Below are positions 1-64,000 of a DNA stretch of 64,000 nt, one piece after another. Numbering within the stretch: position 1 is the stretch's first letter; the number at the start of each line of letters is the position of its first letter. Below the pieces are notes generated by a model. The model saw nothing but the letters and a program-made list of their open reading frames with translations, was not told the origin of the DNA and made no database searches. The translations under genes were made by a program, and so were the position numbers. Source of the DNA: a virus (taxonomy: Duplodnaviria > Heunggongvirae > Uroviricota > Caudoviricetes); the IMG/VR virus record IMGVR_UViG_3300042006_000037, one strand, 5' to 3'.

Positions 1-216
1 GAAGCTGAACTGGAAACCTACATGACCAATATGTCTGCACTGGATGAAACTTCCTTTGCCTTTATGGTGGGTCAACTGAAAGCTGTTAAAGATGCCCGTG
101 CTGAGAGTTTTAAAGCAGTTGGTGAAGATGGTGCTGAAGATACAGACGCTCCTGTTGACCAAGCTGAAGCAATTCGAATCGCTGGTGTTGAAGCTGCACG
201 CGCTCGTCGCGGTTAA
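1..216 (+). CDS. 3' end of a head-morphogenesis gene (scaffold/protease-like C-terminus), partial
   Basis: Frame 1 is open from nt 1 with no upstream stop, ending TAA at 214-216. It sits immediately upstream of the decoration/MCP pair, as Nu3/C does in lambda. Confidence 0.45.
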   Translation, partial: EAELETYMTNMSALDETSFAFMVGQLKAVKDARAESFKAVGEDGAEDTDAPVDQAEAIRIAGVEAARARRG

Positions 217-243
217 TCAAAAACTTATTAGAGGATACAAATA

Positions 244-687
244 ATGGCTTTCACTGAACTGAACTTCCTGAAATACGCTTCGGACTTGGTTATTGACCAC
301 GCCGATTTCCATTTCAGTAATGAAAACGCAAACATCACACCGGCTGGTGTTATTCCACTGGGCACTATTGTTGTCCGTCCAAAAGATTCTGCTCCAACTG
401 TAGCTTGGTCCGTTATCGATGCTGCTGGTGATGCTGTTGCAACCAATGAGTTTGCAGTTGTCTGGGGTGACCACAGTTCGTTCGCTTACGACTTCACACC
501 TAAAGCGATTGTTGCTGGTAAATGGAACTCTATCGTAATTGTTCGTGATGCAGCTTTCAAAGAGTTCTACATCAAAGAGAACTATGAAACCCTGTTGGGT
601 GCCGCTCCTTACGCTCTTCTGAAGCAGCTGATGGCCAATCAAGGTCTGTTGGTACTGCAAGACGTATCTAAATACAAAGCTGTTTAA
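244..687 (+). CDS. putative head decoration protein (gpD position), 147 aa
   Basis: SD gagga is 7 nt upstream of the ATG. It sits immediately upstream of the major capsid gene, and its codon bias matches the highly expressed structural genes. Confidence 0.5.
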   Translation: MAFTELNFLKYASDLVIDHADFHFSNENANITPAGVIPLGTIVVRPKDSAPTVAWSVIDAAGDAVATNEFAVVWGDHSSFAYDFTPKAIVAGKWNSIVIVRDAAFKEFYIKENYETLLGAAPYALLKQLMANQGLLVLQDVSKYKAV

Positions 688-693
688 ATCCAA

Positions 694-716
694 TTTATAG
701 GGGCTTCAATGCCCCT
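694..716 (+). other. intergenic stem-loop (AGGGGC-ttcaat-GCCCCT)
   Basis: Perfect 6-bp GC stem between the decoration and capsid genes. No T tract follows, so it is not a classic terminator. Confidence 0.3.
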
Positions 717-742
717 TAACAAAACATAAGGAAGGAACATAT

Positions 743-1837
743 ATGTCTCTGATTATCGATAAGAATATTGATCGCCTGTCGCAAGGTAAGTTTGTTGAAC
801 TGACCGACATTCTGGTTGAACTGCCTCGTAATATCTCGATCATCGACCATCTTGGTCTGTTTGAAGAAGTCTTTGTAACTCAGAAGAAAATCGAGATTCA
901 ACGTACCCAGTACAGCAACCATTTGATCAAAGATAAGAACTGGGAAGCTAAAGCTGACACCATGGTTTCCAAGCCAAAGCGTGGCTTCATTCAAGCTCGT
1001 ATCCCTAACTTCGAACTGCAAGATGCAATCAAGCCACAAGATATCGATGGCGTTGCACAAGTTAGTTCGATTCAAGAAGCTGCTGGTCTGGCAACCGTAA
1101 TGGATGTTCGTCTTGAGAAGCTGGCTTATCTGAACAACTCCTTTGACCTGACTGCTGATGTTGCTCGTATGCAGCTGTTGATGAAAGGTACTGTTTACGC
1201 TCCAGAAGGTACACTGGCAACGTCTTACGGTGACACCATCGACTTCTATGAAGAAATGGGTGTTACACGTCAGACTCATGACCTGAAGCTGACTGGTTCT
1301 AACGATCCACGTATTACTTGCTCGCAACTGGTTCGTAAGATGCGTGAAGCTCTGCGTCATGCCAACGGTGGTAACTACACTCAGCTGGTTCTGTTGTGCG
1401 GTACTGACTTCTTCGACGCTGTTTACACCAACCCATTTGTTACCGAAGCTATCAAATACTTCGCACAAGATTTGAACAAAATCCTGTTGAAGCCAGTTGA
1501 TCAAGCTGCTGGTCTGGATGCCAACTTCCGTACTCTGTCCCTGTGGGGTCTGGTGTTTATCGACGCTGGTACTGGTGGTTACGAAGATGCTGATGGCGTG
1601 TTCCAGCCATGGATCGCTCCAACTAAGGCTGTCGCAATCCCAACTGGTGTTCGTGGTATGTTCAAGACTTACTACGCTCCAGCTAACACCTTCTCGGCAA
1701 TCAACAAGAAAGCTGCTGGTCGTTACTACTTCGAACGTCTGAACGAAGAAGATGATCTGATTCAAATGAAGGTTGGTAGCAACTTCATGAACTCGACCAT
1801 CTATCCGGGTGCGATCTTCGACGTAACCTTTAGCTAA
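743..1837 (+). CDS. major capsid protein (lambda gpE-like), 364 aa
   Basis: SD aaggaagg upstream. Strong codon bias (ggt/gct/cgt/ctg). Size and position between a decoration-like gene and the connector genes fit, and it is followed by a hairpin plus T-run. Confidence 0.75.
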   Translation: MSLIIDKNIDRLSQGKFVELTDILVELPRNISIIDHLGLFEEVFVTQKKIEIQRTQYSNHLIKDKNWEAKADTMVSKPKRGFIQARIPNFELQDAIKPQDIDGVAQVSSIQEAAGLATVMDVRLEKLAYLNNSFDLTADVARMQLLMKGTVYAPEGTLATSYGDTIDFYEEMGVTRQTHDLKLTGSNDPRITCSQLVRKMREALRHANGGNYTQLVLLCGTDFFDAVYTNPFVTEAIKYFAQDLNKILLKPVDQAAGLDANFRTLSLWGLVFIDAGTGGYEDADGVFQPWIAPTKAVAIPTGVRGMFKTYYAPANTFSAINKKAAGRYYFERLNEEDDLIQMKVGSNFMNSTIYPGAIFDVTFS

Positions 1838-1845
1838 GTCGTATA

Positions 1846-1885
1846 TCTCAGAGGGCTGGCGTCAAGCTGGCCCTTTGTTGTTTTA
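1846..1885 (+). terminator. rho-independent terminator after the capsid gene
   Basis: GAGGGC..GCCCTT stem with a 13-nt loop followed by tgttgtttt. Confidence 0.45.
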
Positions 1886-1897
1886 AGGAGAATGAAT

Positions 1898-2308
1898 ATG
1901 ACAGATGCTGAAAAGATTTCTCTCCTTGCTCTAATGATTGGTGACATTCCGGGTGGTCCATACTATCCAATGTTTACGTCCACACAGTACACACAGTTCC
2001 TAACTGCTTCAAAGGGAAATGTTAGTAGAGCCGCTGTAATGGCTGCTATCTCAGCTGGTTACATTGTTTCCAGTGAGAGTTCCCGCGAAGTGATTGGTGA
2101 ACTTCAGATTTCTAGTTCTACAGGTTCTAATTACCTGAAGCTCCTTGATTATCTGATTGCTACTGCTGGTAAAGTTCCTCCTGACAATTTGATGCCTTGG
2201 TTCGCTGGTGCTGACACCTGCGATAGAAACAAGCTTCTGGATTTCAAACGATGTGATACGCCTAGTTGGCAACATATCGTTGGTGATTCATGTGGGAGTG
2301 GATGCTGA
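1898..2308 (+). CDS. head completion / head-tail connector protein, ~136 aa
   Basis: AAGGAG is 7 nt before the second ATG (1898). First of four small genes between capsid and major tail, as in the lambda Fi/Fii/Z/U block. Confidence 0.5.
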   Translation: MTDAEKISLLALMIGDIPGGPYYPMFTSTQYTQFLTASKGNVSRAAVMAAISAGYIVSSESSREVIGELQISSSTGSNYLKLLDYLIATAGKVPPDNLMPWFAGADTCDRNKLLDFKRCDTPSWQHIVGDSCGSGC

Positions 2309-2700
2309 TGGCTGGAATGCATGATCGAATGAGGGCAATGGTGATTCGTCAACTTGCTCCACAACCAAAAGGTAAAGGTGTTCCGCTCACTCTTCATCAA
2401 CGACAAGGTGGTATTTACAATCCAGCAACTGGTGGAGTTACACCAGAAGTTGTTAATGATTATCTAGGATCAGGACTTCGAGTTAACTATTCGGAATATG
2501 CCTACAAAGCAGCAACCATCGAGTACGGTGACTTTCAACTGTATCTTTCCCCTGTAGAAATTACTGGTGGGAATATGCCGACACCGGCAATTGGTGACCA
2601 ACTGACATTCCTCGATAAGACAGTTCGAGTTGTAAACCTTGAAGCATTCAATGATAACAGTGTTGGGTGTGGATGGAAGTTGCAGGTTCGTTATGGATAA
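2308..2700 (+). CDS. head-tail adaptor / tail completion protein, 130 aa
   Basis: ATG overlaps the upstream TGA (TGATG). GGGAGTGG SD lies upstream. The ORF track shows the same frame from 2290. Confidence 0.5.
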   Translation: MAGMHDRMRAMVIRQLAPQPKGKGVPLTLHQRQGGIYNPATGGVTPEVVNDYLGSGLRVNYSEYAYKAATIEYGDFQLYLSPVEITGGNMPTPAIGDQLTFLDKTVRVVNLEAFNDNSVGCGWKLQVRYG

Positions 2701-3091
2701 CTTCATGGACACAATCAATGGATGGATTGAAGAGACAGAAGATAAGATTGATGACTGCCTTCAAACCATTGTCTTAAAGCTTGGTGAGAATGTTGTTACT
2801 CTTTCCCCTGTTGATACTGGTCGGTTCAAAGGTAACTGGCAGTTGTCGATTGACACAACCACTTCAGCAAGTCTATTGCGTGAAGATCCTGACGGTTATC
2901 TGGCACTTGCTGACATGGCTCGTACAGCAAACTCGTTTACTGCCGGTCAAGTGGCATACATTCAGAATCATGTGTTGTATGGATATGACCTTGAATATGG
3001 ATCGTCTAAGCAGGCACCTGACGGTATGTTGCGTATTACAGCTGCACGATTTGTAAGGATCGTCAACGAAGCAGTATTGCTTCACAAGTAA
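2693..3091 (+). CDS. tail completion / connector protein, 132 aa
   Basis: In-frame ATG at 2693 overlaps the previous gene's stop (ATGGATAA). The ORF track frame runs from 2639. Confidence 0.45.
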   Translation: MDNFMDTINGWIEETEDKIDDCLQTIVLKLGENVVTLSPVDTGRFKGNWQLSIDTTTSASLLREDPDGYLALADMARTANSFTAGQVAYIQNHVLYGYDLEYGSSKQAPDGMLRITAARFVRIVNEAVLLHK

Positions 3092-3106
3092 CAAGAGGAG
3101 ACAAGC

Positions 3107-3517
3107 ATGAGTCATGCAAGGGTTCGCACTCTATTCTCTGCTGCTCTTGCAAACTTCGCACAGCAGAAGGGTTTACAAGTATCGTATGACAACGTGAAGG
3201 TTGAGTTTACGGGTGACACTTATATCAAGTCTCATACCATTCCATCCGATACGTTCTCGGATACATTATCTGGTGACCACAAAGGTTACATTGGAATGTA
3301 TCAAATGACAATTGTCACAAAGTATGGAGTTGGTTCATTAGTAGCTGAGTCGTTGGTTGATGAACTTCAAAGCATCTTTCTTGTTAATAAGATGTTCACT
3401 GATACATCAGGCTTCTCTGTTCAAGTAATTAGCCCCATTAAAGTCCCGGAAGGGAAACAGGACGGAACAGTGTGGTTACTTCCATGCTACTTCGATTACC
3501 GTGCTGATACAAACTAA
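3107..3517 (+). CDS. tail terminator / gpU-like protein, 136 aa
   Basis: SD aagaggag precedes the ATG. It sits immediately upstream of the major tail protein gene. Confidence 0.5.
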   Translation: MSHARVRTLFSAALANFAQQKGLQVSYDNVKVEFTGDTYIKSHTIPSDTFSDTLSGDHKGYIGMYQMTIVTKYGVGSLVAESLVDELQSIFLVNKMFTDTSGFSVQVISPIKVPEGKQDGTVWLLPCYFDYRADTN

Positions 3518-3540
3518 CATCTCACAAGAGGATATACATT

Positions 3541-4194
3541 ATGGCTTTTCGTTTGCCTAACGGTTCGACCTTCGACTTCGCTGAAGCTTATGGTCCTGAT
3601 AAAACAATCACCGCAATCTCCAATGCTAACCCTGCTGTCGCTAGTTCGACTGCTCATGGGTTTCTGGCTGGTGACATTGTAGTTGTTACTTCTGGCTGGG
3701 TTAAACTTACCGGTCGTGCTTTTAAAGTAGGTACTGTAACTGCTGACACTTTCGTACTGACTGGTGTTAACACCCTGTCCACTCAAAGCTTCCCTGCTGG
3801 TACTTCTGCTGGTACTGCTAAAGAAGTAACTGATTGGGTTAACATCCCACAGATTACTGAAGTTGCAAGTTCTGGTGGTGAACAACAGTTCTACCAATTT
3901 GGTTTCCTTGAAGAAGACGAAGATCGTCAGATCCCAACTACCAAGTCTCCATCGACTCTGACCCTGACTGTTGCTGATGACCCATCGCAACCGTATGTTC
4001 CAGTTGTTGAAGCAGCTGATGAACTGAAAGAAGAGCGTGTACAGCGTCTGAACTTGGTTAACGGTGACGTGATCCTGTACAACTCGATTGCTTCTATTAC
4101 CAACACTCCATCGCTGACACGTAACCAGATCATGGTTCGTACAATCACTTTGGCACAACAAGGTCGTGTTACCCGCTACAAAGCTGGTGCATAA
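3541..4194 (+). CDS. major tail (tube) protein, 217 aa
   Basis: Very strong translational codon bias, SD aagaggat, and a strong terminator downstream. It lies between the connector genes and the G/T chaperones. Confidence 0.7.
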   Translation: MAFRLPNGSTFDFAEAYGPDKTITAISNANPAVASSTAHGFLAGDIVVVTSGWVKLTGRAFKVGTVTADTFVLTGVNTLSTQSFPAGTSAGTAKEVTDWVNIPQITEVASSGGEQQFYQFGFLEEDEDRQIPTTKSPSTLTLTVADDPSQPYVPVVEAADELKEERVQRLNLVNGDVILYNSIASITNTPSLTRNQIMVRTITLAQQGRVTRYKAGA

Positions 4195-4218
4195 CTCGTA
4201 ACATGCACGCAAGTGCTT

Positions 4219-4256
4219 CCATGCCCTTGCCGCTTTGGCGGGGGCATTTTTATTTC
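4219..4256 (+). terminator. rho-independent terminator after the major tail gene
   Basis: ATGCCCttGCCGCtttgGCGGGGGCAT stem followed by ttttatttct. Confidence 0.7.
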
Positions 4257-4270
4257 TGAGGAGAAAACAA

Positions 4271-4675
4271 ATGGCTGGTAAATCTTTCAAAATCCAATTC
4301 AACCCAACTTTTAAAGCACCAGTGAAGATCCCACGTATTGGTGGTGAGCCGCTGGTTGTAACTTTCACATTCAAAGTGTTGGACCGTCGTGGTTTGGCTA
4401 AAATCTTTGACAAATGGAAGTCTGAAAACCTTGCTCTGATCGAAGAGGCTAAAAGTGCTTCTGAGAATGGTGGTGAGTTCACACTGGAAGATTGGGCTGA
4501 TCGTGAAATCGAGATGCAAATTAACCAGATTAAAGACATTGTAGAAGGTTGGGGTTTCAGTGATGACTTCAACGATGAAAACATTGAAGCTCTGGTAGCT
4601 ACTTCTGTTTCCGTAACCGATGCAATTCTTGATCAATACAACGAAGCGTACACACGAGCACGTTCGGGAAACTAA
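4271..4675 (+). CDS. tail assembly chaperone (lambda gpG analogue), 134 aa
   Basis: SD gaggag precedes ATG 4271. Acidic protein immediately upstream of the tape measure gene. It ends RSGN* on the slippery heptamer. Confidence 0.7.
   Translation: MAGKSFKIQFNPTFKAPVKIPRIGGEPLVVTFTFKVLDRRGLAKIFDKWKSENLALIEEAKSASENGGEFTLEDWADREIEMQINQIKDIVEGWGFSDDFNDENIEALVATSVSVTDAILDQYNEAYTRARSGN
4666..4672 (+). other. -1 programmed ribosomal frameshift slippery heptamer G_GGA_AAC
   Basis: The X_XXY_YYZ motif sits in the zero frame 3 codons before the chaperone stop. The -1 frame is open from here to 5004 and overlaps the TMP start. Confidence 0.65.
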
Positions 4676-5004
4676 TAAGCGCTGCTCATGCCATGTATTC
4701 CAATGATGCTGACAAGCACCAAGCAGGTTTGTTCGGTTTGACACTTGAAGAAATCCCGGTTGAGGAAACTCTTGTCTGGGATATCAATTGGAATACGTTT
4801 CAACTCTTCAACGCACTAACTACGCAATGGAGAGTTGGTATGGGTGGTGCCACCGGGTTAGATTACTCTGTGATTCCATCAGTTGGAAAGATGCTTGGTT
4901 TCAAGAATAAACAAATCAACGAAATGTTCCCTGACCTACAAGTGATGGAGAACGAAGCACTCATCACTATGGGAGAGAATCAGAAAGATGCCAACAATAG
5001 CTGA
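4671..5004 (+). CDS. frameshift extension of tail chaperone (gpT-like segment of a G-T fusion)
   Basis: The -1 frame continues (GKLISAAHAMYSND...) to a stop at 5002-5004. The listed ORF 4693..5004 is its ATG-delimited part. Confidence 0.6.
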
Positions 5005-8000
5005 GTTACAGATTAACCTTGACAGTCGCCCAATTGAGACAGGCACCAAGGCACTTAACGAATTTGCCAATGCCGCTGACCGTGCGTCTAAAGCTGGTAA
5101 AACCAACCAACAAGTAAATGAGAAGTCTTCTTCTGTTGCCGATAAAGCAGCCAAGAGTGAAGCCGACTTGTCGTCCATGATTGACGCACAGACACGTAAA
5201 CTTGAACAACTCGGTGCACAACGTCGTAAGCTTGATTCATCGAGTATGAAAAGCACGATGCCTACCGAGTACGAACGTCTTAACCGAATCATTGATGCCA
5301 ACATTACTAAAGTGATGCAACAAGGCAATGCTATTGATACAGTTAACAACAAGCGAGGAAGGGATTTCCTCAAAGCGGAACAGGCTGCTCAAGTTCAACT
5401 TCGTGCACAAGAACGTATCTTGGATGCGGCTATTCGTCAAGAGAACATTGTTACGCGTGCTTCAGCAAAACAACAGCAACAGATTGAATCGACTATCAAT
5501 GGATTGAGTCGTCAGATCAAAGCACAGAACGATTACAACGCAACGATTGAAAAGCTTAACCGTGCCCGTGCTACAGGACCAGATGGTAATATGGGTTCTG
5601 GTTCAACTTTGTCGTCAGGTGAGTATGAGAGTTATGTAAAACTTGCTCAGGCTAAGCGTGACGCTGCACTTGCAACCGAAGACAACAGTCGTGCAATTAC
5701 AGCAACTCAAAACAAGCTGGATACTTACACAGCCACACTTGGTCGTGTCGAGCGTGCCGAAGTTGAATATACTCGTGCTGTTGGTGTTCTGAACCAAGCT
5801 CAGAAACTTGGGTTGGTTACACTCGATCAGTATGACCAGAAACTAGCAGCATTTGCTAGTCAACGGGATCGATCTGTTGCAGCAGCCAATGACAACACCA
5901 TTGCAGAACAACGATTTGCCCGTGAACTACAAAGTGTACTTTCTGCGTATGATCCAGTAATTCGTGCACAGGACCAGTATAACAATAGCGTTCGAATCTT
6001 GTCGCAAGGATTACAAAACGGTAGTGTAAGTGTAGACCAGTTCAACAAAGCACTGACAGAACAACGTCAGGCACTGGATGGTGTTAAAGCAGCTAAGAAT
6101 GGAATGGGTGATCTTGGTGGTGAGTATGATCGTGCTCTTAACAGCCTTGTCCCGTATCGTGCTGAATTGCGCAACATCGAGCAACAAGAGAAAGTGCTTC
6201 GTGCTCAGAAAGAGTCAGGTAAAGTTGTAACCGATACACAGATCAAGGATTACGATGCTGCTACCAAATCCCTACAACGTCACCGTGCTGAAATAGAGAA
6301 GCGTGTAAAAGCCGGTGGTGATGCTGCAATGTCGTACAAACAGGAACAAGCTGCTCTTCGTGGTATGCCTGCTCAGATCACGGACATTGTAGTTTCATTG
6401 CAAGGTGGACAAGCGCCACTTACTGTACTCCTGCAACAAGGTGGTCAGATTAAGGATATGTTTGGTGGTATTGGTCCAGCCATTCGAGGGATGTCTACAG
6501 CATTACTCAGTATGCTCAGTCCTGTAACTGTCGTCGGTGCAGGAGTTGCCCTTCTCGGAGCAGCCGCTTACTCTGGTAGTCAGGAAGTAACCGCGTTCAA
6601 CCGTGTGTTGATTCAAACGTCTAATGCTGCTGGTGTATCATCTAGTCAGTTCTCTGAGTTCCGTGATCAACTTGATTCAACGGTTGGTACTGCTGGTAAA
6701 GCTGCTGATGCACTTACACAGATTGCAAGTAGTGGTCAAATTGCTGGTGACATGTTCACCAAAGTTGCTGAGTCTGCAATCCTGATGGAGCGGGCAACTG
6801 GTCAAGCAATGAGTAAGACAATTGAAGACTTTTCATCTCTTGGTAAAGACCCAGTTGATGCGGCTGTTAAACTCGATGAAAAGTATCGCTTCCTGACAGC
6901 CTCTGTGCTCGCTCAAGCTGATTCACTTGTTAAGCAAGGTCGTGAGATGGAAGCAGTTAAACTTCTTCAAGGGGAGCTGTCTGAGGCGTCTTCAGATACA
7001 GCAACTCGAATGATTGAAGAGGCTGGTTACATCGAACGTGCTTGGGTTGGCGTAAAGGATGCAGTTAGTGAAGCATGGGACGCACTGAAAAGTATTGGTC
7101 GTGCGGACACTACAGGTGATAGACTTTCCAAGCTGCAAACGGAACTGAATAACCTGACAAAGAACCAAGACAATGGGGGTCAACGTCGTCTTGCTGCTTT
7201 AGGTATTGATGTTTCAAGTGCTCGAAAGAAAGAGCTTCAAGAAGAAATTACACAACTCAAGCAGCGAATTGGGATGGAACAATTCAGTGCAGAGCAGGAA
7301 GCTAAAACCAATAAGACACGTCGAGATTCCGTTTTAGCACAAGAGTCTAGCTTGAAGCGAAACGAGTCTAGTCTGAAGGGAGTTGAAAAGGCTGAGAACG
7401 AACTACTCAAGGTTCGTCGTGAGAACGATAAGATCCGTGCTGGTGGTGATGTAAGTCCTAACCAGAATGCGATCATGGCACAGAACGAAGCTCGTGCGTT
7501 GAAAGAAGTAGCTGACGCTCGTGAGAAAGCAAACAAGCCAAAAGCTGCCGGTGCTCTTGATACAACTTCCATCCAAGAAGTTAAGAGCAACTTGGCTATG
7601 GTCACTGCTGAGTATGAAGGTTATTACAAACGTGTAACCGCTCTGGGTGATGCTGGTCTTGTTTCTGCTGAAGCCACTTATCACTCTCAACGTGCCATCC
7701 TTGAACAGCAACGGAAAGCAGTTAGTTCATCGTATGAGTCTCAAATTGAATCTATCAAAACACTTCAGGGTAACAAGAAGAACTCAGCTGCTCAAAACAT
7801 CTCACTTGAGAATCAACTGACCAAAGCGGAAGCCGACCGTCAGATTGCAATGGAGAAAGTTGACGCTAAGATGGATGTTCTTCAAACCAAGGAGAATGGT
7901 CGCATTCAAGAGCGTACCCGAAACATTGCTGCCTACAAAGCTGCTCTGGATGCGCAACTTGAAGGACTGGTTGATGAAGGTGCTCGTGCTACAGATGGTG

Positions 8001-8968
8001 TTGGTCGCGGTACTCGTCAGTCTGGTGTTGCAAAACAGATGGCTGATAATGACCGTAGCTTTGCCAAACAACAACGTGACCTTGCTAAGTCGTTGGGTGA
8101 AGGGATGGACCCTGATGAGTATGCTACTAAGTTGAAAGACTTGAGTGACACCCATTCAGCAATGACAGAACAGATCATCAAGAACGACAAAGACATTCAG
8201 CGTGCAAACTACGACTGGACTAATGGCTTCACAGCTGCTGTCGAGAATGCTCAAGATGCAGGTATGAACTTCGCAGCTACTGTCGAGGGTGCATTGACTG
8301 GTGCATTCAACAACGCCGGTAGCGCCTTGGCAACATTCGTGACTACTGGTAAGTTGAACTTCAAGGACTTCGCACTTAGTGTTATGGCTGATATGGCAAC
8401 AATGGCAGCCAAACAAGCGGCTATGGGTGCTCTTGGTTCTATCCTGAGTATTGCTGGTGCTGCCGCTGGTGCATACTTTGGTGGTGGTACAAACGGATTA
8501 GCTGCTGGTTCTGCTGGTGCTAAATCATCTGCTGCTGGTGCAACTGCTGCTGGTTATGGTAATAACTACTACCAAGCAAAAGGAGGTGCGTGGTCTGGTG
8601 GAACACAGTTGTTCGCACAAGGTGCTGCTTTCACTAACTCAGTCGTATCCAGCCCAACCTCTTTTGGTATGGCAAACGGTGCACGAGGTATTATGGGTGA
8701 AGCTGGTGAGGAGGCAATTGTTCCTCTTGCTCGTACACGTAATGGTGATCTTGGTATCCGTGCAATGGGTGGTGGTGGAAATGGCGGTACAGTCGTTAAC
8801 GTCAATGTCCAAGTTGCTGAAGGTGGTACTTCGTCTTCTAGCGATGGTGGTGCTGGATGGAAACAGTTCGGTAATGAGTTGGGTTCCTTTGTTGAACAGA
8901 AGGTATACACAATCATCAACTCTGAAACACGTCCGGGTGGTTCTCTTCAGTCTCAGGCTGGTCGATAA
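4988..8968 (+). CDS. tail tape measure protein, 1326 aa
   Basis: Very long alpha-helical, Q/A/K-rich protein with a Gly-rich C-terminus. It sits downstream of the G/G-T chaperones and upstream of a gpM-like gene. Confidence 0.85.
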   Translation: MPTIAELQINLDSRPIETGTKALNEFANAADRASKAGKTNQQVNEKSSSVADKAAKSEADLSSMIDAQTRKLEQLGAQRRKLDSSSMKSTMPTEYERLNRIIDANITKVMQQGNAIDTVNNKRGRDFLKAEQAAQVQLRAQERILDAAIRQENIVTRASAKQQQQIESTINGLSRQIKAQNDYNATIEKLNRARATGPDGNMGSGSTLSSGEYESYVKLAQAKRDAALATEDNSRAITATQNKLDTYTATLGRVERAEVEYTRAVGVLNQAQKLGLVTLDQYDQKLAAFASQRDRSVAAANDNTIAEQRFARELQSVLSAYDPVIRAQDQYNNSVRILSQGLQNGSVSVDQFNKALTEQRQALDGVKAAKNGMGDLGGEYDRALNSLVPYRAELRNIEQQEKVLRAQKESGKVVTDTQIKDYDAATKSLQRHRAEIEKRVKAGGDAAMSYKQEQAALRGMPAQITDIVVSLQGGQAPLTVLLQQGGQIKDMFGGIGPAIRGMSTALLSMLSPVTVVGAGVALLGAAAYSGSQEVTAFNRVLIQTSNAAGVSSSQFSEFRDQLDSTVGTAGKAADALTQIASSGQIAGDMFTKVAESAILMERATGQAMSKTIEDFSSLGKDPVDAAVKLDEKYRFLTASVLAQADSLVKQGREMEAVKLLQGELSEASSDTATRMIEEAGYIERAWVGVKDAVSEAWDALKSIGRADTTGDRLSKLQTELNNLTKNQDNGGQRRLAALGIDVSSARKKELQEEITQLKQRIGMEQFSAEQEAKTNKTRRDSVLAQESSLKRNESSLKGVEKAENELLKVRRENDKIRAGGDVSPNQNAIMAQNEARALKEVADAREKANKPKAAGALDTTSIQEVKSNLAMVTAEYEGYYKRVTALGDAGLVSAEATYHSQRAILEQQRKAVSSSYESQIESIKTLQGNKKNSAAQNISLENQLTKAEADRQIAMEKVDAKMDVLQTKENGRIQERTRNIAAYKAALDAQLEGLVDEGARATDGVGRGTRQSGVAKQMADNDRSFAKQQRDLAKSLGEGMDPDEYATKLKDLSDTHSAMTEQIIKNDKDIQRANYDWTNGFTAAVENAQDAGMNFAATVEGALTGAFNNAGSALATFVTTGKLNFKDFALSVMADMATMAAKQAAMGALGSILSIAGAAAGAYFGGGTNGLAAGSAGAKSSAAGATAAGYGNNYYQAKGGAWSGGTQLFAQGAAFTNSVVSSPTSFGMANGARGIMGEAGEEAIVPLARTRNGDLGIRAMGGGGNGGTVVNVNVQVAEGGTSSSSDGGAGWKQFGNELGSFVEQKVYTIINSETRPGGSLQSQAGR

Positions 8969-8983
8969 CACTAACTACTGCTA

Positions 8984-9013
8984 TTGACAAAAAGTTCAAA
9001 AACATAGTAGAAT
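8984..9013 (+). promoter_or_regulatory. sigma70-like promoter (TTGACA-18-TAGAAT) upstream of the tail-tip genes
   Basis: Consensus -35 with a TAGAAT -10 at 18-nt spacing in the TMP/gpM intergenic region. A hairpin (9025-9046) plus T-rich tract follows. Confidence 0.4.
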
Positions 9014-9068
9014 GTAAATCATTGCAGGGAGGCGAAAGCTTCCCTGTTTCTATTTCTGGAGAAATAAA

Positions 9069-9410
9069 ATGGCACAAACATTTAAGTGGAAAGTTGAGCG
9101 AGATGTTGATCAAACAATCAGTTACCGTGTTATTGAAACACAATTCGGTGACGGATACAAACAAACATCAGCAGACGGTATCAACATTAAGAATGAACAA
9201 CACGCTATCAAGGTTCATGCTTACGGTAGCAAAGCCCAAGAGATTATGGACTTCTTTGATGCTCATCAAGGCTGGAAGAGTTTTTTCTGGACTCCGCCAC
9301 TTGGTAAACTTGGTTTGTATACTTGCTCAGATCCAAAACCTATCAACCAAGGTGCAAACCTATATACAATCACAGGGACATTCGTAAAGAGTTTTTCTGC
9401 ACCAGAATGA
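9069..9410 (+). CDS. minor tail protein, lambda gpM homolog, 113 aa
   Basis: By-eye alignment to lambda M: FKWKV..FGDGY..GWKSFFWTPP versus MKTFRWKV..FGDGY..GWKSFLWTPP. SD ggag upstream. Confidence 0.75.
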   Translation: MAQTFKWKVERDVDQTISYRVIETQFGDGYKQTSADGINIKNEQHAIKVHAYGSKAQEIMDFFDAHQGWKSFFWTPPLGKLGLYTCSDPKPINQGANLYTITGTFVKSFSAPE

Positions 9411-9422
9411 TTAGGAGTATTT

Positions 9423-9713
9423 ATGCCGGCTGGATTACAAGTGTTCCGTGCAGACGGAAGCCTTAAACTGGACATCACAACAAGTATCACTCGGTACTTA
9501 GGTCAATTCAATACAGGAACAAGCGACGGACAGTTTGTAGATTCACGATTGACAGGTGGTCGTCCATTCTTTCAGGTTATCTCTTTGGGTTATATTGGTG
9601 AGTACATGCTACCTGAAATAAGTTTCGGTTCTGATCGATTTTATTGGAACTTTGCAAACAACGGGTTAAGTACACCAAACGCAAATTGCACAGTATTTTA
9701 CGGGGTGTACTAA
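9423..9713 (+). CDS. hypothetical protein, 96 aa (paralog of the next gene; inserted between gpM and gpL)
   Basis: SD aggag upstream. N-terminus MPAGLQVFRADGSLKLD parallels MAAGIQVWNSNSFVQID of the next ORF. Confidence 0.5.
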   Translation: MPAGLQVFRADGSLKLDITTSITRYLGQFNTGTSDGQFVDSRLTGGRPFFQVISLGYIGEYMLPEISFGSDRFYWNFANNGLSTPNANCTVFYGVY

Positions 9714-10411
9714 TGGCAGCAGGTATTCAGGTTTGGAACAGCAACTCTTTTGTCCAGATTGATGAGAATTATGCAAATCATGCTCTGTACTCAAAGCAGA
9801 ACCTAACAACTTCATCGGTCGGTCCAGACAGTCATTATTTTGGGGGATATGCTGACATCGTTGTTCACCCTCAAGCGATTGTTGCTGTTTATTCACCATA
9901 TGCTGTTGCACTTGAAGCTGTATTTAACGGTGGTTCCACTAAGACATATCGATACAGGTGTTTAACCCTGCACGCCCCAATCACCGCGTATGCATATCTA
10001 CCATCTAACCTTCTGTCACCTAGTGGTAACGTTGGTTTTGAAGTATTTAAACCAGACGGCACGTTAGCTTTCTCCAGTGGGTACGATTACATGAGAGTTG
10101 TACATTATGACTTCTCTGAAGACTTTGGTGAAACACTGGGGTCTGTTGCACTCCCCGGTGGTTATAACTACGCTGTGATGGCATCCTCACCTGTTGGTGA
10201 ATACGTACAGGATTCATTCGATGATTCCGGTGATGGTTGGACGAATGAAATGACAAGCTTCCTTCATTTCATTTCATTTAGTAACAATGTTTACACCAAA
10301 ACTCGACAACAATCACGAGGGTGGACAACCTTCACGTCACAATCAGCACCTATTGGTGTGGTAGGAACATACACAAGTTCGTTGTTGTTCCTTGATGTTA
10401 CAGGTCAGTAA
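9713..10411 (+). CDS. hypothetical protein, 232 aa (paralogous N-terminus to 9423..9713)
   Basis: ATG overlaps the upstream TAA (TAATG). The ORF track frame starts at 9644. It lies between the gpM-like and gpL-like genes. Confidence 0.5.
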   Translation: MAAGIQVWNSNSFVQIDENYANHALYSKQNLTTSSVGPDSHYFGGYADIVVHPQAIVAVYSPYAVALEAVFNGGSTKTYRYRCLTLHAPITAYAYLPSNLLSPSGNVGFEVFKPDGTLAFSSGYDYMRVVHYDFSEDFGETLGSVALPGGYNYAVMASSPVGEYVQDSFDDSGDGWTNEMTSFLHFISFSNNVYTKTRQQSRGWTTFTSQSAPIGVVGTYTSSLLFLDVTGQ

Positions 10412-10434
10412 TTAAACAATATAAGGAGAAACCC

Positions 10435-11178
10435 ATGGCAACCACCAATATTCTACAAACAATTCAGAAACTTGAACCGGGTGCTAAGGTAAGACTAATC
10501 GAGGTTGACTGTACCACATTTGGTGGTTCTATCCTTCGTTTTCATAACTATAACGTTGACTACACACAAGCTGAGTTGGAAGCTCTTCAACTAAGTGGTG
10601 ATGAAATACCACCAAAGAAAATCATTTGGAAAGGTCAAGAGTATTCCGCTTGGCCATATGTTATGACCGGTATTGAATGGGATGGTACAGGTAAAAGTCC
10701 TATGCCTAGTTTGGAAGTGGCAAACATTGATGGTAGTATTAGTTCGATTTGTTTACTACTCCAGAACTTGTTCGGTGCAAAAGTCACAGAGCATATCACA
10801 TTCCGTCAGTACCTTCCTGATGGTGATGACCCAGATGAGTCAATGGAGTTCACACAGAACTGGTACATTACACGAAAGAGTGGTGAAAACCAAACATCTG
10901 TGGTATTCGAACTATCTTCTCCGGCTGACTTCACTGGTCAACAATTACCACGTCGTCAAATTTATTCGATGTGTCATTGGGCAATGAATGGGAACTACCG
11001 TGGTCCTGATTGTGGTTATACTGGGACTAACTACTTCACCGAGAAAGGTGTCCCAACTGACAACCCTGTACTTGATAAGTGTGGCGGTCTTTGTCTCGAC
11101 TGCAAACTTCGATTTGGTGAAGAGGCTCCACTTCCATTCGGTGGTTTCATTGCCAGCAGTTTGATCGCAAGAGGTTAA
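10435..11178 (+). CDS. minor tail protein, lambda gpL homolog, 247 aa
   Basis: CGYTGTNYF..KCGGLCLDCKLRFGE..FGGF matches lambda L's ECGYSGP..KCSKCLSGCKFRNN..FGGF. SD aaggag upstream. Confidence 0.8.
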   Translation: MATTNILQTIQKLEPGAKVRLIEVDCTTFGGSILRFHNYNVDYTQAELEALQLSGDEIPPKKIIWKGQEYSAWPYVMTGIEWDGTGKSPMPSLEVANIDGSISSICLLLQNLFGAKVTEHITFRQYLPDGDDPDESMEFTQNWYITRKSGENQTSVVFELSSPADFTGQQLPRRQIYSMCHWAMNGNYRGPDCGYTGTNYFTEKGVPTDNPVLDKCGGLCLDCKLRFGEEAPLPFGGFIASSLIARG

Positions 11179-11179
11179 T

Positions 11180-11992
11180 ATGATTTCTAGTATTCCAAAG
11201 AAACTAAAAGCAAAAACAATGAAAGATATCATGACCCATGCCGAAGCAGGTTATCCCAACGAGATTTGTGGTGTCATCGTTATTACTGTAAAAGGTGAGA
11301 AGTATGTGCGGTGTGTAAACATTGCTGAGTCTTCCGCTGATGAGTTCCATATGTGCCCTGATTCGTATGCTGATGCTGAAGAATTGGGTGAAGTAGTTGG
11401 TATTGTCCATAGTCATCCAGATGGTACAACTGTTCCTAGTCCACATGACATTGCTGTAATGAGTCGTAACAGAGAAGTTGAATTGATTGTTGACCCTGAT
11501 TCTCATGCCATTCCGTGGCACATTGTATCGTGGCCTGAAGGTGATTACAGACAGATTATACCAGAAGTTACAGTTAGTCTTCTGGACAGACCATTTGTAC
11601 ATGGTGTGTGGGATTGTTGGTCAACATGTGAATCTTACTATAAGAAGTATCATGGACTTGAGTTCCCAACCTATGTTCGAAAGGATCTTTGGTGGGAAGA
11701 AAAAGATACAACCTCATTCTATGAAGAGTTTTATGAAGCAGCTGGGTTCTATCAAGTAGATACACCACAACCGTCTGACCTGATCATTATGCAGATTGGT
11801 AGAAGTTACCATCCAAACCATGCGGGTGTATACCTTGGTGAATTGTCTGAATTTGAAGGGCGACCTTTGTTTGGTAATACTCTGATGCTACATCATATGT
11901 ACAATAAACTTAGCGATGTAATTGTATACGGCGGTCAATGGCAGCAGCGTACAAGGTTCATCCTTAGACACAAAGAGGTGAAACATGTCTGA
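11180..11992 (+). CDS. tail tip protein, lambda gpK homolog (MPN/JAB + NlpC/P60 domains), 270 aa
   Basis: ICGVIV..HSHP MPN motif followed by HGVWDCWS..PNHAGVYLG, which resembles NlpC/P60. Collinear with lambda K. Confidence 0.8.
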   Translation: MISSIPKKLKAKTMKDIMTHAEAGYPNEICGVIVITVKGEKYVRCVNIAESSADEFHMCPDSYADAEELGEVVGIVHSHPDGTTVPSPHDIAVMSRNREVELIVDPDSHAIPWHIVSWPEGDYRQIIPEVTVSLLDRPFVHGVWDCWSTCESYYKKYHGLEFPTYVRKDLWWEEKDTTSFYEEFYEAAGFYQVDTPQPSDLIIMQIGRSYHPNHAGVYLGELSEFEGRPLFGNTLMLHHMYNKLSDVIVYGGQWQQRTRFILRHKEVKHV

Positions 11993-12596
11993 GACTTGGA
12001 TTGAAGTTCAACCCGGTGGTTATCTGAAGAAGTTCGGTAACCACAAATTCTTCGTGAGCACACCCGCTGAAGCAATCAAGGCAATGTTAATTCAAGTCAA
12101 AGGATTTGATGAGGCATTTCGTGCTGCTGGTAAGCGTGGTGTTCAGTTTGCGGTCAGAACAGATAAACGTAATATCACAAACCCTGAAGAGCTGTGTATG
12201 GGTAAGCCAAAAGTAGTACGACTGATTCCTAAATATGCTGGTAGTAAAAACAGTGGTATGACGATGCTTGCCGTAGCGGCTATTATTGCGATCACTGTTT
12301 TTACAGCCGGTACAGGTACAGCACCCGCTATGGGGTTTCTTGCTGCTGGTACTACCGCTGGTTCGATCGCAGTTTCTATTGCTATCTCTCTTGCAATTGG
12401 TGGTATCACACAAATGCTTAGTCCTCAACCAGATGGTTTGTCTACCGTTGCTGATGTTGAGAACAAGGCGAGTTATGCATTTGGTGGTCCTGTCAACACG
12501 ACTGCCCAAGGTAATCCGGTTCCTGTTTTCTACGGATATCGGGAAGTTGGTGGTGCTGTTATTTCTGCAACTATTGTATCAGAAGATCAATTATGA
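11985..12596 (+). CDS. tail assembly protein, lambda gpI homolog, 203 aa
   Basis: Position between the K-like and J-like genes. Hydrophobic Gly/Ala/Ser-rich C-terminal half, as in gpI. Confidence 0.7.
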   Translation: MSETWIEVQPGGYLKKFGNHKFFVSTPAEAIKAMLIQVKGFDEAFRAAGKRGVQFAVRTDKRNITNPEELCMGKPKVVRLIPKYAGSKNSGMTMLAVAAIIAITVFTAGTGTAPAMGFLAAGTTAGSIAVSIAISLAIGGITQMLSPQPDGLSTVADVENKASYAFGGPVNTTAQGNPVPVFYGYREVGGAVISATIVSEDQL

Positions 12597-12610
12597 TTTA
12601 GGAGAAACGA

Positions 12611-15600
12611 ATGCTTGATTATCAAATTCAGGGTGGTAAAGGTGGCGGGGAAAAACCACACACCCCTGTAGAAACACCTAACAACCTGTTGTCGGTTGCC
12701 CATGCCAAGGTGTTGATTGCTGTAGCTGAAGGTGAACTTGCTGGTCAGCCGACTAATCAAGATATCTTTCTCGATGGCACACCACTTGCTAACGCTGATG
12801 GTAGTTTAAACTTTGGTGGTGTTAAATGGGAGTGGCGTCCGGGTACAACTGACCAGACGTACATCCAAGGTCTTCCAGAAGTATCCACAGAATTCAACGT
12901 TGGTATTGAACTGAAATATGGAACACCTTGGGTTCGTAACGTAACAAAAACCCAACTTGATGCTGTTCGTATTACATTCCAATGGCCTGCTTTGTTGATC
13001 CAAAAACAAAATGGTGACACTGTTGGTAACACGATGGATTACTCTGTTGAAATTTCAACAGATGGTGGTCCGTTCATTGAGTACCAACGGTACAACATTA
13101 ACGGTAAGACTAACACTGCTTATGAGCGTACTCACCGTATTGATCTGCCAGCGGCATCGGTAGGTTGGAACATTCGAGCAAATAAACTTACACCAGATAG
13201 TCAAGCAGGTAACGTTCAAGATACAATCAATGTTAAGAGTGTTGCTGAAGTAGTTGACGCCAAACAACGTTACCCAAACACCGCACTCCTGTACGTAGAG
13301 TTCGATAGTCGCATGTTTGGTCAGGGTGCTATCCCCAAAGTATCTGTCAGAACTAAAGGTCGAATCATCCGTGTACCAAATAACTATGATCCTGAAACAA
13401 GAACCTACAGTGGTATCTGGAGTGGTGCATTCAAATGGGCATGGTCCGATAACCCTGCTTGGGTGTTTCATGACATCATAACCAATGATCGATTCGGTCT
13501 TGGTAATAAAGTTAACCTAAACATGGTTGACAAATGGTCACTCTATGAGATTGCTCAATACTGTGACGTGCTGGTTGATAATGGTCAAGGTAATGGTCTT
13601 ACTGAACCACGCCATACTTGTAACATGTACGTCCAATCAAAGATGGATGCATGGCAGGTTCTACGAGATATGGCTTCGATCTTCAATGGTATGACTTACT
13701 GGAACGGTAACCAGTTTACAGCAATTGCTGACAAGCGTGAACCGTTTAATAACGCTCCAGTGTTCTCACGGTCCAACGTTATCAATGGTCGTTTCGATTA
13801 TCAGGCTGCTGATGACAAGAGTATCTATACAAGCGCTCTGGTGAGTTATGACGACCCTGACAACCATTATGGTACAGAGGTAGAGTCTACGTTCGAAACA
13901 AGCCAGATCCTACGCTGGGGAGGTGACAGACAGACAGAAATAAGTGCAATCGGTTGTACATCTCGTGGTGAAGCGCAACGTCGTGGTAAGTACACACTGA
14001 TCACCAACATGTTTAACCGTACTGTTTCTTTCCGTACAGGTCTTCAAGGTCTGAATGATGAAGTAATGCCGGGTAAACTGATCCATGTAGTTGACCCACT
14101 CATTGGTGGTCGTCCTTTCACTGGTCGCATCAAGATCGCAGTTGGTCGTGTGTTGACACTTGATCGCAATGTTGAAGCTAGTAGTGGTGACATCATGTAC
14201 ATCACTCGTGCAAACGGTCTTACCGAAGGTCGTACAATTGAGTCAGTAGCAGGTAACATTGTCACTCTGCAAGTTGCTTACACTGAGCTACCACAACCGA
14301 ACGCTGTCTGGTATCTTGAAGCAGCCGACCTAAAGTCACAACTGTTCCGGGTAACCAAGATAACATCACCGGATGAGAACGTATATGAGATTTCTGCTGT
14401 AGAGTATAACGACAGTAAATATGCAGCAATCGATAATGGTGCACGACTTGAACCACGTCCAATCAGTGTAGTTCCACCAAACATCCAACAACCACCAACC
14501 AATATTGTTGTCAGTGCTCAGACCTACATTGAGCAAACAATGGCAATCACCACCATGACTGCTTCGTGGGATCAGACACCTGATGCTGTTGGTTATGAAG
14601 TACAGTGGAAAGTTGGAGATGGTGATTGGGTAAACCTTGGTGTAACAGGTGCCCCTGAGGTAAGCGTAAAAGGTATTTACACAGGTCAATACGTAGTTCG
14701 AGTTCGAGCAATGAACGCATATGGTATTAAGTCCATTTGGGCGTCAAGTGCTATTACCCAACTTAACGGTAAAGCTGGTAGTCCTCCTGCTGTAACTGCG
14801 ATTAATGCAACAGGTATGATCTTTGGTATTCGTCTTGATTGGTACTTCCCACCGGGTGCAGAAGATACACTTCGTACAGAGTTTATGTACAGTGAAACTG
14901 AGAACTTCGAGAATGCAATCTACCTTGGTGATTTCGCATATCCTATCTCATCTCATGAAATGCATGGACTTAGTGCAGGTAAAAGGTTCTGGTTCTGGTG
15001 CCGCCTACATGACCGAACTGGTAACATTGGCCCATGGTTCCCTGCATCAGACATGATTGGTGTGGAAGGTCAAAGTTTAATCAACGACAATGGTCAATAC
15101 AATGACTATTTTGCTGGAATGATTTCTGAAACTGCTCTTGACAAAGTACTGTATGATCGTATAGAATTGATCGATGGCGATGGACCGGGAAGTGTAAACG
15201 AACGGTTAGAAACGGCTGTCGCTGATCTAGAAGATCAAATCCAGAACATCACCGATGCACTTGTATATGACCCAACTAAGACTTACGTCGTGGGTGATAT
15301 TGTCCGTCTAGGAAACAAGTTGTATCAGGCACAAGAAGCCGTTCCAACTGAAACTCCACCACCTAACGTGGCCTACTGGAAAGATGTTGGTATTATCATT
15401 GAAGAAGCAAACGCAACAGCATCGCAAGTTGCAATCAACACGGTTAACATTGAAGTTATCGACGGTAAGTTGACATCCACTGTTAGTCAAATTGAATCTC
15501 TACAAGCCACTTATCGTGATGATGATGGTGTGGGTGATCAGGATGACGCAATTGCAGGGTTCAACAGTCGAGCACAAATCAATGAAGAGCGAGTGGTAAG

Positions 15601-16561
15601 AGCTTCCGCTGATGAAGCGTTCGCAAGTCAGCTGATTGTGATTAAGTCTGAAATCGACGATAACACTGCTCAGATAAGTACTCTCGAAGAAACAACAGCA
15701 ACTGCTGACAGTGCATTAAGTGTCCGAATCGACTCACTGACGGCAACCGTTAACACCGGTGATGCTACACTTAATGCTGCGATCACAAGCGAGCAAACAG
15801 CACGCGTTACAGCAGATACAGCGCTTGGTACTCGGATTGACACTGTTACTGCTTCGTTAGCTACTACCACTACTACGTTGAATGCTTCGATCACGAGTGA
15901 ACAAACGGCTCGTGTTAACGCTGACAACGCGTTAGGTACTCGTGTTGATACTGTCACAGCAAACTTAAACACCAATACCTCAACGTTGAATGCCGCTATT
16001 CAATCCGAACAAACTGCACGGGTTAACGCCGATGGTGCGCTTGGTACTCGGATTGACACTGTTCAGGCGACTGCTGGTTCTAACACTGCTGCTATTCAGC
16101 AAGTTTCAACAGCACAGGCAACAACAGACGGTAAAGTTAATACTGCGTGGACACTAAAGATGGAAGCTCAGTCCAACGGTCAATACGTTGCTGCTGGTAT
16201 TGGGTTGGGTATTGAGAATGGTCCTGCTGGTCTTCAGAGTCAGTTCCTTGTTCGTGCTGATCGGTTTGCTGTTGTCAGTGGTCTTAACGGAACTACAGCT
16301 GCTCCATTCGTCGTACAAGGTGGTCAGGTGTTTATCAGTCAAGCACTTATCGGTACTGCATGGATTACCAACGCAATGATCGGTGACACGATTCAATCTA
16401 ACAACTATGTTGCCAACTGGACAGGTTGGAGATTGAACAAGGCAGGCACACTTGAATTCAACGGTAACATTGGTGGTCAAGGTCGTCTGACAATCAACAA
16501 CAACGTGATTAACGTGTTCGATGCGAATGGTGTACTTCGAGTTAGAATGGGTATGTGGTAA
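12611..16561 (+). CDS. tail tip / host-specificity protein, lambda gpJ homolog, 1316 aa
   Basis: N-terminal ~700 aa aligns by eye with lambda J (QRYPNTALLYVEFDSRMFG, RIIRVPNNYDPETRTYSGIW, ISAIGCTSRGEAQRRG). The C-terminal third is divergent and carries tandem repeats. Confidence 0.9.
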   Translation: MLDYQIQGGKGGGEKPHTPVETPNNLLSVAHAKVLIAVAEGELAGQPTNQDIFLDGTPLANADGSLNFGGVKWEWRPGTTDQTYIQGLPEVSTEFNVGIELKYGTPWVRNVTKTQLDAVRITFQWPALLIQKQNGDTVGNTMDYSVEISTDGGPFIEYQRYNINGKTNTAYERTHRIDLPAASVGWNIRANKLTPDSQAGNVQDTINVKSVAEVVDAKQRYPNTALLYVEFDSRMFGQGAIPKVSVRTKGRIIRVPNNYDPETRTYSGIWSGAFKWAWSDNPAWVFHDIITNDRFGLGNKVNLNMVDKWSLYEIAQYCDVLVDNGQGNGLTEPRHTCNMYVQSKMDAWQVLRDMASIFNGMTYWNGNQFTAIADKREPFNNAPVFSRSNVINGRFDYQAADDKSIYTSALVSYDDPDNHYGTEVESTFETSQILRWGGDRQTEISAIGCTSRGEAQRRGKYTLITNMFNRTVSFRTGLQGLNDEVMPGKLIHVVDPLIGGRPFTGRIKIAVGRVLTLDRNVEASSGDIMYITRANGLTEGRTIESVAGNIVTLQVAYTELPQPNAVWYLEAADLKSQLFRVTKITSPDENVYEISAVEYNDSKYAAIDNGARLEPRPISVVPPNIQQPPTNIVVSAQTYIEQTMAITTMTASWDQTPDAVGYEVQWKVGDGDWVNLGVTGAPEVSVKGIYTGQYVVRVRAMNAYGIKSIWASSAITQLNGKAGSPPAVTAINATGMIFGIRLDWYFPPGAEDTLRTEFMYSETENFENAIYLGDFAYPISSHEMHGLSAGKRFWFWCRLHDRTGNIGPWFPASDMIGVEGQSLINDNGQYNDYFAGMISETALDKVLYDRIELIDGDGPGSVNERLETAVADLEDQIQNITDALVYDPTKTYVVGDIVRLGNKLYQAQEAVPTETPPPNVAYWKDVGIIIEEANATASQVAINTVNIEVIDGKLTSTVSQIESLQATYRDDDGVGDQDDAIAGFNSRAQINEERVVRASADEAFASQLIVIKSEIDDNTAQISTLEETTATADSALSVRIDSLTATVNTGDATLNAAITSEQTARVTADTALGTRIDTVTASLATTTTTLNASITSEQTARVNADNALGTRVDTVTANLNTNTSTLNAAIQSEQTARVNADGALGTRIDTVQATAGSNTAAIQQVSTAQATTDGKVNTAWTLKMEAQSNGQYVAAGIGLGIENGPAGLQSQFLVRADRFAVVSGLNGTTAAPFVVQGGQVFISQALIGTAWITNAMIGDTIQSNNYVANWTGWRLNKAGTLEFNGNIGGQGRLTINNNVINVFDANGVLRVRMGMW
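15773..16095 (+). repeat. 3 x ~108-bp tandem repeats inside the gpJ-like C-terminal region
   Basis: The protein shows three ~36-aa units, (N/S)A(A/S)ItSEQTARV.AD.ALGTR(I/V)DTV. The DNA units start at ~15773, 15881 and 15988. Confidence 0.7.
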
Positions 16562-16567
16562 ACAACA

Positions 16568-16606
16568 AGCGTCACTAACTTATGGTTAGTGACGTATTTA
16601 TCTTTG
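16568..16606 (+). terminator. rho-independent terminator after the gpJ-like gene
   Basis: 10-bp perfect stem CGTCACTAAC-ttatg-GTTAGTGACG followed by tatttatcttt. Confidence 0.7.
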
Positions 16607-16651
16607 GAGAAAGAATAATTTTCAATGTTCAACTAATTACGAGGAATGAAT

Positions 16652-18871
16652 ATGGCTTGGTATAAAACAGGCAGTGTAAGTGTAACTACCGGGCAAACAT
16701 CAGTGACTGCGACTGGTACTAAGTTTGCTACAAATGCACGGGTTGGTGATGGTTTCCGTGCACCCGATGGTGAGTGGTATGAGGTTACCAACATTGCTAG
16801 TGAGACAGTTTTAGGTATTTACCCTGCATATCAAGGTGTGACAGTTAGTAACTCAACAGATTACATGATTGCACCACTTCAGGGTTACAACAAAGACAGT
16901 GCTGATCGTCTTCGTGCAATCACCGACAGTATCCGTGACTTCAGTGAGGACGTTGCTGCTGCTGCTGCATCCGCTGCTGCTGCTTTGGTTTCTGAGAATG
17001 CTGCTGAAGTTAGTGAGACAAATGCCAAAGCCAGTGAGCTTGCTGCAAAGGCTAGTGAGTTAAGTGCTGATGTTAGTGCTGACGCTGCTGATGTTAGTGA
17101 AGCAAATGCCGCCGCAAGTGCAACTGCTGCTGATGTTAGTGCCGATGCTGCTCTTGTTAGTGAAAACAACGCAAAGACTAGTGAAACTAATTCCAAAACT
17201 AGTGAAACAAACTCTAAAGCTAGTGAGGACGCTGCTGCTGCAAGTGCAACCGCTGCCAATGCATCAAAAGTTGCAGCTAAAGCTTCTGAGGACGCCGCTA
17301 AAGTATCTGAAACTAATGCACTTGCTTCTCAGAACAGTGCAGCCGCTGACGCCACCATTGCAACCACAAAAGCTAACATTGCAACAAGCGCTGCAACCTC
17401 TGCTGATGCTGATGCTGATCGTGCTGAAGTAGCTCGTGATGATGCAATCGCTGCTGCTGCTACTGTAACTGGTAACCTGATGGACATGGGACCAGTCGAT
17501 TTTTCTTCTGGTGTTTATCCAACTAAACCAGCTGTTTCATCCTTCTGGAAAGTTACAGTTGGTGGGTCAGCAACGGACGCAGGTGTAACTATTGAGTATG
17601 GTGTCGGCGACACACTGGTCTTCTCAAAACCAATGGAGAACTTCTACAAGATCGACAACACTGAATCGGTAAGCTCTGTCGCTGGTAAGACTGGAGTTGT
17701 AACATTGGTTAAAGCTGATGTTGGTCTTGATAACGTGGATAACACGTCTGACGCGAGCAAGCCTGTATCAGCAGCGACACAGACAGCATTGAACGGTAAA
17801 GAACCTACAATTACAACGCTTCCTATTAGCAAAGGGGGTACTGGTGGTGAAACTCAGGCGGCTGCACAAACAGCACTGGGGTTGGTGCCCACTGGAGCAA
17901 ACACCGACGTTACGGCAGGGCGCCTGCTAAAAGTTGGTGATTATGGTTTGGGTAGTGTAGCAATTTCAGTTACCGACGCAAACAATGCAATTTCTGTAAA
18001 TGGTGGTATTTATAAAGTACTTAGTCCATTTACAAACTGTCCAACAGCAACGGCATACATTATCCACTCTTTCACCTACGATGCGGAGGTCACCCAAATT
18101 GCATACCTTGAAGGCGGTACATCTTCAAAGTGCTACATGCGACAATATCGTGCTGGTTGGCAAGCTTGGGTGAAAACTAGCACGGCTCCAATGGTCGGTG
18201 ATAACCCAACGATGTTTGTTGGTGACATTGACGATACAGCAAGCATTCCATACGGCTATGTGATGGCTGGGGCATCGACTACTGGTACTAAACCACCATC
18301 AAAGACATATGGTATTCTTCAAACGGTTGGGAATACTCCAAGTAGTGGTTCAGCTATTCGACAAGTTTGGAACGATTTCGACGGTGCTGTGGGTACTAAA
18401 ACCACATGGATTAGGGATAAATACGGGACTGGTGTTTGGGGTAACTGGAGACTGGTTTTTGACCAGAACACAATTGTTGGTACGGTTATAAACCCTGCCA
18501 CAGTTGGTCAAAGCGCCATAATTGAGCGTGGTACAAACGGTAACGGTGAATATACAAAGTTTGTAGATGGTACACAAATCGCTTGGCGGTCCATCACAGC
18601 TGGCACTGGTAATTCATATTCACTTGCTGGTGGTATTTTATATGGTGGTGATGCGTTTGGTGGGAGTACACCGGTCACATTCACTTCAGAACCAGTAGTT
18701 ACAGTAAGTGTTTTACCCGGTTCTGGAAACCCAACTCTACTGTTTGCAAGTTGTTTTTCCAGACCATCGTCCAATAGTTTTGGTAGCTGGCGAGCCGTTA
18801 CCGAATCGGGGTCTGGTCTTAACTTTGGCACCGTTGTTGTTAAACTTACTGCAATTGGGAGATGGTACTAA
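16652..18871 (+). CDS. side tail fibre protein with long Ala/Ser/Glu-rich coiled-coil repeat region, ~739 aa
   Basis: GAGGAA is 5 nt before ATG 16652. Conserved N-terminal domain. Residues ~90-270 are a low-complexity SE(N/T)NAKASE..AADVSA repeat. Gly/Thr-rich C-terminal receptor-binding-like domain. Confidence 0.75.
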   Translation: MAWYKTGSVSVTTGQTSVTATGTKFATNARVGDGFRAPDGEWYEVTNIASETVLGIYPAYQGVTVSNSTDYMIAPLQGYNKDSADRLRAITDSIRDFSEDVAAAAASAAAALVSENAAEVSETNAKASELAAKASELSADVSADAADVSEANAAASATAADVSADAALVSENNAKTSETNSKTSETNSKASEDAAAASATAANASKVAAKASEDAAKVSETNALASQNSAAADATIATTKANIATSAATSADADADRAEVARDDAIAAAATVTGNLMDMGPVDFSSGVYPTKPAVSSFWKVTVGGSATDAGVTIEYGVGDTLVFSKPMENFYKIDNTESVSSVAGKTGVVTLVKADVGLDNVDNTSDASKPVSAATQTALNGKEPTITTLPISKGGTGGETQAAAQTALGLVPTGANTDVTAGRLLKVGDYGLGSVAISVTDANNAISVNGGIYKVLSPFTNCPTATAYIIHSFTYDAEVTQIAYLEGGTSSKCYMRQYRAGWQAWVKTSTAPMVGDNPTMFVGDIDDTASIPYGYVMAGASTTGTKPPSKTYGILQTVGNTPSSGSAIRQVWNDFDGAVGTKTTWIRDKYGTGVWGNWRLVFDQNTIVGTVINPATVGQSAIIERGTNGNGEYTKFVDGTQIAWRSITAGTGNSYSLAGGILYGGDAFGGSTPVTFTSEPVVTVSVLPGSGNPTLLFASCFSRPSSNSFGSWRAVTESGSGLNFGTVVVKLTAIGRWY

Positions 18872-19182
18872 TGATAATCAAATTATCACCGATACGTTGC
18901 GATAAAGTTCTAGAAGTCTACAAGAGTGGTGATGTATTGACCGTGAATGGGGTTGATTATGACTTCTCATTCATGGTTGATTATGACACCTTGCAAGCAG
19001 ACGCCATTCAATCCGAATGGTTTTTGGGAGAAGTCACCAAAGAAGATGGTGAACTAACACTCACTTTGATGCTTCCTATTCCGGCAAATTATAGTCAAGA
19101 GCAAGCTTTTCCAGTTGACTTGGTTAATGTACCAGATGGTCTAGTTGCCTTCCCACAACCATTGTCCAATGTGGAGAATTAA
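18871..19182 (+). CDS. hypothetical protein (possible fibre assembly/chaperone), 103 aa
   Basis: ATG overlaps the fibre-gene stop (TAATG). It sits downstream of the fibre gene, as tfa does in lambda. Confidence 0.45.
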   Translation: MIIKLSPIRCDKVLEVYKSGDVLTVNGVDYDFSFMVDYDTLQADAIQSEWFLGEVTKEDGELTLTLMLPIPANYSQEQAFPVDLVNVPDGLVAFPQPLSNVEN

Positions 19183-19184
19183 TA

Positions 19185-19580
19185 ATGAACATTGACCGTT
19201 CAAAAATCGTAAACAAAGCTCAAAAGGATGCTAAGAAACGAGAAGAAACAATAGCGACCATTGCAAGTAAACGATGGCTTGCTGAAACAGCTGGTATTAG
19301 TGTAAATGGTCTGAGTGTGTACACTGATCGTACTACTCAGATGAAGTTAACAGCCGCTACTCTTCGTGCTACCCGTGATCCTGATTACACTGTTGATTGG
19401 AAGACAACGAGTGGTACTTTCATCAACATGACAGCCGACCAGATTATTACTATTGGTGATGTCATTGGTGATTATGTCCAAGCTTGCTACACGCGGGAAG
19501 GTGAGATTATGAGTGCTCTCAATGATAACATGTTCACCGATAACATGCTTGATGAAGGTTGGCCAGCACGGGAGTATTGA
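19185..19580 (+). CDS. hypothetical protein, 131 aa
   Basis: ATG 2 nt after the previous stop. Uninterrupted ORF. Confidence 0.5.
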   Translation: MNIDRSKIVNKAQKDAKKREETIATIASKRWLAETAGISVNGLSVYTDRTTQMKLTAATLRATRDPDYTVDWKTTSGTFINMTADQIITIGDVIGDYVQACYTREGEIMSALNDNMFTDNMLDEGWPAREY

Positions 19581-19581
19581 A

Positions 19582-19941
19582 ATGAGTGAGTTTGTAACTA
19601 CTCTCAAAACTGAACAATTAGAGCGTAGGAAGTTTCGACTTCTTGCGCCACTTCATTTTAGGGACTCTGCTGGTGATGTGGTTGTACCAACTGATTTCAT
19701 AACTGACTTCGCAAGTTTGAAAGCTGTACACAACATCTTCCTTTATCCTCTGTACGCTCTTGTGAGCGGATATGGGAACTATGGTAGCACAGTCCATGAC
19801 TATCTATATCGTACTAAGATGATGAGTCGTAAACAGGCTGACAAGTACCTTTATCGAGCATTACGCACAGAGGGTGTTGCCAAGTGGCGTTCACTCGTAT
19901 TTTATGCTGGTGTTCGTCTAGGTGGTTGGAAGCATTATTAA
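19582..19941 (+). CDS. hypothetical protein, 119 aa
   Basis: ATG at M24 of listed ORF 19513..19941, 1 nt after the upstream TGA. Confidence 0.45.
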   Translation: MSEFVTTLKTEQLERRKFRLLAPLHFRDSAGDVVVPTDFITDFASLKAVHNIFLYPLYALVSGYGNYGSTVHDYLYRTKMMSRKQADKYLYRALRTEGVAKWRSLVFYAGVRLGGWKHY

Positions 19942-19953
19942 CAGGAGCACCGT

Positions 19954-20511
19954 ATGAAGATGACAATTACCAAAGGCATGAAGGGTAGGGTATTTGCTGC
20001 TCTGATTGCTGCTGGTGTAGCTGGACCATCTGCTTACATTGCATCTGAGTTAACAGTTCCATCTGAGGGTGTTCTAACACATCTTCATTTGGACCCTGTT
20101 GGGTTGCAGACTACATGCATTGGGCACTTGGTGAAGAAAGGTGAGACACCAAAACAGAACTACACCGAAGACGAATGTATTGCTCAGTTCGTTAAAGACT
20201 GGATTATACACGAGAAGATTGTTGAACAGGCTGTGAAAGTTCCATTCAGGTCTGGTTGGATGAAAGGTGCTGTAACAGACTTCACGTTCAACAAAGGTGG
20301 TGGGAATCTAAACTCTAGCACAATGCTTACAAAGTTGAATCGTCAGGATTACGACGGTGCCTGTGTTGAGTTGACAAAATGGGTGTTTGGTACGATTGCT
20401 GGTAAGAAAGTCAAACTTAAGGGTTTGGAGATTCGAGCCAGTAAACAGTATAAATACTGTATGGGTGAGGTTCCTGCTGATTACAAACCGTTAATGAAAA
20501 CATGGGAGTAA
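19954..20511 (+). CDS. SAR endolysin (GH24 T4-lysozyme-like, phage P21 R-like), 185 aa
   Basis: N-terminal Gly/Ala-rich weakly hydrophobic SAR segment VFAALIAAGVAGPSAYIA. EGV..D..CIGH and FNKGGGNL..GAC..L..W regions match P21 R by eye. SD aggag. Confidence 0.8.
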   Translation: MKMTITKGMKGRVFAALIAAGVAGPSAYIASELTVPSEGVLTHLHLDPVGLQTTCIGHLVKKGETPKQNYTEDECIAQFVKDWIIHEKIVEQAVKVPFRSGWMKGAVTDFTFNKGGGNLNSSTMLTKLNRQDYDGACVELTKWVFGTIAGKKVKLKGLEIRASKQYKYCMGEVPADYKPLMKTWE

Positions 20512-20515
20512 CAAC

Positions 20516-20776
20516 ATGGGTAAAAGATTTTATAAACACCTGTGCAAACATTACCAACTTTACTCCTTTACTGCAAACATTCTGAATGCCGTGAGTATGG
20601 CTGGCCTTGCATTACTTGGACTTCTTACTGACACTATGGCTGTTACTTGGTTAGTCGGTTGGGGTATCATGTTCGCAATACTTTTCGGTATTGGTAAGTT
20701 ACTCGATCAAGAGATTGATGACTTGGATAAAGTTAAGGAGCATACTAATGAATCTAATTGCGGCAATAAAGAGTAA
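20516..20776 (+). CDS. putative holin (pinholin-like, two TMDs), 86 aa
   Basis: Two hydrophobic helices (VSMAGLALLGLLT and VTWLVGWGIMFAILFGIG) and a charged C-terminus. It sits immediately downstream of the SAR endolysin. Confidence 0.55.
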   Translation: MGKRFYKHLCKHYQLYSFTANILNAVSMAGLALLGLLTDTMAVTWLVGWGIMFAILFGIGKLLDQEIDDLDKVKEHTNESNCGNKE

Positions 20777-21131
20777 AGGTTTAACTCTTCTTGTTATTAT
20801 CCTGATGACGTTGCTCAGTGTTTCGTACATGTCGGGTAAGTCTGACAGGGAAGCGTTGGACGCTGCTCAGGATAAGTTACTGACACATGTAACGCTGAAC
20901 AAGCGTTTGTCTGAACAGAACTTGGAATTAGCGGAAGAGCTTAAAAACAAACCAAAAGAATATATCACCATCACAAAAGAAGTTAGTAAGGAAGTGTGTA
21001 ATGGTTTTGTAAAACAACAGGTTATAAATTCGCTACCATCCAAGAAGGGGGTTGTCAATGAAGATGCTAAGCAAAACGTTGCAGACATTGATGATCGCTT
21101 GCCTACTGATCTTATCAAGTTGCTCAAATAA
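20748..21131 (+). CDS. i-spanin (Rz-like), 127 aa
   Basis: AAGGAG SD before ATG 20748. N-terminal TMD LLVIILMTLLSVSYM, then coiled-coil periplasmic domain. Confidence 0.65.
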   Translation: MNLIAAIKSKGLTLLVIILMTLLSVSYMSGKSDREALDAAQDKLLTHVTLNKRLSEQNLELAEELKNKPKEYITITKEVSKEVCNGFVKQQVINSLPSKKGVVNEDAKQNVADIDDRLPTDLIKLLK

Positions 21132-21360
21132 GCCACCGGAGACGATTGTAGAGACGATCTATCAAAAGCAGTACATTCCCTTGGATTTGCTAAGAGTTAG
21201 TTGTATAGAGCAATCAGCGGGCGAGACAGTGCGTACTCTCGCTAGTTCATGGGTAAACAACACGAGCTGCCTTCGTGCACACCAGATTTTGGTTGAAGGA
21301 TTAATTAAAAACCATACACAAGAAGGGGCAGTCAATAATGAGCAACCCACCAGAAAGTAA
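21058..21360 (+). CDS. o-spanin (Rz1-like outer-membrane lipoprotein), 100 aa
   Basis: Signal peptide plus lipobox LLILSSC. It starts inside the i-spanin gene in another frame and extends past its stop (overlapped architecture). Confidence 0.65.
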   Translation: MKMLSKTLQTLMIACLLILSSCSNKPPETIVETIYQKQYIPLDLLRVSCIEQSAGETVRTLASSWVNNTSCLRAHQILVEGLIKNHTQEGAVNNEQPTRK

Positions 21361-21649
21361 GTTACAGGAATTGATTGCGAAGTTTGGTGGTTGGGCTGGT
21401 ATCGCTCTAGTATCCTTGTCTGCATTTATGTATCAAGGTGATAAGGCAAACACTCAGTCATCAATATCTAGTTTGGAAAAGAGTATTGCAAGTACTCAAA
21501 GGGAAATTAGTCGTCTGCAAGAAGGTAAAGTGAGTCGAGAAGAATTCAAGTCTGTTCAAGAACAATGGATTCGTGAGACGCAAGGATTACGTCAGGATAT
21601 TCGTGAACTAACTGGTGCTCTTCGTGTTGACTTGAACGCTCCAAAGTAA
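21338..21649 (+). CDS. membrane protein (1 TMD + coiled coil), 103 aa
   Basis: WAGIALVSLSAFMY TMD. Last gene before the convergent terminator. Confidence 0.5.
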   Translation: MSNPPESKLQELIAKFGGWAGIALVSLSAFMYQGDKANTQSSISSLEKSIASTQREISRLQEGKVSREEFKSVQEQWIRETQGLRQDIRELTGALRVDLNAPK

Positions 21650-21662
21650 ATTACAAGCACAA

Positions 21663-21700
21663 TTAAGCCCGGATACCTTTGATTAGGTCCGGGCTTTTTC
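21663..21700. terminator. convergent (bidirectional) terminator between the lysis cassette and the leftward early operon
   Basis: AGCCCGGA-14 nt-TCCGGGCT stem followed by TTTTTC. It lies between the last plus gene and the last minus gene. Confidence 0.7.
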
Positions 21701-21707
21701 ATATCTA

Positions 21708-21962
21708 CTATTTGCTGAAAGCTTTACGTGCAGCGTCTGCCCTACTCAGGATTGGACTAGCAATTTCGCGAATCGACTTTAGGAACTCACGAAGATGTAA
21801 CTCATGTGGTTTAAGATACGTTTGACCCATCTTCTCATAGAATGTTCTGATGAAAGCGTCATCACCATACCCAGCAAGAGCATCGAGTGCCCTTAGTTCA
21901 CCCTCTGTCACCGTGAACTTTGCAGTTACAGTCACTACAGGTAGTTCAACTATCTTAGCCAT
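21708..21962 (-). CDS. hypothetical protein, 84 aa
   Basis: ORF-track ORF. Its start overlaps the stop of the upstream minus-strand gene. Confidence 0.5.
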   Translation of the reverse strand: MAKIVELPVVTVTAKFTVTEGELRALDALAGYGDDAFIRTFYEKMGQTYLKPHELHLREFLKSIREIASPILSRADAARKAFSK

Positions 21963-22315
21963 TACTTAACAACCTTTGTCGGTTCATCTTTCAACATTTC
22001 ATCAAGCTTCTTATTCAGAAGGTCAACACCTTTACCACCAATCTCCTTTGCTGCATCACTGGTAACCACGTTGTAGGTCACACCCGCCGCTGCAATGATT
22101 GCCATTTCTTTCTTACTTGGTATCAGTGTTGCACAAAGTGATAACACAATACACACTGGAATCAACCACTTGCAAAATTTTGGTACAGGATCACCTTCGA
22201 AAAATGCATTGAGCATACTCCACCCAATTATTGAACCGGTAATTAAACTGGCAGCGATCAACCAACCTTGAACATTCTCAAGGATCATCAACAGGTATAA
22301 GATAAAGAATTCCAT
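21962..22315 (-). CDS. membrane protein (3 predicted TMDs), 117 aa
   Basis: Hydrophobic segments ILYLLMILENVQGWLIAASLI, PVCIVLSLCATLI and MAIIAAAGV. Start/stop overlaps with both neighbours. Confidence 0.5.
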   Translation of the reverse strand: MEFFILYLLMILENVQGWLIAASLITGSIIGWSMLNAFFEGDPVPKFCKWLIPVCIVLSLCATLIPSKKEMAIIAAAGVTYNVVTSDAAKEIGGKGVDLLNKKLDEMLKDEPTKVVK

Positions 22316-22704
22316 TAATCAAGCATCTCCTGAGTTACGATAACATCAACTTGTTTAGACTTCTCAACACCCCAGAATGAACAAGTGAGATGTTTATCTA
22401 CCCATGCACCAATCAATGCTTTAAGTTCTTCACGATCCTCTGGATTGCAATAACCAAAATCCTCAGCATATTCACCAGCTTCATCACAGGCTGCGCAGTT
22501 TAGATCATCAATGAAGCTTTCAATGCGATGATCAGTAATGAAATCAGATGGTATAAAATCACGAGCAACAGCCTCATAATATGTGATTGTATCACCAACT
22601 TTCAATTCTTCAAAGCTTTCATTAATGATATCAACAATAATATCACCAACACAATCAGTATTGAAGTTCTCATTGTCTTTGCTATATACGATGCGCTCGG
22701 TCAT
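22315..22704 (-). CDS. hypothetical acidic protein, 129 aa
   Basis: ORF-track ORF. Translationally coupled to its neighbours. Confidence 0.5.
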   Translation of the reverse strand: MTERIVYSKDNENFNTDCVGDIIVDIINESFEELKVGDTITYYEAVARDFIPSDFITDHRIESFIDDLNCAACDEAGEYAEDFGYCNPEDREELKALIGAWVDKHLTCSFWGVEKSKQVDVIVTQEMLD

Positions 22705-22934
22705 TTGAAATACTCATCCATAGTTGCGTCCATTAGTTTGTCATACAGGTGATGACCGGGAAACAACCCATCCTGTCGCAGCCTGACATCTGCTCTGTGC
22801 TTGATTAGTTCAAAAGCGTTAGCTTCACCCATGTTAGTTCGTACAACGTCCTGACAGTCCCAGTGGCACTTCAGAAGACCATTGAATACTTGACCATCGA
22901 TCATTGGATTGTTACAACCGGGACAGTTATTCAT
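22701..22934 (-). CDS. hypothetical Cys-rich protein (CxxC..CxxxC), 77 aa
   Basis: MNNCPGCNN..CHWDC zinc-ribbon-like spacing. ATGA overlap with the downstream gene. Confidence 0.45.
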   Translation of the reverse strand: MNNCPGCNNPMIDGQVFNGLLKCHWDCQDVVRTNMGEANAFELIKHRADVRLRQDGLFPGHHLYDKLMDATMDEYFK

Positions 22935-23149
22935 ACAATCAGATCCATATGTTTACTAATACCATTCCAAAGATCCATTTGTGCTTTACAATCACGTTCC
23001 ATATCAAACCCTAGATCACGACCGAGTTGTCGTGCTGTTAACTCTGAAGTGTTTGCAATAGCCGTCAACCACTTCAGTTCGTCAAGCGATTCAATGGTGA
23101 TTACGATTGGTTCAAATACTGGAACAACTACTTCTCTTTCAACTTTCAT
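22931..23149 (-). CDS. hypothetical protein, 72 aa
   Basis: ORF-track ORF. ATGA overlaps at both ends. Confidence 0.45.
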   Translation of the reverse strand: MKVEREVVVPVFEPIVITIESLDELKWLTAIANTSELTARQLGRDLGFDMERDCKAQMDLWNGISKHMDLIV

Positions 23150-23316
23150 CGACCTTTACTCCAACGAATTTTACGAACCATCTCTTCAGCTTGTTTTGCA
23201 TAACGTTCATCATCACAGAATACAGCAATGGTAGAAAGCAGTGAAAACATCTCAATATAATGATCAGGATTGATCTTTGCGGGTTGTTGTTCATCTGGTC
23301 TTGTTATAAAGTCCAT
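23146..23316 (-). CDS. hypothetical protein, 56 aa (not in ORF track, <60 aa)
   Basis: Minus-strand ATG at 23316 overlaps the upstream stop and its TGA overlaps the ATG at 23149. Translates MDFITRPDEQQPAK...IRWSKGR. It fills an otherwise empty gap in the operon. Confidence 0.45.
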   Translation of the reverse strand: MDFITRPDEQQPAKINPDHYIEMFSLLSTIAVFCDDERYAKQAEEMVRKIRWSKGR

Positions 23317-23534
23317 TATTTCAGTTCTCCGTCAATATGTCGGCTGCATCGGCAACCTTGCAAATAGTGATAAAATTGTTCTTGTGGGCTCTTGTCGAAT
23401 AAGACTGACAACTTACCCGACCGAATGCACAGACATCCTTCTTCAAAGTATTCAACACCGTCAATACAGTTACGATCAGGGTATGTCATGATTTCATCAA
23501 GCGATAAGTAACGCATCATATAAGTAACCATCAT
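23316..23534 (-). CDS. hypothetical protein, 72 aa
   Basis: ORF-track ORF. Coupled to its neighbours. Confidence 0.45.
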   Translation of the reverse strand: MMVTYMMRYLSLDEIMTYPDRNCIDGVEYFEEGCLCIRSGKLSVLFDKSPQEQFYHYLQGCRCSRHIDGELK

Positions 23535-23731
23535 TTGTTATACCAATGTACGTGAGTTGCACCTTTTGGTGGATAATCAGACCACACACCGTAACTATAA
23601 CTGTAGTGTGTTTCAGTACCATAATAACCATTACCATCCTCTGGAATGAATGCACCAACGTCGACACATCCATCAAACTCAGGGATTGACATAACATCAG
23701 AATACTTGTCACGCTTTTGAATAAATATCAT
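23531..23731 (-). CDS. hypothetical protein, 66 aa
   Basis: ORF-track ORF. Coupled to its neighbours. Confidence 0.45.
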   Translation of the reverse strand: MIFIQKRDKYSDVMSIPEFDGCVDVGAFIPEDGNGYYGTETHYSYSYGVWSDYPPKGATHVHWYNK

Positions 23732-23946
23732 TCTGTTCGTTTAACCTTGTGTTCAAATGAGTTAGTATCATACACTGGTTTGATTCGTTGTTCAACACCA
23801 GAAACCTTATTGGAAGTAGACACCTCACAATGTTTAACCACGGGCTGCTCAGCCTGACTATGTGAGTAGGTGGATAAAGCACCACCGCCAATAATACCGA
23901 ACAGTACACCAATCAATGTACAACCAAGTTTGTCAAAACCGTGCAT
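23728..23946 (-). CDS. small membrane protein, 72 aa
   Basis: ATG is at the second codon of listed ORF 23728..23949 (the first codon is TTG). TMD LIGVLFGIIGGGAL. Confidence 0.45.
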   Translation of the reverse strand: MHGFDKLGCTLIGVLFGIIGGGALSTYSHSQAEQPVVKHCEVSTSNKVSGVEQRIKPVYDTNSFEHKVKRTE

Positions 23947-24125
23947 CAATTATCCATCCATTCAAGTGCTTCATCAACATTGTTAAACAACTTTCGATTA
24001 CTTAACTTAGGAACTCGCACATCTTTAGGATACGCTTTATCGTTGTAGTTGATGATCCATGCTTTGTCTGTTTCTTTAATCAGACGACATGCTATCATCA
24101 TTCCACTTTGACTTGCAAGAATCAT
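23946..24125 (-). CDS. hypothetical protein, 59 aa (not in ORF track)
   Basis: Translates MILASQSGMMIACRLIKETDKAWIINYNDKAY...EWMDN. TGATG and ATGA overlaps with both flanking genes. Confidence 0.45.
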   Translation of the reverse strand: MILASQSGMMIACRLIKETDKAWIINYNDKAYPKDVRVPKLSNRKLFNNVDEALEWMDN

Positions 24126-24295
24126 ACTCTACTTCCCTCGACTTTGTTTGATGTACCAAAACCACGCACCACATGACCCCATGGTTTTACTTTTAATTCA
24201 GCAGCTGTCCATGCATCTTGTAGCTTCGAAACACAGAAGTCTAGTTCATATTTTCTGTTCATATCAGGATCATAAATCAACATACTGACAATCAT
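24122..24295 (-). CDS. hypothetical protein, 57 aa (not in ORF track)
   Basis: Translates MIVSMLIYDPDMNRKYELDFCVSKLQDAWTAAELK.... ATGA overlaps at both ends, keeping the operon gap-free. Confidence 0.45.
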   Translation of the reverse strand: MIVSMLIYDPDMNRKYELDFCVSKLQDAWTAAELKVKPWGHVVRGFGTSNKVEGSRV

Positions 24296-24480
24296 TCTTC
24301 ATCCATTCCAAGTTCTAGTTGAGTATCAAGCTCTTGTTGAATTGTTTCGATATCAGCTGACAACTCTTGAGCACAGAAGATTGCCTCATCAAAGTCAATG
24401 CAGTTTTCAATATCATCAAGTCGCTGACGAACACCTTCAAGTTCAAGATACCAAGATGTTCCGTAGTCGCGAATATTCAT
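24292..24480 (-). CDS. hypothetical acidic protein, 62 aa
   Basis: ORF-track ORF. Its start overlaps the ligase stop. Confidence 0.45.
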   Translation of the reverse strand: MNIRDYGTSWYLELEGVRQRLDDIENCIDFDEAIFCAQELSADIETIQQELDTQLELGMDEE

Positions 24481-25631
24481 TACTCTTCCTTCAACAGATA
24501 CTTGTTGCTGATCACTTTAAACGAGAAGTCCCGCTCCATACTCTTGTAAACTACACCTTCCCTGTATTTACCATTCAAACCGGATGGACCATCAGCATCT
24601 TCAATAGCTTCAGCAACTGTCGGTAAGAGCGATACAATACCAGCTGGTGGTACACCAGTCAACTCATAATCTGCAATAAATTCAAGACGTTCTGAAGGTA
24701 ACAGATATTTCTGCTTGTCAATATCATAGATGTCATAGATGTAGAATTGATTACTCTTGACACCTTCGAAGTTCTTCTGAATGCTTGGACCAACCATTTC
24801 ACCCTGAATAGCAAGGTTTCGACCTTCATGAACCAATGCAGTCAATACACCAGAGTTGTTAGCCATCTGAGTGAACGCATTGACATCGGCTTCAAGTTGT
24901 GTAACAAACTTAGCATGACGGAAACCATGTTTCTTCACCTGTTTGAAGTAATCACGGAACGACTGTACAAAACCTTTGTTCTCTGTTTGCAGACGGAAAC
25001 TTACATTGCGGGAAGCAACACCAGTCACACCATTCTTAATCCAGATAGTCATAGAAGAACCGTCAAGTTTGAATGTCTTCTCGAACAGTTCACCAGATTC
25101 AACAGATTGCAAGTAACGTGGAACAATGTTCTGCACACGATTCTGGTCAGTCTTTGGAATGAACGAAGGGAATGGCTTAGTTACACGTCCTTTAACACCA
25201 TCAGCAACACCAGCGTTATTCATCGAACGCTCTTCACCTTTCTCATACTTCAGAACACCGAGGAACTTGGTGAAGTCTTGATCAACTTCCACACCACCAA
25301 GATCAAAGATGTTAAGTTCTGACAATGGCACACAGAAACCCTGCGACAGTTGTTTCATCAACTTAGCTGTCTTGATTCGAGCATAACCCTTACCATCAAT
25401 CTCAAACAACAGTTTGGAACTAAGACGATTAGCCAGTTCTGCAAATGCAGGATGTGCAGTTGGAAGTAGGGAATCAACTTCAAAATACATGCATTTTTCG
25501 CCAACCTTGTACAGACCTTTACCAACAACTACTTGCCAACCACCAATAAAGGCAAGTTCAATTCTTTCTGCACCAGCAATCTCATGCAGGCTATCAATTT
25601 GTACAATACGAGCCAATTTACGATCAGACAT
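24480..25631 (-). CDS. ATP-dependent RNA ligase, Rnl5-like (N-terminal OB-like domain + nucleotidyltransferase), 383 aa
   Basis: Covalent-nucleotidyltransferase motif I KLDGSS at ~aa 190 and motif IV/V EGVVYK near the C-terminus. The ~180-aa N-terminal extension and lack of a C-terminal OB domain match the Deinococcus/Naegleria Rnl5 architecture. Confidence 0.6.
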   Translation of the reverse strand: MSDRKLARIVQIDSLHEIAGAERIELAFIGGWQVVVGKGLYKVGEKCMYFEVDSLLPTAHPAFAELANRLSSKLLFEIDGKGYARIKTAKLMKQLSQGFCVPLSELNIFDLGGVEVDQDFTKFLGVLKYEKGEERSMNNAGVADGVKGRVTKPFPSFIPKTDQNRVQNIVPRYLQSVESGELFEKTFKLDGSSMTIWIKNGVTGVASRNVSFRLQTENKGFVQSFRDYFKQVKKHGFRHAKFVTQLEADVNAFTQMANNSGVLTALVHEGRNLAIQGEMVGPSIQKNFEGVKSNQFYIYDIYDIDKQKYLLPSERLEFIADYELTGVPPAGIVSLLPTVAEAIEDADGPSGLNGKYREGVVYKSMERDFSFKVISNKYLLKEE

Positions 25632-25912
25632 TAATATTCTCCATTTTGTTTATCAATTGCATCTTGTACGATTAGTGTTATTTTAGAACCGTTGTTTTCG
25701 ATGAAGTATTCCAGTTCATCTTCATCGAAAGACCACCAACCGATTGAGTCCTTTCCTTTGGCAGATGAAACACAGAAAGCTGTTTCTCTGTATCCATAGA
25801 ATTCAGTGTCACAAGCAGCGTTGCTATCGAATGTGCCTTTAACATGATAATCCTCAATGTCAGTTACGTTGAACTTTGTGTATTCCGAGAATACTAGATT
25901 GCTAAATTCCAA
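25631..25912 (-). CDS. hypothetical protein, 93 aa (TTG start)
   Basis: No in-frame ATG. GAGGAG SD lies 9 nt before the TTG, and an in-frame stop sits immediately upstream. Confidence 0.45.
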   Translation of the reverse strand: MEFSNLVFSEYTKFNVTDIEDYHVKGTFDSNAACDTEFYGYRETAFCVSSAKGKDSIGWWSFDEDELEYFIENNGSKITLIVQDAIDKQNGEY

Positions 25913-26015
25913 TCTTCAATACTCCTCAAATTATCCCGTAGGTATATTGCCTCTTTGATTGTATTGCAAACAATGCAATGCCAACCTCCTGTTTTAATAA
26001 TCCAAATCTCGTATT

Positions 26016-26288
26016 TCAACCCCATCGTCCTTTCTGCCAATATTCTCGACCACGGAATTTAAATGAGTCTTCAAGAACTATTGGTGATACTGGTCGCAAT
26101 TCATCCATGATTACAAAGTCCATTTCAATACCATTGATCTTATCGAACTCTTTCTCGGTAATTACTTCCAGTCTATCACCATATCTTTCGTGAAGCAGGT
26201 CAATCATTTTTGTTTGTCGATCAGTTCTCTCACCTACGACAACCAGTAAGAACTTGTCATCAGAATCGTGTGATTTCACCGAGTTCAT
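26016..26288 (-). CDS. hypothetical protein, ~90 aa
   Basis: Internal ATG (MNSVKSHDSDD...) has a GAGG SD 9 nt upstream. The longer listed ORF 26016..26351 overlaps the next gene. Confidence 0.45.
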   Translation of the reverse strand: MNSVKSHDSDDKFLLVVVGERTDRQTKMIDLLHERYGDRLEVITEKEFDKINGIEMDFVIMDELRPVSPIVLEDSFKFRGREYWQKGRWG

Positions 26289-26445
26289 TTGTGTAAACCT
26301 CATAACCATCCATGTCACAGTTGTTAAGGTTTGGCATAATAAATCGGTCAAGGTCTGTGATCGTACCTGAACCTAACGCCATCATTTGAGCTTCAATCTT
26401 TGATTCCATAGATGACCCGAAGGCCATATATGGTTCCCATTTCAC
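26260..26445 (-). CDS. hypothetical protein, 61 aa
   Basis: ORF-track ORF between the helicase and the 26016 gene. Weak SD. Confidence 0.35.
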   Translation of the reverse strand: MKWEPYMAFGSSMESKIEAQMMALGSGTITDLDRFIMPNLNNCDMDGYEVYTNELGEITRF

Positions 26446-26459
26446 AATACTTTTAATTC

Positions 26460-28094
26460 TTACACCAGAATGTCCTGAAGCTCTCGATCCATTTGACGTA
26501 CCTGCTTTCCCACAACTTGATCAAACAATTCATCAACATCAAGCTCAGATGTAATCTCATGTTCATACTGAGTCATTGGAGAACAGCGCTCAATCATATG
26601 GATGACAGTTTGATTGTAACCCAACACTTTCTTGGTCCGAGTAAGAGCAACATACAACAAGTTGCGTTCCATATCCTGAAGACCAACCCACTCACCTTGT
26701 TGATTATACGGTGATGGAAAGTCATCTGCAAGAATAACAACATCAAACTCACGACCTTTAGATTTATGAGCAGTTGTCAGCGTTACATCTGGATCTTGAC
26801 AATTCTTATGCTTGGATAACACACCAAGGATTTTGTAAACAGAACCGTTCTGCACCATGTTAAACACACGAAGCAATTCACCTTGTACTGCTTCCGCTTC
26901 TGTCTCACACTCTTTCCAACTTGCAAACTGTACAAGGCTTTCGTGTTTAACCTTTGGAAGATTACCACGATGAAGCTCAATTGCCGAATCAAGCAGTTTG
27001 GTGAAGTCGGTGACATCAATTTCCAGATTGACACGCTTACCTTGTTCCATCAAATCAACGGCTTCAAATATCAGTGCCCCGTTAGTACGGAACAACATGG
27101 TGTATGGACCATCCCAAATTTCTTGTGGGATTTCATACTTGGGCATGATCTTAGTGGTTAGTTTCTCCCAACCTTTAACGGCTGTAATCTTACGACCATC
27201 ACGAGCCAGAACACAGTCAGCAAGATCACCAATTGCTTGACCAAAACGAAAACTCTTGGACAGCGAGGCTTCAGGCCAATCAAGTTCAAGCATTGCATTC
27301 TTCGCACCACGCCATGAATAAATGTTTTGGAAACCATCACCTACGGCATACAACCGACATTTATCTTTCTGACGCAAGAAGATATCAAGAACAACCTCGT
27401 TGACATCCTGACATTCATCCAGATACAACACTTCATAACGTGACAAGTCTGGTTTAGACAGTTGGAACAACTTCAGGTATGTATCGTGAGTAGCCAAGAC
27501 ATCCGAACGAAGATCAGTGCGAAGACGCCACAACTTCTGTGCACAACTCAATACCAAGTATTTGAATGCACGCATACTCTTTTCGTCTTTCAACAGAATC
27601 TGATCACAAGGGTTGATCGACACATGCTTGTAACCCAGTTCTTCATCAGCTGATTGTTCGTATTTAGCAACCGTTTCTTTAATGGCTACACCAACGCCAC
27701 CAGCCTTCATCTTGCGAGCTTCACGCTCACCTTCGATCATGTAAATGAAGTCACCAGTTTTGAAATACTTGGCAATCTCTGTACCGGTTCCAGCAACGTT
27801 TTTGTATGCACCTTGTGGACGTTTCAACTTCTTCTGAAGTTGTGCACCAAATGAAGCATATGCAAGACTGTGAGTTGTCCTGCATTCAACCCACGACGGA
27901 AAGCGCCCACGAGCCTCGTCAGCCAACGATTTGTTGAAAGTCAACATCAGACTAGGGACCACATGCTCTTCAGCCACCATCACGAGTGTAGACGTTTTAG
28001 CAGCACCTGCATAAGCAGAGATTTTCAGCAATCGATGAATCTTAGACTGAGCACATACATTGCCTTGTTCATCCGTTGGTACGATAACACTCAT
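26460..28094 (-). CDS. UvrD/Rep/PcrA-like superfamily 1 DNA helicase, 544 aa
   Basis: SF1 motifs: I AYAGAAKTSTL, Ia LTFNKSLADEARGR, II VLYLDECQDV, III VGDGFQNIYSWRGA, V/VI TTAHKSKGREFDVVIL and LLYVALTRTKKVL. Confidence 0.8.
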   Translation of the reverse strand: MSVIVPTDEQGNVCAQSKIHRLLKISAYAGAAKTSTLVMVAEEHVVPSLMLTFNKSLADEARGRFPSWVECRTTHSLAYASFGAQLQKKLKRPQGAYKNVAGTGTEIAKYFKTGDFIYMIEGEREARKMKAGGVGVAIKETVAKYEQSADEELGYKHVSINPCDQILLKDEKSMRAFKYLVLSCAQKLWRLRTDLRSDVLATHDTYLKLFQLSKPDLSRYEVLYLDECQDVNEVVLDIFLRQKDKCRLYAVGDGFQNIYSWRGAKNAMLELDWPEASLSKSFRFGQAIGDLADCVLARDGRKITAVKGWEKLTTKIMPKYEIPQEIWDGPYTMLFRTNGALIFEAVDLMEQGKRVNLEIDVTDFTKLLDSAIELHRGNLPKVKHESLVQFASWKECETEAEAVQGELLRVFNMVQNGSVYKILGVLSKHKNCQDPDVTLTTAHKSKGREFDVVILADDFPSPYNQQGEWVGLQDMERNLLYVALTRTKKVLGYNQTVIHMIERCSPMTQYEHEITSELDVDELFDQVVGKQVRQMDRELQDILV

Positions 28095-28294
28095 TTCACT
28101 TCTCTTTCTTCAATTGATGTCGAGTATTGTTCTTTATTCTTGTACTGAGGTTTTGACTCTTCCTCAATCTGAGCCATCACTGCTTTATCTTCTGAGTCAT
28201 AGATATCAAGGATGTTATCCCATTGATCGCAATAATCATAGTATAACTCGTATAAAATGTATACCTTCATGACCACCACTCCTTTATTCGCCAC
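28091..28294 (-). CDS. hypothetical acidic protein, 67 aa
   Basis: ORF-track ORF. Its stop overlaps the helicase start. Confidence 0.45.
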   Translation of the reverse strand: MANKGVVVMKVYILYELYYDYCDQWDNILDIYDSEDKAVMAQIEEESKPQYKNKEQYSTSIEEREVK

Positions 28295-28420
28295 AAGAGT
28301 GGCTTGTTCATGTGCTTAGGTAGTAACTGTACACGACTTTGTGGAGGAGTGCTACCACCAATTGAAATATATTTGTGTGATTCACCTGCTTTAAATCGCT
28401 TAGCTGGAATGTTACCTGTC

Positions 28421-28648
28421 TTAATCTTTATTCTCCTTGTCAAGCTGTTCTTGAATGTAGTCAATGTAATCTTCAGCATCGAATTTACTTTCGTTCGATT
28501 CACGCATGAAGACCTTAACTTGTTCCCATGTGAAGAGTGGAACGGTAGCATGTTTGTCCTTTGTAGCAAACGCGAAAAAGCAGTCTTGTGGGCGAAGTAT
28601 TTCAAGTACATCAGGTTTCATGTACGCAGTAGCTTTCAATGTTGTCAT
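28421..28648 (-). CDS. hypothetical protein, 75 aa
   Basis: ATG at M22 of listed ORF 28421..28711 has GAGGAA 6 nt upstream and overlaps the upstream gene's TGA (ATGA). Confidence 0.45.
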   Translation of the reverse strand: MTTLKATAYMKPDVLEILRPQDCFFAFATKDKHATVPLFTWEQVKVFMRESNESKFDAEDYIDYIQEQLDKENKD

Positions 28649-28836
28649 ACCATATTCCTCAAGATGTCGTAAACGTAAATGTCCTTGGTACAATAATCCA
28701 TCATTGGACAACCTGTGTCAACAGAATTCATCAAATGAGTGTAGTAAGCAGCAACGTGACTGCTCAGAACCTTGCGTTGCTTAACAGGGCTGACTCGACC
28801 ACCCATTTCATTTAATCCTTGTTGACTGTCACACAA
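28645..28836 (-). CDS. hypothetical protein, 63 aa
   Basis: ORF-track ORF. Translationally coupled. Confidence 0.45.
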   Translation of the reverse strand: MCDSQQGLNEMGGRVSPVKQRKVLSSHVAAYYTHLMNSVDTGCPMMDYCTKDIYVYDILRNMV

Positions 28837-29036
28837 AGGTACATTTCATAATCTGACGAGTCATAACAACAAGAGCAACCATCAACCTTCAGATTTTCAG
28901 GAGAGATTGTAACCTCATCAATAGTCACGCAACCAAAATGTGAACAGGCTCGCTCCAATAGGTCATCCATGTTTATCGTTCCAAAGTTACCAATTGGGAT
29001 GTAGAGTTGATTTGCATCACTTACAGGTCTGCTCAT
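28812..29036 (-). CDS. hypothetical Cys-rich protein, 74 aa
   Basis: ORF-track ORF. Contains CSHFGC..GCSCC. Confidence 0.45.
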   Translation of the reverse strand: MSRPVSDANQLYIPIGNFGTINMDDLLERACSHFGCVTIDEVTISPENLKVDGCSCCYDSSDYEMYLCVTVNKD

Positions 29037-29284
29037 TTCAATTTCTCCAACGGAATCAAGTCAGTGAGTGGGCGTTTCAAAACTGCAACGCCTTTACTTT
29101 TAGTATTCCAGTTCTTAGCCGGTGGTGACCAAGGGTATTCGTCAATTGCGTCAGCCCAATAATCACAGAGAGTGTACCACAATCCATCTTCAAGTCTATA
29201 CCAACATTCAGGCCACTGGTCTGTTTCTGGAGCCCAATGTGTGGCATTCTTTGGAGCGTTTTGCGGATTGGTTGGCTTATTCAC
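29033..29284 (-). CDS. hypothetical Trp-rich protein, 83 aa
   Basis: ORF-track ORF. ATGA overlap downstream. Confidence 0.45.
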   Translation of the reverse strand: MNKPTNPQNAPKNATHWAPETDQWPECWYRLEDGLWYTLCDYWADAIDEYPWSPPAKNWNTKSKGVAVLKRPLTDLIPLEKLK

Positions 29285-29442
29285 TTCTGTTCTCCATTCT
29301 TCAATGCGTAGTAGGCTTCAAGTAATTCTTCAAAATCAGAAACCTTAACCCAGTCACCATTTGCAAAAGGAGGGCACACCTGAAGCTTTCCACAAATATT
29401 GACGTAGTACAGGACGTTGTTGGGGTTGTATTCGGTAGTCAT
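29281..29442 (-). CDS. first gene of leftward early operon, 53 aa
   Basis: ATG (MTTEYNPNN...) has AAAGGAG 8 nt upstream and sits ~25 nt downstream of the minus-strand promoter. The listed ORF extends to 29490 without an SD. Confidence 0.5.
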   Translation of the reverse strand: MTTEYNPNNVLYYVNICGKLQVCPPFANGDWVKVSDFEELLEAYYALKNGEQK

Positions 29443-29467
29443 CTGGTTTCTCCTTTGGAATGTCGCC

Positions 29468-29495
29468 ATCATACACCACCAATTCAGCATGTCAA
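29468..29495 (-). promoter_or_regulatory. leftward early promoter (TTGACA-16-TATGAT)
   Basis: Reverse complement reads TTGACAtgctgaattggtggtgTATGAT, then an SD and the ATG of the first leftward gene. Confidence 0.6.
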
Positions 29496-29500
29496 GCCTA

Positions 29501-29529
29501 TTGACAAAATCAGTTCACATCTGTAGAAT
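29501..29529 (+). promoter_or_regulatory. rightward early promoter (TTGACA-17-TAGAAT, TG-extended -10)
   Basis: ttgacaaaatcagttcacatcTGTAGAAT. Its -35 lies back-to-back with the leftward promoter's -35. Confidence 0.65.
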
Positions 29530-29535
29530 GGGCAA

Positions 29536-29866
29536 CCTTGAAGCAGATAAAGCTTCTCGCACTGAGAGAGAAATGTCATAACCACTCACCGACTCAGTGT
29601 TAAAGGCAAGAAGAAAGCAGGCCAACATAATGTGGAAGTGATCCCTAACGGGACCAGATACGACATTGCAGGCATCGGCAACGGTGTAAGCGTATCTCGG
29701 GAGAAAGGTGTTGCTACCTTATCCTATCTCGTGTACTTTGTGTACATGCCTGATGAATCAGGATGCTAGCTACGGTGAGCATGAAGATGACTCCTTGGTT
29801 CCCGATTGTGGAACCCCTTAGGGGAAGTCTATCTATACTACAACAATGAGCATATGGGAGAAGCAA
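29536..29866 (+). ncRNA. candidate noncoding RNA / long structured 5' leader (~330 nt)
   Basis: Lies between a near-consensus promoter and the first SD-preceded ORF (29868). No credible ORF on either strand. Several perfect local hairpins (CCTGATgaATCAGG, GGTTCCcgattgtGGAACC, CCCCttaGGGG). Confidence 0.3.
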
Positions 29867-29867
29867 T

Positions 29868-30023
29868 ATGTGTGATGATCTTAAGATACAATTTGAAAGT
29901 GATATGAAAGATTTTGATCTTGACTTCACCTTGAATGGATGTGGTGTGAAGTATTTGAAAGGTAAAACACGAATTGCATATGATGCGTTCATTCGGGGGT
30001 ATCATATGGGTTTGAGAGGTTGA
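29868..30023 (+). CDS. hypothetical protein, 51 aa (not in ORF track)
   Basis: GGGAGA SD 6 nt before the ATG. Translates MCDDLKIQFESDMKDFDLDFTLNGCGVKYLKGKTRIAYDAFIRGYHMGLRG. Ends 4 nt before the next ATG. Confidence 0.45.
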   Translation: MCDDLKIQFESDMKDFDLDFTLNGCGVKYLKGKTRIAYDAFIRGYHMGLRG

Positions 30024-30026
30024 AAA

Positions 30027-30221
30027 ATGGAAAGACCAGAAACAGACTTATGGGAAAAGAGTTATAGACAAGACATGTTAGATTGGTGTACATGGAATGT
30101 CAGGAATACAAAGATTGACAACCTTCCTGAATTTATGAGATGGTTCATGCAGCAAGAACGAGGTAAGATGAATCCACAATACATAATTGATGCATGGCAG
30201 GAGACACAATGTGTTCAGTAA
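30027..30221 (+). CDS. hypothetical protein, 64 aa
   Basis: ORF-track ORF with gaaaaATGG context. Confidence 0.45.
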   Translation: MERPETDLWEKSYRQDMLDWCTWNVRNTKIDNLPEFMRWFMQQERGKMNPQYIIDAWQETQCVQ

Positions 30222-30543
30222 TTTTAGTGATAAAGAGATTGACAAGCTGTATGAGATGAGACACATTGATGCTTACGAAATGCTTGTAGATACAGACGGT
30301 TGGTCTAAATGTGGTCGCTGTGGTGTTCATCCTCGAAGCTGGCGATTCAATAACGGTAGTTGGGCAACATGCCTTTGCTTCAGGAAGTATGAAGAACATC
30401 CGGTACGAACTGAATCAGTGTTGTCTGTATTGAAACGAACAGGGTTGACAGCAGAATACATACCAGATAACCTTCGCATCAGTTGGAACAAGTTTGCAGC
30501 AGATGGTGTGATGAGAAACAAACTTCCTGAAGGGCAATGGTGA
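30187..30543 (+). CDS. hypothetical Cys-containing protein, 118 aa (alternative GTG start at 30211)
   Basis: ORF-track ORF. GGAGAC SD is 5 nt before GTG 30211. Contains CGRCGVHP...CLCF. Confidence 0.45.
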
Positions 30544-30836
30544 TGTCAACAGTAAACGATAAGCTTGACCAAATGCATAAAATGATTCAAGCTATTACCG
30601 CTGTTGTGACTGAAGCACACGGTGGTTGCAGTGAGGCTACACAACACCTTGAGTACATGACTATCGTTCTTGACGATATGATGACACCTACTGTGATTAC
30701 AACGGACATGGTTAGAGAGTTGCGTCAACGTACAGGTGAGGGTATGATGTCGTGTCACAAGGCTCTCAAGCACTCTGACGGCGATATGGATAAAGCAGTT
30801 GACTATCTCAGAAGCTCAGGTACACTTTGCATCTAA
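30537..30836 (+). CDS. hypothetical protein, 99 aa
   Basis: ORF-track ORF. Its start overlaps the previous stop. Confidence 0.45.
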
Positions 30837-30861
30837 CCAACAGATTGACAGGAGAAATTAA

Positions 30862-31200
30862 GTGGCGTATCGTAAGCTTGAAATTGATGACAAGGTAAAG
30901 ATTATTAATCCGGGTTTCAACAACCATGGATCGTTTGGGGTTGTAACTGATTTGATAGGTGATACAGCGTTAGTACACTACACCTTGTGGGAGTCACATC
31001 GCCAGCATGAAACAAATTGTGTGTTTCCATTCAGCAAGCTTTTACTCTCTACTGGCAAGCCAACATACACTCCTGAAGATGAACGTGAAATCTGGGGTGA
31101 AGTCAATCATGACGATGTAGAGTTGTACAAAGGTAATCTGCTTGAGCGAATTTTAAAACTTGAACAAGAAGTGCTTGACTTGAAGAAACGACTAGCGTAG
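30862..31200 (+). CDS. hypothetical protein, 112 aa (GTG start)
   Basis: AGGAGA SD 6 nt before the GTG. C-terminal coiled coil. Confidence 0.45.
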   Translation: MAYRKLEIDDKVKIINPGFNNHGSFGVVTDLIGDTALVHYTLWESHRQHETNCVFPFSKLLLSTGKPTYTPEDEREIWGEVNHDDVELYKGNLLERILKLEQEVLDLKKRLA

Positions 31201-31224
31201 AATTCAAACCGTAAAGATCATAAA

Positions 31225-31333
31225 GACACGGTGATGGAATTGGTAGACAGACTGGAGGATTCAGTATACGGTGACAGTTACTGATGATACTGGGGCTGAA
31301 AAGCATGTGGGTTCGACTCCCACCCGTGCCACC
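31225..31333 (+). tRNA. atypical tRNA-like element (possible tRNA gene or tRNA 3' fragment)
   Basis: D-loop-like GGAATTGGTAGAC. Canonical T-arm GTGGG-TTCGACT-CCCAC, then acceptor 3' strand CCGTGCC-A. The only 5' partner GACACGG (one A:C mismatch) gives ~107 nt, too long for a standard cloverleaf. ACGGTGA is directly repeated at 31228 and 31268. Confidence 0.4.
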
Positions 31334-31507
31334 TTACATGTTACAACATTCCAACCAAAACCATTAGGGGATAATTGTGGAGAAGGCTTTGAAAGCACAA
31401 CAGGATCGCAATGTACAACGTGAACAAGATCAAAAGGTAATGGCTTCAATTTTGAATCAACTTGATTCGATCCCAAATGAGTTTAAAATCAAGCGTTAAA
31501 ATAGTTG

Positions 31508-31536
31508 TTGACACACTAATCTGACTTCCGTATAAT
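31508..31536 (+). promoter_or_regulatory. sigma70 consensus promoter (TTGACA-17-TATAAT)
   Basis: ttgacacactaatctgacttccgtataat with perfect hexamers. Drives the SPFH operon. Confidence 0.65.
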
Positions 31537-31571
31537 GGGCGTCACACAAACGATGTACTAAGGAGAATAGT

Positions 31572-32468
31572 TTGAAATTTAGCAATCTGATCAAAGCTTC
31601 CGCATTGGCACTGGCTGCAACCCTGATGGTTGGTTGTGGTGAGCGAGTTGAAGTTCCACCGGGCTTTGTCGGCAAGATCATGACAAAAGATGGTTACCAA
31701 GAAGGTTTGATTCCAACTTCGAAGCTTCGTCTTCCATTCTGTAATGCTTACTGTGATCGTCTGGTAGTACTGGACACCACCGACAAGTCTTATGTTGAAC
31801 CGATGGAAATCTTCATTCCCGGCGACAAGCTGATTGTAAAGGTTGATCTGCGTGCAACGCTGTCTGTTGACCCAACCAAAGCTGAAGCAATGTTCAACAA
31901 GCTTCCTCAAGTTGCAGAGACTGACCAATTCAGTAAGATTTCTGCTGAGTCGATCTACGGGACATATGGTCGTCAGGTGTTGCAAGCTGAAGTTCGTTCG
32001 TACCTGACTCGATACACCATTTCCGAAATTGCTTCGAATGGTGAGAAGATCAACGCTGACATTCAGGTGATTCTGTCTAAGGTAATGTCTGAGCGTACAC
32101 CGTTTACTGTACGATATGCTGGTTTGACCAACATTAAGTACCCACCAATCATCACCGAAGCACAAGAGAACAGTGCAAAACGTCGTGAGATGATCGCTCA
32201 GGAAGAAGCAGCACTCGAAGTAAGCAAGGTTCAACTGTCTCGTGAACTGCAAGAAGCCAAGATGCAGCGTGCAATTGACAAAGAGAAAGCTGAGACAGAA
32301 GCTCAAGCACAAATGGTATTGGCAGCCGCTGTAGATCCTCGCTCCCTGCGTATCAAAGAGCTTGAGATTCAGAAGATTCTGGCTGAGAAGTGGGATGGTG
32401 GTCTGCCGCAAACAATCATGGGTGGTGACGGTAATATCCCAATGATCATGGACATGCGTAACAAGTAA
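31572..32468 (+). CDS. SPFH/band-7 (stomatin/prohibitin/HflKC-like) domain lipoprotein, 298 aa (TTG start)
   Basis: AAGGAG 7 nt before the TTG. Signal peptide plus lipobox LMVGCG. SPFH-like core followed by a long charged coiled-coil (EEAALEVSKVQLSRELQEAKMQRAIDKEKAETEAQAQ). Confidence 0.6.
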   Translation: MKFSNLIKASALALAATLMVGCGERVEVPPGFVGKIMTKDGYQEGLIPTSKLRLPFCNAYCDRLVVLDTTDKSYVEPMEIFIPGDKLIVKVDLRATLSVDPTKAEAMFNKLPQVAETDQFSKISAESIYGTYGRQVLQAEVRSYLTRYTISEIASNGEKINADIQVILSKVMSERTPFTVRYAGLTNIKYPPIITEAQENSAKRREMIAQEEAALEVSKVQLSRELQEAKMQRAIDKEKAETEAQAQMVLAAAVDPRSLRIKELEIQKILAEKWDGGLPQTIMGGDGNIPMIMDMRNK

Positions 32469-32532
32469 TCGTGTAAGACTGAATATGAGCGGCTGTCAAT
32501 ATGCGGTCGCTCATTAAACTAAGGAGTTTGAC

Positions 32533-32736
32533 ATGCTTGGTAAGATTCTTGTAACTAGACCGTTTGGTGAGATTGAGGAACTAGGTGGTGACCCGGATGG
32601 TTTGGGTATTGGCTGTGAGGTTGTAGTGAGTGGTGTTGACTGTGAGTATGTCTACATTGATGGTGAAACATATACTTTGGAACCAGACGGTCGTGGTTTG
32701 AGTTGGAAAACATTCTTCACAGCTAAGGAGTTGTAA
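32533..32736 (+). CDS. small beta-rich protein, possible NfeD-like OB/beta-barrel partner of the SPFH protein, 67 aa
   Basis: AAGGAG SD. GEIEELGGDPDGLGIGCEVVVSGVDCEYVYIDGETYTLE resembles the NfeD C-terminal beta-barrel pattern. Operon partner of the SPFH gene. Confidence 0.4.
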   Translation: MLGKILVTRPFGEIEELGGDPDGLGIGCEVVVSGVDCEYVYIDGETYTLEPDGRGLSWKTFFTAKEL

Positions 32737-33062
32737 TGGTTTTCCTGATTAACATAGTTCCATTTCTGATTATCTTCTTTGGTGGACTTGTCATTTGCTT
32801 CGTACCGGGATGGAAGCGTAAAGTTGGTACTGCACTGATCGCTCTTGGTCTAATCGTTCTTTACAATCAAATCCAACCAAGTTACATACCGAAGGGTACA
32901 GTCAAAGCACTTCCAAACACAGCGTTCCACACAGTTGACAAACCAATTGTTGATCTGTTGCTGAAACCGAAATCAGCTACCGAGTATGACGCTGAACGTA
33001 ACAAGGCACTTGAAGAAATTGACAATAGCATTAACCAACAAATTAAATTGAATAAGGAGTAA
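32736..33062 (+). CDS. membrane protein (2 TMDs), 108 aa
   Basis: ATG overlaps the upstream TAA. TMDs IVPFLIIFFGGLVICFV and GTALIALGLIVLY. Confidence 0.5.
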   Translation: MVFLINIVPFLIIFFGGLVICFVPGWKRKVGTALIALGLIVLYNQIQPSYIPKGTVKALPNTAFHTVDKPIVDLLLKPKSATEYDAERNKALEEIDNSINQQIKLNKE

Positions 33063-33066
33063 CAAC

Positions 33067-33195
33067 ATGGGTAAAATCTTCTACGAACAAGCACATCCAC
33101 AAGGCACCACCCAAACCGCTGGTCACAAAGCATTCAAGGTGTCTGCACCAAAGAGTCGTAAACGTGGTCGTGGTAACGTTCAAGTAAGCGCATAA
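33067..33195 (+). CDS. small basic protein, 42 aa, high-expression codon usage (not in ORF track)
   Basis: AAGGAG SD. Translates MGKIFYEQAHPQGTTQTAGHKAFKVSAPKSRKRGRGNVQVSA. A terminator follows directly. Confidence 0.45.
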   Translation: MGKIFYEQAHPQGTTQTAGHKAFKVSAPKSRKRGRGNVQVSA

Positions 33196-33199
33196 GATG

Positions 33200-33238
33200 A
33201 AGCCCCACACAATGATTGCATTGGGTGGGGCTTTTTCA
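33200..33238 (+). terminator. rho-independent terminator ending the SPFH operon
   Basis: GCCCCAC-16 nt-GTGGGGC stem followed by TTTTTC. Confidence 0.7.
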
Positions 33239-33264
33239 TTCCTGAAATAAAGTGAAATCAAGGG

Positions 33265-33293
33265 TTGACAGGAATGTCCACCGACTGTAGAAT
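33265..33293 (+). promoter_or_regulatory. sigma70 promoter (TTGACA-17-TAGAAT, TG-extended)
   Basis: ttgacaggaatgtccaccgacTGTAGAAT. Confidence 0.6.
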
Positions 33294-33322
33294 GACGACA
33301 TCAACCAATAGAGACTACAATC

Positions 33323-33508
33323 ATGACACTCGAAGAGATGATGGAATCCTTTGAAGCTTGGTATACAGACGCTTATGTGGTGCGCTCTGGAGCGCGTGGA
33401 CGAGCTAGTCGTCACCTTACCAAGCATGACGGTCAATACATCTCTGATCATGCTGCTGAGTGCTTCACGGTGTGGTATGCAGCAATGAACCTGAGGATTA
33501 GCAAATGA
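33323..33508 (+). CDS. hypothetical protein, 61 aa
   Basis: ORF-track ORF downstream of the promoter. Confidence 0.45.
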   Translation: MTLEEMMESFEAWYTDAYVVRSGARGRASRHLTKHDGQYISDHAAECFTVWYAAMNLRISK

Positions 33509-33753
33509 AATACGTGGTTACTGAAAGAGAAGATGGTAAAGAAGAATTGTTCATGTTTCCAAAGCATATCAACCACGATGACTTCGCTGAAGTGTTAAGT
33601 CACATCAAAGTCCACACGAGTTTCCGTGACTGGGAGCGTCAGTACCGAAAGCCTATTGCTGCTGGTTTCACCGATGGTAAGTATTGCACAGGTCGCAGTG
33701 AAACCCTTAACCTCGACTCTCGTGGTCGTCTTGATGAAATGTTGATTGGGTGA
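33505..33753 (+). CDS. hypothetical protein, 82 aa
   Basis: ORF-track ORF with ATGA overlap. Confidence 0.45.
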   Translation: MKYVVTEREDGKEELFMFPKHINHDDFAEVLSHIKVHTSFRDWERQYRKPIAAGFTDGKYCTGRSETLNLDSRGRLDEMLIG

Positions 33754-34195
33754 TATGATGAGTCTTTTTGAAAAGCAATACGGTATGAAAGATTTCAAGG
33801 AACTGCTTGAAAAGCGTCTGAAAGAATGTGATGACCCTATGAACATTCCGTTTGGTTGTGATCCATACAGTCAGTCTTCGATAAATCGACGAATGCAGCA
33901 AAAGGCAACGTATAGCTATGTTCTGGAGATGTTACCCGAGCAGATCGAGATTGCTCGATACTCTCAACGGCTTGTTGCCCAACATCGTAGTGAAATTGAA
34001 CAATTGAAATTGAATGCTGAGCGTTACGAGAAACTCCGTCAATGGATGTCAAGCGGTGTACAAGAGGGTTGGGGTGAGGTTACACAGCTTGGAGCGATTG
34101 CCCAATACCTTAGTTGGGATGACTTCGATAAGCAGCTTGACAGTCTTCCTGCTTGCAACCTTGGACTATGTGAGGTACGCGATGAAAGATCATGA
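33746..34195 (+). CDS. hypothetical protein, 149 aa
   Basis: ORF-track ORF. Confidence 0.45.
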   Translation: MGDMMSLFEKQYGMKDFKELLEKRLKECDDPMNIPFGCDPYSQSSINRRMQQKATYSYVLEMLPEQIEIARYSQRLVAQHRSEIEQLKLNAERYEKLRQWMSSGVQEGWGEVTQLGAIAQYLSWDDFDKQLDSLPACNLGLCEVRDERS

Positions 34196-34305
34196 GTTCC
34201 GTGAACAGGTGAATGAGTTACTTGAGCTTGTGAAGACCTATGGTCACACTCAGCAACTTAGAACACATCTGCGTACATTCTTGTATCAATTCAAGGAGAA
34301 AGCTT

Positions 34306-34566
34306 ATGAGTAGATTGAGATGTCATGAACTGGATCGCAAAGATGAACTTAATTCTATCCTGTTCAATCGTGGACTTTCTTACTACAAAGAAGAGAGAGT
34401 CAGACTTGAGAGCGCAGCACTCGAAGCTGTGAATAAGCTTCAGGAATATGATGCTGCCGTTAAACGTCAAGATAGATGGATTAGGCTTTTGAAAGATTCG
34501 TTGGTTCATCATTGGATTGATAATCCAGACGCATACATTAAAGAATGGGAAGCTAACAATGAGTGA
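34306..34566 (+). CDS. hypothetical protein, 86 aa
   Basis: AAGGAG 8 nt before the ATG at M23 of listed ORF 34240..34566. Confidence 0.45.
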   Translation: MSRLRCHELDRKDELNSILFNRGLSYYKEERVRLESAALEAVNKLQEYDAAVKRQDRWIRLLKDSLVHHWIDNPDAYIKEWEANNE

Positions 34567-34732
34567 TCAAGCGTGGGCATTGCAAGCTATGTTCAAATAC
34601 AGGTTGCAAGTAGACTTCAGCCGACGTACTATTGAATGCCGTGGGTATAACCATTATTGGTGTTGGGATGATGTTGATATTGACTTCTATCAAGCACTCC
34701 ATTCAGCAATTAAAGATATCGAGAAATACTAA
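34559..34732 (+). CDS. hypothetical Trp/Cys-containing protein, 57 aa
   Basis: ATG at M15 of listed ORF 34517..34732. Confidence 0.4.
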   Translation: MSDQAWALQAMFKYRLQVDFSRRTIECRGYNHYWCWDDVDIDFYQALHSAIKDIEKY

Positions 34733-34887
34733 TGATTAAAGTTATTCGTTTCCTGCTTGGTCTTTGCGATCACAAATGGGTTGTATTAAGAACTGGCAAT
34801 GTTGTAAGTGGTAATTCACACGTTGGATTCTGGACTTATTCATCTTGTGATAAATGTGGTAAACGTAAATACAAACAACAATGTTGA
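34732..34887 (+). CDS. small zinc-ribbon-like protein, 51 aa (not in ORF track)
   Basis: TAATG overlap. Translates MIKVIRFLLGLCDHKWVVLRTGNVVSGNSHVGFWTYSSCDKCGKRKYKQQC (CxH...CxxC). Confidence 0.4.
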   Translation: MIKVIRFLLGLCDHKWVVLRTGNVVSGNSHVGFWTYSSCDKCGKRKYKQQC

Positions 34888-35123
34888 GAAACAATATGAA
34901 ATTTGATCTTACCAAGATTGACCTGCAAATGATGAAAGACATTGATAACCTTGAAGACAACCATGGTAATAAAGGTGTTGTCTGGATGCGTGATGATTGG
35001 TTGTCGATGCGAGGTTATTCTTTCTATAGTGATCGTGCACAGTATGATTTTGCTGAGCTTGTTGCACAATTAAAAGAAGTTATGGTACATGAGGGTTATG
35101 AGTTTAACTGCGACAAATACTAG
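34881..35123 (+). CDS. hypothetical protein, 80 aa
   Basis: ORF-track ORF. Confidence 0.4.
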   Translation: MLRNNMKFDLTKIDLQMMKDIDNLEDNHGNKGVVWMRDDWLSMRGYSFYSDRAQYDFAELVAQLKEVMVHEGYEFNCDKY

Positions 35124-35135
35124 AGGAGAGATTGT

Positions 35136-37064
35136 TTGACTGAAAGTTTGATCGATAAGGTAATTAAACACTACCACCCTAAATACGATGGTAGTGATAA
35201 AATCTGCTGCCCGTTCCATAAAGAAAGAAGTCCGTCATTCAACGTATACCATCACCAACATACTTATTACTGTTATGGTTGTGGTGCTGGTAGCACTCCT
35301 ATTGACTTTGTTGCTGACAGTGAGGGGTTGGATGCAAAAGAAGAGTTCATTAAAGTCCGTGACTTGACAATGAGCATTCTGGGGATGACATACGAGAAAT
35401 ATCAAGAGGAGAGAAAGAAAGTGAGTGATGTGCAAGTGATGACAAACGATTGTCTTCCGGCGATGACAGATGAGGAAGTGCGTGCGTTCATTGCAAGTGC
35501 TCATCGTGAAATCAATGGTCGTAAAGTAAGCGGTTACAGCGGTATGGGTTATCGTGGGATTAAAGATGAATATCTTAAGTTCTTCGGTCATCTAACTAAG
35601 AAAGATGATGATGGTAAAGTAATTAGTCGTCACTATCCTGAGACAAACACTAAAGGTAAGTTGTCTGGTTATAAGTGCCGCAACCATCCTAAAGACTTTC
35701 GTTATGGCAATATTGGTAGTACAGGCGGTAAGAACCAACTTAGTGGTCAAGTTAAATACTCTGGTCACAACAAGTACATCTTGATTGTAGGTGGTGAAGA
35801 GGATAAAGTTGCAGCCTATCAGATGTTCGAAGAGAACCGTGCGGGTAAAGGTAACATTGCCCCTGTTCATGTGGTTAGCCCAACATGTGGTGAGAACAGT
35901 GCAGTTAAACAGATTGCCTCTCAGTATTCCTTCTTCGATATGTATGAACAAATCATTATTGGTATGGATAATGACGAAGCTGGACATAAAGCAGCGAAAG
36001 CAATTGCTGAAGTTCTCCCGAAAGAGAAAGTTAAGGTAGTAGTTTGGACTGGTAAAGATCCAAACAAGATGCTGGAAGATGGTTTAGCTGGTGTGTTTGT
36101 TCGTGACTTCTATAACGCTAAACCGTTGATTGCTTCTGGTATTGTTGAGTCAACTGGTTTGATGGATCAAGTTCGTGAAGAGTTGATGCGTCCACGAATC
36201 AAGCTACCACCTGAGTGGTCTGAGGTTGAACGGGCGATGAAAGGTGGTATCCGTCAAGGTTCCATCGTCAACATTATCGGTGACACTTCAGTTGGTAAGT
36301 CTACTGTAATTAATGGACTTAATTACTTCTGGATGTTTAACGCACCAGAGAAAGTTGGTGTTGTTAGTCTTGAGGCAACTTCTGGTCAGTATACGTTGGA
36401 CATGTTGAGCTTGCATCTTGAGAAAAACCTTTTGTGGATTGGTGAAGGTGAAGACATTCTTGCCTATCTTGATCGACCAGATGTAGTTAGTTTATATGAC
36501 AACTTGTTGACTTCTGAATCTGGTGAACCACGATTCTCTATCTTGGATGAACGAGATGGTGACATCAAGATGTTGGAACGCCAGATTGACAAACTGATTC
36601 ACCAGTATGGTTGCAAGATTATTGTGATCGACGTACTGACTGACATTCTTCGCGGTATGAGTTCTGACATGCAAGAAGAACACATGAAATACCAGAAGCA
36701 AATTGTTAAGACAGGTGTTACAATCATCAACGTGCTACACACACGTAAACCCGCTGGTGGTGATGGTACATGGCGGAAAGCGAGCGAATATGACGCTTTC
36801 GGTAGTAGTTCATTTGTACAGTCTGCCGCGTATAACATCGTCATTAGTCGTAACAAGATGGCACAAGATGTTATCGAACGAAACCTGACACACGTTGACA
36901 TGCCTAAGTGTCGCGGTGGTGAAACCGGCGAGATTATGCAATTGTTGTATGACACTGAAACACGCTTGATGGTAAACTATGATGAATGGCTTGCACGGCA
37001 GGCTAGTATGTCTAACCATAGTGATAACGGTCACGCCCAACAAGATGGTGATCCGGGTTTCTGA
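35136..37064 (+). CDS. bifunctional DNA primase-helicase (T7 gp4-like: CHC2 zinc finger + TOPRIM + DnaB-family helicase), 642 aa (TTG start)
   Basis: GAGGAGAG 5 nt before the TTG. Zn motif CCPFH..CYGCG, then a TOPRIM region (predicted), then Walker A GDTSVGKST and RecA-like helicase motifs. Confidence 0.8.
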   Translation: MTESLIDKVIKHYHPKYDGSDKICCPFHKERSPSFNVYHHQHTYYCYGCGAGSTPIDFVADSEGLDAKEEFIKVRDLTMSILGMTYEKYQEERKKVSDVQVMTNDCLPAMTDEEVRAFIASAHREINGRKVSGYSGMGYRGIKDEYLKFFGHLTKKDDDGKVISRHYPETNTKGKLSGYKCRNHPKDFRYGNIGSTGGKNQLSGQVKYSGHNKYILIVGGEEDKVAAYQMFEENRAGKGNIAPVHVVSPTCGENSAVKQIASQYSFFDMYEQIIIGMDNDEAGHKAAKAIAEVLPKEKVKVVVWTGKDPNKMLEDGLAGVFVRDFYNAKPLIASGIVESTGLMDQVREELMRPRIKLPPEWSEVERAMKGGIRQGSIVNIIGDTSVGKSTVINGLNYFWMFNAPEKVGVVSLEATSGQYTLDMLSLHLEKNLLWIGEGEDILAYLDRPDVVSLYDNLLTSESGEPRFSILDERDGDIKMLERQIDKLIHQYGCKIIVIDVLTDILRGMSSDMQEEHMKYQKQIVKTGVTIINVLHTRKPAGGDGTWRKASEYDAFGSSSFVQSAAYNIVISRNKMAQDVIERNLTHVDMPKCRGGETGEIMQLLYDTETRLMVNYDEWLARQASMSNHSDNGHAQQDGDPGF

Positions 37065-37073
37065 TTGTTTTGA

Positions 37074-37102
37074 ATAAGGGACTTCGGTCCCTTTTGTTTT
37101 AT
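37074..37102 (+). terminator. rho-independent terminator after the primase-helicase gene
   Basis: AAGGGAC-ttcg-GTCCCTT followed by TTGTTTT. Confidence 0.6.
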
Positions 37103-37114
37103 TAGGAGAAGACA

Positions 37115-37669
37115 TTGAGGATATGTAAACATTGTAATCTGGAGAAGTGCGATGGTGATTACTACAAAAGATCTAACGGAAAACCAAATTACTCAAAATG
37201 TAAGGAGTGCACCAAAGAGTACAATCGTAACTATTCATCTTCTACGGACCAACGTGAAAAGAGAAGGATTCGACAATCTAACTTCGGTTCCGAGAAACGC
37301 AAGGAGCTTCTTCAATACAGCCGTGACTACTACGCGACGAAGTATGGTAGAGCCAAATCAATGATGAAGACAGTGAATCGTCGGTCTGATAAGTTTGAAC
37401 AAGATACAAACTTGACATTTGAAGACATTCACGAGATGCTTGTAAGTCAATCACATTGCAGTGTTACAGGTATTGAGTTCGATTATAGCAGACCGACCAA
37501 GACAAAGAAAAATCCATATGCTCCATCACTAGATAGAATTGATCCAAATACAGGTTACATTCACGGTAATGTTCGACTTGTTATCTGGCAATACAATTTG
37601 ATGAAAGGTGAGATTAGTGATAAAGAACTTTTAAAGATTTGTAAGGGGATCGTAGATGGAAGTGCTTAA
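37115..37669 (+). CDS. putative HNH/His-Me-finger homing endonuclease with N-terminal Cys cluster, 184 aa
   Basis: CKHC..C..CKEC zinc cluster. C-terminal SLDRIDPNTGYIHGNVRLVIWQYN resembles the HNH core. Free-standing between two replication genes. Confidence 0.5.
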   Translation: MRICKHCNLEKCDGDYYKRSNGKPNYSKCKECTKEYNRNYSSSTDQREKRRIRQSNFGSEKRKELLQYSRDYYATKYGRAKSMMKTVNRRSDKFEQDTNLTFEDIHEMLVSQSHCSVTGIEFDYSRPTKTKKNPYAPSLDRIDPNTGYIHGNVRLVIWQYNLMKGEISDKELLKICKGIVDGSA

Positions 37670-39887
37670 GTTCGAAAAAGTGTTTGATGATTGGATTTAC
37701 GATTGCGAGACTTACCCTAATTGCTTCACCTTCGCTACAATCTTTGCAAATGGTAAAGGTAAGCGAGTATTCGAGATTTCAGACCGTAAAAACGAAGTAG
37801 AAGAGATGTTGGACTTCCTTCGTAAAGTAAAGACTGCTGGTCATCGTCTGGTTGGTTTTAACAACGTTGGATTTGACTATCCAGTATTGCATTACATTCT
37901 GGAGAAGAGTAAGGAAGCCAACAAGAAGGGTGAGAAGATCAAAATCACTTGTGCTGAAATCTATAGCAAAGTGTGCAAGATGTTTGAACAAGCGAAGTTC
38001 AACAAGTTTGGAACTGCTGTTCGTTCGTCTGATGTTCTGATTCCACAAGTTGACTTGTTCAAGATTCACCACTTCGATAACAAGGCTCGTATGACAAGCC
38101 TGAAGGTGCTTGAGTTCAACATGCGCAGTAAGAATATTGAAGACTTACCGTTCCCGGTAGGTATGCGTCTGAATGATGCTCAGAAAGATGTGTTGATTAC
38201 ATATAACCATCACGACGTACTAGAAACTCTGAAGTTCTACCATCATTCGATGGATGCAATCAAGATGCGTAGTGAACTGACAAAGCAGTTTGGTTTTGAT
38301 TGCACCAACTACAATGACACCAAGATCGGCAAAGAGTTGTTTGTGAATCGGTTGGAAGCTGCTAAACCCGGTATTTGTTTCAAGATGGAGAAGAAAGGTC
38401 CACGAATGGTTCGCAAGATGCAGCAGACCAAACGTGAGTTCATCAACTTGGGTGAGTGCATTCTTCCGTACATCAAGTTTGAACGTCCTGAGTTTGAAGC
38501 CATTCGTAAGTGGTTTTCAGAACAGACGATCACCGAAACCAATGGTGTGTTCTCCGACTTGGAAGAACATCAGTTGGGTGATGTAGCAAAGTATGCGAAC
38601 ATGAAAGTCAAGATGAAGAAGTTCAACTGTCCAGAGCAAGGCGCAAAGAACAAGCGTTATGTTCCGACTGAAGCTCATGTGTTGGAAATGATGGCTGAGC
38701 ATCCATTGGGTTGGGTTGAAGCTGTTGAACTCAAGAGTCCAAAGGGTGCTGCAAGTTACTGGTTCTGCTGGAGAATCACAGCTGGTGTAGCTGGTATTGA
38801 CGACAAGAAAACCAACAGTAGTCCACTCAATGTGGTTATTGATGGTTTCCAGTATGACTTTGGAACTGGTGGGATTCATGGGTGCAAGAAAGGTGTAACT
38901 GAGTCGGGTAATGGTAAACGTATTTACACACTGGACGTTGCCTCGTATTATCCAAACCTGAGTATTAAGAATAAAATCTTCCCTGAACACCTTGATGTAT
39001 TGTTCTGTAATGTGTATGGTGACCTTTATGTTGAACGTCGTTCGTATGACAAGAAGAGTGCAACCAACAAGGCATTGAAGCTGGCGTTGAATGGTACATA
39101 TGGTGCTTCAGGTGACGAATTCAGTCCAATGTACGATCCTAAGTTCATGATGAGTATCACGATCAATGGTCAACTGTCGTTGTGCATGTTGATGGAAAAA
39201 CTGTTGAAAGAAGTTGATGCAGAGATTATCATGTGCAACACGGATGGTTTTGAGTTTGTAGCCTCGGATGATCCAAAGACAAAGAAACGTATTGACAAAC
39301 TGGTTACCGAATGGGAAACTCTGACGGGATTGACCATGGAAGGTGCTCTGTACGACAAGATGATGTCTGCTAACGTAAACAACTATATCGCTGTGTTTAA
39401 AGGTGGTGAAGTGAAGCGTAAAGGTGCATACGAGTTCAAAGACTTGGATTGGCATAAAAACCAATCGGCTTTGGTTGTCAAGATGGCTGCTGTGCACGAG
39501 CTGCTTGGCCTTGGAGACGCTGAAGACTTGATCCGTAAGCATGATGACCCTTTCGACTTTATGTTGCGTACAAAGGTTCCTAGAAGCTCTAAGTTGGTGT
39601 TGTTCAATGAAGAGACAGGTGAAGAGAAGCAGTTGCAAAACATCTGCCGGTATTATCCATCTGTTCATGGTGGTAAGTTGATTAAACTCATGCCAGCATT
39701 GGAAGGTAAAGAGCTTGAGGGTGATCGTCGTATGTCCATTGATGCTAAATGGAACGTCACACCTTGCAATGACATGGCTGACTTCAGTTGGGGTATCAAC
39801 TACGATTACTATGTGCAGGAAGCCAAGAAGCTTGTGGCTGCGATCCATGGTGATGTAGAGCTTGATGACGAAGGTGAAGAAGACTGA
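37656..39887 (+). CDS. family B DNA polymerase with N-terminal DnaQ-like 3'-5' exonuclease, 743 aa
   Basis: Exo I YDCET. Pol motif A LDVASYYPNL (DxxSLYPS-like) and motif C CNTDGFEF (YGDTDS-like). Confidence 0.75.
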   Translation: MEVLKFEKVFDDWIYDCETYPNCFTFATIFANGKGKRVFEISDRKNEVEEMLDFLRKVKTAGHRLVGFNNVGFDYPVLHYILEKSKEANKKGEKIKITCAEIYSKVCKMFEQAKFNKFGTAVRSSDVLIPQVDLFKIHHFDNKARMTSLKVLEFNMRSKNIEDLPFPVGMRLNDAQKDVLITYNHHDVLETLKFYHHSMDAIKMRSELTKQFGFDCTNYNDTKIGKELFVNRLEAAKPGICFKMEKKGPRMVRKMQQTKREFINLGECILPYIKFERPEFEAIRKWFSEQTITETNGVFSDLEEHQLGDVAKYANMKVKMKKFNCPEQGAKNKRYVPTEAHVLEMMAEHPLGWVEAVELKSPKGAASYWFCWRITAGVAGIDDKKTNSSPLNVVIDGFQYDFGTGGIHGCKKGVTESGNGKRIYTLDVASYYPNLSIKNKIFPEHLDVLFCNVYGDLYVERRSYDKKSATNKALKLALNGTYGASGDEFSPMYDPKFMMSITINGQLSLCMLMEKLLKEVDAEIIMCNTDGFEFVASDDPKTKKRIDKLVTEWETLTGLTMEGALYDKMMSANVNNYIAVFKGGEVKRKGAYEFKDLDWHKNQSALVVKMAAVHELLGLGDAEDLIRKHDDPFDFMLRTKVPRSSKLVLFNEETGEEKQLQNICRYYPSVHGGKLIKLMPALEGKELEGDRRMSIDAKWNVTPCNDMADFSWGINYDYYVQEAKKLVAAIHGDVELDDEGEED

Positions 39888-39896
39888 AAATAATTG

Positions 39897-39924
39897 TTGA
39901 CAGACGCTCAGACTCAGGTAGAAT
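39897..39924 (+). promoter_or_regulatory. sigma70 promoter (TTGACA-16-TAGAAT)
   Basis: ttgacagacgctcagactcaggtagaat, directly after the polymerase stop. Confidence 0.6.
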
Positions 39925-39956
39925 GAGCGTCATCATCAAACAATTGGAGAGTTGAA

Positions 39957-40079
39957 ATGAAGACTAAATTGGAATTAACGCGAGAAAATAAAGCACTTTT
40001 GATTCTACTTGAAAGGGAGCGAGAGTTGAATAAATTGCTACAAGAAGAAATCGATCAACTAAAGAGTAATGCGAAATGA
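39957..40079 (+). CDS. small coiled-coil protein, 40 aa (not in ORF track)
   Basis: GGAGAG SD. Translates MKTKLELTRENKALLILLERERELNKLLQEEIDQLKSNAK. ATGA overlap with the next gene. Confidence 0.4.
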   Translation: MKTKLELTRENKALLILLERERELNKLLQEEIDQLKSNAK

Positions 40080-40333
40080 GTCAGTTAAATAAGTTGGTAG
40101 GTAAAAAGCTTCAAGTGTGTTCTTCGGTGGAGATTGGTGATATACTCGGTGCAATGAATAATGAACAAGACACCCTTGATTTGGTGAAAGCCCTTGACTT
40201 GAATATGCAAGACGGTGATTTCACTATGACCCTGATCAAAGAGTTGTTCACATCCCTTCGTGGTGATTTTGAACAAGACGAAGGTAAAGACTTGATCAAA
40301 CAATTGAAGAAAATCAACAAGAGTATTCCGTGA
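40076..40333 (+). CDS. hypothetical acidic protein, 85 aa
   Basis: ORF-track ORF. Confidence 0.45.
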   Translation: MSQLNKLVGKKLQVCSSVEIGDILGAMNNEQDTLDLVKALDLNMQDGDFTMTLIKELFTSLRGDFEQDEGKDLIKQLKKINKSIP

Positions 40334-40662
40334 TGAACGTAACAATCAATGGTAACAACATTACTTTCACTGGACTGTCTGAGCTTGACGTAATTGTTCA
40401 GGTTCAACGACGCAATCTTTCACAACGTCAGTTTGCTGGAATGGGACAACCGGATGGTACTGTTCATTTGACATTCCCAATGAATGCTTTGGAACGTGGT
40501 GAGTTTGCTGGTCAGATTCATCGTTACAATGCAGAACAACGTAAGAAGAATCCACACCTTGAACCGAAGGGTGATGGACCTGACGGAACTCCACCACAAG
40601 GTGGTACACCGGGCAGCACACGACAAAAAGAATTTGTAAACACAATGGCAATTGCTGCATAA
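40330..40662 (+). CDS. hypothetical protein, 110 aa
   Basis: ORF-track ORF with ATGA overlap. Confidence 0.45.
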   Translation: MMNVTINGNNITFTGLSELDVIVQVQRRNLSQRQFAGMGQPDGTVHLTFPMNALERGEFAGQIHRYNAEQRKKNPHLEPKGDGPDGTPPQGGTPGSTRQKEFVNTMAIAA

Positions 40663-40667
40663 ATAGT

Positions 40668-40696
40668 TTGACAACCGTACACCACAAGCGTATAAT
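40668..40696 (+). promoter_or_regulatory. sigma70 consensus promoter (TTGACA-17-TATAAT)
   Basis: ttgacaaccgtacaccacaagcgtataat. Confidence 0.65.
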
Positions 40697-40724
40697 ACGC
40701 ACACTTGAACAAATGGAGAATAAA

Positions 40725-41006
40725 ATGACTACTCGTAACGAACCAACTGTAGGTAACTTCGTGGTAAACGCTTCCAACTTCGTATTTGGTAAGAAAGTTA
40801 CTTCCCATGAAGCACTGGTTGAAGATGCGTTGTCTGCATTTACCAAAGCTGAAGCCCAAATGGGTGATGCTATCAATCAGATCCAATTGCAGATCGATGA
40901 AGAAGAGAAAGCAATTGAAGAAGCTCAGAAGCGTGTTCTGGCTGCTACCGGTTCCATTGGTAAGCTGGATCGTGTTCTGAAGCGTGTTCAAGCCTTCACC
41001 GCATAA
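40725..41006 (+). CDS. abundant small coiled-coil protein, 93 aa
   Basis: GGAGA SD 6 nt before the ATG at M20 of the listed ORF. Strongly biased codons (cgt/ggt/gct). Confidence 0.5.
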   Translation: MTTRNEPTVGNFVVNASNFVFGKKVTSHEALVEDALSAFTKAEAQMGDAINQIQLQIDEEEKAIEEAQKRVLAATGSIGKLDRVLKRVQAFTA

Positions 41007-41016
41007 GGAGTAACCA

Positions 41017-41223
41017 ATGCTGCAATCTGAATTTGAAGCGTTGAAGGATGGTGATAAAGTTGTCTTCACTGGGGATAACGAGTGGTTTGATATCCCAAAG
41101 GGCACAATCCTAACTCGTGGAACAAGATGGTTGGATGATGATGTAACACGTGCGTTTGACTACGATTGTGATTGGGATTTCTTCAATGCTGAAGACGTTG
41201 ATTTTATTAAGGAAGCACAGTGA
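41017..41223 (+). CDS. hypothetical acidic protein, 68 aa
   Basis: ORF-track ORF. SD aaggag. Confidence 0.45.
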   Translation: MLQSEFEALKDGDKVVFTGDNEWFDIPKGTILTRGTRWLDDDVTRAFDYDCDWDFFNAEDVDFIKEAQ

Positions 41224-41492
41224 GCAAGAAGAATAAACTAGCGGCACCAACCATCAACCTGAAGGGTGAAGACTTCATTCACACAGTTCCAGAACATCTG
41301 AAACTTGAAGTGATCATTCATTGGAAAGGTCGTGCTAAAGGATATAAAGCTGAACATATCAACCCTGTCCATGCCTTCGCTGTACAGAACGGTAAGTTCA
41401 AAGTGATCAACCGTAATCTACTAGATACTTGTTACACCTTTGACCTGAAGGAAGTGTCTAAAGTTTACCTACTACCAATGGGAGATGTTTAA
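41220..41492 (+). CDS. hypothetical protein, 90 aa
   Basis: ORF-track ORF. Possible GTG start. Confidence 0.4.
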   Translation: MSKKNKLAAPTINLKGEDFIHTVPEHLKLEVIIHWKGRAKGYKAEHINPVHAFAVQNGKFKVINRNLLDTCYTFDLKEVSKVYLLPMGDV

Positions 41493-41773
41493 TGGCTGTA
41501 ACACTGGCTGAGAAGTTTGAAAAGTTTGACTCTGAGAATCCGGGTGTTTACTTTCTATTTAAGCGATTTGCTAACGATTTGATCAACCTCGGACGTAAGA
41601 AACTGAGTGCTGCATTGATTGTAGAGCGCATTCGATGGGAAGTTAATATCAGTACAGTCTCTGATGATGTATTCAAGCTGAGCAACAACCACACAGCGTT
41701 CTATGCACGTAAGTTCATGAACGATTACCAAGAGCACGGTGATATCTTCCGCACTCGTGCACAACAAGCGTAA
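41492..41773 (+). CDS. hypothetical protein, 93 aa
   Basis: ORF-track ORF with TAATG overlap. Confidence 0.45.
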   Translation: MAVTLAEKFEKFDSENPGVYFLFKRFANDLINLGRKKLSAALIVERIRWEVNISTVSDDVFKLSNNHTAFYARKFMNDYQEHGDIFRTRAQQA

Positions 41774-41782
41774 GGAGAAATG

Positions 41783-41932
41783 ATGAAAAAGAAATATGCA
41801 TATCAAGTCGGTGGCATTGCTGTTGCCACTCGTGAAGCGGCACGTGTCATCCAGCGTTCGTTTCGAACCGATGAAACTGTAGTTGTACCTCGAATTGTCC
41901 AAAAGATCACACTGGAGCGTATTGTACGATGA
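41783..41932 (+). CDS. hypothetical basic protein, 49 aa (not in ORF track)
   Basis: AAGGAG 5 nt before the ATG. Translates MKKKYAYQVGGIAVATREAARVIQRSFRTDETVVVPRIVQKITLERIVR. Confidence 0.4.
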   Translation: MKKKYAYQVGGIAVATREAARVIQRSFRTDETVVVPRIVQKITLERIVR

Positions 41933-42021
41933 GCATTCTGACTAAGTTTCGCAAACTGGCTACCGACACTGCTGAAGTTAAGAAAGCAGTTCAACGTCTT
42001 GAACGTAAACTGCGAGGTTGA
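41929..42021 (+). CDS. tiny basic protein, 30 aa (not in ORF track)
   Basis: ATGA overlap. Translates MSILTKFRKLATDTAEVKKAVQRLERKLRG. Confidence 0.3.
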   Translation: MSILTKFRKLATDTAEVKKAVQRLERKLRG

Positions 42022-42023
42022 GT

Positions 42024-42311
42024 ATGAAATACATCACATACCCGACAATCACAATCGTAAACTTACTACTGATGTTGTTCACGATTACTTCGCTTTGGGG
42101 TTGGTTTGTAGTACCTCTGGGTGCCATTCCAATCACGATGGTTCAAGCTTTCGGTATTAACTTACTGATTACCTTCTACCAAATCAGAAATCCAAAACTT
42201 TTCAAACCTGAAATGTTGATTAAGAAAACATTTGGTCAACGACAAGGTTATCATTTTGGTATTACATTGACTGCGTTGACACTTGGTTTTATCGCATCGT
42301 TGTTCATGTAA
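42024..42311 (+). CDS. membrane protein (3 TMDs), 95 aa
   Basis: ATG is 2 codons into listed ORF 42018..42311. Hydrophobic throughout. Confidence 0.45.
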   Translation: MKYITYPTITIVNLLLMLFTITSLWGWFVVPLGAIPITMVQAFGINLLITFYQIRNPKLFKPEMLIKKTFGQRQGYHFGITLTALTLGFIASLFM

Positions 42312-42338
42312 TAATGTTTAAAAGTGCTTTAAAGTAGT

Positions 42339-42367
42339 TGACAACAGTCTTCTACCTCTGTATAATA
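42339..42367 (+). promoter_or_regulatory. sigma70 consensus promoter (TTGACA-17-TATAAT, TG-extended)
   Basis: ttgacaacagtcttctacctcTGTATAAT. A 10-bp perfect inverted repeat follows immediately. Confidence 0.65.
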
Positions 42368-42369
42368 GG

Positions 42370-42416
42370 CAATTCATGTTGAGTAGTTCTAACGAACGAG
42401 AAGAGCATGAATTGCT
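42370..42416 (+). promoter_or_regulatory. 10-bp perfect inverted repeat at the transcript 5' end (GCAATTCATG...CATGAATTGC), candidate operator/leader hairpin
   Basis: Arms are separated by 27 nt. Starts ~3 nt after the -10 and lies in the leader of the SSB-like gene. Confidence 0.4.
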
Positions 42417-42479
42417 GCAAAACATATCTGCTGCCTTCATACAGCAAACTGAATAATCCGCAAAAGGAAAACATTACAC

Positions 42480-43508
42480 ATGGCTAAGAAATTCGTATTT
42501 AACGCTCAAGTTCCACAATCCAATCCAGAAACTTCCAACGTAGACTTCGATGCTCTTTCCAAGCATGTTGTTGAAGCAGTTGGTTGTGCCGATAAACCAG
42601 AAGCACTCATTGGTATTGTTTCCGGTGTTATTGACTTGGGTCTGCAAGCACAAGAAGACGCCAAGATGGAATGGAAAGGTACTGACGCTGAGAAAGCTGA
42701 AGTAGAGGCGAAAGCTGCTCGTGGTGAGTCGAAAGAATACTTCGAAGTTGTTCCACACGGTCAAAACAATGTTCCAACTCTGTGTAAGCGCTGGCCTGTA
42801 AAAGCGCAACGTTGTGTTGCCTTGAACGTTGACTTCCCTGACACGCTGGTTAATCGTGGTCAGTTCTTTGATGAGGATAAAGTTGGTGAACCACTTCCAT
42901 TCCGTGGTCTGTTGAACAACGAGTTCGGTCTGAAGGGTGTTGGTAAAGTAGTTGGAAAACCATACAGTCTGCGTGAACAACGTAATGACGATGGTACTTG
43001 GGGCTTTAAGAACAACACTATCTTGTTCAAACTGGCTCAAGCAACTAACCAACTGGATACACAGGGTAACTTCAAACCAGCAATGTTGGGTAACTTGATT
43101 GGTGAGGCTGCAATGTTCAACGTTCATGTCTATCTGAATGAACATGCCGGTAAGCATTACTTGAATGAGAAACTTGCATTCAATGGTCCTGTACCAAAAG
43201 CAATGCAGAAGATGGTTCCTGTGCTGGATGAGAAGTTCATGCACGTTGTCAACTTCAAAGGTGAACAGGATCTGGAAGTACTGAAGACTCTTCGTCAGTC
43301 GGTTATCAACACCATGAAAATGGCTGAAGACTTTGAAGGCTCTGATGTACAACGAGCACTGATCGAAATCGGTAAGGTCAAAGTTGGTGAAAGTGGTGCA
43401 ACTGGTGAAACCAAACCAGCTGTAGCCCAACAGGCAAAACCTGTACAACAAGCTGCTCCACAAGAGCCAATCGACTTTGATTCGTTTGATGACGATATTC
43501 CTTTCTGA
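42480..43508 (+). CDS. putative single-stranded DNA-binding protein with acidic DDDIPF C-terminal tail, 342 aa
   Basis: C-terminus ...DFDSFDDDIPF matches the bacterial SSB acidic tip. Very strong codon bias, own promoter, located between replication genes. Confidence 0.5.
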   Translation: MAKKFVFNAQVPQSNPETSNVDFDALSKHVVEAVGCADKPEALIGIVSGVIDLGLQAQEDAKMEWKGTDAEKAEVEAKAARGESKEYFEVVPHGQNNVPTLCKRWPVKAQRCVALNVDFPDTLVNRGQFFDEDKVGEPLPFRGLLNNEFGLKGVGKVVGKPYSLREQRNDDGTWGFKNNTILFKLAQATNQLDTQGNFKPAMLGNLIGEAAMFNVHVYLNEHAGKHYLNEKLAFNGPVPKAMQKMVPVLDEKFMHVVNFKGEQDLEVLKTLRQSVINTMKMAEDFEGSDVQRALIEIGKVKVGESGATGETKPAVAQQAKPVQQAAPQEPIDFDSFDDDIPF

Positions 43509-43571
43509 TCTAAGAAAGTGATTTGGTATATCGGGTTGTCATAAGGCAACCCACACTTTCAAGGAGAGATG

Positions 43572-43727
43572 TATGAAAGAGATTGCACTAGTTACGTTGA
43601 TTACCGAAGGGGATGAAATGGTCATTGATGCTTACACAGACTTTGACAAAGCTGAAGAAGTTGTAGTTGACCTGATCTTTAAAACAGGTAATCCAAACTA
43701 TTACGTTCAATATGTGAGGTTGCACTA
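43572..43727 (+). CDS. hypothetical protein, 51 aa (not in ORF track)
   Basis: AAGGAGAG SD. Translates MKEIALVTLITEGDEMVIDAYTDFDKAEEVVVDLIFKTGNPNYYVQYVRLH. Confidence 0.4.
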
Positions 43728-43729
43728 AA

Positions 43730-43918
43730 ATGGGTAAGTCAAAGATTTCGATGACGTTTGAAGAATTGGTTGCTTCGTATAACGCTTGGTGGACCGATTA
43801 CAAAGCTGACCCTTCTGCCTCTGTAGACTATGACGCTGCTGATTATGATGACACCAACTACGGTGTTGATTCGGCTAACACGTTTTTGAAATACCTCAAC
43901 AAAATCCAAGGAGAATAA
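43730..43918 (+). CDS. hypothetical acidic protein, 62 aa
   Basis: ORF-track ORF. Confidence 0.45.
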   Translation: MGKSKISMTFEELVASYNAWWTDYKADPSASVDYDAADYDDTNYGVDSANTFLKYLNKIQGE

Positions 43919-43919
43919 T

Positions 43920-44249
43920 ATGACACTGTTTGTAAATGCTGAAACTGGTGAACTGCTTGATCAAACCGATATCGAAGCTGGTCCAAAACCAGTATTGAGT
44001 GCTGAGCAACTTCTGGAACAACTTACCCGGTTGAACAAAGAAATCAACACTCGCAAAGAAGATATCAAGCAACTGATTAAAGATACCAAGTATCACAAGA
44101 AATCCAACCCGCAAGGTATTGATGGTCAGGAAGTTAAGCAAATTGCAAAGACTGCTGTACGTTATGCCGCTCGTGACTACGAAGAGAAGAAGATTGAAGC
44201 ACTGACATTCTTCAACGCTTATGAGCGTCTAACTAACTACAACGACTGA
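43920..44249 (+). CDS. hypothetical protein, 109 aa
   Basis: ORF-track ORF. A terminator follows. Confidence 0.45.
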   Translation: MTLFVNAETGELLDQTDIEAGPKPVLSAEQLLEQLTRLNKEINTRKEDIKQLIKDTKYHKKSNPQGIDGQEVKQIAKTAVRYAARDYEEKKIEALTFFNAYERLTNYND

Positions 44250-44289
44250 TCGGGTTATCAGTTTAGTAGTGACAATTTGAGTTGCACAA

Positions 44290-44320
44290 TAGCCCGCCAA
44301 TGTGCGGGCTTTCTTGTTTC
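44290..44320 (+). terminator. rho-independent terminator
   Basis: AGCCCGC-caatgt-GCGGGCT followed by TTCTTGTTTC. Confidence 0.65.
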
Positions 44321-44333
44321 TGGAGATTGATAA

Positions 44334-44510
44334 ATGAAAGTGTATTTGGTTGAGAATATTGAAACTGGCGAACGTCGTCGTGTTTACGGTAAAGGAACTC
44401 GTGTTTATGTTGCTAAACATGCTGCTGTAAACGCTCTTTATCCAACTCAGCAAGTTACTGAATATGAACTGGTCCCAACTGGTGTACGGTTTACAAAGGA
44501 CAGTGTGTAA
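44334..44510 (+). CDS. hypothetical protein, 58 aa (not in ORF track)
   Basis: Translates MKVYLVENIETGERRRVYGKGTRVYVAKHAAVNALYPTQQVTEYELVPTGVRFTKDSV. TAATG overlap with the next gene. Confidence 0.4.
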   Translation: MKVYLVENIETGERRRVYGKGTRVYVAKHAAVNALYPTQQVTEYELVPTGVRFTKDSV

Positions 44511-44830
44511 TGGGTGCCTCTTATGATTCAATGACTTATGTGGGAATCTATGCAGGTGAAACCAAAGACGATGCTGAGCAATACCTGATCGCAAAAGGTT
44601 TGTTGAAAGCCGGTGAACTTGAAGTTGTCTATGGTGATGACATTCAAGCAATGTCCAACCGAGGTTTCCCATTGAATGTCCAATGTGAGAACTATTGGTC
44701 TGGTGAAGGTTGGTATGTTGGGTTTGAAACTCATCCATCTAGTTACAAAGACTTTGATGGTCTGATTGCAGAGTTCAAACGATTGACAGGTGATGATGCT
44801 GAAGTACTTACCTTTGAACAAGTTAGCTAA
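44510..44830 (+). CDS. hypothetical protein, 106 aa
   Basis: ORF-track ORF. Confidence 0.45.
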   Translation: MGASYDSMTYVGIYAGETKDDAEQYLIAKGLLKAGELEVVYGDDIQAMSNRGFPLNVQCENYWSGEGWYVGFETHPSSYKDFDGLIAEFKRLTGDDAEVLTFEQVS

Positions 44831-44840
44831 GGAGAAAGAC

Positions 44841-45011
44841 ATGAGTTATGTATTTGAAGTTGTAGAAGATGGTGTTATTCCTGAGTGGTTGCAATCAGCA
44901 TATGAAGATGGTGAGACGATTCAAATGCTCTCAAGTATTGGTTGGCTTACGTTGGATGCTGAAGACGGTATTGGCTTCCATAACGGTCTAACTTATCGGG
45001 TGCGTCCATAA
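44841..45011 (+). CDS. hypothetical protein, 56 aa
   Basis: ATG at M18 of listed ORF 44790..45011. SD aaggagaaag. Confidence 0.4.
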   Translation: MSYVFEVVEDGVIPEWLQSAYEDGETIQMLSSIGWLTLDAEDGIGFHNGLTYRVRP

Positions 45012-45190
45012 TGTTTACAGTCTGGTGTGAATGGGATATTGGGATTGAAGGTAAAGTGTTCGCCACTCGTGAAGTTGCTATTAAACATGCGAATATGAAT
45101 CTTGAGGCATGTGGGATTGATGAGAATTACGACCAGCTACGTGAAGAGCGATTGATTGGTTTGAGTAATGTGGAGATTTACTATGAGTGA
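45011..45190 (+). CDS. hypothetical protein, 59 aa (not in ORF track)
   Basis: TAATG overlap. Translates MFTVWCEWDIGIEGKVFATREVAIKHANMNLEACGIDENYDQLREERLIGLSNVEIYYE. Confidence 0.4.
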   Translation: MFTVWCEWDIGIEGKVFATREVAIKHANMNLEACGIDENYDQLREERLIGLSNVEIYYE

Positions 45191-46190
45191 AGTTCCAACA
45201 CATGCTGTAGTTGACCTTGATGCCTTCAAATATGCGGCGGCTTACGTTGGTGAAAAGAAGTCCATTCGTGCAACTTTGAAAGGTGATACGAGTGTTACAT
45301 TCGAAGCAAAGAGTCGAACTGCATTCTGGGGGCACTGGAAGAAACGAGCCGCTGGTATTCTTGCAGAAGAAAATAAGAAACGGGAAAGTCCGTGGTTGCC
45401 TGACGAATTTGACATCGAAGACATCTCAACTCCTGAGCCAATTCAGAACGTTCTACATACCGCTAAAGTTATGGTGGACGATGTAATTGCTCAGTCTGGT
45501 GCAAAGACATATGAGATGTACATGGGTAAAGGTGATAGTCAACGTGTTGAATGGTCTACGTTGTTGAAGTACAAAGGTAACCGTGATGATGTTGTTAAAC
45601 CTTTCCATCTCGATGAAGTGAGTAACTATCTTGAGCGTCGTTATAAGGCTGAAATCATTACTGATCGTGAAGCTGACGACATGTGTGTCATTCGGGCATA
45701 CAAGCAAGCCAATCATTTTGTGATTGGTGAGGATAAGGATTATTGGGGATCACCAGTTAACTACTATGATATCAACCGTACACATCGTGGTATCGTGAAC
45801 TGTGACAAGCTTGGTATGTTGTTCAAGGATGACAAGAAGATTGTCCGTGGTGAAGGTCGTATGCATCTCTACTATCAAATCATTAGCCAAGACGATGTAG
45901 ATAATTACAAAGCAAACTGCTTCAGTGATATTGAATGGGGAAGTGTTAGTGCATTCAACACCTTGGTTGATTGTAAGACAGACAAAGAATGCTTTGAAGC
46001 TATGGTGCATACATTCAAACACCTGTATCCAGAACCAAAGGTTGTTACTGGTTGGCGTGGTGATGAGATTGAAATTGACTGGCTTTATGTCTTCCAAGAG
46101 ATGTTCGACATGGCTAAGATGCAACGAACGCTTACAGAAGAACGAACGGTTATTAAAGACGTACTTGATAAAATGGGAGTTAAATACTGA
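45183..46190 (+). CDS. 5'-3' exonuclease, T7 gene 6-like (FEN/PIN-like), 335 aa
   Basis: By-eye similarity to T7 gp6: VVDLDAF versus LVMDGDW, VIGEDKDYWG versus IISCDKDFKT, and QDDVDNYKAN..IEWGSVSAF versus KGDITDGYSGIAGWGDTAE. Confidence 0.55.
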   Translation: MSEVPTHAVVDLDAFKYAAAYVGEKKSIRATLKGDTSVTFEAKSRTAFWGHWKKRAAGILAEENKKRESPWLPDEFDIEDISTPEPIQNVLHTAKVMVDDVIAQSGAKTYEMYMGKGDSQRVEWSTLLKYKGNRDDVVKPFHLDEVSNYLERRYKAEIITDREADDMCVIRAYKQANHFVIGEDKDYWGSPVNYYDINRTHRGIVNCDKLGMLFKDDKKIVRGEGRMHLYYQIISQDDVDNYKANCFSDIEWGSVSAFNTLVDCKTDKECFEAMVHTFKHLYPEPKVVTGWRGDEIEIDWLYVFQEMFDMAKMQRTLTEERTVIKDVLDKMGVKY

Positions 46191-46528
46191 TGAAAAAGAT
46201 TAGTGAAGCCGTACTGCTTGAATACGTTGGTGAAGTTGGTGAGTTTGAAAAAGAGCATCGTAAATACAGTTCATTCTATTGCAATTTGAACCACACAATC
46301 ACCCAAGCTGATGTTGATGAACTGGCTACTGATGGTATTGATGCAAGTGCCTTCCTGAATGTCTGTATTGAGCGGCATGGTACTTGGGATGATAGTTGGG
46401 GCACTGATTGGGGTGATACAACATACACGCTCACAGAGCCATATGAAGAGCTTGTACCTGAAGTTGTAATCCCTGCTCATACTGTAACCAAGTATCGTAC
46501 AAAACCATTCACACCGGAGTTTGAATAA
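46190..46528 (+). CDS. hypothetical acidic protein, 112 aa
   Basis: ORF-track ORF with ATGA overlap. Confidence 0.45.
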   Translation: MKKISEAVLLEYVGEVGEFEKEHRKYSSFYCNLNHTITQADVDELATDGIDASAFLNVCIERHGTWDDSWGTDWGDTTYTLTEPYEELVPEVVIPAHTVTKYRTKPFTPEFE

Positions 46529-46755
46529 TGAGTAAGAAAGTTTATGGTTATGTGATTCTACATAATGAAACAAAAGAACGGTTCCCAACCAATCGTTCAA
46601 GTTATGATTCTAAAGAAGCGGATGCTGGTGGATTTAACCGTGTTACTGACTATGGTTATTTCTCACACGATGCACGGTTCGGTCATTTGAGTAGGGTGAA
46701 GTTCAAGGATCAAACTGAGTATGGTGTTTATCCACTAGTTGCTTATTATGACTAA
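46528..46755 (+). CDS. hypothetical protein, 75 aa
   Basis: ORF-track ORF. Confidence 0.45.
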   Translation: MSKKVYGYVILHNETKERFPTNRSSYDSKEADAGGFNRVTDYGYFSHDARFGHLSRVKFKDQTEYGVYPLVAYYD

Positions 46756-47308
46756 CACTATCAAAATGTGGGAGGAATACCCTGAATTCTGGAAGACAGA
46801 GAGTGCTTTCCTTTCGTTTATTCGTGGTGGCATTCGTCGCCACCTTTGGTCAAAGAATCCGGTCAAACTTCAGTTCATGAAAGAGAATCGTGTTAAGATG
46901 GTCAACACCAATCCTCGGAGTATGAAAGCTCATCCAACTGTTTGGGGATTCAAATGCGAGCAATGTCTGAAGACTTTTGCTGGTGGTAATTGTGAAGTTG
47001 ACCACAAGACAGGCGAGCATTCGTTGAAGACTGTCACCGACATCCAGAAGTTTGTTGAAGGTGTGGTGTTTGTCAGGAAAGAAGACCTTGCGTTGTTGTG
47101 CAAACCATGCCACAAGGTCAAAACTCACGCTGAACGATACGGATTGTCAATTCATGAAGCAATGGCTCAGAAGCAAGCTATTGAAAAGAATAAAGAATCT
47201 GTCAAAAACGTGGTTGCTTTCCTCACCGAACACGGATACAATGCCGCCAGCACAAAAGATAAACGTCGTGAACAACTTGTTGATCATTTTATGAAGGGGA
47301 ATGTATGA
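46739..47308 (+). CDS. HNH endonuclease, 189 aa
   Basis: CEQC..C.EVDHK..H...LLCKPCHKVKTH matches the zinc-bound HNH signature. Confidence 0.6.
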   Translation: MLIMTNTIKMWEEYPEFWKTESAFLSFIRGGIRRHLWSKNPVKLQFMKENRVKMVNTNPRSMKAHPTVWGFKCEQCLKTFAGGNCEVDHKTGEHSLKTVTDIQKFVEGVVFVRKEDLALLCKPCHKVKTHAERYGLSIHEAMAQKQAIEKNKESVKNVVAFLTEHGYNAASTKDKRREQLVDHFMKGNV

Positions 47309-47487
47309 CTATTAAAGTAAGAGTAATCAAGCTTGACGAACATCAACCGGGCGATCAAGGATTCACAGTTGGTAAAATGTATGATGCTTGGGGTTTGACC
47401 GATGGTCTTGCTGTTGATGTGAGAGACGACAACGATGAACTTTCCGCATTGTTTGAGGGTGAATGGGAGCGTGTAGATGTTGAATGA
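47305..47487 (+). CDS. hypothetical protein, 60 aa
   Basis: ORF-track ORF. Confidence 0.4.
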   Translation: MTIKVRVIKLDEHQPGDQGFTVGKMYDAWGLTDGLAVDVRDDNDELSALFEGEWERVDVE

Positions 47488-47695
47488 CATTCGAATTGTT
47501 TCCATTCATCAAGCTGGTTTAGAGTTGTTCCAAGTATGTCGTGTTCTTTACAAAGAGAATGGTGATGTCAACTACTCGGAGAATCCTTACTCATCATATG
47601 AAACGCTTGAGGAAGCGTATGCATTCCTTGACCAGATGTACAAAGCAAGCTTGAAACCTGTGTTAGTTGTTCAGCCTGATGGGAGTTATGAATAA
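47477..47695 (+). CDS. hypothetical protein, 72 aa
   Basis: ORF-track ORF. Confidence 0.4.
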   Translation: MLNDIRIVSIHQAGLELFQVCRVLYKENGDVNYSENPYSSYETLEEAYAFLDQMYKASLKPVLVVQPDGSYE

Positions 47696-47817
47696 TGGGT
47701 AAAATCGCCAACGTGGTCGTGCAAATTGATAACGACATCTTGAAGCAACTTCTGGATAAGATCAGTAAACTTGAAAAACGAGTTTATGACCTTGAATTTA
47801 AGGTTGGTCTTCGATGA
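47695..47817 (+). CDS. tiny coiled-coil protein, 40 aa (not in ORF track)
   Basis: TAATG overlap. Translates MGKIANVVVQIDNDILKQLLDKISKLEKRVYDLEFKVGLR. Confidence 0.3.
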   Translation: MGKIANVVVQIDNDILKQLLDKISKLEKRVYDLEFKVGLR

Positions 47818-47904
47818 ACATCCACACATTCATGTTCATGAACAATGTTGCGCTCGCTGTCCAAACAGCACTTGTATTCCAATACATCATTTAAGGAGAG
47901 TTGA

Positions 47905-48123
47905 ATGAGCTTCGCTATATATGGTGAGAGTGATGCGTATGTTCACTTGGTGTCAGCTACTTCAGAATCTGAAGCAATCGCTTTGTTGTTAGAGGATGTA
48001 CATTCTGTTGGTGTTGAGTTGAAGAATGTGTTCAACGTATATGCAACAGAGGGTCGTGAAGAGTGTAAAGTTCTTGAAGATTATGTTGAGAAACTAATTG
48101 AGAGTGCAAAGAATGACCAATGA
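47905..48123 (+). CDS. hypothetical acidic protein, 72 aa
   Basis: ORF-track ORF. SD aaggagag. Confidence 0.45.
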   Translation: MSFAIYGESDAYVHLVSATSESEAIALLLEDVHSVGVELKNVFNVYATEGREECKVLEDYVEKLIESAKNDQ

Positions 48124-48274
48124 TAAACGAGAAGCATTGCTTGATTGTATTTCAAATCTAAAAAGTGCAATGGATTCACTTGATATCTGTGATGACCAAG
48201 ATGATGATTTTATCATTGCCACTCACTGGGGAATCAAAGACGTAATTACTGATATTGAAATCGAACTGGAATAA
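48113..48274 (+). CDS. hypothetical acidic protein, 53 aa (not in ORF track)
   Basis: Overlapping start. Translates MTNDKREALLDCISNLKSAMDSLDICDDQDDDFIIATHWGIKDVITDIEIELE. Confidence 0.35.
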   Translation: MTNDKREALLDCISNLKSAMDSLDICDDQDDDFIIATHWGIKDVITDIEIELE

Positions 48275-48285
48275 TTGGAGGTTGA

Positions 48286-49212
48286 ATGATTCATCAAATT
48301 AAAGAGTGGCACACAGCAGCGTTAGAGCTTCGTGGTTATGGTATGAGCAGTCGTAAGATTGCACAGAGCTTAGATATTGGTAAGAGTACAGTGAATGACT
48401 TCTTTACCAAGTACGATGCGCAATTGATTGTACCATCTAAGCTGAAAGGTGGCCCACGTATCCTGATTTATGATATTGAAACCGCTCCAATCCTTGCTCA
48501 TGTTTGGAAGTTGTGGGATAATAATGTCGGTCTAAACCAAATTGATTCTGATTGGTACATTATGTCTGTCGCAGCTAAATGGCTGGGTGAAGATGAAGTA
48601 TTCTATTGGGATCAGAAAGATGTATACCCGATGGAAGACGACACGTATTTGCTTTCTAAGTTGTGGTCATTGTTGAACGAAGCAGACATTGTGATTGGTC
48701 AGAACGTTAAGCGATTCGACACAAAGAAGGTGAATGCTCGCTTTGTACTCAATGGTTTCCCTAAACCAAGCACCTATCGTCAAATTGATACAATGATTAT
48801 TGCCAAAGAGCAATTTGGCTTCACTTCTAATAAACTGGAATACATGACTGACAAGTTGTGTCCAGAACATAAGAAGAGTAAGCACAAAGAGTTCCCCGGT
48901 CATGAACTGTGGGCCGAATGTCTGAAAGGTAATCCACTGGCTTGGGCAGAGATGAAGGCATACAACATTGACGACATTCATGGTACTGAAGCACTTTACA
49001 ATGTCCTGTCTTCTTGGGATAGCAAGTTGCCAAACTTCGATGTCTACGTTGATGAATTACTGGATATGTCTGAGTGGGTTGAAGATGGTTTTGTTCATAC
49101 CAATTTGGCTAAGTACAAGCGTTATCGTAATGTAAACACTGGTGCACAACGTCGCTCGCGTGTTAATGAGTTGTCGAAAGAGAAACGTGGTCAACTGCTG
49201 GCTAACATCTAA
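48286..49212 (+). CDS. DEDD-family 3'-5' exonuclease with N-terminal HTH domain, 308 aa
   Basis: N-terminal helix-turn-helix-like segment (MSSRKIAQSLDIGKSTVNDF), then exonuclease motif I ILIYDIETAP and downstream acidic/His motifs. Confidence 0.5.
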   Translation: MIHQIKEWHTAALELRGYGMSSRKIAQSLDIGKSTVNDFFTKYDAQLIVPSKLKGGPRILIYDIETAPILAHVWKLWDNNVGLNQIDSDWYIMSVAAKWLGEDEVFYWDQKDVYPMEDDTYLLSKLWSLLNEADIVIGQNVKRFDTKKVNARFVLNGFPKPSTYRQIDTMIIAKEQFGFTSNKLEYMTDKLCPEHKKSKHKEFPGHELWAECLKGNPLAWAEMKAYNIDDIHGTEALYNVLSSWDSKLPNFDVYVDELLDMSEWVEDGFVHTNLAKYKRYRNVNTGAQRRSRVNELSKEKRGQLLANI

Positions 49213-49251
49213 TTGTGTTGGGGTGAAAGCCCCATTAATTCTGGAGAGAAT

Positions 49252-49425
49252 ATGATTTATTATGAAGTTGTAGAAGACGTTGGTGATGGTTATGCTGCTA
49301 GTCGTAAGTTCCGTACTCGTGAAGAGGCTGAATCGTATGCAGATGACAACGACGGTTGTATGAATGGGGTTGATCGAATTGACACTGATGCTAGTTACTT
49401 CTTTTACGATGAGGATGACGAATGA
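49252..49425 (+). CDS. hypothetical acidic protein, 57 aa
   Basis: ATG at M14 of listed ORF 49213..49425. SD ggagag. ATGA overlap with the next gene. Confidence 0.4.
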   Translation: MIYYEVVEDVGDGYAASRKFRTREEAESYADDNDGCMNGVDRIDTDASYFFYDEDDE

Positions 49426-49799
49426 TTGAGCGTAATGTAGACGCGATGGTGAAAGCCATTCGTGATTGGGAGTTGAAAGCTGGTGAGGGTTTTACTGACT
49501 ACTTCCTTGACAATTGGGCGTTCGGTAGTTGGGCTTACTGGTTGCTTGGTAAAGGTCATGCTGAGTGGGCAAACAAAATTATCAACATCAATGAAGCAAA
49601 AGGATATGTTGACCAAGAGGACAAATTTGAATTCTTCCCATCTTACGTTGAGTGTGACAAGTATGGTGAACGATGGGTTGAAGAAGAGTACATGAAGAAC
49701 GTTCGTGTATGGGCCGAGTACCTGACCGAAAGTGATCAATATTATCGTCGAGTGAATGAGTTCTTTGATAACTATTTCAAACAAGATGAGGATGAGTAA
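49422..49799 (+). CDS. hypothetical Trp-rich protein, 125 aa
   Basis: ORF-track ORF. Confidence 0.45.
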   Translation: MIERNVDAMVKAIRDWELKAGEGFTDYFLDNWAFGSWAYWLLGKGHAEWANKIININEAKGYVDQEDKFEFFPSYVECDKYGERWVEEEYMKNVRVWAEYLTESDQYYRRVNEFFDNYFKQDEDE

Positions 49800-49800
49800 T

Positions 49801-50226
49801 ATGCAAATCAAAACTAAACGACTAACACCAGAAGCAAAGCTTCCAACCTACGCAACAGACGGCAGTGGTTGCTTCGATATCTACACAACTAACTCTGGTT
49901 TGGTAGACAACTCATTTGTTTTCGATACAGGTTTGTCATTTGAAATCCCTGTTGGGTATGTGATGTTGGTATTTAGTCGGAGCGGTCATGGTTTCAAGAA
50001 TGACATTCGACTGGCTAACTGTGTTGGTATTATTGACTCGGATTACCGTGGTGAACTCAAAGTTAAACTAACCAACGACGGTGAAGACTTCTTTGTAGTT
50101 CATGTTGGTGAACGCATTGCACAAGCAATGGTCATTCCATTTGAACAAGTTCAATTCCTAGAAGTTGATGACCTTTCGGAAACAGAACGTGGTGCTGGTG
50201 GTTTCGGTAGTACAGGCGTACAGTAA
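49801..50226 (+). CDS. dut: dUTP pyrophosphatase (trimeric dUTPase), 141 aa
   Basis: dUTPase motifs ATDGSGCFDIY, GIIDSDYRGE and RGAGGFGSTG. GAGGATGAG SD before ATG 49801. Confidence 0.85.
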   Translation: MQIKTKRLTPEAKLPTYATDGSGCFDIYTTNSGLVDNSFVFDTGLSFEIPVGYVMLVFSRSGHGFKNDIRLANCVGIIDSDYRGELKVKLTNDGEDFFVVHVGERIAQAMVIPFEQVQFLEVDDLSETERGAGGFGSTGVQ

Positions 50227-50235
50227 GGAGATAAC

Positions 50236-50826
50236 ATGACGGCATTTAAAGTTGATGATAAAGTAAAAATTGTACAGGATTTCGAAACATGGTTGGGTGA
50301 TGGCATGACCAAAGATACTGTTCTGACCGTCATTGACAAACATGATGTTCCTCTTGAAAGTTGGGTAAACCCTGAAACGGATGAGATTGAAATTGAGGCA
50401 TTGAAACACTATCCTGAAGACTTCACCAAAGTTGAGGATAAGTATTTCTCAGGTGGGTTACTTGGTGAGCAGGCTGAAGAGCTTGGTGTGTACCGACCAA
50501 ACCTTGAAGATCGCAAGGTTGGTAAGATTCAGATGCACATGGTTGACGATGGTTTCCCTCGGGCATTGCGTGCCGTTGCTGAAGTAATGACTTGGGCAGC
50601 CGATGCTAAAGGATACAAGTTGCATGACTGGCGTAACTTACCAAATGCTGACGTTGCACTTCCATCGGCTGCATATCGTCATCGTAACGACAACAGCGTA
50701 CAGAAGGCAGAAGGGTTTGTCGCAACTGCTCGTACTGACCATGAGAGTAAGTTGCTTCACAAGGCTCATGAGGCGTTTAACACACTAGCTGAACTAGAAC
50801 TCATCCTGACAGGAGTAATTAAATGA
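50236..50826 (+). CDS. hypothetical protein (possible nucleotide-metabolism enzyme), 196 aa
   Basis: ORF-track ORF with SD aaggag. Sits between dUTPase and the ThyX-like gene. Confidence 0.45.
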   Translation: MTAFKVDDKVKIVQDFETWLGDGMTKDTVLTVIDKHDVPLESWVNPETDEIEIEALKHYPEDFTKVEDKYFSGGLLGEQAEELGVYRPNLEDRKVGKIQMHMVDDGFPRALRAVAEVMTWAADAKGYKLHDWRNLPNADVALPSAAYRHRNDNSVQKAEGFVATARTDHESKLLHKAHEAFNTLAELELILTGVIK

Positions 50827-51074
50827 TCGTACAAGCTACCCAACGTAAAACAATCGATGTTGAAATTGATCCAGTAAGTGTCATCCACGACATGGAAGAG
50901 AGCTGGAAAGTGATGTGTCGTCTTCCAATTGACGCAGAACTTCGTGCTGGTTACTGGACTCAGGGTGGTAGCGGATTTGCTGAATCAACCCGTCTTCGAA
51001 TTGCAACACAACGAGAAATGTTGATTTATAACGCATTTGAAACAATGCGAGAAGTTGCAAACTACTTCGAATAG
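50823..51074 (+). CDS. hypothetical protein, 83 aa
   Basis: ORF-track ORF with ATGA overlap. Confidence 0.45.
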   Translation: MIVQATQRKTIDVEIDPVSVIHDMEESWKVMCRLPIDAELRAGYWTQGGSGFAESTRLRIATQREMLIYNAFETMREVANYFE

Positions 51075-51087
51075 TTTGTATTAGGTA

Positions 51088-51116
51088 TTGCAATATTGGG
51101 TTGATTCCAGTATAAT
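51088..51116 (+). promoter_or_regulatory. sigma70 promoter (TTGCAA-17-TATAAT)
   Basis: ttgcaatattgggttgattccagtataat. Confidence 0.55.
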
Positions 51117-51147
51117 GGTCAACCCAGTCATATGAAAGGAGAGAAGA

Positions 51148-52170
51148 GTGTTTTTTGATCAAACTAAAGCAACAGTAATCGCACACAGTAAAAGCGCAGT
51201 AACCGGTAAGGAAATCATCACCTTTGAACTAGAGTTTCCCCGCCCCATATTAGCCGAATTTAACACTCACAACGCTCTTTCCAAGAATGCTAGCTCATCT
51301 CGTGCTATTCCAGTACCAACCATGCTGAAGCAAGTACGTGAGACTCCTGCTTACCTTGCACGATATGGTGCCGCTAACACGGGTATGCAGGATAATGGTG
51401 CACACAACGATCTTATTTACTTCAATGAAAGTGATGAGGATGGCAACCAAATTGTACTTGGTCCACACGAAGCATGGGCACACATTGCAAATAAATATGC
51501 CGAATATGCTCAACTGTTTCACAGTGCTGGATATGCCAAGCAAGTTTGCAATCGTCTGATTGAACCATTCCAGATGATGAAAGTTGTAATGACTGCAACT
51601 GAGTTGAACAACTTCAAATGGCTACGTCGTCATGATGCTGCTGATCCAACGATTGACTCACTGTGTCAGAAAGTAATTGCAGCACAAGAAGCAAGTGTTC
51701 CAGTTGTTCTGCAATCTGGTGAATGGCATGTCCCTTACTACAATGAGGGGTATTGGATTCCGTCGTCAACTGCTCGCACTACAGACGGTCCAGTTGTTGT
51801 AGATAAGTTCGGTCATAGTCTTGAACATGCATTGATTATCAGTAGCTCGTGTTCTGCTCAAGTATCGTATCGAAAGCTGGATGACACAATTGAGAAAGCT
51901 CGTGGTGTTGTTGCACGATTGAATCTGCAAGGTGAAGAACCTGATCAACCGGTTCATGCAAGTCCGTTGGAACATCAGGCTACGCCAATTGCCGAATACA
52001 AATATCAACATGGTTTTGCACAAGACTTTGAGGTAAACGCTCCCGGTTTCCCACACACTTGGGAAGAAGGTATTACACATATGGATCGTGACGGTACATT
52101 GTGTTCTGGTAATCTGAAAGGATTCATTCAACATCGCCAACTAGTACCAAACCACGTTAAGAAGGGGTAA
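51148..52170 (+). CDS. ThyX-fold (flavin-dependent thymidylate synthase-like) protein with divergent active-site motif, 340 aa (GTG start)
   Basis: AAGGAG 7 nt before the GTG. Region PRPILAEFNTHNALSKNASSSRAIP aligns by eye to the ThyX [12 protein letters not shown]-x7-S block, but RHR is replaced by THN. The NNFKWLRRHDAADP..AAQ block resembles ThyX NFLRLRLDSHAQ. Confidence 0.45.
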   Translation: MFFDQTKATVIAHSKSAVTGKEIITFELEFPRPILAEFNTHNALSKNASSSRAIPVPTMLKQVRETPAYLARYGAANTGMQDNGAHNDLIYFNESDEDGNQIVLGPHEAWAHIANKYAEYAQLFHSAGYAKQVCNRLIEPFQMMKVVMTATELNNFKWLRRHDAADPTIDSLCQKVIAAQEASVPVVLQSGEWHVPYYNEGYWIPSSTARTTDGPVVVDKFGHSLEHALIISSSCSAQVSYRKLDDTIEKARGVVARLNLQGEEPDQPVHASPLEHQATPIAEYKYQHGFAQDFEVNAPGFPHTWEEGITHMDRDGTLCSGNLKGFIQHRQLVPNHVKKG

Positions 52171-52173
52171 TTT

Positions 52174-52617
52174 ATGTCTGAATTAGCAGTAGAGAAGTTT
52201 GACCAACCACATGACTTCGATCAATATCTTGGTCAGTTGGATATGGAGCTTCATCCACTATGGGAGAAGGCATGGATTGGACAAGACAAAGAAGCATTTG
52301 AAACAATCTTGCATGATATGGGTGCGGACTTAGCACATGGTTATGACTTCCGAGTTTGTCTACATCGGGCTCGTACTTCCAACAAGGTTGAATATGGTGT
52401 CCGTGTAGGCTTCCGTGAGCGTACTGACAAGTGGTGGGTTGATAACATGATGGCTACCTCAGATATTGTGCGAAACACCCACAATAGCCTGAGAGCGACT
52501 GGTATGCGTCAATGCCTGAATGAAGATTCCGCATTGAATGAAGTAATGATGGATCAGGCAGCTAAATATGCTGTCGTCGTAGATATTAAATGTAGCGAAA
52601 AGGAATCAGAAGTATGA
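52174..52617 (+). CDS. hypothetical protein, 147 aa
   Basis: ORF-track ORF between the ThyX-like and nrdB genes. Confidence 0.45.
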   Translation: MSELAVEKFDQPHDFDQYLGQLDMELHPLWEKAWIGQDKEAFETILHDMGADLAHGYDFRVCLHRARTSNKVEYGVRVGFRERTDKWWVDNMMATSDIVRNTHNSLRATGMRQCLNEDSALNEVMMDQAAKYAVVVDIKCSEKESEV

Positions 52618-53621
52618 AGTATCTGAGTCAAATTGAAACACCAACCGATTCATATGTAGCTCATTATCCTTGGGCTACTCAGATGGCAATCCAGCAACAA
52701 TCATTGTTCTGGCCCGCTGAAGAACTGGGTGTAGAGGATGATGAACAAGACTTTCGAACCAACCTGACGGAAGGTGAACTTCACGGTATTCTGACAGCAC
52801 AATCGATTCTAACTCAATATGAGTTGATGATTGGTGGTGATGAACTGTGGGGTGGTAAGATTGCAAAGTTGTTCCCCCGTCCTGAGATTCAACGTATGGC
52901 TGCTTGTTTTGCTAACGTAGAACTTGGTTCACATGCACCTTTCTACGATCTTGGTAACAAGGTTTTGGGTAAGGCAACTGATGAGTTTTACACTCAGTGG
53001 AAACTTGATCCAATCCTTGCCGAGCGTATGGCGTTCATCAGTGAATGTGCAAGTAGCAATGATGCATTGGAAGTTACTGCTGCACTTGCGTTCTTGGAAG
53101 GTGCTATTCTGTTTTCCATCTTTGGTTACTTCAAAGGCTTTAACAGTCGTGGTTACAATCTGATTCCACACTTTGTTAGTGGTATTGATGGTAGTACTAA
53201 AGATGAAAACTTCCATTCCATTGCATCGGCTAACTTGTTCAAACAATGTAAAGCTGAACGTAAAGAAATGGGTAATCATAGTACACGTCGTGACAATATT
53301 CTGAATACAAAGATCGACAAGATCACAATGGATGTTTACAACCATGAGTTGTTGATTATTCGTAAGATGTTTGAGGTTGGAAACAACCGTGTAGTTAAAG
53401 AACAAGAGTGTGTTGAATTCCTTGAGGATCGATTGGATGTTGTACGTAATCGTCTTGGTCGTCCACCAATGTTTTCACGCCCAAAGCAAGGTGTAATTAG
53501 TGGTTGGTTCTATCAGCAATTGTCTACCGTAAAGATTCCAGACTTCTTTGCAGCTACACAACTCCAGTACACACGTAATTGGTCGAAACCTAAGCTTGGA
53601 TTTAAAAGGGAGTTGGTTTAA
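52614..53621 (+). CDS. nrdB: ribonucleotide reductase class I small (beta) subunit, 335 aa
   Basis: ALAFLEGAILFSIFGYF and GIDGSTKDENFHS match the NrdB diiron/radical-site helices (LEGIxFYSGF, RDEALH). Confidence 0.75.
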   Translation: MKYLSQIETPTDSYVAHYPWATQMAIQQQSLFWPAEELGVEDDEQDFRTNLTEGELHGILTAQSILTQYELMIGGDELWGGKIAKLFPRPEIQRMAACFANVELGSHAPFYDLGNKVLGKATDEFYTQWKLDPILAERMAFISECASSNDALEVTAALAFLEGAILFSIFGYFKGFNSRGYNLIPHFVSGIDGSTKDENFHSIASANLFKQCKAERKEMGNHSTRRDNILNTKIDKITMDVYNHELLIIRKMFEVGNNRVVKEQECVEFLEDRLDVVRNRLGRPPMFSRPKQGVISGWFYQQLSTVKIPDFFAATQLQYTRNWSKPKLGFKRELV

Positions 53622-55354
53622 TGTTGATTGAAGATAATGTCGGTGAAATGCAAGAAGAAGAGTTACAGAAGTTTGAGCAATTCAGTAAAGAGCGTAAAGA
53701 GTTACAAGCTAAAGGGTATCTACCTGATTGGTATACAACCCAAGGCTGGCAGATGTTCAAAGAGAAATATGCTTATGACGGTGAACAGGCTGTTCTAGGT
53801 CGTCACCGTAAGATTGCTAGCACACTGGCAAAGCATATGAAAGGTCGTGAAGCTGAATGGGAAGAGAAGTTCTTTCGTGAGCTTTGGGATGGTGTTCTGT
53901 CACCATCTTCACCTGCTCTGGCAAACACTGGTACTGATCGTGGTATGATGGTTGCTTGCTCAGGTCAAGTTGTTGGTGACAGCGTTGAAGACTTCTACAC
54001 AGGTATGACTGAGACAGCTCTGTTGTCTAAGCAAGGGTTTGGTACTAGCGCAAACTTTAGTAATATCCGACCACGTGGTTCTAAGATTTCCAAAGGTGGT
54101 AAAGCTAACGGTGCTGTACAGGTTATCAACCGTTACTTTGAAACCGTAGCTGACATTAGTCAAGGCGGTGCACGTCGCGGCTCGATTGGTGCATATCTTG
54201 ACATTGAGCATGGTGACTGGGATGAAGCATGTGATTCTCTGGCACACGATCACAACGGTAAGAACTATGGTTGGATCATCAAAGACACTTTCATTGAGCG
54301 TCTGAAGAACAATGATCCAGAAGCTAACCGTCGTTGGATCAAGGCTGTTTACACAAAGTTGATTACAGGTAAGGGTTACATCTTTAAAGTTGACTGTGCC
54401 AACCGTCACCGTCCTCAGATGTACGTAGACTGGAATCTGTTTATTGAGGCGTCCAACCTTTGCACAGAGATTATGCTTCACAGTTCGGAGATGTTGACTT
54501 ACTCGTGTATTCTTGCTTCAGAGAACTTGATTCATTGGGATACAATGCCAGAGCGTGAATCTGCTTTCATCGGAACAGTTTTTCTTGACTGTCTGTGTTC
54601 TGAATTCATTGAGAAGTCGGCTGGTATTGTTGGTCTGGAAAAGGTTCGTGAATTCACCATTCGTGGTCGAGCGATTGGTTTGGGTGTGATGGGTTTCCAC
54701 ACATATTTGCAGTCTAAGAACATTCCATACATTGGCTTGGAAGCTCAGTTCCTGAGTACAGCGATTGCTAAGCATTTGCATGATGAGTCACTTCGTGCTA
54801 GTAAGTGGTTAGCTGAAGAGTACGGTAGTCCAATGTGGTGTGAAGGCTACGGCGTTCGTAACACCCATCGAACCGCATACGCCCCTACAAAAACATCCAG
54901 TTTGTTGATGGGTGGTGTGAGTGAATCGTGGTTCCCTGATCCGGGCATGATCTTTGATGCTGGTTCCAGTGTTGGTGAGCTTCGTCGTATTCCACCAATG
55001 TTCTATCAGCTTATGAAAGACAAAGGTGTTTACACAGAAGAAACCGTGATGGACATCATCAACAACCTTGGTTCGGTTCAACATGTTGACTGGTTGAATA
55101 ATGATGAGAAACTGGTTTATCTCAATGCCTACGAGATGGATCAGTTGATTCTACTCCGACAGGCCAGCCAACGACAACGTTGGACTTGTCAAGGTCAGAG
55201 CCTGAATTTCTACGTACCAGAGGATGGTAGTGAGGATCTGATTGCAACCCTGTTGACCAAGCTGTTGTTGGATGACAATGTGATCAGTCAGTACTATATT
55301 TATTCACGGTCAGGTGTTGTTGTCAAGGATGAGTGCATTGCCTGTGCTGCTTAA
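53621..55354 (+). CDS. nrdA: ribonucleotide reductase class I large (alpha) subunit lacking N-terminal ATP cone, 577 aa
   Basis: Active-site signature SNLCTEI and C-terminal redox pair ...KDECIACAA. ATGA overlap with nrdB. Shorter than canonical NrdA. Confidence 0.75.
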   Translation: MLIEDNVGEMQEEELQKFEQFSKERKELQAKGYLPDWYTTQGWQMFKEKYAYDGEQAVLGRHRKIASTLAKHMKGREAEWEEKFFRELWDGVLSPSSPALANTGTDRGMMVACSGQVVGDSVEDFYTGMTETALLSKQGFGTSANFSNIRPRGSKISKGGKANGAVQVINRYFETVADISQGGARRGSIGAYLDIEHGDWDEACDSLAHDHNGKNYGWIIKDTFIERLKNNDPEANRRWIKAVYTKLITGKGYIFKVDCANRHRPQMYVDWNLFIEASNLCTEIMLHSSEMLTYSCILASENLIHWDTMPERESAFIGTVFLDCLCSEFIEKSAGIVGLEKVREFTIRGRAIGLGVMGFHTYLQSKNIPYIGLEAQFLSTAIAKHLHDESLRASKWLAEEYGSPMWCEGYGVRNTHRTAYAPTKTSSLLMGGVSESWFPDPGMIFDAGSSVGELRRIPPMFYQLMKDKGVYTEETVMDIINNLGSVQHVDWLNNDEKLVYLNAYEMDQLILLRQASQRQRWTCQGQSLNFYVPEDGSEDLIATLLTKLLLDDNVISQYYIYSRSGVVVKDECIACAA

Positions 55355-55363
55355 ATAAGAAAA

Positions 55364-55391
55364 TTGCCCTGCCTTGTGCGGGGCTTTTTCA
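55364..55391 (+). terminator. rho-independent terminator after nrdA
   Basis: GCCCTGC-cttgt-GCGGGGC followed by TTTTTC. Confidence 0.7.
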
Positions 55392-55550
55392 CATCTGGAG
55401 CTTGACAAAAGGCGACGAACGGTAGTAGACAGGGTGACATCACTAACCTATCATTTGCATAACACGGAAGGGGGAAAGGCAAAGAAGCCAAGCTGACGAG
55501 TAATTGCGAAAGCGTAATTTCTTACAATCCAGTTCTAGTGGTGGAATAAT

Positions 55551-55754
55551 ATGAGCAAAAACAAGGTGGTGAGTCGAGTCAGTGCAGTTGTGGGTAGTGA
55601 CATTCGTCACGTTTACACAGCCGACGGGGAACAACTGCTGGGGATGATCTTGAAGGTTGGACGTGGAAAATATCGCGTACTGCGTCAAGATGGTAAAGAA
55701 CGTACCAAAGACACGCTCAGCGATGCGTTCAAAACAATTCGTAGGGCAAACTGA
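55551..55754 (+). CDS. hypothetical basic protein, 67 aa
   Basis: ORF-track ORF. Confidence 0.4.
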   Translation: MSKNKVVSRVSAVVGSDIRHVYTADGEQLLGMILKVGRGKYRVLRQDGKERTKDTLSDAFKTIRRAN

Positions 55755-55771
55755 CATCAATAGGAGTATGC

Positions 55772-56050
55772 ATGAACGAAGCGTATGAAGTCGAGCTTTC
55801 TCAGATTAAGACAACCTTCTCTGCTTCACCAATCGACCTTGTTCTGGGAGTGGAACGACAAACCACTCTCAAGGTCGACGGGATAGAAAATATCCAAAGC
55901 TTCACAGATGTTGAATGGCAAGTGATTTATGCAAGAGCGTTGGTTGATGAGCGTTGGTTCTTTCTCCCTCAGACGCTCTACGATGAGATTGATGACCAGC
56001 ACGGTGACCTGATTGGTGATCGTCTCTGGGAACTGACACAGAGCGTGTAA
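55772..56050 (+). CDS. hypothetical acidic protein, 92 aa
   Basis: ORF-track ORF. SD aggag. A terminator follows. Confidence 0.45.
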   Translation: MNEAYEVELSQIKTTFSASPIDLVLGVERQTTLKVDGIENIQSFTDVEWQVIYARALVDERWFFLPQTLYDEIDDQHGDLIGDRLWELTQSV

Positions 56051-56065
56051 CGAGCTTCAAGACAG

Positions 56066-56090
56066 AGCCTCACTTCGGTGGGGCTTTTTC
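56066..56090 (+). terminator. rho-independent terminator
   Basis: AGCCTCAC-ttcg-GTGGGGCT followed by TTTTTC. Confidence 0.6.
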
Positions 56091-56115
56091 ATGCCTGACT
56101 ATTTATAACCCGGTA

Positions 56116-56144
56116 TTTACTTTTAGCTGGATATGCGGTATAAT
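56116..56144 (+). promoter_or_regulatory. sigma70-like promoter (TTTACT-17-TATAAT)
   Basis: Perfect -10 TATAAT with a weaker -35, ~50 nt upstream of the beta-helix gene. Confidence 0.45.
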
Positions 56145-56192
56145 CACGATTAATATTGCTCTAAGGAATACTTCTCTAAAAGGAATAATCAG

Positions 56193-58022
56193 ATGAATAA
56201 AGATGAATTAGTAACAGTCGTAAGTAAGAATGGAGTTATTGGAGCAATCAAGGCTGGTGCTTTTGACTACGCTTTTGATGCAGAAGGTGCTGTTGACGCC
56301 CGTGTTGACACGCTGACAAGTGACCTTGCTGACCCTGACTTGGGTTCAGAACTGTTGGGCTTTAAACGTAAACCTCTGACCGAGGTACTTGATACAGTAA
56401 GTATGATGTTGTCAGGTTTGCAGGTCAACATTTGGGAATATCAACACGTAATCACCAATCGACCAACCATCGCTCCATCAACATGGGATTGGACTCCTGC
56501 TACAGCAGCAGCGTCCGCTTACCTTAAGTCAAAAGGTGGTGGTTGGATTCGATATCCAACAGGTAGCTACCCTCACACCAAAATGGTCAAGCAACACGGT
56601 GTGAGTTGGGTTGGTGATGGTTCTAGTGTTACTTACATTACAACCTTGGCTGTTGGAACAACAGGTCACTTCGGAATGATTGAAGTTGAACCGGGTGCTG
56701 TGTCATCGTCCCACATGATCGGTATGCACTTCATGGGTAGTGCTGTTGCGGGATTTGCACAAACAACAGTGAACGCTGAGCAATGGGGTATGTACGCCAA
56801 AGCACAATGGGATGCAACTTACCAACATGGTGGTCTTTGGTACTCTGAGTTTCGTGATGTTCGATTCTCTAACTTCAACAAAGGTGTTTGGACACGTGGT
56901 GGATACACCATCAACAACTACCAGCGTCCTATTCAGTTCCTGACATTCGACAAAGTATTCATCCAAGTTCCAACTGGTGGTGAAGCGCTCCGCATGACAG
57001 GTCAACATGGTCAGATTGAGTTCCGTGGTGGGTCTGCTGAAGGTCGTGATAGTGTTGTGGCAGGTATCTGTATTAACATTGGTATGGACCCAGAACCATC
57101 GACAATGGCTGACAACAGCAGTGGTCATGGTGAAAGTACATCTGACACCGCTGGTACAGGTAACGCTGTGCAGGCTCCATACAACGTCAACTTTGGTAAT
57201 GGTTTCTCTATTCAGAAATCTCGCAAAGGTATTGTAGCTAAGAACTGCCGTCAGGTATCTGTACAGGGTGCTTGGGTAGAAGACATTGCTGAGCTTATTG
57301 ACTTGTCTACCAATGCTCACTTGACCTTTGAGTCTAACCACTTGGCTAACGCTGCTGATGGTAGTGTTGGTGGTGTGGCTGGTACTGGTTACTTCTTTAA
57401 AATGAACACCAGTGCTGCATTGGAATTCAAATCGACTTCTGATGTTATTGGTATTGTTGATAACTACCTTGAACCAACTACAAACCTGAATAACATTCGA
57501 AGTCTGAAAGTGGAAGGTTTGGCGTATGGTGATACATACCAGAAATACAAGGCTGCTGGTTACAAAACCATGGTTCTTACCGGTGGTGATATTGATATAG
57601 GCGGGCATAAGTTCGTTGTTATTAACCCTGCACCGGGCGATCCTAGCCTGAAGTTAGCGACGTTGAAATCTCTGGTTGCTCCGGGTGAACGGGTTAGTAT
57701 TCGTGCACTTACTGGACCAATCACAGTGGTCAACACTGGTAACATCTCCATCAACGGTGAACCTGCTGTTTGTGTACCGTTGTCTGGTACATTGGTTCTT
57801 GAACGTGTTTATCAAGTAATTGGTAACGTAGAGTGGGTGTTTATTTCTGTAACCGAACACAGGGCTACAGCTGCTCCATCTGATGGTTTCTTCTACCCGT
57901 TAGATCACCGTATCTGGCGGCGTGGAATGGTTGCTGGCGGTCCAATGGGCTGGGTTGTTACCACTGCTGGATTGGCTGGCACGACTCTTGTAACCAAGGC
58001 AATGCCTAACCTTGCTGCATAA
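56193..58022 (+). CDS. right-handed beta-helix (pectate-lyase superfamily) protein: tailspike/depolymerase-like, 609 aa
   Basis: SAYLKSKGGGWIRYPTGSY resembles the pectate-lyase/tailspike N-cap. Gly/Asn/Val-rich repetitive beta-strand periodicity throughout. Own promoter and terminator, 40 kb from the tail module. Confidence 0.55.
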   Translation: MNKDELVTVVSKNGVIGAIKAGAFDYAFDAEGAVDARVDTLTSDLADPDLGSELLGFKRKPLTEVLDTVSMMLSGLQVNIWEYQHVITNRPTIAPSTWDWTPATAAASAYLKSKGGGWIRYPTGSYPHTKMVKQHGVSWVGDGSSVTYITTLAVGTTGHFGMIEVEPGAVSSSHMIGMHFMGSAVAGFAQTTVNAEQWGMYAKAQWDATYQHGGLWYSEFRDVRFSNFNKGVWTRGGYTINNYQRPIQFLTFDKVFIQVPTGGEALRMTGQHGQIEFRGGSAEGRDSVVAGICINIGMDPEPSTMADNSSGHGESTSDTAGTGNAVQAPYNVNFGNGFSIQKSRKGIVAKNCRQVSVQGAWVEDIAELIDLSTNAHLTFESNHLANAADGSVGGVAGTGYFFKMNTSAALEFKSTSDVIGIVDNYLEPTTNLNNIRSLKVEGLAYGDTYQKYKAAGYKTMVLTGGDIDIGGHKFVVINPAPGDPSLKLATLKSLVAPGERVSIRALTGPITVVNTGNISINGEPAVCVPLSGTLVLERVYQVIGNVEWVFISVTEHRATAAPSDGFFYPLDHRIWRRGMVAGGPMGWVVTTAGLAGTTLVTKAMPNLAA

Positions 58023-58027
58023 CTTAT

Positions 58028-58055
58028 AGCCCTGCTCACGCGGGGCTTTTTCATG
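58028..58055 (+). terminator. rho-independent terminator after the beta-helix gene
   Basis: AGCCCTGC-tcac-GCGGGGCT followed by TTTTC. Confidence 0.7.
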
Positions 58056-58069
58056 CCTGAAGAAAAGTG

Positions 58070-58097
58070 TTGACAGGGTGGACAAAGCTGCTAGACT
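58070..58097 (+). promoter_or_regulatory. sigma70 promoter (TTGACA-16-TAGACT)
   Basis: ttgacagggtggacaaagctgctagact, then SD caggag and the ATG at 58123. Confidence 0.55.
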
Positions 58098-58122
58098 GAG
58101 CACATCAAACAGGAGATACACC

Positions 58123-58383
58123 ATGCGACTCAATAAAAACGTTGAAGAATTGAACAAGAAATGTGAACTGCTCATGAGCTTGGGTTTTGAAATAAATCAT
58201 CGTGACTGTGACGTGTCGTTTGAAACGCTGAACGCTGACTTCGAAGGTTTTGACTTCTCAGCAACAGCGCCTGACGTACAGTCGATCATTTACACAGCGT
58301 TGATTCATGTGTATAATCTTGGTCTTACGAAAGGTAAAGAAATCGTGCAACATGACATCAAAGCAGCATTGGGGATTGAATAA
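58123..58383 (+). CDS. hypothetical protein, 86 aa
   Basis: ATG at M16 of listed ORF 58078..58383, with SD caggaga. Confidence 0.45.
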   Translation: MRLNKNVEELNKKCELLMSLGFEINHRDCDVSFETLNADFEGFDFSATAPDVQSIIYTALIHVYNLGLTKGKEIVQHDIKAALGIE

Positions 58384-58769
58384 TGAGCAGTAAAATTGAT
58401 TGCGGCGAATGCATGGGCACTGGTGGCATAGGTCAACTAGAGACGTGCAAGCACTGTAAAGGCACCGGAAAACTCGCCGCCCCTGTCGTCGAGCGCCAGC
58501 CTGCATTGTGGATAGATGCGGCATACCTGCGCGACCACAGTAACGAGTGCATTCCAGCATTCCGGGAACCGCCAAGCTGTGAACCAACAGCGCTTTACCG
58601 CGCCCCGCCCGAACTCGCCGAACTGCAAGCCGCCATCGCACGGCTGACGGTTGAACTGACTACTGCACGTCAAAAGATAACCGCAATGAATCATGACTTC
58701 GACGTGTGGGATGTTGACACGAAGGCGCTTAAAGCAGAGAACGAGCGGCTGAAGGGTTCGGACAAATGA
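58383..58769 (+). CDS. DnaJ-type zinc-finger (2x CxxCxGxG) + coiled-coil protein encoded on a GC-rich insert, 128 aa
   Basis: CGECMGTGG..CKHCKGTG repeats. Local GC is visibly ~58-60% versus ~44% background, with a different codon preference (GCC/CCG/CGC/CTG). Confidence 0.5.
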   Translation: MSSKIDCGECMGTGGIGQLETCKHCKGTGKLAAPVVERQPALWIDAAYLRDHSNECIPAFREPPSCEPTALYRAPPELAELQAAIARLTVELTTARQKITAMNHDFDVWDVDTKALKAENERLKGSDK

Positions 58770-58966
58770 TCGGTGTTGACCCGAAAGATGTGATAATTGA
58801 AGACCTGAAGCGTACACTCGGTAGTCTTGAACGCACGCTACGTGCTGCTGGTTCCTTTGACCCTCAGATCTATCACAATGGGCGAGATATCCAGTTAGCT
58901 TCTGAGTTTACAAAGATGGCAAATGCAGCACGGGCATCACTAGACTTTGCGGAGATGTTGAAATGA
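58766..58966 (+). CDS. hypothetical protein, 66 aa
   Basis: ORF-track ORF with ATGA overlap. Confidence 0.4.
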   Translation: MIGVDPKDVIIEDLKRTLGSLERTLRAAGSFDPQIYHNGRDIQLASEFTKMANAARASLDFAEMLK

Positions 58967-59187
58967 GTAAGAAGGCACAAATTAAGCGTAGCTGGATCGT
59001 CTATCCACCAAACTATATTCCGGGTGATGGGTATTTCAGTATCCCATTCCTGAAGAACGCTTGGAACAAAGCATGTGAGCTTGGTGAAGGTTCAGAGTTG
59101 TATGAAAGGGTTCACAAGAAATATCGAAATGGTGCAGCGTCATACTCCACTGGAACAATTTATACTGTTGTAAGGAAGAGAAAATGA
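58963..59187 (+). CDS. hypothetical protein, 74 aa
   Basis: ORF-track ORF. Confidence 0.4.
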   Translation: MSKKAQIKRSWIVYPPNYIPGDGYFSIPFLKNAWNKACELGEGSELYERVHKKYRNGAASYSTGTIYTVVRKRK

Positions 59188-59333
59188 AACACAACTGGGT
59201 AGCAAAACACATGAACAACTTCAACCGTGCGAGTGTCGAGCAAGACAAACGGGATAAGTATCTACAAGAAGCTTATGAAAAAGAAATGGAAGGTGAGTAC
59301 GAGGATGATCTAGACGATCACATCCCCGAATGA
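59184..59333 (+). CDS. hypothetical acidic protein, 49 aa (not in ORF track)
   Basis: ATGA overlaps. Translates MKHNWVAKHMNNFNRASVEQDKRDKYLQEAYEKEMEGEYEDDLDDHIPE. Confidence 0.35.
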   Translation: MKHNWVAKHMNNFNRASVEQDKRDKYLQEAYEKEMEGEYEDDLDDHIPE

Positions 59334-59692
59334 GAACAGTAACACTATACTCTGCTGAGCAACGGTTGGTACGTGTTTACGGTGGATTCATTCCATACCA
59401 TGTACGACAACCTATTAGGGCTTACAATTCACCAGACATCTTTGAGAAGGACACCATATCACATGTTCATCACCTTCCAGTTGAACGCTGGGTGTTTGAT
59501 GGTCGTGAGTTCTTCATCGCCCTTGACCCACAGCTACGGGACATTGTACATTCAATGATTACCACGTCTGAGAATGCTGTGCGTGATATCTGTCAAGTCA
59601 GGATCAATAAACTGAATGATGAGCTAAAGGTGTTGTGTTCACGAACCATCTGGGATATGATTAAGCTCAAGTTCAAAAGGAAGAAGAAATGA
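59330..59692 (+). CDS. hypothetical protein, 120 aa
   Basis: ORF-track ORF. Confidence 0.45.
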   Translation: MRTVTLYSAEQRLVRVYGGFIPYHVRQPIRAYNSPDIFEKDTISHVHHLPVERWVFDGREFFIALDPQLRDIVHSMITTSENAVRDICQVRINKLNDELKVLCSRTIWDMIKLKFKRKKK

Positions 59693-59880
59693 ATCAGCGT
59701 GAACAAGCCATTCTCGATTGCAAATATGCAGCGAGCTTGAGTGTAACCACTCTCATGATGCATATTGGAATCTGGACGCTTGACGTCTTGCGTCCAACAG
59801 ACTATGATGACATCGTGTACCAACAAACTATCATCGAAATCAAATCTAAATTAGGAACTGACCAATGTCTTCTAAAGTAA
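59689..59880 (+). CDS. hypothetical protein, 63 aa
   Basis: ORF-track ORF. Confidence 0.4.
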   Translation: MNQREQAILDCKYAASLSVTTLMMHIGIWTLDVLRPTDYDDIVYQQTIIEIKSKLGTDQCLLK

Positions 59881-60263
59881 TTGATGTTGATTTGGGTTTC
59901 ACACGGTCAAGTGATGGTAACTACTACATTCGTATTGGCTGTGAAACCAGTCGTACTAATTTCTGTGAACTCAAGCTGACTGCTGAGCAATTTGCTGAAG
60001 CTGTAACCGGTTTGCCTTCAAGTGGTATTCAAGCAACAGTAAATGGGTTGGATCGTGTTGGTAAGCAGCGTGTACGTGAGACACGAACTGTCGTGTGTCC
60101 GCTTAGTCGATACAATCAAGTGGACTTTACGCAATGGTTGGTTGAAAACTGTCAAGAGGAAGGTTGGACCATTGATACTTACCTCAATAGTCAACACTCC
60201 ATAAAATCGGTTGACGGTGGGACACGTCTCAATTATGCTGTATTCAAATTCGTAGACATCTGA
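59865..60263 (+). CDS. hypothetical protein, 132 aa
   Basis: ORF-track ORF. Confidence 0.45.
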   Translation: MSSKVIDVDLGFTRSSDGNYYIRIGCETSRTNFCELKLTAEQFAEAVTGLPSSGIQATVNGLDRVGKQRVRETRTVVCPLSRYNQVDFTQWLVENCQEEGWTIDTYLNSQHSIKSVDGGTRLNYAVFKFVDI

Positions 60264-60273
60264 GGATCACACC

Positions 60274-60450
60274 ATGCTTTTCGGTCACGCTGAGTTAATC
60301 AAGGTTGTCCTACAAGACTCTGGTTACACGTTTAGTAAGCGTGTCTCGGATGGTTGGTGGGTGATGTACGACAAAGGTGTTGAAGTGGGGCACAGTCGGT
60401 CATTGGGTGACCTGCTGAAGAAACAATCTAAAGAACTAGGAGTTTGGTAA
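60274..60450 (+). CDS. hypothetical protein, 58 aa (not in ORF track)
   Basis: Translates MLFGHAELIKVVLQDSGYTFSKRVSDGWWVMYDKGVEVGHSRSLGDLLKKQSKELGVW. Its stop is adjacent to the next ATG. Confidence 0.35.
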   Translation: MLFGHAELIKVVLQDSGYTFSKRVSDGWWVMYDKGVEVGHSRSLGDLLKKQSKELGVW

Positions 60451-60451
60451 C

Positions 60452-60853
60452 ATGGCAGCAAATAGAGATTTGGCGTTGCTTCGTGGGATTAGTGCAGAAG
60501 CGATTGCTGAGATTGACCTTATCCACGATCATCTTGAAGAACTGATTGATGGTTGCACTCTTGACCAAGATGCTTACGATGTGGCTTCACACATTCGTGA
60601 ACAAGAGTTTCTTCTGCAACATCTGTGGGGTTTCCCACAAGATAGCAGATATCACACATGGGTTACAAGGTTCCATAAGCGTCGTAGAGAGCTTCAATAC
60701 CTTGGGGTTGTGTATCGGTGTAAAGAGAGTGGTGAAAGCCTTGCAATCGACAAGGAAGCGCTTGATGGTGGTGCTTTGTTCGGTGTAGGTCGTGGTTTCA
60801 TCGACTTTGGTGACGTTGTTCGTATTGTTGGACCTTTGGAGAGAGTTAAGTGA
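60452..60853 (+). CDS. hypothetical protein, 133 aa
   Basis: ORF-track ORF. Confidence 0.45.
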   Translation: MAANRDLALLRGISAEAIAEIDLIHDHLEELIDGCTLDQDAYDVASHIREQEFLLQHLWGFPQDSRYHTWVTRFHKRRRELQYLGVVYRCKESGESLAIDKEALDGGALFGVGRGFIDFGDVVRIVGPLERVK

Positions 60854-61113
60854 TTAAATCAAGTATCGCAACCAAGCACCGTGAAGACGGATTTAAAATG
60901 GGTGACCTTGTTGGTCTTGATATGACCAAGTATACTGCTGATATGTTTTATATCGTACTTGTTGAATCAGTTGTTAACAAGACTACATTCACTGGTACTG
61001 TTGTACACATAAGTGAGAAGTCACCATATGACATTGGGACACATGTTACCTCGTTTAACATTGGTTGTTTCAAGAACTTTAACGGCGTACTTACATTGGA
61101 AACACTACAGTGA
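60850..61113 (+). CDS. hypothetical protein, 87 aa
   Basis: ORF-track ORF. Confidence 0.45.
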   Translation: MIKSSIATKHREDGFKMGDLVGLDMTKYTADMFYIVLVESVVNKTTFTGTVVHISEKSPYDIGTHVTSFNIGCFKNFNGVLTLETLQ

Positions 61114-61190
61114 AACGAGAACACAAATGGGCATTCCTTTGGCTTGAATACAGCCGTATTGGGTCAGTTGAACATCTTACACTATTTGGC

Positions 61191-61219
61191 TTGACAATCT
61201 ATCGACGTTCGGGTAGTAT
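61191..61219 (+). promoter_or_regulatory. sigma70 promoter (TTGACA-17-TAGTAT)
   Basis: ttgacaatctatcgacgttcgggtagtat. Confidence 0.55.
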
Positions 61220-61240
61220 CTGCCAACTGTTCGGATATGA

Positions 61241-61549
61241 GTGGATTCAGAAATGACATTGGATGATAAACTGATTTCTGCTGGGTTTATAACTATTGGT
61301 GATCGACTAAAGTGTGAAGGTCCAATCGATGGCATGGCTCGACATGCCGGTGTGAATACACTCGAAGACTTCGTTAAATGGATTGAGATGGTACGTCGTG
61401 AGAACATGGAGATGATTGCACGCAATGATCTTGGTATTCATAAACTATCTGATGATATTGCGGACTTCGTACTTGGTAAGAGTGCTATACTTTGGGAAGT
61501 TCATGTTAATCTACTACATGTATTGAAAGGAATGACCGATGGGAATTAA
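61241..61549 (+). CDS. hypothetical protein, 102 aa (alternative ATG at 61253)
   Basis: ORF-track ORF. The first codon is probably GTG. Confidence 0.4.
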   Translation: MDSEMTLDDKLISAGFITIGDRLKCEGPIDGMARHAGVNTLEDFVKWIEMVRRENMEMIARNDLGIHKLSDDIADFVLGKSAILWEVHVNLLHVLKGMTDGN

Positions 61550-61712
61550 TGAAGAGGAACTTGTTCAGTTCCTGCGTGACAATATAACTATTGAAATCAG
61601 CCGCGATCAAGGTTACTATAGCTATCCTCACCTTGAGGTTACGCTAAAGATTTGTGGTAAGGTGATCGACTCTTCTCAGTGCACAATTTATGACGGTGAA
61701 CAACATGGTTGA
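61539..61712 (+). CDS. hypothetical protein, 57 aa (not in ORF track)
   Basis: Translates MGINEEELVQFLRDNITIEISRDQGYYSYPHLEVTLKICGKVIDSSQCTIYDGEQHG. Overlapping start and stop. Confidence 0.35.
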   Translation: MGINEEELVQFLRDNITIEISRDQGYYSYPHLEVTLKICGKVIDSSQCTIYDGEQHG

Positions 61713-61974
61713 TACTTTTATTGAAGTAATTGAAAGCCTGTACCCAACACCAGAAGAGTACAGTGATAATGGTCGGTTCTTCTACTGGATGGACTATGCC
61801 TGTGAACTCGACATGTTGTTGTATCGTCCTGAGGATGGTGTAAATTCCTACATGCTCGAACGACTTCAAAAGTTGAAAAAGGATACAGCAGAGCACGACG
61901 CGCTTACCGATGTTGCATCAACATTAGAAGAAGTGTTACCATCAGTTTATAAAGGGGTATTTGTGTATGAGTGA
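61705..61974 (+). CDS. hypothetical acidic protein, 89 aa
   Basis: ATG at M6 of listed ORF 61690..61974. Confidence 0.4.
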   Translation: MVDTFIEVIESLYPTPEEYSDNGRFFYWMDYACELDMLLYRPEDGVNSYMLERLQKLKKDTAEHDALTDVASTLEEVLPSVYKGVFVYE

Positions 61975-62206
61975 AGCAGTGAACACTAACAATGAAACCA
62001 ACGTGATGTACAAGGTACGTATCTCTTATAAGAGTGGTTATGTCATTGAAGCATGGTTTGATAAGATGAACATCAAGTCCGCTGGTGGAGCGATTACCAG
62101 TGTTGAGTGGAAGGTTTCAGCATCTGAGAACATGAAGATCCTACACCTTGGACTTGATGAGATTGAATCTATTATTCAAATTGATGTTAAAGATAAAGCT
62201 GAATAA
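61961..62206 (+). CDS. hypothetical protein, 81 aa
   Basis: ORF-track ORF. Confidence 0.4.
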   Translation: MCMSEAVNTNNETNVMYKVRISYKSGYVIEAWFDKMNIKSAGGAITSVEWKVSASENMKILHLGLDEIESIIQIDVKDKAE

Positions 62207-62214
62207 ATAGTTAG

Positions 62215-62243
62215 TTGACACTCAGTTGTATACCAATTAATAT
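62215..62243 (+). promoter_or_regulatory. sigma70 promoter (TTGACA-17-TAATAT)
   Basis: ttgacactcagttgtataccaattaatat. Confidence 0.5.
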
Positions 62244-62281
62244 ACCCTCATTAAGTAATCAATACCAAGTAAGGAAAGACA

Positions 62282-62431
62282 ATGAATCAAGTAGTACGTT
62301 TCGAGAAGACCAAGCGCAAACTGGACTGGAAACAAGAGGAACAGTTGCACACTGGTAAGAAGCGGGACCAACAACGTCGGGATGATCGTAAGGTTGGTCG
62401 GCAAGTTAAAGCAATTGGTGAAGAAGAGTAA
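62282..62431 (+). CDS. small highly basic protein, 49 aa (not in ORF track)
   Basis: SD aaggaaag. Translates MNQVVRFEKTKRKLDWKQEEQLHTGKKRDQQRRDDRKVGRQVKAIGEEE. A terminator follows. Confidence 0.4.
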   Translation: MNQVVRFEKTKRKLDWKQEEQLHTGKKRDQQRRDDRKVGRQVKAIGEEE

Positions 62432-62446
62432 ACAAAAGATGTTGAA

Positions 62447-62477
62447 AGAGCCCGCCAGTTGAGCGGGTTTTCTTTTG
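62447..62477 (+). terminator. rho-independent terminator
   Basis: AGCCCGC-cagttga-GCGGGTT followed by TTCTTTTGT. Confidence 0.65.
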
Positions 62478-62676
62478 TCTGCAATTTAATTACTGAAGTG
62501 TGGAAGTTGGTGACCGTTAGTTGGAATAGTGAACCAAGTTTGGAATTTGATGGGATATTTAGGCTTTCTATTTTAACTCCAAAATTCCCACGGGGTGCCT
62601 TTTGGAATATTCAGAAATGTGTTTTCGATTTGGGGAAGTTGAGAAATTCACTGGCAGGAAATTCGAATCAGGAGGT

Positions 62677-62898
62677 GATATGGAATGGGAAGCATTCGCA
62701 TTTGATAATCGGAACGCTATTCATTCTCATTCAAGACAGGGAACAGGATTGGTTCTTATTCCTATTCTAAAAACAATGTGCGTTTGTATCGGGCACACTC
62801 TGGCCTTCGGAATCCCGACGACAATTGAATACTACAGTGAGTTTAGCACAAATACAACACTTATTTTAATGCGTGTCGATAATCATTTGCATTCGTAG
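62677..62898 (+). CDS. possible small membrane protein, 73 aa
   Basis: Canonical SD AGGAGGTGAT precedes ATG 62677 (internal Met of listed ORF 62602..62898). Hydrophobic segment GLVLIPILKTMCVCIGHTLAFGI. Otherwise weak evidence. Confidence 0.3.
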   Translation, partial: DMEWEAFAFDNRNAIHSHSRQGTGLVLIPILKTMCVCIGHTLAFGIPTTIEYYSEFSTNTTLILMRVDNHLHS

Positions 62899-63095
62899 AA
62901 TAACGTCCACCCTCCCTGTTTTGTACTCCAGTGTCTGCGCTTTCGCGTTTCGTTCCTGCACTTGTATAATAGCAAACCCGTAGAACAATGCAACACCTTT
63001 TCTAAAATTATTTTGCTTGACTTCCTTTGTTGTTGTGCTATTCGCGTGCACCCGTTCCTCTATATACAAGGCTGAAAAGAATTTGAAAAAGATGC

Positions 63096-63123
63096 TTGAC
63101 GCCTTCTCTAAATGCTGTAGACT
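63096..63123 (+). promoter_or_regulatory. sigma70 promoter (TTGACG-16-TAGACT) sharing a motif with the 63575 promoter
   Basis: cttgacgccttctctaaatgctgtagact versus cttgaccattctctaaatgtctgtagaat. The spacer is near-identical. Confidence 0.5.
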
Positions 63124-63161
63124 TCACATATCGAAAGCAAACAAGCTTAAGGAATCATGTA

Positions 63162-63566
63162 ATGAAAATCACAGAACAGCAAATCCAATCATTTATCGAA
63201 GGCTACTTGACAGAAGCTCTGTGGTCGTCTACCGATACCTTACCGGGTGCGGACGATACTCAAGTCAACCTTGATGATTTTGATTGGGCTCCCGGTGAAT
63301 CTGATAAGTTGGAAGACGATTGTCTTGACTTCATTAACAGTAATACCGCCGACTTGCTAGAGTATGCTGATAAGAAAAGCCATGCTCCCGGTTATGACGC
63401 CTTTGAGTGTGCTGGTCATGACTTCTGGCTTACACGCAATGGTCACGGTTCTGGATTTTGGGATCGGGGCTTGGGTGAGCTTGGAAACCGTCTGACAGCA
63501 GTAAGCAAAGTGTATGGCAGTGTTAATTTGTATTTGGGTGATGATGGATTGGTTTACGTTGGTTAA
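63162..63566 (+). CDS. hypothetical strongly acidic protein, 134 aa
   Basis: ATG at M23 of listed ORF 63096..63566, downstream of the promoter. Confidence 0.45.
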   Translation: MKITEQQIQSFIEGYLTEALWSSTDTLPGADDTQVNLDDFDWAPGESDKLEDDCLDFINSNTADLLEYADKKSHAPGYDAFECAGHDFWLTRNGHGSGFWDRGLGELGNRLTAVSKVYGSVNLYLGDDGLVYVG

Positions 63567-63574
63567 ATAAAAGC

Positions 63575-63602
63575 TTGACCATTCTCTAAATGTCTGTAGA
63601 AT
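63575..63602 (+). promoter_or_regulatory. sigma70 promoter (TTGACC-16-TAGAAT, TG-extended)
   Basis: Same architecture and spacer as the 63096 promoter. Confidence 0.5.
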
Positions 63603-63636
63603 GGTCAACACCAAACAAGCAAACGGGAATAAGAAC

Positions 63637-63948
63637 ATGAAAGCTTCTGAACTGTTGACACTAGCACTTACAAAATACGAGAATTCTTCTTACATGTGCC
63701 ACGAACTGGAACATTGTGCAAACGACGGAACACCTGAAACGCGTAATGCGTTGGCTTTGCTGGACGATAAAATTTACTGGATACTAAGACAACATCATAC
63801 AATTGTTTTACATAATGTTTTGAGATACACCAATAAGAAATACGAAGGGTATAGCCATCGTTATGGTTGGTCGTCTAACGTCTGCTACAAAATGCGTGTT
63901 GTATTCTGGCAAGACATGATTGCAGAGCTGAAAGCCGAAGGCTTGTAA
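63637..63948 (+). CDS. hypothetical protein, 103 aa
   Basis: ATG at M13 of listed ORF 63601..63948. Confidence 0.45.
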   Translation: MKASELLTLALTKYENSSYMCHELEHCANDGTPETRNALALLDDKIYWILRQHHTIVLHNVLRYTNKKYEGYSHRYGWSSNVCYKMRVVFWQDMIAELKAEGL

Positions 63949-64000
63949 ACTTCTTATAACCCACTAAACATAAAGAGTTTGTAATGAAATTGATTCACGG

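Follow-up and report, generated by a model that had tools for sequence, protein, structure and literature searches.

A pseudoknotted RNA family, supported by covariation, behind early promoters of Pseudomonas and other phages

The window, by which we mean the whole 64,000-nucleotide stretch of DNA analysed, covers part of the genome (roughly 100 kb) of a virulent phage. Structural genes, oriented rightward, extend to 21.6 kb. They are followed by a leftward operon encoding a UvrD-like helicase and an RNA ligase (21.9–29.44 kb), and from 29.5 kb by a long rightward block with small ORFs and genes for a Band-7 protein, a primase-helicase and a polymerase-like protein. Between the two transcription units lie back-to-back promoters and the segment under study:

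29468 to 29495, minus strand: promoter TTGACA-16-TATGAT of the helicase and RNA-ligase operon, back to back with the next, with a short leader only
29501 to 29529, plus strand: sigma-70 promoter TTGACA-17-TAGAAT driving the RNA (11/12 consensus matches; aligned in all class I homologues, see below)
29536 to 29866, plus strand: the structured leader RNA as a whole (nhmmer against homologues, alignment A2, covariation)
29856 to 29870, plus strand: Shine-Dalgarno sequence (SD, GGGAGAAG) and start codon (29868) of the first early ORF (sequence, ORF list, alignment A2)

Since the -10 hexamer of the rightward promoter ends at 29529, the +1 position is expected at about 29535–29537, in agreement with the first-pass annotation, which had the segment start at the +1 of a near-consensus promoter. 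The first SD-preceded ATG was likewise found where it had been placed, at 29868 (GGGAGAAGCAATATG), and opens an ORF of 51 aa (29868–30023). The SD block is similar to the strand AGGGGAAGUCUA of helix P9 (described below). The rightward early transcript, made by host RNA polymerase, would open with this RNA, which takes up its first ~330 nt. No terminator-like site was found between 29.87 and 37.07 kb, and the RNA runs straight on toward the SD. A search with nhmmer detected one copy of the RNA in the window, at the divergent-junction promoter only. Consensus promoters that re-initiate transcription further downstream in the window are located at 31508, 33265, 39897, 40668 and 42338; the RNA is absent from the perfect ones among them (31508, 40668 and 42338), and 31508, the one checked, has a short leader.

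The segment had been described as lacking coding capacity, and this held. The 92-aa antisense ORF listed for it exists (29714–29992), and the ORFs in the sense direction are all short. Stops are present in all three sense frames in all 11 class I homologues (1–10 per frame), the distances between conserved anchors differ between lineages by 1, 2 or 4 nt, which are not multiples of 3, and no single open frame with indels in threes is conserved across the homologues. That we are dealing with a small protein-coding gene, as annotated in relatives, or with a spacer carrying chance hairpins is almost certainly wrong. CDSs have been annotated over the homologous DNA (phiPMW gp181, 129 aa; vB_PpS_SYP gene 113, 81 aa), stop-free stretches of 24–82 aa occur near the centre of the RNA in two phases, and BLASTP clusters translations of the region, which it does because the DNA is conserved. 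However, the two annotated CDSs match neither each other nor the ORFs of the window, the gp181 ORF begins upstream of phiPMW's own promoter, and the window reads ATG TCA TAA where the SYP ORF continues. Among the GenBank records examined, the region is left unannotated in many and carries a hypothetical-protein CDS in others. Together with the stops in each frame of each homologue and the indels not in threes, the compensatory base-pair changes in 42/73 pairs (see below) argue against both the coding and the chance reading. A conserved ORF through the 3' domain (28 aa in the window, 54 aa in PAK_P1) was considered and rejected, as the L004 group has no start codon for it.

Homologues were collected by a sensitive blastn search of positions 29400–30050 against 50,697 phage records, and metagenomic relatives were added by pattern scans and nhmmer. 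The blastn matches, confined to the non-coding part, were to Pseudomonas phage phiPMW (76.6% over 174 nt) and vB_PpS_SYP, both at the equivalent divergent junction. Pattern scans for class I in metagenomes and genomes returned 5 true and 5 false matches, and the class I pattern had no match in the bacterial genomes scanned. Several of the IMG/VR pattern matches were coding false positives. The resulting class I set comprises 11 distinct sequences (phiPMW and metagenomic relatives) that are collinear with the window from promoter to SD. The conserved block spans 29530 to the SD; conservation ends at the start codon, and the first gene varies between homologues.

In alignment A2 (12 sequences) RNAalifold predicted 62 pairs, with compensatory changes in 24 of them. 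A hand-refined class I structure including a pseudoknot was then compared with controls in which the 3' partners were slid by 1–3 columns, and with 500 shuffles. Standard pairs filled 87.8% of the cells (33–46% in the slid controls), 42 of the 73 pairs were changed on both sides (10–14 in the slid controls), and the covariation score was 0.381, compared with about 0.1 for the controls; none of the 500 shuffles matched the observed score. Single-sequence folding of the window RNA gave a modest gain over shuffles (z = -2.18), and the decisive evidence for the fold is comparative. Covariation across related phages, one of the checks that the first-pass annotation had proposed, thus strongly supports the fold, and judged by these alignments the segment 29536–29866 is a real, elaborately folded RNA of ~330 bases and not a spacer. 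Its elements, up to the 3' domain, are as follows:

29540 to 29556, plus strand: P0, a 5' hairpin (GAAGC/GCUUC) that is optional; L005, L007, L104, L015 and phiPMW have compensatory variants of it
29559 to 29600, plus strand: P1, an 8-bp stem (29559–29566/29593–29600) with the family-defining loop AGAGAAAUGUC..CACUCACCG (29567–29592; alignment A3)
29605 to 29623, plus strand: P2 (GGC/GCC), the closing helix of a purine-rich loop with AAGAAGAA (consensus structure; GGUC/GACC in L104)
29628 to 29697, plus strand: H-type pseudoknot region with helix A (29628–29633/29663–29668) and helix B (29656–29662/29691–29697)
29699 to 29725, plus strand: P6, GGGA/UCCU and AAGG/CCUU around the loop UGUUGCUA (97.9% paired; two pairs covary and the remaining ones are invariant)
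29731 to 29747, plus strand: P7 hairpin (consensus structure, covariation)
29749 to 29762, plus strand: P8 hairpin CCTGATgaATCAGG (consensus structure, covariation)
29763 to 29782, plus strand: hairpin AUGCU/AGCAU, the 3' strand of which is the repeat copy DR1 (repeat analysis)
29785 to 29834, plus strand: P9, the 3' domain, with outer helix AGAUGAC/GUCUAUCU, middle helix CUCCU/AGGGG and inner hairpin GGUUCC/GGAACC (88–100% paired)

The optional P0 is missing from L013, L006 and L004. In the pseudoknot, the 5' strand of helix B sits within the loop of helix A, and the region encloses GUGGAAGUG as well as the hairpins P3a (29640–29655) and P4 (29673–29686). Both helices form in 11/11 class I sequences, in which there are six complementary sequence variants for helix A and seven for helix B. 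Compensatory variants of P7 and P8 are visible by eye (CCUCAU/AUGAGG, CUGAC/GUCAG, UCAGC/GCUGA and CCAGC/GCUGG), and the counterpart of the DR1 hairpin in the L004 group and phiPMW, read off alignment A2, is GCUC/GAGC plus AAU(A)/(U)AUU. The P9 helices (11–13) show compensatory change in 7 pairs, and class II has a homologous domain.

Three hairpins had been named at the outset. The hairpins CCTGATgaATCAGG (29749–29762) and GGTTCCcgattgtGGAACC (29797–29815) stood, both with compensatory changes; CCCCttaGGGG did not and is probably no hairpin, because the invariant AGGGG pairs with the invariant CUCCU (29791–29795) and the CCCC is unconserved. A lack of hairpin conservation had been set beforehand as a reason to abandon the idea, and the hairpins proved to be kept, with compensatory changes in every lineage. 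The suggestion of a structured non-coding RNA or long structured leader is therefore upheld for a conserved, covarying and pseudoknotted element that extends from the +1 of an early promoter and has no conserved frame. Two further pairings were considered and discarded. An SD-hiding pairing of 5' with 3' sequences (GCUUCUC/GAGAAGC), present in the minimum-free-energy fold of the window, is window-specific and missing from L007 and L004. Pairing of CUCACCG in the P1 loop with CGGUGAG at DR1 reaches 7–8 bp in the window subgroup only; it has decayed in phiPMW and the L004 group, and class II lacks it.

Locus L121 (with a helicase 81% identical to that of the window) and SYP have only the first ~95 nt in common with the window, followed by a different body. 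This class II body was found in Pakpunavirus (PAK_P1, PAK_P4, JG004, C11, K5, PaoP5 and others), in Otagovirus (phiPsa374 and relatives, and Bobbio, a Dickeya phage) and in KIL phages, UAVern, XD2 and others, for a total of 178–184 GenBank phage records, often at two sites per genome. The P1 loop, whose strands GAGAGAnAUGUC and CUCACCGG are nearly invariant, links the window to class II. Across both classes (alignment A3, 22 sequences), 7 of the 8 pairs of the P1 stem show compensatory change, pairing holds in 90% of cells, a single position has as many as six pair types, and the covariation score is 0.53 compared with ≤0.15 for controls. Class II has its own fold, in which 30/45 pairs are compensatory, with the same order of elements: P1, a helix-closed purine-rich loop, a central region with GNRA/UUCG hairpins, and a 3' domain whose last letters are ..UCUAYC. 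The class II counterpart of the P2 loop, UAUGAAGAGGA, is closed by a covarying helix. A scan of IMG/VR for the P1 loop added about 25 members, plus divergent ones without a TTGACA promoter. Three divergent members precede an SF2 helicase gene, and short matches to them were obtained in Vibrio breoganii phages; the more distant relatives thus come from metagenomes and Vibrio phages. No copy was found in the portions 1–32.5 kb and 83–88.1 kb of PAK_P3 (Nankokuvirus). On the strength of these sequence comparisons we conclude that this is an unannotated, widely conserved phage RNA family of unusual architecture, present in about 180 phage genomes.

The RNA is closely coupled to a promoter. Every member of classes I and II is immediately preceded by a consensus promoter, and in 22/22 of the further IMG/VR members with a TTGAC promoter the -10 hexamer ends 14–15 nt before the P1 loop; at this spacing the transcript would begin with the P1 stem, to which class I adds the optional P0. 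In all Pseudomonas-phage members examined, the RNA is on the rightward side of a divergent junction, right behind the consensus promoter. PAK_P1 carries the RNA twice, both times at a divergent junction where it heads a rightward unit, and the same arrangement is seen in UAVern, XD2 and Bobbio. Copy 1 of PAK_P1 (28.2 kb) heads the early/replication unit and is syntenic with the window, and copy 2 (89.4 kb) precedes a small Cys-rich ORF and a tRNA array. The first downstream gene varies (it encodes a small ORFan or a Cys-rich protein or, among distant members, an SF2 helicase), and within 4 kb no neighbour protein family was common to the sipho-type and myo-type loci. The distant members L154, L149, L169 and L171 have no TTGACA promoter and lie not at divergent junctions but in co-directional gene arrays.

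A divergent junction between the helicase and RNA-ligase operon and the operon with primase-helicase and polymerase genes is a setting in which an origin-of-replication transcript might be sought, acting through an R-loop or as a primer like ColE1 RNA II or the T4 ori transcripts. We regard this as very unlikely. Conserved stretches of the RNA are purine-rich, and the cumulative GC skew has a local minimum at 28–30 kb, although the skew follows the direction of transcription, and we rejected it as an origin test because it is confounded by gene orientation. Many genomes have two copies, one of them near tRNAs and distant from replication genes, the distant members reside within co-directional arrays, and the covariation preserves RNA helices, not DNA motifs; neither an AT-rich unwinding element nor iterons were noticed.

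Position directly behind early promoters, at the head of long rightward units, is also what would be expected of a processive antitermination or anti-Rho element, a nascent leader that would bind its own polymerase in the manner of HK022 put, so that terminators and Rho sites would be read through in the long early unit or in the tRNA region, which is not translated. Such action in cis would explain the strict promoter coupling, one copy type does lie upstream of tRNA arrays, and the G-poor, A/C-rich stretch that follows this copy type may resemble a Rho loading site. Yet the 7 kb that follow in the window contain no terminator-like site to read through, and consensus promoters re-initiate transcription there; the leftward operons from the same junctions do without the RNA, phiPsa374 and its relatives have an additional promoter between the RNA and the tRNAs, and the RNA is 4–5 times the size of put, with a different architecture. 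Antitermination thus appears improbable.

At the 3' end of the RNA, an exact direct repeat of 7–14 nt flanks the 3' domain in 23/23 and 21/22 sequences. The two copies are identical within each RNA and differ between phages, with at least 15 repeat sequences in all. The copies in the window and the repeat in other members are:

29776 to 29782, plus strand: DR1, UGAGCAU, in the 3' strand of the AUGCU/AGCAU hairpin (exact repeat)
29847 to 29853, plus strand: DR2, where UGAGCAU recurs 2 nt before the SD (exact repeat)
Repeat in L004: UCUGAGCAUAUU
Repeat in SYP: AGUGAGAC
Repeat in phiPsa374: AGCGUCAUGAG
Repeat in UAVern, copy upstream of tRNAs: AUCCCCAUGAGA
Repeat in XD2 (locus L133): AUCCGCAGAAUACA
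Repeat in PAK_P1: AUCUGCAU

Identity of DR1 and DR2 within an RNA, combined with drift between phages, is expected if both pair with one common partner in mutually exclusive structures. The repeat also covers loop nucleotides that are unneeded for pairing with the upstream strand (phiPMW CCAUUGAGCAUAU). By reading of the sequences, DR2 lies 0–8 nt from the SD in 6/8 early-operon lineages examined, and an A/C-rich spacer of 45–100 nt separates DR2 from the SD in the tRNA-upstream copies and in the XD2 and Bobbio copies.

We favour, at a probability of roughly 0.45, the reading that the RNA is a cis-acting leader of the early operon, which would protect the transcript and in which alternative pairing of DR1 and DR2 would gate the adjacent ribosome-binding site (RBS). 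The 5'-terminal helices and the compact fold would shield the 5' end of the early transcript, and the conserved 5' and central core, with its invariant loop strands, could be the surface at which a host component or a ligand is recognised. The strand upstream of DR1 (29763–29767) may pair with either DR1 or DR2; the choice would set the conformation around the RBS that DR2 abuts, and this conformation would in turn set the expression level of the first early genes. A cis-acting leader fits the continuity of the RNA into the SD without a terminator, its restriction to the junction promoter in the window, and its place at the head of operons. Against it, the members have no ligand, protein partner or downstream gene class in common, a size of 330–400 nt with a pseudoknot and GNRA tetraloops exceeds that of most cis regulators, and distant members lack both the divergent junction and the TTGACA promoter. 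Because of the 45–100 nt between DR2 and SD in some copies, RBS gating cannot be universal.

The main rival is a stable RNA acting in trans. Host RNases would cut the leader out of the early transcript, and the folded product would accumulate and bind some part of the host machinery, so as to sequester it or divert its activity; possible targets are Hfq (through the AAGAAGAA loop), the ribosome, RNA polymerase, a tRNA, an RNase or a defence protein. The pseudoknot, the several GNRA/UUCG tetraloops and the T-loop-like GUUCGAAUC/GUGGAAG place the RNA nearer to stable functional RNAs than to simple attenuators. Its best-conserved parts are unpaired strands, its paired 5' end begins at +1, and genomes carry it twice, behind their strongest early promoters and with a variable gene downstream. 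The P2 loop fits the AAnAAnAA motif of Hfq/Crc, and the lack of a flanking protein family common to the siphovirus- and myovirus-type loci would indicate a host rather than a phage partner. On the other hand, the 3' end has neither a terminator nor a recognisable processing site, and conservation is unbroken up to the SD; the discrete ~300-nt species that the first-pass annotation had envisaged thus went unsupported, and no support was found for its decoy or host-factor-titrating function. Each RNA has a single A-rich motif where CrcZ has about six, a sponge would have no evident use for the flanking direct repeat, and the RNA-seq-based re-annotation of PAK_P4 calls an sRNA elsewhere and none at the site of the RNA. 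We hold a trans-acting RNA to be a doubtful, if serious, candidate. In a broader and equally tentative proposal, the RNA would represent a class of large, tertiary-structured phage RNAs extending from Pseudomonas siphoviruses and myoviruses to Vibrio phages, made as the first molecule upon infection, that may act on the host expression machinery (RNA polymerase, ribosome, tRNA, Hfq, RNase) or be catalytic, with the repeat-flanked 3' domain as a possible undescribed switching or processing device.

Searches of Rfam 15 at gathering thresholds gave no match in the whole window, and a permissive search (E ≤ 10) of 29400–29950 gave chance-level matches only. Six related loci yielded only tRNAs in Rfam, and the PAK_P1 and L154 copies only sub-threshold matches. 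ARAGORN called 0 tRNA or tmRNA genes in the window, and no tRNA model matched over the RNA in any locus examined. Several known RNAs were rejected individually. The segments GAGAGAAAUGUC and GCAGGCCAACAU recall by eye CR-I and an M1 segment of RNase P RNA, with no model match even at E ≤ 10. The group II intron D1-D4 model (RF02001, for which ≥32 bits are needed) scored 14.4 bits (E = 0.57–1.3) with most pairs broken. 6S RNA, an irregular long hairpin whose central bubble resembles an open promoter, does not fit, as the consensus is multi-domain and not one long hairpin, and there is no Rfam match to it. T-box-like tRNA binding through GUUCGAAUC (class II) or GUGGAAG (class I) has no T-box match, and its UGG varies (GCGGAA in L024). 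A CsrA/RsmA sponge was rejected as well: GGA occurs about as often as expected by chance, and CAGGAUG is unconserved.

No annotation of the RNA was found in GenBank and no description in the literature searched in full text. The phiPMW genome paper gives the two junction promoters and no RNA, and the transcriptome papers on PAK_P3 and PAK_P4, like the ONT-cappable-seq study, report other ncRNAs at other loci; the PAK_P3 candidates (Chevallereau 2016; Putzeys 2024) were accordingly set aside as different loci. The catalogue of 8,495 anonymous intergenic candidate RNAs from IMG/VR, the text of which leaves Pseudomonas unmentioned, could include this family (Fremin et al., 2023; PMC10690425).

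One or two copies of the RNA lie behind the strongest early promoters of therapeutic P. aeruginosa phages (PAK_P1, PAK_P4, JG004, PaP1-like, PaoP5) and likewise in phages of plant pathogens (phiPsa374, KIL). The family is unannotated or mis-annotated as a hypothetical protein, and a correction would touch about 180 genomes. A pseudoknotted RNA of 330–400 nt that is better conserved than the surrounding genes implies an important function in early infection; once found, this function would add an RNA player to host takeover or early gene control. The promoter-plus-leader would be a portable module for phage and Pseudomonas engineering, and the co-evolving direct repeat poses a concrete structural puzzle.

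Among known systems, CrcZ and CrcY resemble the leader RNA in their Pseudomonas context and in an exposed AAnAAnAA-type motif (AAGAAGAA, 29608–29615), which is the Hfq/Crc motif. CrcZ has about six such motifs, whereas the leader RNA has one and neither a terminator of its own nor homology to these RNAs. P4 CI RNA and P1/P7 c4 RNA are encoded in the leader of the operon that they control, and short leader repeats are central to their mechanism; they are about 77–79 nt long, RNase P cuts them out, and their pairing partners are complementary repeats. The repeats here are instead direct copies, no complementary loop was found, and there is no Rfam match. Riboswitches and other structured leaders with alternative pairings, Rho-dependent and translational types among them, resemble the leader RNA in layout, being promoter-proximal and SD-adjacent with a conserved, covarying core. 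The leader RNA has a conserved structured domain with covariation, as expected of a sensor, and its 3' part shows signs of mutually exclusive pairing (DR1/DR2), but it is much larger than most aptamer-plus-platform units and has no terminator hairpin, Rfam riboswitch match or consistent downstream gene class.

HK022 put RNA is about 70 nt long with two stem-loops, binds the beta-prime zinc domain of polymerase and has terminators downstream to read through. The put sites (putL, putR) and the leader RNA share a place behind early phage promoters, unmodified host polymerase, two copies per genome with one for each early unit, the absence of a protein and dependence on structure, and the leader RNA does lie on the sense strand behind an early promoter at the head of an early operon. 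It differs in its size of 330–400 nt, its pseudoknot and about ten helices, and in its occurrence only in rightward units, with no terminators found nearby that would need read-through; no sequence relationship to put is known. GOLLD, ROOL, OLE and raiA RNAs, the 'ornate' RNAs of bacteria and phages, are likewise large, highly structured, associated with phages or prophages, backed by covariation and without a known biochemical function. Compared with them the leader RNA is smaller (330–400 vs 580–800 nt), promoter-coupled, continuous with mRNA and without an Rfam match. GOLLD and ROOL often lie near tRNA genes, which is also the setting of one copy type of the leader RNA.

An RNA ligase of the PHA02142 type and a Band-7/SPFH protein are common to the window phage, Nankokuvirus and UAVern-type myoviruses.

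Window 24480-25631 (- strand) and 31572-32468 (+ strand), PAK_P3 27053-27904 and 28639-29859, and UAVern uav_084: RNA ligase and Band-7/SPFH protein genes

Because both proteins occur in both groups, we conclude that the siphovirus-like Plaisancevirus group and the Nankokuvirus/UAVern-type myoviruses have early and replication modules in common, beyond the RNA alone. The rightward block of the window contains three perfect sigma-70 consensus promoters together with several 11/12 matches, and the window phage appears to use many host-type promoters rather than one long early transcript.

Window 31508-31536, 40668-40696 and 42338-42366 (+ strand): sigma-70 promoters, 12/12
Window 30537-30836 (+ strand): 99-aa early ORF
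Window 31175-31203: promoter-like site 5' of the tRNA-like element
Window 31225-31331 (+ strand): tRNA-like element, Rfam tRNA model

The 99-aa ORF, with homologues in five related loci, gave a sub-threshold match to PF25025, the elongation factor Ts N-terminal domain (26.1 bits; cut-off 33.2). The tRNA-like element, on the same strand as the leader and 1.4 kb further downstream, likewise scored below the cut-off of 29 (26.4 bits, E = 0.002), and ARAGORN made no call at this position. Its acceptor, D and T arms are good (GUGGGUUCGACUCCCAC), it ends in CCA, and ~40 nt are inserted 3' of the anticodon arm; it could be a tRNA with an intron or a long variable arm, or a tRNA-like RNA.

In Pakpunavirus, Otagovirus-like contigs and UAVern, a tRNA array lies downstream of one RNA copy on the same strand.

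L105 3004-6986, L106 4176-7650, L107 113-1842 (- strand), L125 6173-8693 and L131 2599-3202 (related loci): RNA copy plus tRNA array
L124 (PAK_P1) ~3990 onward, L128 ~1940, L129, L131 and L133 (XD2): small Cys-rich ORF after the tRNA-proximal RNA copy

The order is consistent: the tRNA-proximal copy, a 60–100 nt A/C-rich, G-poor spacer, then the small Cys-rich ORF (MRCKCCD..., MSRCRACNN... or MSRCRCCNN...), which is conserved across Pakpunavirus, Otagovirus, UAVern and XD2. Between RNA copy and tRNAs, phiPsa374, Bobbio, UAVern and XD2 have an extra consensus promoter and a second structured-looking leader.

In the other PAK_P1 copy, at 28.2 kb (L126 28390-28430), the hairpin whose 3' strand is the direct repeat DR1 is enlarged to CUCAUCUGCAUAUACAUAUAUGUAUAUCUGCAUGAG. 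The repeat core AUCUGCAU appears twice there within a long AT-rich palindrome, and thus three times in this RNA.

Two annotated CDSs overlie the RNA, and that of phiPMW covers its promoter as well; both are very likely spurious.

L001 2314-2703: phiPMW gp181, 'hypothetical protein'
L002 2525-2770: vB_PpS_SYP gene 113, 'hypothetical protein'

Vibrio phage 1.082.O carries a divergent version of the RNA's central domain, within an unannotated 520-nt gap close to the genome end and 5' of a small ORF.

L187 1400-1740 (record 35.1-35.5 kb of 35.8 kb): central-domain relative, CUGAAUACGAAAGCGAUUAAAGGGGCUGGAC...GGAAUGAUCGC

Its P1 loop (in the family, the near-invariant loop of the defining 5' hairpin) departs from the family consensus.

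Follow-up and report, generated by a model that had tools for sequence, protein, structure and literature searches.

The operon described here occupies positions 31,508 to 33,238 of the window, by which we mean the whole 64,000-nucleotide stretch of DNA that was analysed, from the Caudoviricetes virus record IMGVR_UViG_3300042006_000037. It comprises four genes, all on the plus strand, with the following features:

31508..31536, plus strand: sigma-70-type promoter, TTGACA-17 nt-TATAAT, matching 12/12 consensus positions
31572..32468, plus strand: ORF1, SPFH/Band_7 lipoprotein of 298 aa with a TTG start, assigned from Pfam, lipobox and fold
32485..32514, plus strand: intercistronic GC-rich hairpin with a 12-bp stem, lacking a proper U-tract, just 3' of the ORF1 stop
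32533..32736, plus strand: ORF2, soluble SH3-like small beta-barrel protein of 67 aa, assigned from a structure model
32736..33062, plus strand: ORF3, two-TM membrane protein of 108 aa, assigned from hydrophobic segments, alignment and gene linkage
33067..33195, plus strand: ORF4, basic peptide of 42 aa, assigned from homologues and codon changes
33196..33238, plus strand: intrinsic terminator, a long GC-rich hairpin followed by UUUUU, assigned from fold energy against shuffled sequences
33265..33293, plus strand: next promoter, beyond the operon, matching 11/12 consensus positions

The perfect-consensus promoter reported in the first-pass annotation is present, as are all four genes that it had placed behind that promoter, each with an AAGGAG ribosome-binding site 5–7 nt 5' of its start. 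Six promoter sites with at most one mismatch occur in the window, all on the plus strand, against 0.59 expected by chance. The position of the operon promoter is conserved in divergent phages: a comparably strong promoter lies 59–69 nt 5' of the SPFH start in two other viral loci (L003 and L014, 12/12 positions) and in L006 and KVP40 (11/12). At the other end, the terminator folds at -25.6 kcal/mol including its UUUUU run (z -4.5), with 0 of 200 shuffles folding as well, in agreement with the strong terminator originally called; a simple terminator scanner missed this hairpin, probably owing to internal bulges. The operon is thus the discrete promoter-to-terminator unit that had been proposed, in a lytic-type (virulent-type), Pseudomonas-like phage. 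A megablast search with the region returned no near-identical phage record.

Between ORF1 and ORF2, the 32485–32514 hairpin folds at -23.9 kcal/mol (z -4.85). Five other loci (L001, L002, L003, L006 and L014) have a hairpin at the equivalent position after ORF1 with differing sequences, so that the structure is conserved and the sequence is not. Possible functions of this element are partial termination and stabilisation of the mRNA 3' end, by either of which ORF1 output would exceed that of the genes that follow. An antisense reading frame of 289 aa (31542–32411) overlaps ORF1; it is probably a shadow of ORF1, because all the homology and family support that we found belongs to ORF1 on the plus strand.

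ORF1 is a true SPFH/Band_7 protein with a long C-terminal helical region. Residues 27–214 matched Pfam Band_7 (PF01145) with an E-value of 8.7e-11 and 42.6 bits against a cut-off of 23.6, and the protein matched phrog_200, annotated as 'lipoprotein', with an E-value of 2.6e-50. Its AF2 model, which is of moderate quality only (pLDDT 73.9, pTM 0.49), has strands at residues 63–99 and 178–189 and helices at 192–253 and 256–273. When this model was compared with the PDB using Foldseek, it retrieved prohibitin, HflK/C, stomatin, QmcA, erlin and flotillin at E-values of 1e-11 to 1e-5 and a probability of 1.00. The SPFH lipoprotein with a long coiled coil envisaged in the first-pass annotation therefore stands, and the structural comparison that it had suggested recovers the SPFH fold. 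At the level of sequence, a PDB search with ORF1 gave chance-level matches only and no SPFH protein, and an NCBIfam scan gave no HflK or HflC match at E ≤ 0.1. The fold suggests that ORF1 would oligomerise into a ring or cage on the membrane.

The N-terminus of ORF1 (MKFSNLIKASALALAATLMVG-C22) has a signal peptide up to Cys22 (31635–31637) with the lipobox LMVGC, and the residues that follow Cys22 are G-E-R. Cys22 is invariant across 29 homologues, as are C57 and C61, and a lipobox is found in 42 of 43 viral SPFH loci. ORF1 is accordingly predicted to be an exported bacterial lipoprotein; export is supported by the invariant lipobox cysteine together with the conservation of C57 and C61, as exported proteins would show.

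Membrane organisation by SPFH scaffolds occurs in every domain of life, and many phage genes already carry an SPFH lipoprotein annotation (T5.080, KVP40.0339, PHROG 200). ORF1 is homologous to the PHROG 200 family, which includes T5.080, KVP40.0339, Aeh1 ORF064c, 44RR ORF098c and RB43 ORF139c, and a tblastn search with ORF1 matched 696 phage records. A 2006 paper already noted the SPFH domain of T4-like phages (PMC1524935). Our literature search found no functional study or phenotype for a phage SPFH gene, and according to a 2026 paper, why a phage genome should contain an SPFH gene 'remains unclear' (PMC13239085). T5.080 shares the C-terminal MIMDMRNK of the ORF1 tail (...PMIMDMRNK), but it has an N-terminal TM anchor, no lipobox and no partner gene, whereas the clade of the window has a lipobox and an ORF3 partner; anchor type and the presence of a partner are thus correlated.

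That partner, ORF3, has two hydrophobic segments (about residues 3–23 and 31–45) separated by a basic loop (GWKRK), in line with the two-TMD membrane protein of the original description. In the family alignment the juxtamembrane motif QPSY(M/I)PKGTV is invariant, and the tail is charged. The basic loop between the TM segments is kept across the family, which supports the predicted topology because it fits the positive-inside rule. A small two-TM gene lies directly 3' of the SPFH gene in 41 of the 43 IMG/VR viral loci, the other two having no partner gene, and an ORF3-type HMM matches 29 of the 43. The same order, SPFH gene and then two-TM gene, occurs in Pseudomonas, Aeromonas, Variovorax, Acidovorax, Alteromonas and KVP40 phages, and at least 13 Comamonadaceae and Thiopseudomonas genomes contain the pair as well. 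At the four bacterial loci examined, its neighbours are ordinary chromosomal genes, and prophage genes are absent within 3 kb. The pair is therefore common in phages and present also in some bacteria; ORF3 is a real, conserved partner of the SPFH lipoprotein, and the core cassette consists of ORF1 and ORF3.

We also compared the ORF3 profile with more distant two-TM genes using hhalign, which gave weak or null probabilities of 32% for ACP17, 7% for PT11-V22 and 0.8% for KVP40. These three genes are positional analogues of ORF3 and not proven homologues. Pfam NfeD had no match at E ≤ 1 among 22 members of the ORF3 family, and the ORF3 profile matched PDB entries at chance level only, with no NfeD. 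An older note on KVP40 had linked KVP40.0338, the gene downstream of its SPFH gene, to PF04186, which we take to be FxsA; current Pfam assigns no family at E ≤ 1, and this lead was dropped.

All four genes have homologues in related phages. The survey of related phages that the first-pass annotation had called for supports the module in part: the SPFH and two-TM pair is conserved, but ORF2 and ORF4 accompany it in 5 and 12 of the 43 loci, respectively. ORF4 is a basic peptide, as had been noted (8 Lys/Arg against 1 Asp/Glu). Between the window and phage Kremar, 17 of its codons differ by synonymous changes only and 4 by non-synonymous changes, and it is a real gene under strong purifying selection. 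In Otagovirus-type Pseudomonas phages, versions that are 81–90% identical follow the DNA polymerase gene and have no SPFH gene in their vicinity, which speaks against ORF4 as part of the module. It is co-transcribed here, yet genetically independent of the SPFH pair, and we regard it as a passenger.

ORF2 had been read as a beta-rich protein reminiscent of NfeD. The first half of that description holds: the model, built from an input alignment of 8 rows, has five strands and a pLDDT of 93.8. The second does not, as the fold is an SH3-like barrel resembling those of FeoA-type, Tudor and KOW proteins at 7–13% sequence identity. The resemblance is confined to the fold, so no function can be transferred from these proteins to ORF2. 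Pfam NfeD (PF01957) matched neither ORF2 nor any of its 9 aligned homologues at E ≤ 1, Pfam gave no match to ORF2, a search of PDB sequences with the ORF2 profile found nothing above chance level, and a structure search of BFVD found nothing significant (best E-value 0.029). Because it lacks both a signal peptide and TM segments, ORF2 is expected to be cytoplasmic, in contrast to the SPFH domain, which is predicted to be exported. It is missing from relatives of 95% and 88% identity and from all bacterial SPFH cassettes, and one homologue (L015) has no SPFH gene nearby. A word-indexed search with ORF2 retrieved its own protein alone and an exhaustive search gave 12 hits. Those in giant proteins match Big_12/Big_13 Ig-like repeats only in part, are raised by the number of repeats, and were set aside as falling short of whole-domain homology. 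ORF2 is thus an accessory SH3-like passenger, not NfeD, and lies outside the conserved core.

On balance, we favour a model in which the core pair, expressed early in infection, forms a periplasm-facing SPFH scaffold cage and its integral-membrane adaptor; we hold this explanation, taken as a whole and including early reading of the operon by host RNA polymerase, to be somewhat more probable than its alternatives combined. ORF1 would be exported and lipid-anchored at Cys22. Its SPFH domain, starting about five residues past the anchor, would lie flat on a periplasm-facing leaflet, most likely that of the inner membrane, and neighbouring copies of the 80-residue helical region would pack against one another to form a ring or cage around a patch of membrane. 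The cage is proposed by analogy with HflK/C, prohibitin, stomatin and QmcA. ORF3 would span the inner membrane twice with its basic loop in the cytoplasm, so that the QPSYMPKG motif and charged tail would emerge at the periplasmic surface. There it may serve as the integral-membrane adaptor of the lipoprotein cage, or be its enclosed client, a role that would parallel that of NfeD or of the N-terminal TM helix in other SPFH systems. The hairpin after ORF1 probably lowers read-through, which would leave the scaffold in excess of its partner. The cassette as a whole may stabilise or compartmentalise the cell envelope during infection, a generic membrane function that phages would have borrowed from, or would share with, bacteria. 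A bolder version, which we consider rather unlikely, is that the pair represents an NfeD-independent type of periplasm-facing cage, not described before, that many unrelated virulent phages make early to keep the envelope intact or energised, for example by resisting abortive-infection responses that collapse the membrane or damage from DNA injection.

Several other explanations have to be weighed against this model. The pair could act in superinfection exclusion, with an early envelope lipoprotein and its inner-membrane partner blocking DNA entry or periplasmic transit by a second phage, an outcome analogous to that of T5 Llp, T4 Imm/Sp and P22 SieA. A strong host-type promoter directly upstream, conserved in position, and the predicted placement of both proteins in the envelope fit such a role, and exclusion by phage lipoproteins such as T5 Llp is reportedly well established. 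We nevertheless judge it unlikely: at the bacterial loci examined the pair sits among ordinary chromosomal genes, with prophage genes absent within 3 kb; the family spans phages with very different receptors and tail types (T5-like, T4-like, Kayvirus and, from a published report, N4-like); an SPFH scaffold gives no hint of receptor masking; and a PADLOC scan matched none of the four operon proteins to any model (E ≤ 0.1). The cage could instead mimic HflK/C, capturing or regulating FtsH or another inner-membrane machine and so altering membrane-protein turnover. The original annotation of KVP40.0339 rested on TIGR01933, which is presumably the HflK model; ORF1 is similar over its full length to HflK/C in the FtsH complexes 7vhq, 9cz2 and 7wi3 (TMq up to 0.58); and its predicted periplasmic orientation is that of HflK/C. 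Against this, identity in the Foldseek alignments is 14–17% only, the NCBIfam scan described above returned no HflK or HflC match and the PDB sequence search no SPFH protein, and the phage has a single paralogue, predicted to be lipid-anchored, and not a TM-anchored hetero-pair. Moreover, Foldseek gives prohibitin a lower E-value than HflK/C, which places the similarity at the level of the superfamily and not of HflK/C in particular, and we find specific mimicry quite unlikely.

A role in lysis timing would make ORF3 holin- or antiholin-like, with the SPFH lipoprotein organising or restraining it, or would make the pair a spanin-like bridge between outer and inner membranes. ORF3 does have generic holin features in its small size, two TM segments and charged C-terminal tail; a lipoprotein paired with a protein of the inner membrane recalls Rz/Rz1; and in Kayvirus the stretch from the endolysin gene lysK to tgl contains the SPFH gene mbpS next to a small TM gene that is holin-like (PMC7150955). 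The window, however, has a separate lysis cassette about 10 kb away, with an endolysin at 19954–20511 and a weak Rz-like spanin match (E-value 5.5e-4) at 21338–21649, and ORF3, lying outside that cassette and not beside the endolysin, was not classed as a holin. Replication-region genes surround the operon, which has a host-type promoter in front of it, and the bacterial chromosomal pairs had no lysis gene among the neighbours examined; we therefore regard a lysis function as very unlikely. The reading of the first-pass annotation, in which ORF2 would supply an NfeD OB-fold and ORF3 the membrane anchor of an SPFH-NfeD-type complex, is highly improbable and largely refuted. Bacteria commonly carry such operons (PMC13086221), and ORF2, a small barrel of five strands, lies between the SPFH and TM genes in the window and several relatives, but it matches no Pfam NfeD model, has no membrane or export signal and is found at few of the loci.

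Hundreds of phages, the model phage T5 among them, encode an SPFH scaffold. The real unit, on our analysis, combines an SPFH lipoprotein with a specific two-TM partner, a partner gene that the TM-anchored T5 version does without, and the misleading analogy with NfeD falls away. If, as the favoured model proposes, the pair protects or partitions the envelope during infection, it would add a class of membrane scaffold to the functions by which phages take over their hosts; if not, the pair would be one more accessory gene. Were the bolder version true, the pair would be a widespread phage module for envelope maintenance or counter-defence, with a free-living counterpart in Comamonadaceae.

Among known systems, another phage example of an SPFH gene beside a small membrane gene is the Kayvirus pair MbpS (SPFH) and MbpV (a small TM protein) (PMC7150955). 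Staphylococcus phages are among the weak tblastn hits to ORF1 (26% identity, E-value 4e-6), but MbpS differs from the window pair in its Gram-positive host, its lack of a lipobox and its neighbourhood of lysis genes. SPFH-NfeD operons (QmcA-YbbJ, FloA-NfeD and PH1511-PH1510) follow a similar logic, a scaffold gene with a small membrane partner, and the QmcA structure 8z5g matched the ORF1 model in Foldseek with an E-value of 2.7e-8. Their partner carries NfeD, however, whereas ORF3 has no NfeD match; NfeD is an OB fold and ORF2 is SH3-like; and QmcA-YbbJ protrudes into the cytoplasm (PMC13086221), whereas ORF1 is predicted to be exported. Published structures cited in the same paper show QmcA-YbbJ as an SPFH-NfeD cage and HflK/C as a periplasm-facing cage. 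E. coli HflK/HflC-FtsH resembles ORF1 in that an SPFH domain precedes a long wall helix (Foldseek TMq 0.57–0.58, full length). In the E. coli complex, two TM-anchored paralogues form a hetero-oligomer around FtsH, whereas ORF1 is single, predicted to be lipid-anchored and about 15% identical, but the HflK/HflC cage faces the periplasm from the inner membrane, and the same orientation is predicted for ORF1.

The first-pass annotation described the interval from 31508 to 33238 as an SPFH operon with an NfeD-like member, a module of four genes running from a perfect-consensus promoter to a strong terminator. The transcription unit bears this out. TTGACA-17-TATAAT matches at 12/12 positions, four ORFs follow, each with AAGGAG 5-7 nt 5' of its start, and a long hairpin ending in UUUUU (-25.6 kcal/mol, z -4.5) closes the unit after ORF4, with the next promoter starting 30 nt past it. 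All four ORFs are real genes, because each has homologues in related phages. The four-gene module stands only in part, with ORF1 and ORF3 as its core and ORF2 and ORF4 as passengers: the unit is a cassette of two genes, for an SPFH lipoprotein and its two-transmembrane (TM) partner, which Comamonadaceae also carry.

Features of the window bearing on the SPFH operon
19954-21649 (+): lysis cassette, 3' of the tail-fibre genes, with an endolysin (phrog_7, E 7e-31)
20516-20776 (+): small gene of the lysis cassette, matching a PHROG without assigned function
21338-21649 (+): Rz-like spanin, weak match (E 5.5e-4)
29501, 33265 and 58289 (+): one-mismatch promoter sites
31225-31331 (+): tRNA-like element, 177 nt 5' of the SPFH promoter
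31508-31536 (+): promoter of the SPFH operon
31542-32411 (-): 289-aa ORF opposite ORF1
31572-32468 (+): ORF1, 298 aa
32485-32514 (+): GC-rich hairpin immediately 3' of the ORF1 stop codon, without a full U-tract
32533-32736 (+): ORF2, 67 aa
32736-33062 (+): ORF3, 108 aa
33067-33195 (+): ORF4, 42 aa, containing PKSRKRGRG; homologues at 3001-3129 of loci L020 and L021
40668-40696 and 42338-42366 (+): two further perfect TTGACA-17-TATAAT promoters

ORF1 proved to be the SPFH-domain lipoprotein originally proposed. It scores above the Pfam Band_7 threshold, matches PHROG 200 (annotated 'lipoprotein') and opens with a signal peptide ending in LMVG-C22; C22, C57 and C61 are invariant among 29 aligned homologues, as would be expected of an exported protein. 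The AF2 model (pLDDT 73.9 overall, 78-89 in the core) places helices at 192-253 and 256-273 after an SPFH α/β domain, and Foldseek aligned full-length ORF1 to solved subunits of SPFH cages (prohibitin, HflK/C, stomatin, QmcA, erlin and flotillin). Sequence comparison with the PDB and NCBIfam found no specific subfamily. The antisense ORF is most likely a shadow ORF, because all homology and family support found sits on the + strand in ORF1.

The true partner of the SPFH lipoprotein is ORF3. Both in the Pseudomonas-phage relatives and in phages of Variovorax and Aeromonas, its homologues lie directly 3' of the SPFH gene; the ORF3 HMM matches 29 of 43 IMG/VR loci, and at 41 of the 43 a small two-TM gene starts within ~260 nt of the SPFH stop. 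Genes of the same architecture occupy this position in Acidovorax ACP17, Alteromonas PT11-V22 and KVP40, and profile comparison with ORF3 did not prove homology for these three. KVP40.0338 (2928-3287 of locus L019), directly 3' of the KVP40 SPFH gene, carries a GenBank note claiming a match to PF04186 (FxsA); current Pfam gave none at E≤1. Throughout the ORF3 family, two hydrophobic segments flank a consistently basic loop, with an invariant QPSY(M/I)PKGTV after the second segment and a charged tail at the end. By the positive-inside rule the loop would be cytoplasmic, with motif and tail in the periplasm, sharing a compartment with the SPFH domain.

The same pair is found in at least 13 genomes of Comamonas, Acidovorax, Lampropedia and Thiopseudomonas (L022-L034); their SPFH proteins share 53-60% identity with ORF1, and none of the cassettes includes ORF2 or ORF4. 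Four of these loci, scanned with their neighbours, have ordinary chromosomal flanks such as GGDEF, KAS and FMN-binding (PaiB-like) genes. The flanks vary even within one species, two C. testosteroni strains differing in theirs (GGDEF, PaiB-like and HSDR_N neighbours), and this suggests that the bacterial cassette is a mobile two-gene unit.

The NfeD-like assignment of ORF2 did not hold. Pfam NfeD gave zero matches for ORF2, ORF3 or any aligned homologue of either, and ORF2 has neither an export signal nor a TM segment; it occurs in only 5/43 viral loci and is missing from the relatives with 95% and 88% identity. When 1.84 billion representatives were searched exhaustively, there were only 12 matches: proteins of 67-79 aa that form a small family, and giant proteins matched in part, at their Ig-like repeats. 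In P0002, P0003, P0007 and P0010, surface proteins of 2,600-3,450 aa, ORF2 partially matches multiple stretches of Big_12/Big_13 Ig-like repeats, a resemblance that may reflect a common β-hairpin motif or a compositional artefact. An ORF2 homologue, P0006 (79 aa; 3001-3240 of locus L015), has no SPFH gene within 3 kb; it sits in a different phage-like setting, where RNase_H_2 and dGTP_diPhyd_N (dGTP triphosphohydrolase-like) genes are close by. In this lineage, ORF2 most plausibly represents an accessory gene inserted between ORF1 and ORF3. ORF4, a basic peptide present in 12/43 SPFH loci, is independent of the SPFH pair: Otagovirus-type Pseudomonas phages, which otherwise share little with the window, have a version of it with 81-90% identity that follows the DNA polymerase gene, and no SPFH gene lies in its vicinity. 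Codon comparison with the phage Kremar homologue (17 synonymous-only versus 4 non-synonymous codons) marks it as a strongly constrained small protein.

The window's gene set (tape-measure protein, J-type central tail fibre, major head protein, DNA polymerase, primase/helicase, ribonucleotide reductase and RNA ligase) is that of a large virulent-type siphovirus. ORF1 and ORF2 are 100% and 99% identical to proteins of a 105,638-bp food-metagenome contig (ENA ERZ940659). By ORF1 protein identity (67-77%) the closest cultured relatives are Pseudomonas phages Boevelstad, vB_PseuGesM_254, vB_PpS_SYP and Ep020, none of them close to the window at the DNA level. The operon lies within a block of small + strand genes extending from a divergent region near 29.5 kb to the primase gene at 35136. 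In the tRNA-like element upstream, acceptor stem, D-arm and T-arm are clean (GGGUUCGACUCCC), but the variable region carries a 39-nt insertion; the element scored 26.4 bits, below the Rfam tRNA gathering score of 29, and ARAGORN made zero tRNA calls across the whole window. In T5, a tRNA-Arg gene likewise lies immediately 5' of the SPFH gene T5.080.

With three perfect sites and three that deviate at one position, every one of them on the + strand (6 versus 0.59 expected by chance), the phage, like T5, appears to depend heavily on consensus promoters of the host type. An equally strong promoter is found 59-69 nt 5' of the SPFH start in vB_PpS_SYP, two metagenomic relatives and KVP40, and this retention of place argues for an operon read early by host polymerase. 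The hairpin after the SPFH stop recurs at the same place in five relatives (L001, L002, L003, L006 and L014), its structure kept and its sequence different; it may serve as a partial terminator or attenuator, or as an mRNA 3' stabiliser, raising the scaffold-to-partner ratio.

A reading of the ORF3/SPFH pair as holin or spanin is argued against by the window's own lysis cassette, 10 kb away. Superinfection exclusion of the receptor type likewise sits poorly with bacterial copies that stand alone and with a family spanning phages that use different receptors, whereas the pair may exclude by a block at the inner membrane. HflK/C-like action of the SPFH protein on FtsH is possible, although the similarity behind it goes no further than the superfamily.

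The SPFH family is common in phages and was annotated before this analysis, which adds the resolution into a two-gene cassette. By tblastn it is present in 696 phage records, including T5, T5-like Salmonella and E. coli phages, KVP40 and other T4-like phages, Pseudomonas, Aeromonas, Vibrio and Staphylococcus phages, and the 385-kb Xanthomonas phage XacN1. A Pfam SPFH match was tabulated for T4-like phages in 2006 (PMC1524935), Kayvirus MbpS has been treated in print (PMC7150955), and for an N4-like phage the reason for the gene's presence 'remains unclear' (2026; PMC13239085); the literature searched held no functional study of a phage SPFH protein.

HflK/C have an N-terminal TM helix, whereas in ORF1 the SPFH domain begins ~5 residues past the lipid-anchor cysteine, so that the predicted anchor would take the place of that helix. 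T5.080 shares the C-terminal ...QTV.G...MIMDMRNK tail with ORF1 but its N-terminus is basic and leads into a TM helix; it has no cysteine and no partner gene, and a terminator comes after it. If ORF3 supplies the integral-membrane element, this is the pattern we would expect: a partner for the lipid-anchored form and none for the TM-anchored one.
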